Source of the DNA: Paraglomus brasilianum
Taxonomy: Eukaryota
Direction of reading: 5' to 3'
DNA: 39,646 bases
Assembly (NCBI GenBank): GCA_910592345.1
Contig: CAJVPI010000243.1
Span: forward strand, 1-39,646
Notes under the pieces: model-generated
The model's input: only the letters and a program-made list of their open reading frames with translations
The model's database searches: none
Told to the model about the DNA's origin: nothing
Position numbers and translations under genes: made by a program
In this document: one piece after another, positions 1 to 39,646 of the stretch
How positions within the stretch are numbered: position 1 is the stretch's first letter
How the letters are laid out: every line of letters starts with the position of its first letter

Positions 1-99
1 TACAAAAGTGCAAGTAAAATCCAAGAGACATATGATGTCTCGGTTGAAACATTGCGACGATGGGCCACCTCCGGAAAAGTTGCCATTGTCTATCCATGA
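1..99 (+). mobile_element. tnpA: IS607-family TnpA (serine recombinase) N-terminal MerR-like HTH fragment; start lies outside the window, 3' part lost
   Basis: Frame 1 reads YKSASKIQETYDVSVETLRRWATSGKVAIVYP*. The xVSxxTLRRWxxxGK pattern is typical of IS607 TnpA. The expected RTPGG..R continuation is missing. Confidence 0.7.
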
Positions 100-188
100 A
101 CTTATTTTGCTCGTGAGAAAGACTATTAAGATACGTGTGCAGCAAATGTGACCAATTAACGATTTGTGACCGCGATCCGTCTGTGTTT

Positions 189-270
189 GATTGCATGTTT
201 CAGGCTTCATATAAGATTGCGTGTTTCATGCGCGTAGGCTCCATATAAGATTGCATGTTTTATGCGTGTT
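189..270. repeat. Short tandem repeat, 34-bp unit, about 2.4 copies
   Basis: aggcttcatataagattgcgtgtttcatgcgcgt (202) vs aggctccatataagattgcatgttttatgcgtgt (236). Confidence 0.75.
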
Positions 271-390
271 TTCGGTTCCGCAATTCAAATACCGACAACC
301 ACAAACAAATTTAAAGACATTACCCCCCAAACTCTTTAACCATTGCAATATTTTGCTCATTTGAAAATCAAAATCGTAATCTCTCCCTCA

Positions 391-1905
391 ATGCTAAAAA
401 CACCGCTGCCACCGCCAAAACCACTACCAAAAAAGGTTCAAACAAAAGGTAGGTCCTCAGCTCCCCAACCTACGAATAACTCGTCAGTGTCCCAGCCTAC
501 GAGCAACAAAAGGCCAAGGTTTGATAAGTTTTGGTGTGTCTTTAGGATTGAGTTTCTGCATATCTAGCTCAAGACTTAAAGAACCGATTTTCATAAAAAT
601 TTGCTGCAATAGAGCAATGGATCATCATAATAATTGTGACGCAAAATTTAAATTTGTTTACCAAAAACATCGTAAACCATTTTTCCAAAAAATACCAGTT
701 TCAGTAGCTTTAGTAACAAAAACAAGTAAAACAAGTGCAAGTGTAAGCTCTGTAGCCACTGAGTAAGTAAGTTTGTACAATTGTTACTCTTTATTTTCGC
801 TATATATTCTTAGGGATAGTACTGATGCGGTTCCAAAAAGAATGTCAGACTGCAACTGTTATTGAAACTTGTGGTGGGAAAAGGGAGAATTTAATGAAAA
901 AGCGGGATGGGATGAAGTAACGTAAGTTTTACTGTTTTTGATGTTGGTATTTTTTGAGCCAGTTGCTGATATACTGTAAATTGTTTAGATTAAGCCTACC
1001 ATATGTACTTGCTACGGGCATCATCCTAGAAGATTATGAAGAACGTGTAGAAAATTTTAACATTTATGGATGTTGGGAATGGTCGGAGGGAAAAGTCATA
1101 ATATATGAACTTCCTTCTGCGCCACATGAAATTTGTATCGGTAGAATTTCTTGTGAAATAATAAATGCCTGTAGAAATGTTTTGGGGACTCCTGCTGAGA
1201 TTTGTAGTTTAGGTGCTACTACTACTAGTAAGTATTAATGTTATAACTGTTTGTGCGTGCATCATATTAATTTTTATTTCCCAAAGAAACACGTGACGGA
1301 AACCGTAGAAAAGAAGCCGATGAATCGTTTCGCCCTCAGAAACCAGCTGTAACTCCACCAAATGGGAGCGATGGAAATGTACTTTCTGTACTTTTTATTG
1401 GTTTTGAATTTTTTAAAGCTAGTAATTCAATATTTAGTTGTAGAGGTGGCTTATACCGAATCAATAGATCACGTCGAAGAAACGTTGCGCTACTGGTTAA
1501 GTCCTGGTCGCGTCCACGATTGTATTATCGTAAAAATTGATCCGGTTCCCAAGGTCAAGTTCCGGTCCGTATGAGGGTAAGTTATATTTATCAGCATAGC
1601 AATAATATTATTTATAACATTCTAAGATTTTAATTTATTGTAGGCTTGGCATTGCTGTGTCTCAGCAGGTAGAAGAACGAGAAATACAGTTCCTCTTGTA
1701 ACTGCGGTAATGTTAGACTATAGTGATTCGCTTTTCTATTAATATTTTAAAAATCTCTAATGTATATAATGATTATTAGTTTGAATTTGGAACCCAAGAT
1801 GGCAATGGAGCACCATTGAATATCTTGCAAGGTCAATGCATTATAAACATCCCACTCGATTGTCTTTATCATAATGTGAAGCCTCCTATTCAAAATTCTA
1901 CCTGA
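391..1905 (+). pseudogene. Spliced Uma2-like / PD-(D/E)xK restriction-endonuclease-fold gene, degraded
   Basis: Exons give WEWSEGKVIIYELPSAPHE..., RKEADESFRP, VVEVAYTES, IIVKID, FEFGT...INIPLDCLY. Apparent frameshift near 1551 (PVP/QGQVPVRMR) and the usual WPN segment before LVVEVA is missing. 5' exon structure uncertain. Confidence 0.65.
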
Positions 1906-2198
1906 TCCTATTCCAATTACTCACCAAAATGTATGACATTTAGGGAATATACACAATATCGGCTCAGTTTTAACAAGTTTTATCTTTGGGTTTATCTTTT
2001 AACATGTACACAGTGTATGCTGTATGCGGGTGTTTATATCAATAAAAAAATATCTGTGTTTGGTTCTTATTCCTGGACAATTACATAAAGAATAGGTCCA
2101 TTCGTAGTAATAGAGGCAAGAGTCACTTAACGTTGTTTTTTTTTTACTGAATATTTGGTGTATAATAATGGAATAATCAAATACGAAAATATACTCTT

Positions 2199-2581
2199 TG
2201 GCTTTGTCGTGCCAGAGAGCAGTCAATTGTCAGTCCTAGGAATTTAGCTACTTTTGAGCGGAGAGTGGCGTCTCCTACTTATAGTTAAATAAAAATACAC
2301 AGTTAGTGACCTTTAAACTAGGCTTTTCTATTCACGACTCTCAAGTGTCAATGCATAAACACTAATCCTCGATAATAATCTGTCCTCGAGTATGCTACCG
2401 CTGGGATTAATTTTGATAGCCTGATCGGTTGGGGTACAAATGTGTTTACGACTATAACAGACGCGTTTAAATAAGAAGCAATTAGTATTAATTATCGTAT
2501 TTGCCACGGGAATAATCGCGGGGGACAAGAAGCGATTATGTACTTCAGAGTATAAAGAAATATTCGCTTATTAGAATATTT
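2199..2581 (+). ncRNA. Candidate structured ncRNA, copy A (unclassified)
   Basis: Collinear with 9443-9795, including the identical block acagttagtgacct. Helices: atttagcta/tagttaaat, ggaga/tctcc, aggct/agcct, taatcct/gggatta, gtgcc/ggtac, ataatcgc/gcgattat. G-U pairs favour the + strand. Confidence 0.6.
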
Positions 2582-2628
2582 ACAATAATAAAGGAATCGA
2601 AAAGATTAAAACGCTTCTAGTGCCAACT

Positions 2629-2852
2629 TTAAAGAAATTCTGGGAACTCCGCTTGACGGTTCTTTTTCTTATGTACTTCAGATTCGTCTATTGAGATCCA
2701 CTTCTCTCTGTTTGACAGAATTTCAGAAATACTGCTCTGACTTACGCAATATTCGTTAGCCAAATCTATTTGAGATGGCCGTGGCTTTTGGCATATCTTT
2801 TACATATCTCATGCTTCTGAGCAAAGGACGGCTTACGTTTTCGCTTGTTCAT
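2629..2852 (-). mobile_element. pogo/Tigger (CENP-B-like) transposase N-terminal HTH relic
   Basis: With one frameshift reads MNKRKRKPSFAQKHEICKRYA/KPRPSQIDLANEYCVSQSSISEILSNREKW...KKNRQAEFPE, matching the CENP-B N-terminal HTH pattern. Not in the ORF track. Confidence 0.8.
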
Positions 2853-2889
2853 TCTTGAAAATTTTATTATAGATGGATGTACGTATTAA

Positions 2890-3549
2890 TATAAAGTCAT
2901 TGTTTGACCAATGAAATTGCAAGAATCGGGTCACATTCTACTCCGGTAAAATTTTATTACAAGTGCGTCTCGATATAACGACACTGCTATATAACGACAT
3001 CTCGTTATACTGACAAAAATCCTGGAACAAAAAATCTATATAATGAAATTTATTCGATGTAACGACATTATATACAAATTTTCGTTATAACGGTATAACG
3101 ACATTTTTTAGGAAAGGCTTATTGGACAAATCTTAATAAAGTATCGGGATATACCGACATTTGATATAACGACAGTCGTTATACGCAATTTGAGTGACAC
3201 ACATCTCCTTTTTTGTTTATTAAGCTCCCATTTTAAGTTTTCATTAATATTAATACAATGCTTATCTCGTTCGTTTGCTTAAGCAATAAGAATTAATTCT
3301 TAATAACATTAACAAAGCAGAAAAGGTAAGCAGAAAATCTATCAAATTTGTCCAATAAAATTGATTTTTTTTTGTATAACGACAATTGGTTGAACTTGCT
3401 TTGTTGTCGTTATAGGACATTTTTGATATAACGACCATTTAGGTTGGAACCGAGCGTGTCGTTATATCGAGACGCACTTGTATAGAGTTATTGTTTAACC
3501 AATGAAATTGCAAGAATCTGGTCACGTTCTACTCCGATAATTTGTATTA
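2890..3549. repeat. Two ~70-bp direct repeat units (2890-2959, 3481-3549) separated by the MITE
   Basis: tataaagtcattgtttgaccaatgaaattgcaagaatcgggtcacattctactccgg vs tatagagttattgtttaaccaatgaaattgcaagaatctggtcacgttctactccga. Confidence 0.85.
2960..3480. mobile_element. Tc1/mariner-pogo-type MITE, 521 bp
   Basis: Perfect 25-bp TIRs caagtgcgtctcgatataacgacac (2960-2984 / 3456-3480); TA at both sides (2958-59, 3481-82); many internal (ga)tataacgaca motifs in both orientations; no ORF. Confidence 0.92.
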
Positions 3550-3559
3550 CTTTATAATA

Positions 3560-3714
3560 TCAAAATATCGGTTTATCGGGTTTGCGAGGTCTATATGTAA
3601 TATCGGTTTTACGAGGATTTTATTATATACACGTAAATTGCACGGGAATTGAAAAAAGTATCGGTTTTGCGAGTTATCGGTTTTGAGCAGTATCGGTTTT
3701 TCGAGGTTTGACTG
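3560..3714. mobile_element. Single end of a second pogo-type element
   Basis: Ends ...tcgaggtttgactg (reverse complement CAGTCAAACCTCGA, pogo/Tigger-style TIR), with about six tatcggttt subterminal motifs. Partner TIR not found. Confidence 0.6.
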
Positions 3715-4781
3715 CAGAAAAGGCGAAAACAGTGTTTCAAGCTTTGACTGCATTTCGCATGGGGTTGTGGGATTGTGTGAAGCGAATATTTTTTGGATCA
3801 AGTTTTATTGTAATGAAATCATTGCGCAGTAACATTTAGTATAGATCACGGGAATAAGGAATAAAACTTTCTCGTATATTACTATTAAAAAAGGGCGTCC
3901 GGATGATCTTTACACATGGATAGCATTGATATTTGTTATTAAATTAAAGACTGTTGATCAGATTTTCGTGATGCCCCCTAAAAAAGTAATGTCCCGGTTA
4001 GTGAACCTTTATCCGGCTCATGCAAGTAAAATAAAATTGAACTAATCAAATCAATATAACTTACCATTGTTCGCATCATAGATATTTAAAATCAAACGAA
4101 CACTCGTATATTCCGCAAAGTAATAATGAGGTAGGGTTGGTTTTATTATTCGGCTAGCTTCTTGAAACATGTCATCACGATGTTAATCGCCTATATAGAT
4201 GTTCCAAAATAAAACGGACATATTACTCTTCTATCTTCTTGTTATGTATCGGCATTTTGATCTTTGCCAAAAAAAAAAAAACAAACAAACCTTTGACAGT
4301 CATCACGCGTACAATAGACGTAGAATCACGATGCCGGACGAAACTTTTTTAATATGAGGCGGAGTGGAAGTTGTAAAATTAGTTGTAGTGGTAAGTGTAA
4401 ATCAGTAATTATTATTATTATTATTTTTACCTCGGTTGCTAATTCCGAACTTATTCTGCGGATTCGAAATCTTGGGGAATATCTTGGAGGTCTATTGTGG
4501 AGCTTAGCTGAAATCAAACTTTCTATATTATCCGTGTGGGTGGAAGTGATTTATATTGGCGAAAATTAGTAGATACTTCGTGTTTGTATGAGAATCTCGT
4601 AGTTAGCTATAGTGATAAATTGGCTTCAAAAATTTGATTTTATGATAGCATCATTTATTTCCATCGCTATATATACACTTTCCACACTATATCTAAAAAA
4701 TTAATAAACATGTTATTAGAAAAAATTTCTTGCAAAAAGTATTGGGGAAATGAACAGGTATAAACGGAAAAGCCAAAGAGT

Positions 4782-5175
4782 CACCGCCAAAGTGGCAGTC
4801 GTGAAGCTCTTTGGAGGATAGTAAACTCAGTTTGCCCACCGCCAAAGTGGCAGTCGTGAACACACCGGCCTTTTCAATTATGACAAACAAGATCGCCGCC
4901 AAAGTGGCAGTCGCAACCCGGCTTGAGCAAAGTCTACATCTCAGAGACTCGCCGCCAAAGTGGCAGTCGCGAAGTACACTGTCATTTTCCACCTTTCAGG
5001 TACCCGCCGCCAAAGTGGCAGTCGCAAAGTACACTGTCATTTTCACCCTTGGGTACTTCGCCGCCAAAGTGGCAGTCGCGAAGTACTTCTGTCATCAGGC
5101 ACCCGCCGCCAAAGTGGCAGTCACGAAGTACTCTGTCATTTTCACCTTTGGGTACCCGCCCAATGCAGTCAGGCA
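4782..5175 (+). repeat. CRISPR-like interspaced direct-repeat array: 7 repeats plus 1 degenerate repeat, 24-bp repeat, 21-33-bp spacers
   Basis: Repeat cRccgccaaagtggcagtcgYRaa at 4782, 4837, 4894, 4950, 5005, 5059, 5104 and degenerate at 5157; period mostly 53-57 bp; inner palindrome GCCA-aag-TGGC. No cas genes, so not typed as CRISPR. Confidence 0.9.
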
Positions 5176-5302
5176 TATTACCAAATTTGGTGTGGTCATG
5201 GAAATCAATTTCGAATATTCCATGAAATTTGATTGGCTCTATTACACAAAAACACTCTCTTCTATATACTATAGCAACACCAAACAAATTATTATTGTCG
5301 TT

Positions 5303-5593
5303 ATGCACTCACCTATCGAGCTCGTCGCAAAAGTTTATATAAGAGATAAACTGAGTTTACAAAAGTCATCAGGGAATACTCGCCCTATTCCTGTCAGTAC
5401 TAATGAAGAGCGTCATCAATCAACTGAATAGTCTTTGTCAATATCTGTAATTCAAGTTTTGATTAAATCTTTAAATGTGGGCACTAGGCCACAGCTTCAA
5501 AATTTACACAAGGAGGAGCTGTTGTTAATTTTGCAACAAGTTCAGGATTTTTACAAGGAAAATGACAGTAACGAAATAAAAGAGATATTGTAA
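5303..5593 (+). pseudogene. Short ORF relic interrupted by TAG (5429-31), with a possible SAP-like helical motif
   Basis: Reading through the stop: ...HQSTE*SLSISVIQVLIKSLNVGTRPQLQNLHKEELLLILQQVQDFY...; ATTGG and TATATA lie upstream. Confidence 0.3.
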
Positions 5594-5947
5594 GTTAACA
5601 ATCTCACAGTCTGAATATGAATAGTGTAATTGGTGTGGTGATCCCATATTAATATTACGGACGGTCAAATCACCTCAATATTTGAAAACTTGTTACACGA
5701 CACAGAAAGTACCTACGAAGCTGATTATACTTAGCTTAGAAACCGATACATGTTTTGTTCTATGGTTAACGATTATACGTTATACGAATAATCGATTCGC
5801 TTGATTTGATTGGTCTTGTTGATCGTTGTTTTGTATAGATTCTCGAACGTCGATCATACACTGTATTTAGACAATCCAAATTTGGTAATATAACCTGACT
5901 GCAATGTAGCGCGGTCGCGTTTTTCTTCGTCAAATCTACATAAGATA

Positions 5948-8122
5948 ATGTCAAATTCTGTCTTAGTTAACAAAACCTTAAATAACAGTTTTACTGATGA
6001 TCCCTGGTCGTATTACGTTGAGAACGATACAGAAAGTTCAACAGTTCATCCATACTTTCGTGCCGTACAAGCAAGATTCTGGATCTTTGAACATTATATT
6101 AACTGGATGTGTGATAACGTCGAGCTTCCTATTTGGCCCACCTGTGTATCTCAATTTTACGAGTCTTTAAGTATTATCAATAAAATCAAACATGCACCTC
6201 TTTGTGTTCGAGCGTATGTGAAAAGTATTCGGGAAACTATTAATGTAAGTACCAATATTTATTTGCTTGGCTTGTTTGGACAGAAGGCTCATGAAATTAT
6301 GAATTAGGAAGAGGAGAACCAGAATATAATGGAGAATCTTGAGTATAAATATCAAGCACTATTGAAGGAACAACAGAATACGAATTTTAGCAAGGTTTGT
6401 GATTGCTACTATTTACTGGTACTAATTAATGGAAAACTTACGCATATAGTTTGAAATCCAAAATAGAACCTGTTACATGCACAAACGAATAGTATGAGTT
6501 ATGATAGGGCCACAGGTGCTGTCAATTCCAAAAGACAGGCGAACAAGAAAGGAGAGCAGAAAAGGAGAAGAACAGATGACAGTGATTATGAGGAAGATAT
6601 CGAAGGGTCTGTTCTCTTTGATGAATCAAATGAGGACAATTTAATTGATTCTATAGATGGGCTGAAAGAAGAAGCAGTGTTGCCAATTTCGGGAACAATT
6701 GCTAATGTAAGTTTTTTGTTAAAGTCCAGACTTGATATTATATTCCCAGCATGCTGATTCAACCATGCTTAATAGACTTCAAAGCAGGAATTTTTACAAA
6801 GTATCTCCAAGAAATTCAATAAATATCAGGAAAAAATTCCTAAGACACGTTGAATAATAACGTAAGCCTTGTTATTGTGATTTCAACATGGTAAATTACT
6901 TGTTCTTAAATTTTGCTTGCTATTCAATAGATTAGGTTATTGGGGCATCTTTGATCTAACACAACAGAGTCTTTATGGATGCACAGATTTCTCTCAAAAT
7001 GAAATCAGTAAAATTACACAAGATTTTGCCAATCATGTTCATTGGTCTCCACAACAAACTCCAGATTACCTTCAACAATATTTTGATTCCAATTGTGATC
7101 CCACCAAACTTAAAGATAATGCAATGGTTGAAAGAATACACACAAATATACAATTTATGTAAGGTTTTACTTATCAGTATCTAGTATTTATGTGACTACT
7201 CTGATATCTAACGAGATTTTCTTTACCAGACTCTATAATATGTCTAAAAAAGGAGCTAAGACAGAAGAAGAACATAAATTTGTTACCATATATCCTTTAT
7301 TCAATGCTTTCATGGACCATTCATTAATAAAAGATACTTGGTATGTTCATTGTGGGGTTATTTATTATTTACTACAAAATACATAGTACTAAAAAGTTTG
7401 TTTATGTGCATATAGGGGAGAGACTCAGACACTTTGCTCAAATGCAAATCCTTTTGTCAAAGCTTGCATGGGGCGAAAAGTTGATATGAAAGGCACCCTG
7501 ATAAGGACATCCAATAAATTTGAAGCCTTGTGTGGAAAGGTTGCAAATGGGTTAAGTCCATTTGGAATATCACTTGCATCACAAAAGAAGAAATATTTAG
7601 ACAAAGTCAAACTTGCAGTATTAATGCGAGACTCGTTAAATAGTATTTTAAAGAAATGGAAATACTTAAATGATGAACAGAGAAAAAAGATTATTGTATA
7701 TGGTTGGACACTTGCAGGTGGGCAGATATTTTATGTAGTCCATTTGCCCGGACTCTACTATATAACTGATATATCTCATTCAATATAGGATTTGACTTAT
7801 CTCTATATGCAATGGATTGGACTGGAAATGGGATGTATCGCTTTGGATTGATAGAAAATTGTCATCTTCCATCAAACAAAGAGGATTGTGCTTTATTTGA
7901 AGGTGCCTTTTGCCTCTTGAAAGAATTGGAGGTATGTATATCTTGTTCTTGTCCTATAATTATAATCGTTAAATACTCAATTCATCTGGTTTTGTACAGA
8001 GGAAACTAACTGAGATGGAAAAGCTCATCCAAGAATTACATGCTGCAAATACACGTGGAAAGTGTAGAAAAGTAACTACTGAGAATAGCCCAACCCTAAA
8101 CCTTAATGGAACTCCGAATTGA
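5948..8122 (+). pseudogene. Multi-exon gene of an expanded fungal family with a putative PD-(D/E)xK-like nuclease fold; disrupted
   Basis: About 8-9 GT-AG exons. Motifs WGETQT, GRKVDMKG, FEALCGKV, DKVKLAVLMRDSL, VYGW, YAMDW..GMYRFG. In-frame TGA at 6851-53 and an apparent frameshift near 6492. Fold assignment is inference. Confidence 0.6.
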
Positions 8123-8180
8123 TTTACTTCCGTTCAACTGAAATCACAATCATAACAAAGTCATGAATTTTCAGACAACT

Positions 8181-8775
8181 TATCGTGCCATCGTTAACGT
8201 GACATTGTGTAAGAGTGCAACATACACAGTATAATGCCATGCGCCCTAATGGTGACAGCGCGGGAATACAAGCGCAGTGTGCAAATATCTATAGCGGGTT
8301 ACTCAAACTGCTTTAGGCTTTCGCGGATAACACATCAAACTAATAATGTCAACGAATATTTAATTCTATAATTAGTTCATTAATAGACGGTTAGTTATCT
8401 TGTGCATCCTTTATTAAGCACAACTAAGTTAGTGAATTGCACATTGTTTGGATATAGTTTTTTTGAGTCTAAAATTCCCTTCGAATACTTGTGCTATTAG
8501 TTTATCAGTGTAGTTAGCAATCGAGAATCTGCGAGATCAAACGTACGAACCGTGAGTATATAAATCCAATTTAAGGTCACAAGGGTAGTGTTACACTTAT
8601 TACAGTACTATTACTATTGTTGAATTATCGAATAAAGTAATATTTGCTATTTTATACACCTATACATAAGTAAACATATTACTCAACCAATGGTTAAATT
8701 GAATATATTGATTAATATTGCGAGACAATTCAGTTAGTAAACATTTGCAAAATGTGTTTGACGTAGGTCATCAGA
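8181..8775 (+). ncRNA. Candidate structured ncRNA, divergent and expanded copy C
   Basis: Same motif order as copies A and B: tatcgtgcc, gggaat, taggctttc, taattcta, agtct, attccc, gtacgaa, atattgcgagacaa. Helices tttaggctt/gagtctaaa, gggaat/attccc, tcgtgc/gtacga. Confidence 0.4.
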
Positions 8776-9442
8776 TAATAATAACATTAAATCATAAACA
8801 ATAAACAAAAAACCCTTTTATATCCTTTTTAGACGAACTCTTAATTCATATTCCATCGCGATAACCACCTTTCCTCATTCTTGCACTGAATGCCTTTGTA
8901 TCTCCGTCACAGCTAGCGGCTCCAGGAATTTAACATAGCCTCTTTGATTTTGTAATCATTTAGTGTTGTTGTATTTTACCGTTCTCCCTCTCTCACCCCA
9001 CGCCACCCGCCATAAGGAATGTCTCATAACTTCAATAGTATGAGCTACCATCGTCGTTGTCAACAAAATTCGCTTTTGAGAATAAATGAAATAAAAGACA
9101 ATGATCAGGGATAATTTCGTCGTATATACTGTATTAGCCTTACTCTTCGTAATCCTACTGCGATTATATTATTTACAGTAGTTCCGACCATATATAGTAA
9201 AACAACGGCATGAAGGCCTTCGACGTCAAAGTAAGCCCTCCTCCGTATGGCAGAAAGAAACTCGCCGCATCGTCAAAGTAAACTTTAAAATAAGAATAAA
9301 TCATTCGTCTAATTCATTTTGGTTGTTTTTAAACTGGAAGACAAGTTCAAACCTTTGTTTCGCTCAACCCTAGCTTTTTGTTGTCAGATTCGATTATAAA
9401 ATATCTCGATCAAATTTGAATACACATTGCAAAGACCATTAG

Positions 9443-9795
9443 TGGCCTGTGTCGTGCCGACTATCACGGGGAGCGGGATTTAGCTAGTATCGATGGAGCG
9501 TGGCGCCTCCAACTCTAGTCAAATTTCTGATTACAGTTAGTGACCTCGTTAATTCAAGGCTTTCCACTTACGAACTATTTCGTCGTAGAATGACGTTAAT
9601 CCTAGATATGTAATCGTACTTGTGGGATAAATTCAATAGTCTTCCGTCTGGGTACAAATAAAGGTAACGTGTTTCTAAAATAACGATTAAATATCTTAAC
9701 TCGCCACTCAGATAATTGCGGGACAAGAGGGCAATTATCCTTCGTTGATATACGAATTTAACAGTTTCTCAATTATACCAACTAATTTAGAGAAT
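9443..9795 (+). ncRNA. Candidate structured ncRNA, copy B (unclassified)
   Basis: Helices atttagctag/ctagtcaaat, ggag/ctcc, aggct/agtct, cgtcgt/atgacg, atccta/tgggat, gtgcc/ggtac, ataattgc/gcaattat. Loop gtggcg (9500-05) is complementary to cgccac (9702-07). Confidence 0.6.
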
Positions 9796-10838
9796 AGTAA
9801 TAGGGTGTCAATAATATAAGTTTAGAGTAAATGCGATACTCGTTTATTAACAATAATATATGAAATATAAGGAATATCAGGAATCAAATTCACACTGCGA
9901 ATCTAGCTGAAATCCATGCTGCTTATATACCTTTCGATCTGACTAATTGAGCTATTTTTAGCAGCTATTTCCATCTATCGAATACATCTTTTACGTTTGC
10001 AGCGCTGCTACAGTACTGTCCGTTACACTGCTATTATAAATTTCGTACCACTTGCAGCACTGCTACACCGTCAACGAAGTGACGGGTTATACACTAATTG
10101 CCAATAATTTCTTTACACACTGTATATGTTTTATTTATTCAAGACGCGTAATAGAAGACTTTGTCTATATTTTCTATTTTTAGCTGTTAAACACGACGCA
10201 ATTGAGCTAAAATTGACTAAGTCTCAACCTTTTCTGCCACAAGAAGAACAGAAGTATGTATTGAAAATAACGGATGGCCAACCAATATTAAATTTTCCAG
10301 AATAGTTGCTCTACAAATTTAAAAAAAAAATCATCCGGGATAATTATTATGTAGCTTATTCTGTAAACTAAATAAACGGGTGTCCGTAATTTATTTTAGG
10401 GATTGTATCTATACAATAATACAAAGCTATTCAGATCTCTAGTATAAGGGAATAAATTCGTTTGACTCGAAACTTTGCCTAATCTAAAGTTGTTGGTATG
10501 CAGAGCAATTAAAGAAAGAAAATTCTAAAAGCCATAATAAATTGCGCACGGTCTTTACCGCGACGGAGGTGGTAACGTGAACCAGCCGCCCATGTAAAGC
10601 TTTACTACGCTAGTAGCACCTCTGGGGTACGATAATAAGCAAAATTCAAATGTCAAGCAAAACGTTGAGCGCAACCGACGAAAGCTTCTAGGCTGTTCTT
10701 TAAAAAATCTGTTAGGATAGCAGCCTGTCTTTTACATAAGAATCTAGATTGAGCGCGTTCGAGATGCGAACCAATGAGCGTTTAGAGTCGTTCATTACAC
10801 ATTAATTGGGTGGCATTTGGATGTTCGCTCAAAAAAAT

Positions 10839-10897
10839 TTGGTCGGCGCGGCGCAAGTTATTCGTATCACGTGATACCAAATTCCTGCGCCAACCAA
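10839..10897. promoter_or_regulatory. Palindromic E-box-centred element upstream of RNF10/MAG2
   Basis: Perfect 14-bp palindrome GTATCACGTGATAC (10864-77) flanked by ttggtcggcgc / gcgccaaccaa; CCAAT boxes nearby. Confidence 0.4.
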
Positions 10898-11645
10898 TGT
10901 ATTGTAAATGTCCATTAGCTCAGAATTCTCTCTTCGCTCGAGTTCTTTTGCACCAGGCAGGTAGTTCACGCACTATAGCAAACTGTTAGCCTCTGCTGTT
11001 GTCAACGCCGCGGAGACAGTACATCCTGTTAATCTAGATACCTTAACAGGTTTCCTATTGAGCGCAGTTATAACGTCTCCCCTTAAAACTTGAACTAAGT
11101 TGCTTAGTAGTGTTTGCGAGCTTACAACAATATACGAGTAACAGCAATACTAGTCTCCAAAAAGAAATAAGGGAAATCTAGTATTGGTCTTGTCATATTC
11201 TCTTGGTTCTCGCAGTTTACCTACGGTTTTTCAATCTTACCTACCAAGCCTTTAATTATTTATATCACATTCTATCTTATTTAATTTAAAATAATATTTA
11301 ATATTTTAATGCCCAGTATGGATTTCACTATGTCTTTCGCCATCTAAATGGAGAGCATAATATTCCCATTATTTTTTTATTTTGCTGGTTCCAAGAGAAC
11401 TTCAAGAAACTGGTTGTTTCAATACTATTTCATCTTCAATTTGGCACTTTTACTCTTTCCCATACCAAGGAAAAGTCGAGAGAAATTCGATAACATTTAT
11501 TCTCAATATATATCTTATCTATTGTATTCACTGTTACGTGTATTATCACTGGCTACTATTATTGCTTCACGCAATTGGAATTGTTTGATTTTATTCTTCC
11601 CAAGAAAATCACACGACTCTCGCGTTAGCACTAATTATCGCAACA

Positions 11646-14600
11646 ATGAACGCCAACGCACCCACCTTCATTCCTCAAAATGCTACTGTGAGAACTGGCG
11701 CTTCCACTTCTTCGTCTTGTGGTCGGCGATCACCTGGCCACACTTATTCTCAATCACGGAGCTCGCACCCGCCTGAGAACAGGAAATCATCAGGAAGCCC
11801 ACGAGATTCCTATCAAAGCGACCAGTCTGGTGAGTGAAAATAGATCGGTCGGTCTTATAATGCAACCATTCGGATACTAATGCGGTCTTGAAACAATTAC
11901 AGTCGCCCGCCTAAATAATGGCAATAAGAGATCTAACCCTCATCGCAAGAATAACGGTTCGTCGCGTTATAACCAACGCAGTTTCCCTGCTGCCCGCGAG
12001 AAACAAAAGAATAACTCGTTCGATTATGAGCTTAATGGCATTCCATCAACTGATGACAATGCGGTGTCGTCCTCCTCTGTTCAAGAGGTTGCAACTGCCA
12101 TGTCTGATATGACTATAGCAAATGATGATCCTGCAGTATGCATAAATTTATGTAAAGCTTGTTTTTTCATATCAAAATTCTTCCGGCGAGCGCTTACATA
12201 TATTTATTATGTAAATAGATATATGGAGTTCCAGACAGAAAGGGTCGTATATCTTTAAATCACCTCTTGCGATTTTCCTTTCCAGAAAGACAACAGTCGC
12301 CTGCTATGTTGCCTCGGCGACACCGACCATCAAACTATCAGCCTTACAACAAAGAACGTTTTGTAAACGCCAAGTGAGTCCAAGCCTTTTCGTTGTGCAT
12401 TTCACGTTTATGTTATGTAGGACGAGTCGATTGACCGACTTTATTATAGTTTTCGCTTTTTAGTGAAGTCGACGGGTGATTATACTGTCTATCAGGTTGA
12501 CCCGGGTACGTGCAAATTGTACATTTAGAAACCAGCAATTTAATTGATTGCATTCATTGACGAGCTCTTGATGAATATCTTTTAGACATTCTGTTGAATT
12601 GGTCGGATATCGAACAAGTGGTATGTATTCAGCGTGCTTACAATGCAAACAATCAGTTCATCTATATAATGGGAAGCAATTTGTTATTCAGATTATTACA
12701 ACTTCCATGATACCGAGCTGTCCGATTTGTCTTCAGCAACCCGCTGCAGCTCGAATCACTAAATGCGGACACTCTTACTGCCTTTCTTGTATAATTCATT
12801 ATTTACAATTGATCGTCGATGAGGAAAAACCTAACAGGAAATGGCGGAAATGTCCAATTTGCTGGGATGCCATATATGCTCGGGATCTGAAGAGCGTTAG
12901 ATTTTGGATTATTGAAGATCTCAAAAGACCTGGCAATGGAAAACCAGCCGAGAGTGCAATTACTATGCGGCTGATTTATCGTTCTATGGTGAGTGCATTG
13001 ACATAAAAACCTACAAAATTTGTAGTTCCACAATTAACATTTTGACGTATCTTATTGTGTAGAATTCGACTATGGCATTGCCTAGAACTTCGACCTGGCC
13101 GTCTCGCGAAAACGATAATGCCACAGAATCACTTCCATGGCATTTTACGCCTAATGCATTGGCTTTTGCAAAAATGATGCTTGCTTCTGCAGCCTATATG
13201 GAAACAGAATATCATAGAGATCTTAGGGAACTCGATGAAATACTGGAGGAAGCCAAAAATTTGAACTATCAGGAAGAGATTCCTTTCATTGAAATGGCTA
13301 TTGTAACTGTGCAGGTTTGTGCTCCATGTTAAAAGAGCAATGTTAAAAGGTCATACCATTGACATTTGGCTTATGTGACTCTTTAAAATTTCAGGATCAA
13401 CTTGACCTTCCCCAGAAACCTACGCCTGCTAGTGTGACTGATCTTGAAAAGCGTATCCATGACTTAACCGAGTCGATAAATGTAAAGAATGTAGCTGAAG
13501 AACTCAAAGTAGAGGGAGGGACAGGTTATTGGGATGACACGAAGTCGGTTGCGCGTGGTATTAAAGCAGGAGTAAGTTATGGTCATACTTATCTGCCACA
13601 TTCTTAATGGCAAATAGAGAGCTAAATACTATTACTTAAATAGGGGAAAGTTCAGGAAGCGATTTCAAACGAAGGTTATGGAAATTATTCCTTGCAAAGC
13701 CCTGACTATTGGATCCAGACGGTACCTAACACTGTCTCGGAAGACGATATTCCTGCTTTTCTTCCAGACGAGTTCCGAGAAAAAGCCCATATCGCCACGC
13801 AAGAACCTACGCATGAGCCTACAGATAACTTTGCGGCCACGAAGACGAATGTTGGCAATACACGTGATTCTGTGTATCATTTCTACCAGGCTGGTGATGG
13901 CCAGCGTGTCTATTTGTATCCTTTGGATATTCGCATTTTAAAATACGAATTCGGTAGTTTTGAAAACTTTCCCAATACTATTACATTACCTGTCGTTGGG
14001 GTTCAAGAGAGCACAATGACTGAGGTATGAATCTGAAATAAGTTGAACATTTATTTGCGTTTTACACGGTCTCTAAATTGCTCTCAACGTTTCAAGGACC
14101 TGCGCAAACGATTTAAATATTTGAACCATCTGCCTCTGAGCTGTGATGTGACATTTATAGAAGTAGATCTAACGGATATCGTGTCTAAGGCTACTCTGCA
14201 AGTATTTAAGAGTAAGTTATTTTCTGTATGTCTTGAAAGCGATTATGTGATTCTACAGTAACTGCTAACTGTAATTCCAGAGGAACTTGATCAGCGTGAA
14301 CATCGCCGGAAAGAGAAATTCCGTATTGAACAGAAGCAACAAAGAAAGGCTGTCGGCGAACGTAAATTTAATGAAGAAGATTATGACTTTTCTTTTCAAC
14401 CATTGCCTTCAGAAAGGAACAATCCGCGAGGAGAAATATCTGATAGTGAAAGCTCTTCAAGCGGTAATCCAGTCGCATCTAGGGTCGAGTACGATGGTCC
14501 CAGAACAGTCTGGGGTACTCCCGCAGTTTCGTTTGCGGATGTTACCCGAGGACGTGGTTCAGAAGAAGATGATTATGTCTTTTACGATTTTCAAGAAGAG

Positions 14601-14675
14601 GAAGTGTATTTTGGGAAAAAACAAAAAAAGAAGAAACTTGTACTTATGTCGACCAATGGAAATAGACGTCAATAA
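11646..14675 (+). CDS. MAG2: RING-finger E3 ligase RNF10/Mag2 family, multi-exon
   Basis: Spliced motifs ISLNHLLRF, YNKERFVNANFRF, C3HC4 RING CPICL..ITKCGHSYCLSC..WRKCPIC, YHFYQAGDGQRVYLYPLDIRIL, RKRFKYLNHLP, C-terminal KKKKLVLMST. Confidence 0.9.
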
Positions 14676-15643
14676 TAAACTTTGAATCAGAATAATTCTG
14701 CTCAGATATGGTGCCATATCATTGTTGAGTTGCGAACTTTTCAAAATTCGAATCTTCTATTGTGAATAGTCAAATACCTTACGGGAAAAGTGATTATCGA
14801 TTCTATTGCATTAATCTATCATCTGTTCAATCCTTTTGATGTTTTCGGCGAAAGGTTCCTCGCATATTGAACTAGTATACAACTCATCGATAATTTTTAT
14901 AGCAAAAGGAGTTTGTAGTGTTCTGTAGTTAGCTGACATGTCAACTCAGCAACTATAGCTTCTTTCTCTTTCCAAATGCAAGTGACAACAATGTCATCTG
15001 ACATTATGATATCATTATATATGGTTGTAATAAGAGACCAACGTTAAGCAAGAGAGAACGAGGTTATACATGATGCCGTATGAGACGTAGGAATTCAACC
15101 TGAATGCGAGATGTTATTACTTCCATCTATTGAACAAAGATCCACAACAGAAACATTGCCGCTGCTAAGGAAAAGGTTCTTCCACCAGTCCATGCTTCAT
15201 TGATTGGGTGATGATATTCTTTCTACGAATTATTAAAGGGTTAGTCGCCCTTCCCCAAGTGAATACTATTACTATATCCAAAATTCGGACACTACAATCC
15301 GGCATACGTGGCTGGAAACAAACTATCTTAAAGCATTGACAAATTCCATATTGTTCAGTCATCTAGAATTAAAGTTCGGAGAACTTTCAGTAGGCATTTC
15401 GCTACCCGACAACAATTTATTAATGCATCACAATCAAATCGTATGTATTCACACTAAAAAAAATCTTGCCATTAGGAAATTAGAAGTTTCCGTGTTATTA
15501 GGAATGTGCAATAAAACAAACCACTACAGATAGCTTTTTTACAAGTTTTGTGTACTATTATGTAAAGTTTATTATTATAATCATCATTATTATATTCACG
15601 TGATCTCGATAAGTCGGCCACCAGACCAGCCCGCCTTGGCTGA

Positions 15644-18106
15644 CTATCGAGGTTGACTTGTACCAGAAGACATACTATAGCGATGAGCAGAAAATCGTTG
15701 CTCGCGCTTGTATTGCACGCGGGGACTCTGCGTTGTTGACTCATGTTCACTCTGTGTTGATGTTGGTAAAGGTGGTGGAGATGGTGATGAGGGTAGAGTT
15801 CCGGAAAAAGAACTGAGCGAACCGCCAGAAGACCGACGGGATCGACGTTCTCGAGATTCAAGAGTACGTCGTGATGGCTGCTGAAAATCATTGACCGACT
15901 CTGATGGTAAGTTTGGAGAAACTTGGTGCCCAGAACGATTATATCGTAATGTAGCCCGGGAACCACCGTAATAAGATAATGTTGGTGATGTTGGACCGAC
16001 AGAAGAAACTGGAGAAGTTCGTCGGCCAGCTTGATCACCTTGCTCGGTTCCCTGTTGCATTTCGTGGTACGATGTTTGAGTTTCTTGAGCCGAGCCGTTA
16101 GCCATCGTAAGACGCGAGGAAGCCAGCGAAGGAGATACAGATCTGTTCGTATGAGTCGTTGTCGGAATTCCCAAGATCGAGGAATTCGTTGAGGAACGCC
16201 CATTTTGCACATTTTGTTTATAATCTCTCTCAGCAGTAATATTCCTTACTGCATAAGCTCTCTGTGCTAATGGCCCCAATGCTAGCAAACATTCCGTCAG
16301 GCTGCGTATCTGTTCATCACTAGTTTTCAGCAGGTCCTTCACGGTCCTTTCCAAAGTTTGAGGATCCATATCTGGTTGTGCCAATATACTACGAAACCTC
16401 CGATTCAATAGTAGCGCGGTTGACACAACCATCGCCATAGAACGTGAGGGTGACGGAGATGTATCTTCAGTCGATTGTGATATCGTTGTCGGAAAGGCCT
16501 TTTCAAAGAATTCGAAAGCATTTTGCAAATGCTTCTGATGTTGAGCGGATACAGTAGAGCGACTTGATGAACTAGTTGCTGTTGAACTCGTACCTTGTGA
16601 GTCATTAGGAGATGTCACGCTCGGCGACATCATGTCGTATGTGAAACGTCGACGTCGACGATCGATAGGGGAGTCTTGAAAAAAAAATTATTCACGAGTT
16701 AGAACTATATCACTTATTGAGTTAATTACTAATTGCTTGCTTTTAATCTTTTCTTTTTTTGTCCGGTGGTTTCCCAATTTACTGGCATAATGGCTGATAC
16801 TTACCAATGTGTTCAGATTCAAGTCTCTGAATGCGAGATTTTAAGCTGCCCAATTCTTCCAGTAAGGATTCTCCCGAAACAACACTGCTATTATCATCAG
16901 CAATCTCTGTTGATGCATGACGATCGTCGGGACGTCGTCCAGGCGTTCTATTTACTCTCGAAGTAGTGTCACCGCCATCTTTTGAAAACCTTTGCAGCGA
17001 AGATAGTCTTCGTCCATTCACAGAAGCAGTAGTCAACTTGCTGGCAGGCAGCATGGCCTTACCTTCCTCACCAATAGCATTATCAGAGAATGAACTTGTT
17101 TCTTCTTCAATTTCTTCCATGGAAGAGTAAAGCATGCTCGTTGGACGACTGCGGTTATTGAAATCTAACTGATTATTGTCAGTTCCGTAACGTCGTCGCA
17201 ATGAACCCTTACCCATCAAAGATGGAGTAAGCTGTAAATGAGCACTCGCCATATCGAATTCTGAATCAGATGACTCGGGCGTAAGAGGACGACGTTTCGA
17301 ACTTATAGATTTTGTATTTATAGTTAAACCGGGCTGTAGTTTATTAGATCTCCGATTAATAATCTCATTCGTATCCTTAGCATTACTGTTATCTAGGTTA
17401 TTGCTTATAGTATCATCACAGGAGTCCGAGTCTGTTGTATTATTATTCTCTGCAGAAAGGTACTTTAAATCCAATTCCCCCGTACTCAATAAATCAGCAT
17501 TTTGCTCCTTATTTAGACGATGCGTAACTTGTTTGCCTGTCTTTTGCATAGAACATCGATTGTCCCCCTCTGGAAGAGTTTGTAAGTTCTCCATATAATC
17601 ATCTTCTCCCCCCTCAAGAACTTCATCAACTTTCAAAGAAAATTCAAGTTGTGGGATAGAAGAAACAGATTGCTGCTGTACACTACTACTTCGTCTTCGT
17701 CGTGATTTGAGATTGTTTACTAGAGTATCAATATCCTTTTCCGAATCGCTTATATCACGCGGTGCGATGTTTTCTATCCGGTTATTTATATCAGTGAGCG
17801 CTTGTGATTGAGATTGCTGCAGCTGGGTTATTTGGTCAAGAATCTATAAGAAGACGTAGTTGATAGTGCAACGGAACGAATTCGGTTAGCGTACTGAAGC
17901 CATGATTGAAAAGTGCAAATTACCAAAAGTCGACTGTCCGTAGGCGATTCCTTCGATGCACGAACTTTTCACTCTATAAACAGTAACCGGTCGAATTGTT
18001 ATACCTCCTTATGTCTTGACGAAAGGGAAGCTATTGCATTCTTAGTGTGCCGTATGAAGGTATTCCCGCGTTCAGTAGGTGTCGCTGGCGCGGAAGCCGT
18101 GGTCAT
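15644..18106 (-). CDS. Ser/Thr/Arg-rich, mostly disordered protein with coiled-coil segments (~720 aa), function unknown
   Basis: Exons 18106-18005, 17843-16805 and 16674-15644 splice in frame (GT-AG). Conserved-looking blocks LLEELGSLKSRIQRLE and SDEQIRSLTECLLAL. Confidence 0.75.
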
Positions 18107-19129
18107 TATAGTTATAAAATTAGAAGTATGCTCCCCCAACGGAATAGAGCAAAACTAGCGCACTTCATCAACAAAGTACTTTACTAAGGACAGAGAGATT
18201 GGTCCGAATAATACAGTAAGAAGTTGGAATCTACACTAAATTGTCTGGTAAAGTCAGTTTATAATAAAGAGTCCGTCCGAAAGAAAGCGTGATTCCAAAA
18301 AAAAAAGTATGGGTAAACGTAGAATAAAATATAAAATGCTGGTAAATAGAAATTATTCTTTAGGGGGGTTTAGTAAGAAGTATCCAACTGATAAACAGAA
18401 GCAGAATGTTTGGTAACACATGCCCAAATTTAGCAGGAAGTCTAAATTTTTGGTAAGTGAATTCGTGATTAGTGAGGCAACATGTAAACTACAGCACATA
18501 TTCGGAGGTGCTCTCGGCAGGTGCATACATTAAGCGAACTACTTTCCTCATTAGTGTACTTGTTTCAACCATAACAAAGATTCCTTAGTTAACGGGCAAG
18601 TGCATCAACTGGGCATATAATATGGCACGTACAATATCTGTGGGTTTGCCCGAAGTGATGAACAGTGCATATACGCACATGTTGAATTCTCCTCGGAGAC
18701 AAAGAAACATTCGTTATCCAAGTTTGCTTCATCCGGCATGTATCGCCATTAATCCGATGCTAATGATGCTGCAAATGCCTGCGATGTCAATGATCTCATA
18801 CGTAAGGGGCTGCGCAACATTATCGCCTACGACATACATTCTCTTTAATATAAACAATCGGTTTTCAGAATAGGAACACCATATTCCATGTCTTAGTATT
18901 TTGGCGGGAAAGTTCAAAGAATCATTATTTGTATCTCAATCCCGGATAATAATTAAACGAGCATAATGCGTAATGTTTATTGGACGATCCAGGTGGATTT
19001 TTCTATCATAGAATGGCCAATGGTCATTTAACGGCATATTGCTGGCCTCTAGCATAGCACGACGCATGGCAACCTGAAGGACTGATCACAAGATAGCTGC
19101 ATTCACGGAAAGGATGCCCAATCGGCTAT

Positions 19130-22100
19130 TTAGCCTGGCTTGACTAACATTATATTATCCTTAAAAAAAGCACAATATATTGTCAATAAGTATTACGAAA
19201 ATAACAATGGTAGAAGCTCTCTTACCTTCACCAATTTTGAAAGCACCTTCCCACTGACACCAGCATACTCGAGAGAAGATATCTATATATATCAAGGATA
19301 ATACGTTAATATTCTGCACATTCTAATATACAATAATTGCCAGATAAATACTTCGAGAATCGGTCCATGTGAATTGATATATTCTACTATTGTTCTTGCT
19401 CGTGCGTTTCCGATACCCTTCAATGACTTTATTTGCTTTGCATCAGCTGTGTTGATGACTTTTAATATAGATTCTTTCACTAATTGCCAATTTTCGGTTG
19501 ACATCATTGGTTGATCTTTCGTTAGAGAATCTCGACTGTAAGGTTTGTTCTCCTTATCACCCTGGCTTCGCTCCCTTCGCAACCTCTCGCCTATACGCCT
19601 TTGTCCGTTTGCTTTGTATTTTATCACCTTGCCAGTCTTAATTCCTTCTTTTAAAGCGCTGATTTTGGTAGCCAGTCTAACATACTCCGGCAAATAGACT
19701 TGTGCTAACCAACCGATTCAATAGTTACTACACTGCAAATAGTAGATGAAATTGAAACAAAAAATGACAAAATGACCAGTAACCTTTTTCGTATATTTCT
19801 AGTGCGGGAACAAGCTCATCCTGTTTCTCATGCATCCGCCCAAGTGCAATCAAAGCTCTACCATTTTTTATCTTGGTCTCTGGGGTAAGCAATTGAACAA
19901 GCTGGGGTTCAATACTCGTTTCCCTATATTATTTGTTATTGTGAGTTATGTCATTGTTAGCAAGTGACACTCATCTGCCAATGAATAAACATACATTCGT
20001 TGCTCCAATCGTTCTTGAAGAGTTTCCTCAAAGTTTGCTTTTTGTTGAGATACTGGGCTAACATCAATTTAATGGGCTCTATTAGCAAGCTTTCATTACC
20101 CTTTTGTTAAATTCCAAACTTATTGACAAACCTTAAAAACTCCTGCTTTACTGAAATTTCTTTGATTCTCTTTTCAAGTTTCTCATCAATATTAGCTTCC
20201 ATCTTCATTGTAAGTTTTTTTTCAATCTCCTCCAGTTGTTTCTCTGACAACACAGCCTTTGTACTTGCCGCATTTCTAGTGCCAAAAGTCTCTGCTAAAC
20301 AGCCATGTGAACCTTTGGAAGAAAAATCGTGAAATTTCACGTTCTTCGTTGACACAAAGATACTGTCGCTGAGACGTTCATTTTTTGTAGACATGGCCCC
20401 TTTATTGTTCAAGCTCAAGGTCTTATCTGACAATGGGTCACTGAATCTTTGTTTCTTTCCATCTGATTGAGCATTGGAACGTTCAGCGGGAACAACACGC
20501 GTTGTCTTCTGGGGTTTCGCCAAAACCAATTGCTCGGCAACATGCCTAACATCTAATACATCTCAATTATAAAAAGACTAGTTGGTACGGATAATATTAT
20601 GGTTACACGATATTTACTCACCAGTTATTTGGTTCACTTCTGGTCTATTTTCAATTTCTTTTGTTCTTGTTGCAAAATTCAGAGTACTCAATGATAGAAG
20701 AAATAAAAGTGTCAATTAAGTAAATAAACACATGTATAACGCATTGATAAGATCATCGTATGGCCTACTTGTAAGTATCTGTATAAAACGCCTTTCAAAT
20801 ATACATATATCGAGTTAGATTTGTCCTCATAACTCGATAAATTTAACATCAAATGTCTTACCTGACCGGGTGAAATGTTTATGATAATCATGCTAAGACT
20901 CCGGCCGCCAAGAGAATCCTTCGACGCGAAAATGTTATTCATGTTAGCATGGAATGCCTCTACTGACTAGCGAATCGAAAGCTTACCTGAAGTATCCGTG
21001 TCATTTTCGAATCACGGTAAGGGATTCGTGACTATAGAATGATTTACTCATTAATTTAACTGCGTCTAATTAGAAGTACGCTCCATCTATACTTACCGAT
21101 CCTTGGCTTAATGCCTCAACAACTTGACCAAGTGCAAAAAGACTCTTATTGATAGCGGCGCTTTCTACTAATCGTTCTTTACCATTTTCTGTTCTCCGGT
21201 TGTCTTCCGATCCAGCCAAATCGATAAGATTGATTTTCCCAAATAATGTTGTACCCCTAGCATCATCTCGGCATGTCACATATATACAAAGAATCGCATG
21301 GGATCGACTAGAGTGAACATTTAACTTGGTTGCTGCAGTAGACCTGTGTTTGCAGGCGGCGCTGTAAACTTTCTCAAATTCCGCATATGAATTTATTTCT
21401 TTCTACAATGAGGCATCGGAACAAATTGTGCATAATTACATGGTCCATTAACACAAGAAAGTATAAAGAAAATAGTTCAAGTTTATTCTCATACGCACCT
21501 CGGTCAAATTGGCCACAAAAATATTCCTGTTCATGTCTTCTCGAATAGCTAGGCCAGTAATCTACAAATTTGATCATGAAAACTCTATCATTATAGGTGG
21601 GACATGTTCTCGATACATTTAAAAATCTACAGTAAATATAATTCCAACATCGAACTCACCGAGTCCCTCGGAACTAATAAATCGTATACATTCTCCTTGT
21701 AGATTTCCATGTATGATACTTTGATGTCAATACGATTGATTGACGTGTTCTTGATTTCAAACAGCCTCCTCAGTGTCCTCGGTATGATACCAGGATGCTC
21801 TTGGCTTCCTTGCATGGTGTGAGTCTTACCTGTAATAAACAAAATATTATTAAGCGCAACCAACATTAAACACAGACAGAACAACCGACATTGACCGAAT
21901 ATTAACCTGATCCTGTTACACCATAAGCAAATATTGTAGCATTCTATTGCAAGCCGTTCATCAGTAAAACGTAAAAGTGAAACGAATGTGCATGAATGTA
22001 ATCTAGTCACTTACTAGTCCTTTAAGCACGTGGTCTAACAACGGATAGACATCATTATTGAAAAGTTCTGTTTGTGCAGTAGTTGGTCCGTAACAAGCAT

Positions 22101-22369
22101 TGAAACTTGTACGTTACAATTCGGGAAGAGGAACGCGCTGAGCTAAATGTGTAAGAAGTTAGACGATTGATATTTATTTATTCGTACCTATACTTCAATA
22201 TTTCTGTCGGGTTTCTCTGGTTGGTAATTTTAATAGAATTGCCATCAACGCCTACCGTGTCGTCAGGAAATTCATGAGGTAAGAAGGGTCGAACACGGCA
22301 GACTACTTTCACTTTTTGTTGAGAGATAGGATTATCTGTTTTCGTAATTTTCTTTATTGGAAACTGCAT
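19130..22369 (-). CDS. KIF22: Kinesin-10 / KIF22 (Kid)-like motor with C-terminal helix-hairpin-helix
   Basis: VKVVCRVRP, P-loop AYGVTGSGKTHTM, NVHSSRSH, LIDLAGSEDNRRT, INKSLFALGQVV, DSLGG; HhH INTADAKQIKSLKGIG; many GT-AG introns. Confidence 0.9.
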
Positions 22370-22619
22370 TAGAGTCGGCTCTCGATTATTTACGAAGAGT
22401 TATTTTTTGTTTAATGAATTTGGTCCCAAGGAATCATTATGTGTTGGCTTGTTTTATCTTTACGTGACACATTCGCCTCTTGTTGTCGTGTCGTATCGTG
22501 TAACGAATGAGATCAACCAACGCCACAAGACATCCTTAAGGTCATGTGGGTTTGTGGCGTTATAAATATGGATTATAATTAATAATACGTAAATTCTACT
22601 GCGCTTTGTTTTTCAAATA

Positions 22620-22788
22620 CAGTCAACCCTCTTTATAGTCACCCCCTCTATAAGCACATCATGTTTGATAACCAATTACTATTGAACTTATAGGAAAAAC
22701 CCTCTATATAGTCACAACCTCTTTATAAGCACATTTTCAACAAAAGTTGCATTGTTCCTGACAGCGTGACTATAAAGAGGGTTGACTG
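22620..22788. mobile_element. pogo/Tigger-type MITE, 169 bp
   Basis: Perfect 23-bp TIRs cagtcaaccctctttatagtcac (22620-42 / 22766-88), TA at both sides, internal duplicate of the left end near 22698-22735. Confidence 0.92.
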
Positions 22789-23558
22789 TATAACTAGCAA
22801 TCGTATGTTGCTAAATTTATGGCTTCTTTTTCGCTTCCTACCCGGGGCTTTACCTCTTGTATTGGTCTAATCCACCCTTTCTGTCAAGCTGCCATTGTAA
22901 CGAAAATGTTAGACTCTGTTGAGATTTGAAAATACATCTTTTGCGGCAGAAGCAAGTGAGCGAGTTTAATCCGAACTGCTTCGTGCTTATTATTTTACCT
23001 GTATTTCTAGATTATAGATATCGGAGTTAATAGAATAGAGCTGTTTCATTTACATGGTGTTTCCCTCAGACATGTTGTGTACGGTAAGTTAGTTTAGCAG
23101 TATTATTATAACATCAACAATAGTTTAACTTGTGTCCAAAAGGAACACAAAATACGACACTATTAAACTTCTGCCTCATCTCATTAAATATGGCGGACGG
23201 ACTGAAACAATGATAAACACGTTAGGACGATGCATCAAATATTATGCACAGAGCGGAACGTTTGCAGATGTATCATATTAATATCGTAACCCGCGCGGAT
23301 AATACATATGTAGTGACTTTTACCAGAATAAATTTATGGATATCCGTGTTTCCTATTTGCTTTTACCGATAGTCAACATTTGCAATAATGTTTCTAAAGT
23401 CATTTAGTTTGATTAGCGAAAGCTATATAAAAAATGTAGCGTTTATGCTGTTACTGACATCATTGATAACAGTGATGATAAGTGATGTACTTTAACAGCA
23501 ATTTTGACGCGAAACGTGTGTTAAACGTGTTAACTAAAGACATACATATCTTTCCCAC

Positions 23559-25240
23559 ATGGAACCATTTGAGTCATGTATGTCATGTTTTGCAATATGC
23601 ACTTGTAGTGTTTTCAATAAACTACATGCATGTTTATGTTTCACTGTCCACCCGTACAATTAACAGTCAAGAGGAAACATATAAAACAAAACAAAGCTAT
23701 AATCAGGTAACAGTAGCGAAAGTTGTTATCACTCATTATTAGCATTTATTCCAACATTACGAACGTCTTCCAGAACAAATACGGTATATGCGCTTCGGTT
23801 ACGTAAGGCGGAAGTAGAGATACAGAAACTTGTCACAGAAAACTTCGAACTGAGAGCCGTTATAGCACAACTAAAGACCGAAGTCAGCAGACTGAAGACT
23901 GATAAAGATACTGGTAATAAGTTCTATCAAAACACGTTGAAGGTAAATATACCCGGCAGCTAACAACGAGACAATTTGATTCGTAAATATTAATTTTGAA
24001 ACACCCAAAGTCCAGTAGCGATAAAATCACAAGCATATTGCACAAACTACACAATGCAGTTGACGCTCTAAATGTGTTGGTCGATGAAGATGTTAGGAAC
24101 TCTCAAGATGACAAGTACTCTTGGAGTAAGTTTAAGCGAAACCCTCATTTCCAACGCCAGCCGAACTTTATTAAATTAATAATAGCTCAAATACTCGATG
24201 AAAATTTTCAAACTTCTGAAGGATATCGTTCCACTACAAATAGTAATTTGGATAAGTGGACCGAAAAGGTGCCAGAGAAAAGGAAACTTCAAAATCCGGT
24301 ATGGATACGCGTATATGTTTTGATATAACTACATTGGTTCTCATTATAAATTCTTTCAGATTTCCTCATACATAAAGGACGCGAGAATGCTAGCAAGTAT
24401 AAACGAAACCGCCGAAGAACAATCCACACTTGAAGAACGTGTAATGCGGTAACTATTTCAGTAAAGCAATTGAGTACCGATTGATTATTTTCTTTGTAAA
24501 ACCGTTTGTTTTTGTAAATCTCAACATGACATTAATAAAAATACATTCACCCCGCTCTCCAGTTCGACGCAAAGACAGGAACCATCTCAACTGCAACTCC
24601 AAACTACAGAATTTGATTACCAAACTACAGAATTTGACTATATTCCATCTCAACTCAACATTACTTATGACATTTCACCGCAAACCAAGATAGATTCACG
24701 CGCTATAATGGACGATCTAATAACCGCGGTGAGGCGACCAAACGATTTAAGTACAATATACACAGAGCATCCAATATCACAAGAAGACATTTCTGAAGGA
24801 CGACCAGAGCAGATAAAAGAGAGAAAAGACGGTATAGCTGTATACTGATTGTTTTGCATCAAAGAAACTGTTGCTTATTCAAAAATAATAACGAACAGAA
24901 TATGGCATCCAAACGCGCAAAAAGGCGGCAATAAGTTATGCTGAACCTAGTCTCCGAAGGCACGTTGAAGATTTCTTGATTATTGTTTGTGTCTAACACT
25001 AAGTCGAGACTAAACAGCCACTGCAATTTAAATTTTATTAGTAAATTACGGAAAGGGGACCCATTTACGTTCGGAGACACTGGAGAACTTGATTTACGGA
25101 GACAAAATAATGCAAATACCAAGACTATTGCCTCACAACATCGTGTTCCACTTTCTAATATTACAAACTGTAAGGATACTGTTAAACTTTTATATTGCTT
25201 TGAAAACGTGACTAAACCCCCTTCCATACCAAACAGTTAG
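23559..25240 (+). CDS. SGO1: Shugoshin
   Basis: Spliced N-terminus MEPFESFKRKHIKQNKAIIRTNTVYALRLRKAEVEIQKLVTENFELR (shugoshin coiled coil; exons 23559-577, 23667-706, 23774-942). C-terminal SGO motif RKKAAISYAEPSLRS|KLRKGDPFT. Middle exons approximate. Confidence 0.85.
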
Positions 25241-25834
25241 CATGAGACAAAGGTAGAACAGCTTGCTCGTTAGTAAAACGGACATAATAAAACTTGACTG
25301 GAATTTATCCCTATTACATTATAAACTTTGAAATTGAACCTAGCAATAATGTGTCTTCTATGCTATAATTTCTGTTTGATTGTAAGAGATAGTCTCATAC
25401 TCCATGGTGTTCTATAACTTTGGATTTTACGGAATATTGATTAAGTATAAACGCACGAAGTCTTTAAAATATATTGGAAATAGACCTTCGCCATATAACA
25501 AGTCGTCAACCAGAACAACATTACAAAATAGCCCTCTTTGATGGGTTACAATTCCCCAAAGGAAGAATCGCCTTCTTTTGGAAGAAAGGCAAGTTGCTTA
25601 ATTGTAAGTTTGTGTTTAATGCTGGTCATATTCGTTTTAGCTGCCAGTCTTCCTTCAAGTCGTGTGTGATACAAAACGTTCCGTTGAAAATTAATTACTC
25701 ATGACAATCGCATACCTCATAAACGTGATCATGCAAAATTTTTTGTCAAAAAAATTTAAGATGATGTCACCAACAATACCGTTTTCCCCCTCTCCCCAGT
25801 TCTTCTGTGAAAATATCCATAGAGCTCATTCAAC

Positions 25835-27452
25835 ATGGGTAAGGATGAATGAAATGTTCTTGCGCAGCCATACATGCTGTATTGTTTGAATTTAATGAGT
25901 GACCGACTCTAATTCCGTTTGGGTTTTATTCGGATTGTCGCGGGGGTCGTAATTAGCCGTTGGCAAGGTTTGTATTGGATTAAAATCTTCCTTGAAAGCA
26001 TCCATCAGTATTCTATCGCTCTATTTAGTGATATCATAACTAAAAGCGTATCATTTTAGAATAAACGTCTTAGCAAAGGAAAGAAGGGATTGAAAAAGAA
26101 GATGTAAGTTAGGTTATTCTGCGGAGGAAATGTAGATGGAATGAAGCCGAGTAAAGATACATCATGTGTGAGCGTGTCGTCATATACTATATAATCAATG
26201 TGTTTCGTGAATAGTTTTCGCTGATCAGAGTACTTGCTTGAGCAAGTGAACGCTATCTAGTAACAGCAATTAATACGAATATTCCGGCATATGATCTCGT
26301 TTTTGGCGAAACACAGAGTTGATCCCTTCACCAGAAAAGACTGGTATGATGTCAAAGCGCCTTCGCTTTTTAAACAAAGAAACGTCGGAAAGACTCTTGT
26401 CAATCGTACGCAAGGTCTAAGTAAGTAATCGCCTAATCAGTATTATTTATTGACGCTTGTTATCTGTATCAAGAATAATAAAATGATAGAATATGATGTC
26501 CGATATTAACACTAACTGTTAATTGTCTAAAACTAGAAAACGCCAACGATGCCTTAAAAGGCCGTGTGTTCGAGATATCTTTGGCGGACCTGAACAATGA
26601 TGGTGATCATAGTGATGATCGTCATGATCAGGCCTTCCGTAAGATCAAGCTCAGAGTAGATGAAGTTCAAGGCAAGAACCTCCTCACCAACTTCCATGGT
26701 ATGGATTTCACATCTGACAAACTTCGGTCTTTGGTAAAAAAATGGCAGGTCTGTAACAAGAAATGAGCGAAGAATAACAACCATGGCGATTACTTTATGT
26801 AAAATAGGGCCGTGTACGCATATCAATTTGACAACCAAAATAGTACGACGGCTTCTGCTTTAATTTTAATGATTTTCATTCCAACAGACTCTTATCGAAG
26901 CTCACGTCGATGTCAAGACAACCGATGGCTATCTTCTACGTCTATTTGCAATTGCATTCACCAAGAGACGTCAAAATCAAGTACGAAAGACTACATATGC
27001 CCAAACATCTCAGATTCGTCAAATTCGAAAGAAAATGTTTGAGAGCATGACAAAAGTAGTATCGCAAAATGAGTTGAAAGTATTGGTTAGCAAGCATCTC
27101 CTGACCGATGCTATCGGTAATAATATTGAGAAGGCTTGTCAGGGAATTTACCCTTTACAAAACGTATGTTACAAGATCAGTCAGATGAGACCCTTGCAGT
27201 ATTTCTGTTTGGGGGGGATAGGAGCGGATAGAGGGTTTGCGTATTTTACTATATTTCTATCGCTGTCTCCATGCTAACACTTTATGTCATCGCATAACGT
27301 AGGTATATATCCGCAAGGTAAAAATTCTAAAAAGCCCGAAGTTCGATATACAGAAGTTGCTTGAACTTCACAGCGACACGGCCGATACAGGCTCTAAAGT
27401 GGGGGGTGCAAATAGAGACTTCAAAGAACCGGAGGTCTTACAATCCGTGTAA
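25835..27452 (+). CDS. RPS1: 40S ribosomal protein eS1 (S1/S3a), 7 exons
   Basis: Exons 25835-38, 25957-67, 26060-103, 26317-420, 26537-748, 26888-27163, 27303-452 give [35 protein letters not shown]...[16 protein letters not shown]...[10 protein letters not shown]. Confidence 0.97.
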
Positions 27453-28077
27453 ATTGCGCCCAAATATAATAATCTACAAACAAAAAGAAATTGCAAAATT
27501 TGTTCCATGATTTGATGCGCTGAAAAGTAGAAGGCAGCTGCCGACCTGTCTTTTTCATATTAATGGGGAGATAATAGCGACTGGGTCGAAAAAGCATTAT
27601 TATTATATAGCCTTGGATAGCCAAAGAAACAAGATATATATATTTTTATTTTACCTCGAGCAGAGCGTTCATCAACTAAGAGATATAAATTCACCAAGTT
27701 TATGAGTTACATATAATCTAACCAGTCTCAACGCTCAATCCCTAAATTTTTAAGAATTGTGACATAGTAATAGCAGAACCCAAAACGATGATGCAATCTT
27801 TGGGAAGTCAGCCATGCACGGCGACGAAAAGCTTATCGACACAGCGAGCATCCCACTGGCAATTTCATTGATTCGTACGTGATTTAGGAGGGACAACCAC
27901 AACCCTGAAAAAATGTATTGCGTTTTTCATGTTGAAATTTTTGGCCTGCTGCTAGATTATTGATATCAAACGGGTTAGTTTAATTTTCCGATTGGTTTTG
28001 GCCGAGTATATCAGATTCAGAACCAGACATTCCCAAGTTTACATTCGGACATCAATAAGATACTGTTTGAAAATATT

Positions 28078-30518
28078 ATGTACTCACAGTATGCCTCAAT
28101 AGACAACTACGAGAGTAATTATGAAGAGATAGGAAGCACGCGTGAAGAAATAACAAAGACACTTGAGTTGAATAGGGCTTATCAGGCGGAGTTGGGAAAG
28201 TGCATTCAGAACCTTGAAGCTGCACTGAACCATAACCGAACGACACAGGTTAGTCGCGTTTGAGTTGTATAGCCAAGGCATTAAACTCACGTCAAGCTTG
28301 CTATAGGAACGCTTGGATTTAATAAAACAGGCTCAAGAGAGATCGGATAAAGAAAGGGCTGAGGCAAGATCTGATAGTACGAGATGCTGGGGTCCACCCT
28401 TCTTTGTGAATGAACATGGACAGGTCAGTAAGCGACGGGCTGTCTTGTTAGCTGAATTTATTGAGGAATAGACTCGCTTAAAGACGGTTATTTTATTAGG
28501 GACTGCCTGAGCTTGAAGACAACTGTAGTACTGTTCGTCCAGTTTTACATAAATATCAACGATGTAAGTGAAACAGAAAGGTGCTTTGTGTATACGACCG
28601 TAAGAGGTTGTTCATTGAAATATTAATACTTCGGTTTAACCTCACCCATAATAACAACGATGTTGTAGGGACTAACAATGAGCGGGCTGCGTTAGCAAAG
28701 GGTATTAAGTTTATCAATATGAAAAAAGAGGCGTCCAAGATTCTTGCTCAGTAAGTCATGTAATACTGAAAAGATCTTGTTTACGTGCGTATAATATATT
28801 AAATATTCTGCACTTCTTTTTTTTTTTTTTGGTAGGGGCGGCAAGATGAAAGACTTGCAAAGACTATCCAATGCATATCTGCTAGAAAACGTCCGTGGGG
28901 TTGATTGGCGTTTCATAGCTAAGCATTTTGTAAATTATCTTCCGTTTCTTGATTAGCGTGTTTCATCCTTCTATTTCTGTCTCATCTCATAATCCAAACA
29001 TCTATCTTAAACCTCACCTCAGGTACAAACTAAGACCGCCTCGGAATGTCTGATGCAATGGACCAATCATGACCATCCACGGATAAACAAAAGTTCCTGG
29101 ACAAAGCCGGAAATAGCAAAATTACGTGCTATTGCCCAAAGGCACAAGTTTCGTAATTGGCAGGCAATTGCACTCGAAGTGGCGGTAAGCAAAATATCGA
29201 GACGTAATCTATTAATTGTCATTTAAAAGATTATGTCGCGTTTCAATTTGTTAGAGTGAATTAATTTCGTCAGTATGCTGATTGCCGTGTTTTCTAAACC
29301 GATTTTATCTTTACATATATATTTATATATTTGTTTTATATGGCAGACTAACAGAACGGCTGCAGAGTGCTTTAAAACTTATGTTAGACAGAACAGCGAA
29401 CCAAGGTAATCGTTTATTTGATTAATGATTCACATTTTATTCAAATATAACGAGTTAAAATTTTTATTATATAATCTAAGGAAATGGACGAAAGAAGAAG
29501 ATGAGATACTAATACAAGCTGTCGATTTATACGGAGAGAAAAACTGGCAGCAAGGTAAATAGTCTTGACGAGAAACCCGTGATAATTCAATCCTAGTATA
29601 ACTTCATTTTATTTGTAGAAGCATTCTAATATTTGATAATTATGTTATCAAGTTGCTTCCTGTCTTGAAGACAGAAGTGGCCAACAGTGTCTACACAGAT
29701 GGACGAAGACGCTAAATCCAGCAATAAAACGTGGCCGGTGGACGCGTGCTGAGGATGAGGTTTAAACCTGACGGCTTGTGTTCATGTTCAATGTTGAACT
29801 ACTAACTGATCTCTATAATCTGCGTATGCAATGCGGGCATTATTTTGGCTTTTAGGCCTTGAAAGATGCCGTTAAGCTGTACGGTGCAGGCAATTGGGTT
29901 AAGATACAGTCTTACGTACTCGGCCGAACTGATGTAAAATGTCGAGAACGATGGGTTAATGTTCTCGACCCAGCCGTTAAAAAGGATCCCTGGACAGCAG
30001 AGGTAAACCTTACATTATCTTAACAATTGACCATAACTTTCTTTCAGTTATTGATTGCTGTAACATTTTATGTTCGTTCCTAACTATTCGTGATACAGGA
30101 AGACAAACAATTGCTCTCACTGGTCCGAAAGCATAATCCTGGTAATTGGTCAAAAATTTCTGCAGAAATGGATCGACGTACTGATAATCAGGTATTTGCA
30201 ATTGTTTATGGTTAGCATCTTGTGAAGAGACAAGATTTTAAATTTTTTACAACTGTACAGTGTTGGAGAAGATATAAATGTCTCTTGAAAAAGACGAAGC
30301 AGGGAGAAATTATTTCCTTAACTTCTGAGTCTGAGGATGAAAATCGAAACACAATTCCTGATATTAATACGAATAACAGTCCTAGTGTGGATACAACGGC
30401 TACAGCTAAGGACGTAGTGATACCAAATATCGCAAGTCGATACCCAAAAATAGCTCCCGCCCCTATCCCGAGGACTGCAGAATATAAAATACCAGTTACA
30501 TCTATAGAAAAAAAATAA
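28078..30518 (+). CDS. SNAPC4: snRNA-activating protein complex subunit 4 (SNAP190)-like multi-Myb protein
   Basis: N-terminal LELNRAYQ coiled coil and PPFF; Myb repeats VDWRFIA, HPRINKSSWT, KWTKEED, RSGQQCLHRW, GRTDVKCRERW, RTDNQCWRRY. Confidence 0.8.
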
Positions 30519-31107
30519 AATGCACACAGGACAGAAGTGACAGCAACCAGCTACCATTAATATTACCTTTAAAATTCAGTCATAGGATGGGACTTGCACG
30601 GGAGGTCAAATATTAAATTTATAGAAGACAGAGACTGGTCTTTTACGTGTGTAGAAGTGCTTTCTGACGGAGAAATATTGCGATTATTGATGACTGTCTT
30701 TTTTTTGATGCTAGGATCTGCTGGCAAATATCAAGACTATATGACTGTCATTATCATTAAATAATGTCGGGCTGATAGTATTACAGAATGCTTCAGTATG
30801 GACATCAAAGCCCAGGTCTTCAGAGTATGTGATTGCCAGATACATATATGGCTTCTTTTTTTATTTGTAAAAATGAGAAGGAAAGAAGAAGTCCAGTGGG
30901 AACTCACAAAAGCCATATTAATATAAACAGTCACAAAAGTTGCTACAATTAACCGGTAGAAAGTAGCTTAACGATAATAGGTAACTGTATGTATGATATA
31001 ATTACTGCAGCATTATACAAAAGATAGACGAGGATGCACTTTCTGCTTTTCATATGTATAATCAATTATAATCAACCATTGAAATAAACACATTCTGGCG
31101 CGATCTC

Positions 31108-32499
31108 TCACGTATTCAGTTCTTTCGACGCCATCCTTGATAAATCATCAATAGCGTTGATAACGTCCCAATTAATTTCTCCGCAGTCTTTATAGCTCAC
31201 TTCCAACACTGCTCTAGCACTTGCTGACAATTTTACCGCCTCCTCTACAGCCGTTCTTCCATCACTCGTACTGTTCCAAAAACACTTGGCCATTGTATAC
31301 ATATGCAACCCAATCATAGGATGATATCTAGGGTAGCATAGCACGTATATGGCTAGTATACGGTATCCAATTCCAGCCGCAATGTCCCACTGTTCGTTTC
31401 TAAGCAGATCAGACAGGTGTTGACTTAGTAAGGCAAGCGGAGTATGTGGTTGAGAGAGTAACGATTGGAGCAGAGTTGGTGGGATGGAGATAGGAATGAT
31501 AAACAAAGAAGGAAGTAGAGGAGAGAGAAGCGTTCTTTGACGAGTAGAGAGTTCTAGCAGAAGCGCGGTAGGCATAGTCGATGATGCTGGCGCCAGCAGG
31601 TGATCTACATCTTTAATGTTGCCGTTACATCTAATACACTTGCAGTCAAAGTAGTATTTAGCAGTGAGTAACTGTTGCCTTGTACTTTTTGTATTTGCAG
31701 TGTCAATATATGATATCATAACCTCGTCGTTACTGCTGAGATCTTCAATCGCTTTTACGATTTGAACGTTTCCATGGTACATGACAACTGCATTTGGATA
31801 GCAAGAATGATTGAATAAAGATCCGACTGGATAAGTTCCTTCTCCAACAGAAAATATCTGATTATCATGCACTGTAAAATTATTGCACCCAAATATGCAG
31901 AGATAATTTACAAGATCATCAGTTGTCAAATTGCTCTTATTGAAGTTCTTAATCGATGATAGATCATTGAGAACTACTGTAGCAACTTGATTAAAGTATT
32001 CAAGTATGTCCTGGCTATAGTCACTCTTGTGATCCATGAGTCCACTGAACGTTTCATATAAGACATCATAATCCGTCAGGTACTCTTTTTTGGCTATTCC
32101 ACCAATGACTAGACAGACTCTCCGCAACATTTCGTAATCCCCATTTGTGTTATCTGTAATCACCATTCCATCGCACAACCATTTGTGATGTAAATTCCAC
32201 GCTTTTCTCTGACATTGAACACTACAATAAAACGCCGATTTACATCGAGAGCATCGCATCAAGCTGTGAGAAGAGGATGAAGAAGAGGTAGCGCAAGGTG
32301 TTAATCGAGAAACTTGTGAATTGAAACAATGATTACAAATAGAATCAGCAACGGAAGACGTCGGAAATGAACACAGAGGAGGAGACTTTATTATTACACT
32401 TCCTTTAGGTACCGGAGAACGAGTTACAATAGCTCGATAAGACGATTGTTTGGGTACCAATGCGAGGTTATGCGCCGCGAGATAACTGTCAAGTGCCAT
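31108..32499 (-). CDS. SET and MYND domain (SMYD-like) lysine methyltransferase, intronless
   Basis: MYND CNHC..CSRCKSAFYCSVQCQ..WNLHHKWLC; SET FNHSCYPN and EVMISY; post-SET YYFDCKCIRC; C-terminal YPRYHP helical region. Confidence 0.9.
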   Translation of the reverse strand: MALDSYLAAHNLALVPKQSSYRAIVTRSPVPKGSVIIKSPPLCSFPTSSVADSICNHCFNSQVSRLTPCATSSSSSSHSLMRCSRCKSAFYCSVQCQRKAWNLHHKWLCDGMVITDNTNGDYEMLRRVCLVIGGIAKKEYLTDYDVLYETFSGLMDHKSDYSQDILEYFNQVATVVLNDLSSIKNFNKSNLTTDDLVNYLCIFGCNNFTVHDNQIFSVGEGTYPVGSLFNHSCYPNAVVMYHGNVQIVKAIEDLSSNDEVMISYIDTANTKSTRQQLLTAKYYFDCKCIRCNGNIKDVDHLLAPASSTMPTALLLELSTRQRTLLSPLLPSLFIIPISIPPTLLQSLLSQPHTPLALLSQHLSDLLRNEQWDIAAGIGYRILAIYVLCYPRYHPMIGLHMYTMAKCFWNSTSDGRTAVEEAVKLSASARAVLEVSYKDCGEINWDVINAIDDLSRMASKELNT

Positions 32500-32978
32500 T
32501 GCCTTCCGGGAATACTAATGCACTGGATACTAATAGTAATAGTCCGACAGGATGTCACACAACTGGACATTTGGGGTAACAGTAGTAGTTGATCAACTTA
32601 TCGCACGCGTACCTATCCACATCAAATGTCGAACTAATCACAGACATCGCTACATTGCAAGAAATAATAATAGAATTCTTATGAGTAACTCGAGCTGTTT
32701 AACTTCTTATAACAAATTAGAGGAGTCCAATTTTTCAACAAGTGTAATTACTGAATCCAAAAATTGTTGCTAGTCACATAGTATATTGGATAGTAAAAAT
32801 TTTCAAAATTAGATTTTGCATATTTTTGCTATATAAATAATTATTTGGTAAGATTTGAACAAGAATAATGAAGCTATCTAAAGAGCCTCGCTACTTTGAA
32901 TAAGATATAACAGAGAGCAAGATTTAACCTGAAAATGGGACACATTTTAAATTGATTTTGTCCACGAGATCAATATCT

Positions 32979-35399
32979 TCAATGAAGAACATTGCCATCG
33001 CTCTCCCCTGCCTTCTCACTAATTCTATTCTCTTTATTTTCTTCCTCTCTGTCGTCACTATTCTCACTTTCTGGATCGTCATTAATTTCCTTCAATATGT
33101 CTCTAACTTCTTCACTTTCATATACAACACTCTTGGCATTTTTTATAAATTCTACAATTTTAATGACGTCTTTCTCTCCATCAGTCTCAACACCGCTACT
33201 AGTATCAACAATCCATGGCTTAACTGTCGTCGCTGCATCAATCACATTATCTGGAGTCAGTCCACCTGCTAGAATAACCGGCACTCCTGCATCATGCACT
33301 TTTTTAGCGAAACTCCAATCGAACGTCTTCCCACTTCCACCAGAATACTCGGAGCCGTGCACCTTGGTATCTAATAACACATAAGCGTTGTAACCGGGTT
33401 GAGTGACAAGGGTGATATTTTTGAATGATTGATCTATATGAAATGCTTTGATCGCCGGAACCGGCAGGTACCGAGCAAGGTCAAGTGGCTCATCTCCATG
33501 CAGTTGAATAAGATCTAATTTTACATGGTCCGTAATAGTGATGATTTCATCGAGCGATTGGTTTTGAAATACGCCAACAATTAATGGTTTCCGCGCTCTG
33601 TTAATCCTTTGTGCGTGAATATGAAACCAGGCATCTTCTCCTGGTAGAATCGTTCGCGATTTCTCTTCAGGTTCAACTTTAACTGAATCGAATAATTTTT
33701 CCGATTGCAGTTCTCGAATCACATTGACAATCTCTAATGCACGGTCAACTGTTACTTGCCGCTTAGACTTGGCAAAGATTAGTCCGATTATATCAGCACC
33801 CGCGTCCGTCGCTTCGATAGCGGCTTCGACTGTATTTATGCCACATATCTTCACTAGTGGACTCTTGGGCCAAGTACTAGTTTTTTGTAGTTCTTGTTGT
33901 TCGGGTTGGTCGTCTTTTTGAGCGTCGTGTGTTGGAGGAGCAATACCTAGAATCTGTTCGACAAACAATCGTTTGTCTTTCGCTTTCATCAATGCTTCCC
34001 CAATTAAGAATGCACCCACACCGTGGTCGAGGTAGGGTAATACATCATCGCGTGTGGATATACCGCTTAGTGCAGCTAAAATGACATCCTTGGGAGCCAA
34101 CTCAGCCAATCGAGACGTAGTTCCCACGTCAACTTCAAAATTATGTAGGTTACGGTTATTGACGCCAATTACTTTAGCACCCAAAGCAAGTGCTCTCTTC
34201 ATTTCTATTTCGTCATGGACTTCGACCAACGGTTCCATTCCTAAATCCTTTGCAAAATCGTATAACTCGACCAGTTGCTCATCCGATAACATTGAGACTA
34301 TCAAAAGAATGGTGTCAGCTCCATGTAATCTAGCCTCCATGATCTGGTAAGTATCTACAATGAAGTCTTTTCTTAATATTGCTGGTCTGTTTGGAATGGA
34401 TGATAGAATATCTCTCACTTGGCGCATGTCATTTAAACTACCCTTGAACCACCTTCCTTCGGTTAACACTGAAATAACAGATGCACCTGCGCGGGTATAT
34501 TCTAATGCTTGCTGAGCAGCATTCACCGATAGATTGATGTTTCCTTTGCTAGGCGATGCTCTTTTAACTTCGGCCATAATAGCAGGGTATTCGGGAAGAG
34601 TTTGTTTGATTCTAGCCGAAAAGTCGATTAATGGAGGCGCGACGTGTAACGCAAGTAGCTTTTTGAGATCAGTTGTGCTAGTTCCAGGTTCCTTCTTTGC
34701 CGCGGCGACGTCAAGTAGTCGCTGTTTGTATATTTTATCTAGAATGCTGGGCACTGCTTTAGTGATTAGGGTTGTGCTTGCTAGAGGGGTACCAATACGA
34801 TAAGCAGGATTATCTTCCCATCTTCCTCCTTCTAGTCTCAAAAAATTTTCTAGAATAGTTTTCCCATGCTCACTGAGTATACTCTCTGGATGGAATTGCA
34901 CGCCTTCGATAGTTAACTCTCGATGTCTTAAACCCATTACGATTCCATTTTCGGTCCAAGATGTTACTTCCAATACATCTGGTATGGAAGGTGGTTCGGC
35001 TGACAGGGAATGATATCTGGTAGCAGATATTTCGGGGGGAACATTTATGAATACACCTTTGCCGTCGTGTATGATTGTACTTGTCTTTCCATGTGTTATA
35101 TCTCCAATGCCTGAGACTGATCCTCCATAGACGTGTGCTATGCATTGCTCACCTAAGCATACTCCCAAGATCGGTATTTTGCCCGCATAGTAAGAAATGA
35201 CGTCTAGAGATATGCCCGAATCATTAGCTGGATGACCTGGTCCAGGTGAGATAATGATGTTGCGAGGGGAAAGCGCATCGAGGTCAGAGAGAGTGACTTG
35301 GTCATTACGAAATACTACCACATTTGCACCTAGCTCACTGACATATTGGTATAGATTCCAGGTGAATGAGTCGTAGTTGTCTATCAAGATTGTTGTCAT
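32979..35399 (-). CDS. TRP1: Trifunctional tryptophan biosynthesis protein (TrpG GATase - IGPS - PRAI), intronless
   Basis: IDNYDSFT, SPGPGHP, GVCLG, RYHSL, QFHPES; AEVKRASPSKG, LRKDF, GVNNRNL; VKICG, QLHGDE, GGSGKTFDW, LAGGL, DTSSGVE. Confidence 0.97.
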   Translation of the reverse strand: MTTILIDNYDSFTWNLYQYVSELGANVVVFRNDQVTLSDLDALSPRNIIISPGPGHPANDSGISLDVISYYAGKIPILGVCLGEQCIAHVYGGSVSGIGDITHGKTSTIIHDGKGVFINVPPEISATRYHSLSAEPPSIPDVLEVTSWTENGIVMGLRHRELTIEGVQFHPESILSEHGKTILENFLRLEGGRWEDNPAYRIGTPLASTTLITKAVPSILDKIYKQRLLDVAAAKKEPGTSTTDLKKLLALHVAPPLIDFSARIKQTLPEYPAIMAEVKRASPSKGNINLSVNAAQQALEYTRAGASVISVLTEGRWFKGSLNDMRQVRDILSSIPNRPAILRKDFIVDTYQIMEARLHGADTILLIVSMLSDEQLVELYDFAKDLGMEPLVEVHDEIEMKRALALGAKVIGVNNRNLHNFEVDVGTTSRLAELAPKDVILAALSGISTRDDVLPYLDHGVGAFLIGEALMKAKDKRLFVEQILGIAPPTHDAQKDDQPEQQELQKTSTWPKSPLVKICGINTVEAAIEATDAGADIIGLIFAKSKRQVTVDRALEIVNVIRELQSEKLFDSVKVEPEEKSRTILPGEDAWFHIHAQRINRARKPLIVGVFQNQSLDEIITITDHVKLDLIQLHGDEPLDLARYLPVPAIKAFHIDQSFKNITLVTQPGYNAYVLLDTKVHGSEYSGGSGKTFDWSFAKKVHDAGVPVILAGGLTPDNVIDAATTVKPWIVDTSSGVETDGEKDVIKIVEFIKNAKSVVYESEEVRDILKEINDDPESENSDDREEENKENRISEKAGESDGNVLH

Positions 35400-35663
35400 T
35401 TAGAATTACTTGATATTAAAGTTGAAGTATTTATTTTGGTACATTAAATATTGATGTTTCACGTGTCTTGCGACGAACAATTGATGTATGACAATTATAC
35501 AGAGTAATGAACAAACAGATAATCACGTACTTAATAATAATCAATGTGGGTTTTACCGAGTTTACAAGAACAATTAATTATCAATTCTACCGCGTCAAGA
35601 AGCTGAGGGAAAGAGGATGCCAGAATCGTAAAGACTCTGACTAAATAATACGTGGGTTGCGTT

Positions 35664-35670
35664 TGACTCA
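35664..35670. promoter_or_regulatory. Gcn4/CpcA-type site TGACTCA upstream of TRP1
   Basis: TGACTCA 265 bp before the ATG; TGACTAA at 35638 and TGACTC at 35806 nearby. Confidence 0.45.
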
Positions 35671-36180
35671 GGAATATCGTGAGGACTAAATGCACTGCTT
35701 CGACCGTCGAGGCGAACAATCGCGATTGCTAGGGATAGTTTTACAGGCATGTCTTTATACAAAACGTCATGCAACGGAAACGAAACAATCATTCTATTTA
35801 AAAATTGACTCTACACACGTAAATAAATCATGTCCAATTTTAAGAACCAGTTATGAACCTTTTTGTTATAAAAACACATCTTAAACCCTTTGTCATTTAC
35901 ATTCCTCTAAAAAATAAAACTAGGGATTTTCGGTAATCACTGTTAATGAATCATCGTTGTCAAATGATAATTGTAATAATAGTGGAAGAATTAATTATAG
36001 TAAAACCTCTAATACTAATACTAATGCTAATAGATTTATTTCCCTAAGTGCAACTTACGTGATTCACGTAATGATCAACATAATTCGCGCACAACATTAT
36101 TTGTTATAGATCGAGTTTTATGTGTGAAGAATATTTTCTTTTTTCAGTGTTTGATTTTTATCCTGTTTTCTTTGTTTAGT

Positions 36181-36366
36181 GGAGAACACGACGAAGAGAC
36201 TTATGATGATAGTAATGAAAACCCGATAGTGAGTGCTAATGAAGCGTTGAAAACATAAAGACGTTTCTAATTCAACAAGAGGGAACCAGTAATTATTTAA
36301 AAGCCGTTAATAGAGTCATTCGCGAAAAACAGGTAAATTTAATGAAACAAAGTAGTATTACATAAA
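36181..36366 (+). mobile_element. pogo/Tigger transposase C-terminal relic
   Basis: With one frameshift: DEETYDDSNENPIVSANEALK/ENIKTFLIQQEG...IREKQVNLMKQSSIT, the acidic-EAL-FL.QQ-KQxxI tail. Degenerate TAGTAAAACCTC end near 35998 and ...catactg-TA at 36490. Confidence 0.6.
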
Positions 36367-36539
36367 CAATTAGGGTATTGATAGCAAAATTTTTTATGTA
36401 ACTTTGGCTGGAAATTGGAATAAAGGGAAATATGTTTAATAGACGTAAATCGTTAAAATATCTTTCCTAATAAGGGAACCCTCCATACTGTATTATATAT
36501 TTGTTCACGCATGGATATCACTCATTATTTTATCGATCC

Positions 36540-36670
36540 TATATATCGTATCGCCTACACTAAAACCTATCATTACTAATAAAACTTCCACATTAATATT
36601 CAGCAAAGTCTAAATTAGGAATAACAAGTCCTGTCAGGAATAGGCTCCCGCGTCAGCCTAAGCTGACTCC
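36540..36670 (-). ncRNA. Putative omega-RNA / right-end region of the Fanzor2 element
   Basis: Overlaps the stop codon: hairpin GUCAGC-UUAG-GCUGAC, then CGGGAG-CCUA-UUCCUG. Position matches TnpB/Fanzor omega-RNAs; 3' boundary unknown. Confidence 0.4.
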
Positions 36671-37020
36671 TTTTTTGTAAGATATCGAAGAAGAATATTG
36701 CGAGCACCATTAATATCTCTATCAAGGTTTGTTTTACATTGGGGACAGCAAAGACACCTTAGATCCACCAAGCTGTTTATATGACCGCAGGATCCACAAG
36801 TTTTACTTGTGTATTCTTCTGTACAAATTACTACTCGACACCAGGGATGCTCACGTGCCCTATGGATCAAATGCTGTTGAAGGCGATAATGTGACCATGT
36901 ACACATGGCTCAAGCAGTCTTGGAACCAATGCGTCGTTGTCCACGTCGGCCCATTCCTTGAGTGCGAAATTCGGGTAGTAATATCATGCGATAGTTTTCA
37001 CAAAGCCATTTAGCTAGTTT
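36658..37020 (-). pseudogene. Fanzor2 / IS607-type TnpB C-terminal relic
   Basis: KLAKWLCENYRMILLPEF...SKTA*AMCTWSHYR...VICTEEYTSKTCGSCG...CPQC..LDRDINGARNILLRYL; Zn finger plus RuvC-III; TGA at 36910-12; 5' truncated. Confidence 0.88.
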
Positions 37021-37314
37021 AGTATATGGGGCATACTGCAACAAAACCAGACAAAGTGAACATTTTATTATGCGGCATAAATGAGATGCTGATATGGCTA
37101 AAGGTTGATTAATTTGACTGATAGCATTTTGATTATCACAGCTGTAAGATTCATTATTATTATCATGTTTTAAATTAATATCATGCCAGAATGCGACTAA
37201 CATTAAATTTGGCCAGGATTAATGTAAAGTCAATAATAATAACTTGTTTAATATTAATATAGGATTATGTGTATACAAAAATATAATATAAAACTAATTT
37301 ACATCAAATCCACC

Positions 37315-37521
37315 ATGGAAACAAAGAATTACAGCACAATTAGAAGCATTCTAAAGAAAGCTCAAGGAGAAAAAGTTGCTCCATACGTTTTTAAAATGAA
37401 GGACACCAAAATCCTTGAGGAATATCTAGATAAAGAAAAAATCACTTATAAAATTTATCAAGAGGAACGAAAAATAACAACTCATGATGAACCAAGAAAA
37501 AAGCGAAAACTAGAAGCATAA
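37315..37521 (+). CDS. Small Lys-rich orphan ORF with C-terminal NLS-like PRKKRK
   Basis: Good start context (caccATGg), 68 aa, no family recognised. Confidence 0.3.
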   Translation: METKNYSTIRSILKKAQGEKVAPYVFKMKDTKILEEYLDKEKITYKIYQEERKITTHDEPRKKRKLEA

Positions 37522-37845
37522 ACAAATAGCTGCTCTTTATTATCGTTGCATTACCATCAATAATTGCGACAATTTTCCATGATTCTCTATATACTGCTCG
37601 AGTTAGAATGACAATAAATATGATAATTTTGGTTCGTTGCGCTACACTCTGACACAATTCATGACCAGCAAACCATTAAATAATGAAAATTAATAAACTT
37701 TAGGAAACGATGCACAAAAACCGTTTGATCGGCAAATCAGTTGTTTCAAAAACCAAATTTACAATCGATTAAATTACAAATATTAAACAATCACTATTAC
37801 TATCAAACGCATTTTGAGCTGGACTCAGCTTTCTCATTTAACAAA

Positions 37846-38121
37846 ATGGCAACTGAAATCTACACGTTACGTGAAGGAAAAGGCATTGCTGCCTCAACCC
37901 TAAGAAACTTTTATCTGCGAAAAATCAATCCACGAAAAATAACTGTCGAAGCAGTACAGGAATGGGTTGATAAAGAAAAGGAGAAGGGAGAAGAAGACGT
38001 TGTAGCTTTAATAATACTGTGTAGCATAGTTTCACTAGCGCGACCAAAGTATAGGGATACTCATCAAATGGCTTTGGGTCCGAGTATTTCCTCCCATGCA
38101 ATCGCTTTAGTGAATCTTTAA
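37846..38121 (+). CDS. Orphan ORF or gene fragment
   Basis: aaaaATGg start; MATEIYTLREGKGIAASTLRNFYLRKINPRKITVEAVQEWVDKE; no family recognised. Confidence 0.25.
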   Translation: MATEIYTLREGKGIAASTLRNFYLRKINPRKITVEAVQEWVDKEKEKGEEDVVALIILCSIVSLARPKYRDTHQMALGPSISSHAIALVNL

Positions 38122-38626
38122 TTTCAGAATAATAGTCCATATTAATATTGATGAAAATAAAAATGATAAATGTATCTGAATTACGTTACCTTTTAGTGGT
38201 TTCTGCATTTCATATTAATATTCAACCTCTTGGAGGAAAAAACCTGTAATTGCATTATCAAAACCAGCCCCAAGCCTCAGAGTATGAAATCCCTAGATGC
38301 ACATAATCATAATGTTCTAAGATCCAAGCAATGCGTTCTAAGTGTAAAATTTGTAAATTTCGTCGTATTAGCATTGTGCATTTAAGAACAGCCATGGGAA
38401 TCGAATAAATACTATTACTATTACCTCTTTCGATAAAAATTGACTAGGCTTATGTCATCATTTTGCATAAGGAGTTTAATAGCAATTGCGTAATCAACAC
38501 GTTAGCACTAATGTCAGTGGCATTGTCTACCTCGTTCTTTCAGCGCAATTACCCTTTTTGCAGATGATTTGCGTTGTAAACTTGCTACCCAATTTTTTTT
38601 TCGGCACTATTTTGTATCCCACAAAA

Positions 38627-39116
38627 ATGACCAAGCGTAACTATAGGCGAAACAAACCAGTTGCTTCCTCAAGCCGTCAAACGCCGACTACGGAACTTGT
38701 CTCTCTCTTCTGTCTCGTTGACGGCGAGTCTACAGAAAACGCGTTTGCAGTCAGAATAGATAAGAATAAATTTGTTAGTGACCTTCGCGAGAAAATATGG
38801 GAGAACCAACAAACTTTCAAGAACGTGGATGCAGCAGAACTCATTCTCTGGGCCGTCTCCATACCACAATGGGAAATGGCTCACCACAACTGAATTCAAT
38901 TCAGGAGACAAAAAAAAGCTGCTTCCTGGAGAGGAGATGCAAGAAGCATTTCCTGAACCTCTGCCAAAAAAATACGTCCATGTTATTGTGAAACCGCCTA
39001 CCATGTATGTAATCTTGACTGTACTTTCCATCCGTGCTTTTTGCTTACCTGCATCTGATTATCTATTTCTTCTTTTCAGTATCACTCCCTTTGAGGACCT
39101 CTCTCGATTTTTCTAG
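38627..39116 (+). pseudogene. Crinkler (CRN) effector N-terminal ubiquitin-like domain, frameshifted, no C-terminal domain
   Basis: VSLFCLVDGE..NAFAVRID..VSDLREKI..DAAELILWAVSIP, frameshift near 38865, then FPEPLPKKYVHVIVKPP; intron 39005-39079, then an early stop. Confidence 0.85.
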
Positions 39117-39492
39117 AGATGGATTGGTTCTCTAAGAACCGGTTCTTAAAATTTTAAACCAATGAAAAAAATTTTAGTAAGTATACTGTACTTATAGATA
39201 ATGGGCATTGTGTCCATCTCCTTACTTCAGTCTTATGTTTAGTAGGATAAGCTATAGAGATGAAGACAACTTCGCGTTCGCACTTCACTGTCATGAACTT
39301 TTGCATTTCGGTGCTAGAAGGATCTTGGAGGTATACATATTAATATTTTTTATTATTATACCATAATTTAAAGACAAAGCTATAGCTTTATAATGATGAT
39401 ATGTATAATTTACCGTTAACTTTTTTCGAAAAGCACGATTAATTAGCATTGTCATTCACATAGTACATATGAGCAGGAGAGATTTTTGAGAG

Positions 39493-39524
<32 letters not shown>
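39493..39524 (+). repeat. Poly(A) tract, 32 nt
   Basis: Direct count. Confidence 0.9.
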
Positions 39525-39526
<2 letters not shown>

Positions 39527-39546
39527 CTTTTCATATGTTTTACTAG

Positions 39547-39646
39547 TGTTACGGTCGGGAATTAAATTGGGGGGGTTTTGGGAGAGCGATTTATCTTTTC
39601 GTGTAGGTGTGTTCGCCGACCGGGGGATGTTACCAGGCTTAGCTCG
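39547..39646 (+). mobile_element. Possible start of an LTR, truncated by the window edge
   Basis: Begins TGTTACGG with an abrupt GC increase; inverted repeat cggtcgg (39552-58) / ccgaccg (39616-22). Confidence 0.3.

What the first reader, a model, noticed from the sequence alone, without database searches (positions are those of the whole stretch)
2199..9795. Unclassified ~350-400 nt structured RNA present twice (2199-2581, 9443-9795) with covariation and two candidate pseudoknots
Seen: two non-coding stretches 7.2 kb apart share collinear blocks (tgtcgtgcc, atttagcta, ggagNgtggcgYctcc, acagttagtgacct, aggcttt, taatcct, tgggat, gggtacaaat, gccac, ggacaaga) separated by variable-length segments. 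Pairing is kept while sequence changes: ATAATcGC/GCgATTAT (2512/2532) vs ATAATtGC/GCaATTAT (9712/9731) is a clean C-G to U-A swap; AGGCT/AGCCT vs AGGCT/AGTCT; unrelated hairpins at the same position (agtgt/acact vs cgtcgt/atgacg). The conserved loop GUGGCG can pair with distal UGCCAC/CGCCAC, and the GACAA loop of the 3' hairpin can pair with the 5' UGUC. Both copies are preceded by TATAA..ATCAAAT..GAA. Inference: selection on RNA structure rather than neutral repeat decay. I cannot match it to snRNA, SRP, RNase P/MRP or group I/II intron consensus.
Basis: partly seen in the sequence, partly recalled or inferred. Interest (0 to 1): 0.88.

Follow-up and report, generated by a model that had tools for sequence, protein, structure and literature searches.

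The report
Folded leader of fungal retrotransposon LTR
The two stretches are leftover ends of a jumping gene (a Ty3/gypsy retrotransposon) in a root-symbiotic fungus, read on the opposite strand, and their conserved predicted fold likely serves the element's own RNA packaging, copying and translation rather than being a new host RNA.

Summary
The repeat is real, but it is not a free-standing RNA gene. Eight metagenome contigs carry it. All 7 that reach the end share a sharp boundary matching window 2205 and 9450. In 2 of the 7, the opposite strand ends in CA and runs into a primer-site-like TGG, then Gag and protease; Pol relatives come from Paraglomus and match Ty3 RT. The copies are therefore 3' (R-U5) ends of Ty3/gypsy LTRs on the minus strand, inserted independently; copy 2 is probably a 1273-bp solo LTR with a 5-bp duplication. 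One proposed pseudoknot is plausible but invariant, the other weak; the upstream TATA motif is flank. Extras: a palindrome kept with changed letters, and a 1.5-kb AUG-free leader with an in-frame CUG. No RNA or bench data. This scan noted folded LTR ends in other genomes; this sequence was not found in its index.

The parts
9450..10063 (-). LTR copy 2, part homologous to outside copies (part of U3, R, U5); LTR 3' end (CA) at 9451-9450
   Evidence: 79% identity over 638 columns to L003; profile hit 9450-9792, E 2.8e-88; same boundary in 7 outside copies
10064..10722 (-). probable remainder of U3 of a 1273-bp solo LTR, starting TG at 10722
   Evidence: CA at 10721-10722 followed by the same 5-mer as 9445-9449, 0.02 expected by chance; no outside copy matches this part, so inferred only
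9445..9449 (.). candidate 5-bp target-site duplication, left copy (right copy 10723-10727)
9923..9929 (-). TATA box (TATATAA) of the LTR promoter, inferred
   Evidence: also in L003 and L008, 480-526 nt from the LTR end
9843..9848 (-). AATAAA poly(A)-signal-like hexamer, inferred to lie in R
   Evidence: also in L003 and L008, 399-437 nt from the LTR end
9450..9800 (-). structured U5 / 5' leader, copy 2 (terminal hairpin partly deleted, second long-range pairing broken, palindrome decayed)
   Evidence: no ATG in 9450-9900, 7.0 expected
9711..9738 (-). hairpin with the U-A version of the swapped pair
   Evidence: helix 1
   Evidence: helices 2 and 12; -12.0 kcal/mol duplex, rival nested stem -11.1
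2205..2600 (-). LTR copy 1, a diverged (55-64% identity) fragment of the same U5/R end; far end not found
   Evidence: profile hit 2206-2539, E 1.9e-33; matches to L008 up to 2600; no CA plus duplication within 2.5 kb
2260..2275 (-). copy 1 hairpin whose loop can pair with 2503-2507
2461..2466 (.). copy 1 remnant (ACGCGT) of the conserved palindrome, candidate dimerisation site
2512..2539 (-). copy 1 hairpin with the C-G version of the swapped pair
   Evidence: helix 1

Best explanation
The two stretches are independently inserted 3' ends of long terminal repeats of a Paraglomus Ty3/gypsy retrotransposon family on the minus strand, and their predicted fold is likely the 5' leader of the element's genomic RNA, likely used for dimerisation, packaging and priming of reverse transcription. 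Shown: shared terminus, primer-site-like TGG, Gag and protease downstream in two contigs, RT-RNaseH in relatives. Inferred: transcription starts below the TATA box (about 9915-9850); the ~370-nt U5 folds into a row of hairpins; two hairpin loops pair far upstream; an exposed palindrome joins two genomes; ribosomes scan the AUG-free leader and start at a CUG and at the Gag AUG. The window copies are decaying remnants without Gag or Pol.
For: 8 of 9 metagenome hits carry the element. All 7 that reach the end share the boundary; 5 have unrelated flanks, and 2 (L002, L007, 95% identical to each other) continue on the other strand ...CGACA-GT-TGGTGG into Gag. Pfam: Retrotrans_gag, zf-CCHC, Asp_protease_2. 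Protease relatives carry RT and RNase H with no integrase between protease and RT, and 3 of 6 are named Paraglomus occultum; best PDB match Ty3 RT, E 1e-90. The window's Trp1 clusters with P. brasilianum and P. occultum. TATA and AATAAA sit in LTR order on the minus strand in 3 copies. Fold z is better on the minus strand in 7 of 7 copies; consensus energy -15.2 vs -5.8. 15 of 81 pairs change on both sides, shuffles 6.3 +/- 1.8, 0 of 500 as high, slid controls 0-4. Stem columns vary less: 47 of 162 vs 84 of 183, p 0.0013. The palindrome is kept with different letters (GAACGCGTTC, AAACGCGTTT, ATGCGCAT) and ranks first or joint first for self-pairing in L001, L002, L008, L005. The two longest ATG-free runs of the window's minus strand overlap the two copies. 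Ty1 precedent: 5' pseudoknot needed for reverse transcription, palindromes proposed for dimerisation (PMC3681743, PMC4974528).
Against: Only 8 sequences (about 6 independent); I drew the structure by hand from L001, which inflates paired cells, and the shuffle ignores relatedness; 3 of the 15 double changes rest on poorly aligned copy 1 alone. Neither long-range pairing shows a double change; the first competes with a nested stem of similar energy. The strand signal by pair column is weak (14 with G-U vs 7 with A-C, p 0.19), and some stems pair better on plus. The window copies fold weakly (z -1.3, -0.6). The palindrome is in a hairpin loop only in L001/L002. L008 and L005 do not avoid ATG (9 vs 8.4; 4 vs 4.0). 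No full-length element, LTR 5' end, polypurine tract or integrase was seen. The function is by analogy only.
Confidence: 0.8

Rival explanations
1. The LTR end is mainly a translation element: a pseudoknotted IRES or shunt structure that loads ribosomes for a non-AUG (CUG) start of an N-terminally extended Gag.
For: L002 has no ATG in any frame for 1523 nt up to the Gag Met (15.0 expected). The first near-cognate codon after the last in-frame stop is a CTG with A at -3 and G at +4, 358 codons upstream of that Met. The Met-free extension also occurs in P0003, P0004, P0006 and P0008, and its second half has pS 0.069 vs pN 0.018. Two long-range loop pairings are possible.
Against: An AUG-free U5 fits ordinary cap-dependent scanning better than internal entry; the structure ends about 80 nt before the CUG, beyond the primer site; L008 and L005 keep the fold but not the ATG avoidance. 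Splicing to an upstream AUG is not excluded.
Confidence: 0.1
2. The LTR carries an unknown catalytic or separately transcribed RNA (ribozyme, or antisense RNA on the plus strand).
For: Elaborate fold with invariant blocks; some stems pair better on the plus strand; LTR elements with small-RNA-derived LTR parts exist (PMC10886601, abstract).
Against: No Rfam match in the window at gathering score or in 5 outside loci at E<=1, apart from one archaeal sRNA outside the element; no hammerhead, HDV, hairpin-ribozyme or group I core by my simple patterns on either strand of 7 copies; no tRNA in 8 loci; plus-strand z near 0.
Confidence: 0.05
3. The LTR identity is right but the structure is incidental: short inverted repeats plus subfamily drift mimic covariation.
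Against: 4 double changes in one 7-bp helix, a transversion pair U-G to G-C, double changes in 9 of 14 helices; CpG is not depleted in the copies (observed/expected 1.3-1.6).
Confidence: 0.05

Closest known systems
Ty3/gypsy (Metaviridae) LTR retrotransposons; S. cerevisiae Ty3 (PDB 4ol8, 7q5b)
   Same: LTR ending in CA, primer-site-like TGG, Gag (CA, CCHC), protease; relatives have RT-RNaseH whose best solved match is Ty3 RT.
   Different: U5 about 370 nt with many hairpins; Gag frame open 358 codons upstream of the first Met; Ty3 uses tRNA-iMet and a bipartite primer site (PMC4974528, passages), while the primer here is unidentified.
Ty1 5' regulatory RNA (long-range pseudoknot, PAL palindromes)
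   Same: 5'-terminal RNA with long-range pairing and palindromes, tied to reverse transcription and dimerisation (PMC3681743, PMC4974528).
   Different: Ty1 is Ty1/copia (recalled) and its structure extends into GAG; here the fold lies in the LTR upstream of the primer site, has two candidate long-range pairings and is untested.
Murine leukemia virus glyco-Gag
   Same: CUG in good context, in frame and upstream of the Gag AUG (264 nt in MLV; PMC3265304, passages).
   Different: Here 1074 nt upstream, in a fungal retrotransposon; the extension has a CxxC motif and acidic/proline-rich stretches; use of the CUG is not shown.
Cassandra, Helenus, Ajax (TRIMs with small-RNA-derived LTRs)
   Same: LTR that looks like an RNA gene (PMC10886601, abstract).
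   Different: No tRNA or 5S match here; the LTR adjoins gag and protease, so the family is not a miniature element.

Membership tests
Ty3/gypsy LTR retrotransposon | LTR 3' end CA at a sharp boundary shared by copies in unrelated sites | tested here: met
   6 of 7 outside copies and both window copies end CGACA on minus; L008 has one change
Ty3/gypsy LTR retrotransposon | primer binding site (TGG...) just after the 5' LTR | tested here: met
   2-nt spacer then TGGTGG in L002 and L007; primer tRNA not identified
Ty3/gypsy LTR retrotransposon | gag and aspartic protease downstream of the primer site | tested here: met
   PF03732, PF00098, PF13650 above cut-off
Ty3/gypsy LTR retrotransposon | pol order PR-RT-RH-INT | tested here: inconclusive
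   PR-RT-RH without intervening integrase in relatives P0001, P0004, P0005; integrase not seen; the LTR-bearing contigs end before RT
Ty3/gypsy LTR retrotransposon | LTR 5' end TG and 4-6-bp target-site duplication | tested here: inconclusive
   candidate for copy 2 (0.02 expected), none for copy 1; no outside copy is long enough
Ty3/gypsy LTR retrotransposon | two LTRs around gag-pol, with polypurine tract | not testable with these tools
   no genome held; no Gag or Pol match in the window, so the two copies are not the ends of one element
Retroelement 5' leader with packaging/dimerisation signals | conserved secondary structure on the sense strand | tested here: met
   with small-sample caveats
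Retroelement 5' leader with packaging/dimerisation signals | loop palindrome that dimerises the RNA; Gag binding | tested here: inconclusive
   palindrome kept with changed letters, in a loop only in L001/L002; function not testable here
Known Rfam RNA families (snRNA, SRP, RNase P/MRP, group I/II, small ribozymes) | covariance-model match | tested here: not met
Hammerhead, HDV-like, hairpin ribozyme, group I intron | catalytic core motifs (patterns recalled) | tested here: not met
   0 matches on either strand of 7 copies; simple patterns miss divergent forms
TRIM with tRNA/5S-derived LTR (Helenus, Ajax, Cassandra) | tRNA- or 5S-like sequence in the LTR, no coding region | tested here: not met
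IRES / non-AUG initiation (glyco-Gag-like) | initiation at the upstream CUG; cap independence | not testable with these tools
   sequence is compatible with a CUG start; no translation data

The most novel reading that the evidence does not exclude
Paraglomus Ty3/gypsy elements carry in their LTR a ~370-nt RNA domain with two loop-to-distal pseudoknots and a retrovirus-like dimerisation palindrome, one pseudoknot switching with a nested stem. It heads a 1.5-kb AUG-free leader that makes a CUG-initiated, 358-residue-longer Gag: a fungal counterpart of glyco-Gag under control of a new RNA switch.
Probability: 0.25. Interest if true: 0.65.

Novelty: new member of a known kind. Interest (0 to 1): 0.35.

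Why it matters
It removes a false new ncRNA class: the repeat is an LTR end. It still offers a covariation-supported structure for a Ty3/gypsy 5' leader; a 2016 review called the Ty3 RNA structure uncharacterized (PMC4974528, passage). Natural subfamily variation gives ready compensatory mutants for testing dimerisation and priming. If the CUG-started Gag extension is real, it would extend non-AUG Gag initiation from gammaretroviruses to fungal retrotransposons.

Tried and rejected
Rfam: nothing. Own genome not held. Expression: no RNA holder listed; the one run listed, X1 (contigs, RNA status a guess), laid only pieces, including two contigs resembling other copies of the element; no evidence either way. 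Viral contigs: searches found nothing, and the 10 hits were 16-21-nt chance matches, dropped. Prokaryote genomes: 1 hit, L020, not analysed; taken as the same chance match as L006, which lies in a bacterial ORF; both dropped. Group I reading (AGGCU/AGYCU as P7): rejected, outside copies break it and no core pattern matched. One full element spanning both copies: rejected, no Gag or Pol between them; the interval holds short intron-split frames. LTR end at 10067: not supported, L003 keeps a few matching bases beyond it. UAAUCC/GGAUUA pairing: mismatched in L001, L002, L003, L008 and copy 2, left out. A 17-nt U3/U5 complementarity is, by my rough estimate, within chance. No covariance model was built and R-scape was not available. 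The Atlas gave no answer. Paper searches: (gypsy, retrotransposon, non-AUG, gag, leader; LTR retrotransposon, covariation, conserved RNA structure, long terminal repeat) found 0 papers; searches listed none on this family by title or abstract. These cover only the open library and no supplements. My note gave the CTG as position 444; one search shows 450.
Full report
Observation. No third copy lies in the window. On the plus strand neither folds better than shuffles (z 0.58, -0.21). Rfam has no match at gathering score in the window and only two chance hits elsewhere in 2000-10000. The host is a Paraglomus-like arbuscular mycorrhizal fungus: its Trp1 shares a 90% cluster with P. brasilianum and P. 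occultum proteins.

More copies. A pattern joining two blocks found 9 metagenome loci. Eight carry the element; L006 is a chance match in a bacterial ORF. Seven reach the left end, and all start at the position equal to 2205 and 9450 (6 TGTCGTG, 1 TATCGTG). Five have unrelated flanks. To the right, copy 2 matches L003 to 10063, and copy 1 matches L008 to 2600. This is a dispersed mobile element with a sharp end.

Identity. In L002 and L007 (95% identical, so one subfamily) the opposite strand ends CGACA, then two bases, then TGGTGG, the form of a primer binding site (the form is established knowledge, the tRNA was not identified). A 640-codon frame with Retrotrans_gag and zf-CCHC and a protease frame follow. 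The six protease relatives include three from P. occultum; three carry RT and RNase H with no integrase in between, and the best solved match is Ty3 RT (E 1e-90). A 97%-identical Gag N-terminus is named P. brasilianum. On the minus strand, copy 2, L003 and L008 have TATATAA 480-526 nt and AATAAA 399-437 nt before the end, the order expected for U3-R-U5. Neither window copy is followed by a primer site, and the window has no Gag or Pol, so they are separate insertions. Copy 2 has a candidate far end at 10722 with a 5-bp duplication (0.02 expected by chance), but no outside copy confirms 10064-10722. Copy 1 is 55-64% identical to the others and its far end was not found.

Structure. Folding z-scores favour the element strand in 7 of 7 copies (-0.6 to -3.3 vs +1.2 to -1.7), as does the consensus fold (-15.2 vs -5.8 kcal/mol, on 8 and 9 rows). 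I drew 14 helices (81 pairs) from L001 on the 8-row minus-strand alignment (L004 and L007 left out as short near-duplicates). 93.6% of 530 cells pair; 15 pairs change on both sides against 6.3 +/- 1.8 in shuffles (0 of 500) and 0-4 in slid controls. One 7-bp helix has four double changes and one pair goes U-G to G-C. Three of the 15 rest on copy 1 alone. Stem columns vary less than the rest (47 of 162 vs 84 of 183). Against: the model is hand-fitted, the shuffle ignores descent, further pair types do not exceed shuffles (33 vs 34.4), and the G-U vs A-C strand test is 30 vs 8 cells but only 14 vs 7 columns (p 0.19). CpG decay is an unlikely main source, since CpG is not depleted.

Pseudoknots and palindrome. 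The GACAA/UGUC pairing uses the LTR's terminal bases and has no support. A palindrome at one position reads GAACGCGTTC, AAACGCGTTT or ATGCGCAT in three subfamilies, ACGCGT in copy 1, and is decayed in copy 2. It is the best or joint best self-pairing 12-mer in four of the five full outside copies (third in L003) but sits in a clear loop only in L001/L002.

Translation. L002 has no ATG in any frame over 1523 nt before the Gag Met (15.0 expected), L007 none over 1292 (10.2), copy 2 none in 9450-9900 (7.0); L003 and copy 1 have one each (7.7, 5.3); L008 has 9 (8.4). Putative U3 of copy 2 is also below expectation (5 vs 11.1), so the contrast within that copy is modest. After the last in-frame stop the first near-cognate codon is a CTG in strong context, 358 codons before the Met. 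Relatives share a Met-free extension. This fits leaky scanning with a CUG start, as in MLV glyco-Gag (PMC3265304), but is untested and splicing is not excluded.

Mechanism and comparison. Most likely the fold is the cis-acting head of the retrotransposon RNA: dimerisation, Gag binding and priming, as shown or proposed for the Ty1 5' pseudoknot and palindromes (PMC3681743, first of two parts of the text read; PMC4974528, passages). The LTR identity is well supported (about 0.93), structural selection likely (about 0.85), the specific function inferred by analogy. Ribozyme or ncRNA membership was tested and not met. Other papers seen: PMC10886601 (abstract, outline, a term search with no hits), PMC3265304 and PMC11952901 (passages; the latter reports low TE content in Paraglomerales and does not describe this RNA in the passages seen). 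Supplements were not read; repeat libraries linked to PMC11952901 may already hold this family. Two earlier scan notes on folded LTR ends in other genomes came up after this reading was formed; sequence look-ups found nothing.

Verdict. A real, apparently structure-conserved LTR end of a Paraglomus Ty3/gypsy family, not a new class of RNA gene. New member of a known kind, interest 0.35, with a testable side lead in the AUG-free leader.

Noticed in passing
L002 931-2862 (minus); L007 111-2027: Gag frame open 358 codons upstream of its first Met, no ATG in any frame, CTG in strong context at the start; the extension has His-rich and CxxC motifs and is Met-free in P0003, P0004, P0006, P0008.
   Followed up: partly
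window 2960-3480: MITE-like element with 27-bp terminal inverted repeats flanked by TA, within a 71-bp direct repeat (2890-2960 / 3481-3550).
   Followed up: no
window 22617-22791: Short element with 26-bp terminal inverted repeats; a 22-nt match lies just left of the LTR end in L001, suggesting insertion into the same MITE family.
   Followed up: no
window 4776-5160: Array of about 55-bp units with an invariant GCCAAAGTGGCAGTC core; partly covered by run X1.
   Followed up: no
window 10530-10640: Three short motifs resembling blocks of the structured region, in the same order, inside the putative U3; profile score not significant (E 3.4).
   Followed up: partly
window 2356-2794: Second-longest ATG-free run of the minus strand extends about 190 nt beyond the recognised end of copy 1, so that LTR may reach further.
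   Followed up: no
window 38486-38893: ORF with a Crinkler N-terminal domain (PF20147, E 8e-16).
   Followed up: no
window 31108-32499 and 32979-35399: Intronless SET/MYND gene and trifunctional Trp1 gene; other host genes seen by eye and not tested: RING protein, kinesin-like, ribosomal protein S3Ae, Myb-repeat protein.
   Followed up: partly
L001 1-810; L009 79-582: Neighbours of outside copies are other mobile DNA: a LINE zf-RVT end and a Pif1-type helicase fragment.
   Followed up: no
L002 931-1078 (minus): Gag and protease frames overlap in different frames, which implies a frameshift for Gag-Pol; the site was not examined.
   Followed up: no

Follow-up and report, generated by a model that had tools for sequence, protein, structure and literature searches.

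A CRISPR-like repeat array in the fungus Paraglomus brasilianum is probably a structured RNA tied to a mobile gene with a predicted restriction-endonuclease fold

Introduction

What is an array of short palindromic repeats, separated by spacers of similar length, doing in the genome of a fungus? The array in question lies in a 39,646-nucleotide stretch of Paraglomus brasilianum DNA (contig CAJVPI010000243.1; hereafter the window). The original prediction described it as CRISPR-like, with the subterminal repeats of a DNA transposon as the main alternative, and expected a protein-binding or processing site about every 55 nt under either reading. Here, we describe the units of the array, the RNA fold predicted for them, and the gene that lies beside them. 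The locus is very probably a structured minus-strand RNA array tied to a mobile gene for a protein with a restriction-endonuclease (REase) fold, and not CRISPR. The array is real and belongs to a constrained, apparently undescribed element; our literature searches, which included few subscription papers, returned no description of such an element and no nuclease-paired repeat-array RNA in a fungus. The features discussed below are collected in Table 1.

Table 1. Features of the array, its likely RNA, the neighboring gene, and the transposon-like sequences around them (positions in the window)
Feature	Position	Strand	Basis or remark
Hairpin-unit array, seven units plus four bases of an eighth	4782..5160	-	Core count, spacer comparison, folding
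Starts of the 24-nt repeats	4782, 4837, 4894, 4950, 5005, 5059, 5104		
Starts of the 17-nt core	4784, 4839, 4896, 4952, 5007, 5061, 5106		Exact 17-nt matches
Young, tandemly duplicated units 4-7	4950..5160	-	Likely 5′ end of RNA; copy number varies
Likely spliced non-coding RNA	4300..5149	-	Span covered by two probable RNA runs; longest ATG-started ORF 37 codons
Inferred 87-nt GT-AG intron	4344..4430	-	Sole canonical placement of the gap in X19
Probable second intron	4525..4644	-	Skipped by two X20 contigs; splice signals not intact in the window
CACTA-starting block, conserved in L063	4685..4701	+	Possible relic left end of a TIR transposon
Imperfect inverted partner of the CACTA block	8443..8459	-	14/17 positions; terminal G missing
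Separate TIR element, TIRs of about 26 nt	5166..5901	.	CAATG direct repeat on both sides; between array and gene
Nine-exon gene, 538 codons, predicted PD-(D/E)xK fold	5948..8122	+	Homology, introns, structure model

Results

Seven units with inherited spacers

The 17-nt core of the repeat occurs exactly seven times in the window, always on one strand between 4784 and 5122, against 0.05 copies expected from shuffled sequence (0 of 100 shuffles reach seven), which bears out the near-invariant core first described. With a 24-nt repeat assumed, spacers 1-6 are 31, 33, 32, 31, 30, and 21 nt long, and spacer 7, which ends at the partial repeat at 5157, is 29 nt, the same lengths as originally given; the units, with one spacer each, measure 45-57 nt. 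Spacers 4-7 form a single family (P ≤ 0.0095 in all six pairwise comparisons), as had been proposed. For the weaker likenesses proposed alongside, similarity among spacers 1-3 and of spacer 2 to spacers 4 and 5 is not significant (P 0.06-0.75; spacer 2 against spacer 4, P = 0.14, and against spacer 5, P = 0.064; spacer 1 against spacer 3, P = 0.067). Tandem Repeats Finder reports the array at units 4-7 only. What had been taken for a degenerate last repeat (5157-5175) combines four repeat bases with a 5-bp direct repeat and the opening bases of a terminal inverted repeat (TIR), and the hairpins noted at 5180-5225 belong to the separate TIR element rather than to the array. A search of the whole window with a covariance model (R1) found the seven units and no further hairpin copy. 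We discarded the idea that the array encodes protein: its units have lengths that are not divisible by three, 1-nt indels occur in homologs, and no ATG-started ORF on the minus strand is longer than 37-39 codons.

A loose-pattern scan of metagenomes gave at least 120 stretches, and two of the 120 listed (L063 and L108) carry the array; because these two are identical where they overlap, they are counted as one sequence. L063, from a soil metagenome, has five units, with spacers 1-4 the same and in the same order as in the window. Its left flank is homologous to that of the window for at least 330 nt beyond the CACTA block, and is followed by the array and, about 200 nt on, by the same gene. 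The array differs between the two at 15 of 269 positions and is more conserved than both the upstream flank, a gappy alignment with 59 of 379 positions differing (Fisher P = 5e-5), and the start of the gene, where 49 of 449 differ (Fisher P = 0.015). The original contrast between a strongly conserved core and far less conserved spacers holds from unit to unit but fails from one homologous locus to another, where 5 of 120 repeat positions differ, against the 15 of 269 just given for the whole array.

In Funneliformis caledonium, translated units 3-5 form the start of the protein model P0004 (tblastn E 6e-9). Its first 38 residues match the array reading frame at 26 of 38 positions without gaps, spacers 3-4 are recognizable, and the same gene family follows in the same orientation. 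Runs X7 and X21 carry diverged copies of the array, and linkage of the array to this one gene family is seen in three lineages. From the comparisons with L063, P0004, and the runs, we infer that the spacers are inherited and that new units join the array through duplication at the right end; spacer content shows no turnover between the window and L063. The number of units is polymorphic, with five in L063, seven in the window, and probably more in runs X19 and X20, whose contigs show a joint at 5142 that goes back 153 and a loose end at 5149. As for the public gene model of P0004, its residues 1-50 take the non-coding array as exons, likely an annotation error. A translation of the array was found in 1 of 157 family proteins, a test that detects mis-predicted exons only, and a protein search with the array's translation gave no matches.

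The tandem repeat pattern had 0 matches in 185,579 prokaryote genomes and none in viral contigs, where a single core match (L001) is a lone copy consistent with chance. Likewise, the covariance model found no further units in 100 of 121 loci, beyond L063 and L001. Searches of the spacers against phages and plasmids gave nothing below E = 1, and the best matches to the spacers elsewhere in the window cover 18-20 of 31-33 positions. Four AT-rich metagenome contigs (L035, L037, L058, and L082) carry paired short palindromes 62 nt apart that share an inner 11-mer; their flanks are unrelated, and they are probably bacterial REP-like repeats.

Predicted fold of the units

Each unit is predicted to fold into one minus-strand hairpin (12 of 12 units, 7 in the window and 5 in L063), consisting of a lower stem, a 3-nt GAC bulge, a 5-bp upper stem, and a CUU loop, with bulge and loop invariant among units. 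The lower stems reach into the flanking spacers, where the mean pairing probability is 0.48-0.72, and the predicted stems run to about 15-20 bp. In this form, the site proposed at a spacing of ~55 nt survives as a repeated unit, recast as a predicted minus-strand RNA hairpin.

The minus-strand consensus comprises 10 pairs, three of which are changed on both sides, with two-sided changes located at repeat positions 2/21 and 3/20. On this strand, 98.2% of 110 cells are paired, and none of 500 shuffles reaches that percentage or the covariation score. The count of three two-sided pairs is matched by 28 of 500 shuffles and, because the units are related and kinship inflates such counts, represents only about three events. 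When the same pairs are read on the plus strand, 71.8% of cells are paired, and the best plus-strand consensus has 6 pairs and zero two-sided changes. At the ten pairs, every one-sided change gives a G-U on the minus strand, and none does so on the plus strand. The minus strand also folds to the lower value in 10 of 12 units.

Substitutions and the folding of the array as a whole were considered as well. Fourteen of the 16 substitutions between the window and L063 sit at paired positions, which counts against the hairpin reading. The ortholog stem test on the L063 structure is not significant for the minus strand (9 pairs kept and 3 broken, versus a null mean of 4.4; P = 0.23), and the plus strand does worse (3 kept, 10 broken). 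The seven substitutions in X19 and X20 comprise three at unpaired positions, three that retain the minus-strand pair, and one that breaks it, while in the diverged array of run X7 pairing is lost at 4 of 5 paired positions. Folding z-scores for the whole array are better on the plus strand in the window (-3.0, versus -1.6 for minus) and similar in L063 (plus -3.2, minus -3.5). In the whole-array ensemble, the young units cross-pair, and the lower pair of units 4, 5, and 7 has a probability of 0.02-0.04. No Rfam family was matched at gathering level. A hairpin ribozyme or a K-turn gave no fit by eye.

Signs of a spliced, divergent RNA

Contigs from two probable RNA runs of one study, X19 and X20, jointly cover 4436-5149 and suggest that the minus strand is transcribed and spliced. 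Neither run has a record as RNA, both are guessed to be RNA runs, and their assembled contigs cannot show ends or levels; X20 was marked as RNA because one of its joints, with GT..AG ends, coincides with the last intron of the neighboring gene. In record 1 of X19, positions 102-147 map to 4300-4345 and positions 151-253 to 4436-4538, which leaves the 87-nt gap assigned to the first intron in Table 1. A canonical placement of this kind is possible in 8 of 900 background gaps; the intron itself is derived from coordinates, as its joint is not listed by the mapping and a masked repeat lies there. At the place homologous to the probable second intron, L063 has a canonical 192-nt minus-strand intron.

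The AT-rich stretch to the left of the array had been read as a sign of CRISPR-like polarity. It holds introns of the 3′ part of the likely minus-strand RNA and no leader, and the polarity is reversed: the likely 5′ end of this RNA is where the young units lie. Contig cover, introns, and short ORFs together argue for a likely spliced, non-coding RNA that is divergent from the gene, in a head-to-head arrangement with the array RNA on the minus strand and the gene on the plus strand. The X19 and X20 contigs have zero cover at 5348-5609 and 6003-7705, which proves nothing alone. On the minus strand, the stretch 4685-4727 around the CACTA block can also be taken for a branch point with a pyrimidine tract and an AG, and may be a third splice acceptor; no splice joint is present there among the X19 and X20 contigs.

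The neighboring gene and its protein

The gene that faces the array is interrupted by eight GT-AG introns of about 63-75 nt. The window copy is likely a pseudogene, since it has one premature stop at codon 234 (6851-6853), a codon at which a soil contig differs. At E ≤ 0.001, its family comprises 296 representatives. The protein went unnamed in sequence searches of Pfam, PADLOC, and PDB, the Atlas returned unnamed Mucoromycota clusters only, and a pattern search plus tblastn found no relative in prokaryote genomes or viral contigs. The REase-fold family may already be named in the family tables of Zhang et al. 2016.

A relative, P0003 (69% identical to the window protein), was modeled with a pLDDT of 87.8, and the model contains the alpha-beta-beta-beta-alpha-beta core of the PD-(D/E)xK superfamily. 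Foldseek gave no match to this model at E ≤ 0.001. In a wide structural search, the top two rows were mitoribosome chains (Z 11.1 and 11.0, rmsd 6.8 and 5.3), which we take to be mL37 and mL65, followed mostly by proteins of the restriction-endonuclease fold; BpuSI aligned with Z 9.2 and rmsd 3.3 over 153 residues, and DrdV with Z 8.8 and rmsd 3.0 over 138. Across relatives, the residues E, E, D, E, K, and D are conserved without a canonical ExK (column counts D 59/62, E 58/65, E 44/66, K 63/64, and D 64/64), and at the column where 44 of 66 relatives have glutamate, the window copy carries a lysine. The protein is thus predicted to have a restriction-endonuclease fold, and nuclease activity is likewise a prediction. 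In PMC8998825, mL37 and mL65 are called repurposed endonucleases that bind rRNA, and therefore an REase fold can bind structured RNA. These chains are the best structural rows, yet identity to them is 5-7% at rmsd 5-7, and a shared fold shows no function; unlike mL37 and mL65, the fungal family keeps acidic catalytic-type residues.

Three further coding remnants were noted in the window. A degenerate multi-exon gene at 400-1900 on the plus strand, with no Pfam match, presumably resembles the Uma2-like REase genes of these fungi. On the same strand, 38483-38890 encodes a Crinkler N-terminal domain (E 8e-16). A minus-strand fragment at 36913-37218, also with no Pfam match, resembles TnpB/Fanzor, and its Atlas neighbors carry OrfB_IS605 (scores 0.85-0.89), which we regard as a lead only.

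Likely mobility and insertions

The Trp1 protein of the window is closest to those of arbuscular mycorrhizal fungi (63-69% identity), as the deepest branch among those sampled, in agreement with the fungal origin assumed at the outset. The product of the gene beside the array shares 84.5% identity with P0001 of F. geosporum (91.7% in the C-terminal part) and 40-47% with two relatives from Paraglomus occultum, while Trp1 of the window and of F. geosporum are 67.1% identical. The family tree has four close cross-genus pairs at 0.05-0.13 substitutions per site, and the path from the window to F. geosporum in the Trp1 tree is about 0.72; trees were built with FastTree, without a formal topology test. 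Horizontal transfer is the simplest reading of these sequence comparisons, and array and gene likely form a unit that moves horizontally among mycorrhizal fungi, a pattern that cross-contaminated assemblies could mimic. Near-identical family members from different genera are P0002/P0281, P0006/P0008, and P0004/P0005.

The CACTA motif noted at 4685 is present. The inverted partner of its block is the single one at 14/17 in 79,292 window positions, 320 nt behind the gene, and 27 of 2000 shuffles of the region reach such a partner. The flanks of the unit bounded by the two (4685-8459) differ, so that there is no target-site duplication, and no transposase was found within it. The array is one-sided, with no copy at the right end (8443-8459), and an inverted array that would mark the other end of a transposon was not found in the window. 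In run X1, the probable source run, a single contig covers 4372-5073, a weak observation because identical copies collapse. At 8046-8817, a second X1 contig shares 8296-8332 and the sequence from 8534 onward and differs between them (joint 8332-8534); this contig behind the gene is a paralog or a second haplotype.

The TIR element between array and gene is an insertion, as it is absent from L063 and its ends occur with other flanks in four runs. In the 200-nt gap between array and gene, L063 has a small inverted-repeat element of its own, and an X20 contig joins the interior of the window's TIR element (5684-5877) to a similar sequence. Other TIR elements in the window (2958-3482, 22617-22791, and 3560-3717) include perfect 27-nt and 26-nt inverted repeats plus a subterminal-repeat end, and those within 2500-9500 have many copies with other flanks. 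According to PMC11952901, unknown TEs make up 18-45% of these fungal genomes under automated annotation.

Discussion

A possible RNA antidote

The reading that we favor, tentatively and with somewhat less than even confidence, is that the hairpin RNA is a protein-binding antidote restraining the neighboring nuclease. An RNA antidote or decoy was chosen because a mobile predicted nuclease needs restraint, and the nuclease was chosen as the partner because its protein stays beside the array across genera, which makes it the most economical candidate. Here, the array would be the business end of the spliced minus-strand non-coding RNA, and each of the seven predicted hairpins would bind one copy of the predicted nuclease encoded head to head with it, holding it inactive; together, RNA and gene would make up a mobile unit that protects itself. 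Protein recognition would fall to the surface of the invariant bulge and loop, the "spacers" would have no task beyond stem closure, and the number of sites would be tuned as units duplicate in tandem at the 5′ end of the RNA. Multi-site protein-binding RNAs are built in this way, from a repeated and expandable unit whose bulge and loop are invariant and whose stems vary. CsrB-type sponges and the Xist A-repeat likewise repeat a short hairpin core 7-8 times with variable linkers in a non-coding RNA; they have no sequence or Rfam relation to the array, which differs in its linkage to a mobile gene for a predicted nuclease. Two features of the window copy count against an antidote, namely the array that is intact despite the stopped gene and the lysine in place of a conserved glutamate.

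This mode of action would be like that of bacterial toxin-antitoxin systems of type III, without membership in them. In these systems, as described in PMC3401426, repeat-array RNA antitoxins with repeats of 31-62 nt adjoin nuclease toxins. The locus resembles toxIN, cptIN, and tenpIN in its tandem structured RNA repeats (predicted here) beside a nuclease gene (also predicted), and its units of 45-57 nt fall within the same range. In contrast, type III systems lie on one strand with a terminator, their 1.9-5.6 units form pseudoknots, and their toxin is a ToxN, CptN, or TenpN endoribonuclease of 45-288 aa, whereas the locus described here is eukaryotic, has a likely divergent and spliced RNA with 5-8 bulged hairpins, and carries on the plus strand a gene for a 538-aa protein with a predicted REase fold and no PADLOC match.

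Alternative readings

A doubtful but serious competitor holds that the array is a subterminal site, in single-stranded DNA or RNA, for the machinery that moves the 3.8-kb CACTA-like unit or a larger element, with the REase-fold protein as mobilization factor or cargo and the RNA as outward read-through. Like CACTA transposons (CMC/EnSpm), the locus has CACTA followed by repeated motifs within 100 nt and a weak inverted partner 3.8 kb off. The transposon alternative of the original prediction keeps this much of its force, together with an array that travels with a likely transferred gene of a family that looks mobile; CRN-type REase domains are tied to transposons in the review PMC5289972, and G-T tolerance would favor one DNA strand too. 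It loses force from the absence of a target-site duplication, of the terminal G at the right end, of a transposase in the unit, and of any further hairpin copy in the window, the right end included. Strand-specific hairpin covariation also sets the locus apart from CACTA elements, homology with L063 passes the CACTA block, and the inferred introns, recognizable in L063, extend over the block and past it; the single X1 contig over the left end adds weakly to these points. It is unlikely that the RNA instead faces the host, as a sponge for a host RNA-binding protein or as a Dicer-cut multi-hairpin precursor, with the nuclease gene merely carried along. The array does remain intact with probable RNA cover while the window gene decays, and the predicted stem lengths are in its favor, but an invariant bulge and apical loop on varying stems is the reverse of the miRNA-precursor pattern, no Rfam family was matched, and the linkage to one gene subfamily across genera speaks against a passenger. 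A further point in favor of this reading is that, according to PMC7082362, the RNAi sets of these fungi are complete, and 24-25-nt small RNAs as well as miRNA-like loci occur in them.

Other readings dispense with the RNA or give it a different task. That the array is a set of double-stranded DNA sites in a promoter, or a neutral minisatellite in which slippage amplified a palindrome and the hairpin is a by-product, seems to us quite unlikely. Such a reading can draw on units 4-7 as plain tandem duplicates, on the position just upstream of the gene, on the non-significant ortholog stem test, and on window z-scores that do not favor the minus strand. The core also contains TTTGGCGG, which we take to be E2F-like. 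However, repeat 2 of L063 alters this octamer, the array is more conserved than the coding start, and the two-sided changes and the confinement of one-sided G-U changes to the minus strand also count against it. A guide-RNA array is very improbable; in it, the units would be cut to monomers, the hairpin would serve the REase-fold protein as a handle, and the linker would pick the target, as in TIGR or OMEGA. The regular ~55-nt units, invariant handle, adjoining predicted nuclease, likely mobile DNA, and new units at the likely 5′ end would all suit a guide, and TIGR-Tas, as described in PMC12045711, is likewise an array of repeated RNA units, some of them stem-loops, beside a protein that acts on nucleic acids. 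Its protein, however, has a Nop domain, which Pfam scans including 66 relatives did not find here, where an REase fold takes its place, and its guides are 36-nt and dual-spacer rather than units of ~55 nt with one fixed spacer. The spacers are fixed across lineages, they are substantially paired in the predicted fold, and the searches in phages, plasmids, and the window gave them no target. We give almost no credence to a true CRISPR array, whether of the fungus or of an endobacterium. The short palindromic 24-nt repeat and the 21-33-nt spacers are in the usual range, and here the likeness proposed originally ends: spacers 4-7 are one family instead of unique sequences, spacers 1-4 are shared with L063 and 3-4 recur in P0004 instead of turning over at a leader end, most spacer bases are predicted to pair into stems, the spacers gave no match below E = 1 in phages or plasmids, and growth is by tandem duplication. 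The prokaryote and viral searches found no tandem match, Rfam gave none, and PADLOC matched none of the 54 window ORFs with at least 90 aa, in line with the absence of cas genes recorded at the outset.

Possible drive between nuclei

If the hairpin RNA is an antidote, the locus could go one step further and be a eukaryotic module of protein toxin and RNA antidote on horizontally moving DNA that drives between nuclei, an extension we consider rather unlikely. In these multinucleate fungi, with their shared cytoplasm, the nuclease would reach all nuclei, whereas protection by the hairpin RNA would be largely confined to the nucleus of its origin, and copies with a dead nuclease and an intact array, such as that of the window, would be resistant alleles. 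Spok genes, according to PMC12693581, are fungal nuclease toxin-antidote modules with a protein antidote. CR/Crinkler REase proteins and Spok genes (PMC5289972 and PMC12693581) share with the locus the transposon-linked REase-fold domains and the setting of fungal genetic conflict, but their header, NTPase, or kinase domain was not found here in Pfam scans, and Spok resistance resides in the kinase domain of the same protein and not in an RNA.

Significance

Repeat-array RNAs paired with nucleases are known from bacteria, in CRISPR, TIGR, and type III antitoxins. The locus described here is a concrete fungal candidate, with a structured, likely spliced RNA that is absent from Rfam and, in more than one genus, is linked to a family of about 300 REase-fold clusters. 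Should the RNA restrain the nuclease, the locus would offer a testable route by which selfish DNA persists and nuclei compete within the cytoplasm that arbuscular mycorrhizal fungi share among many nuclei, and a new RNA-controlled nuclease. Under the rival readings too, it would be an undescribed structured element and would point to repeated gene transfer between distant mycorrhizal lineages.
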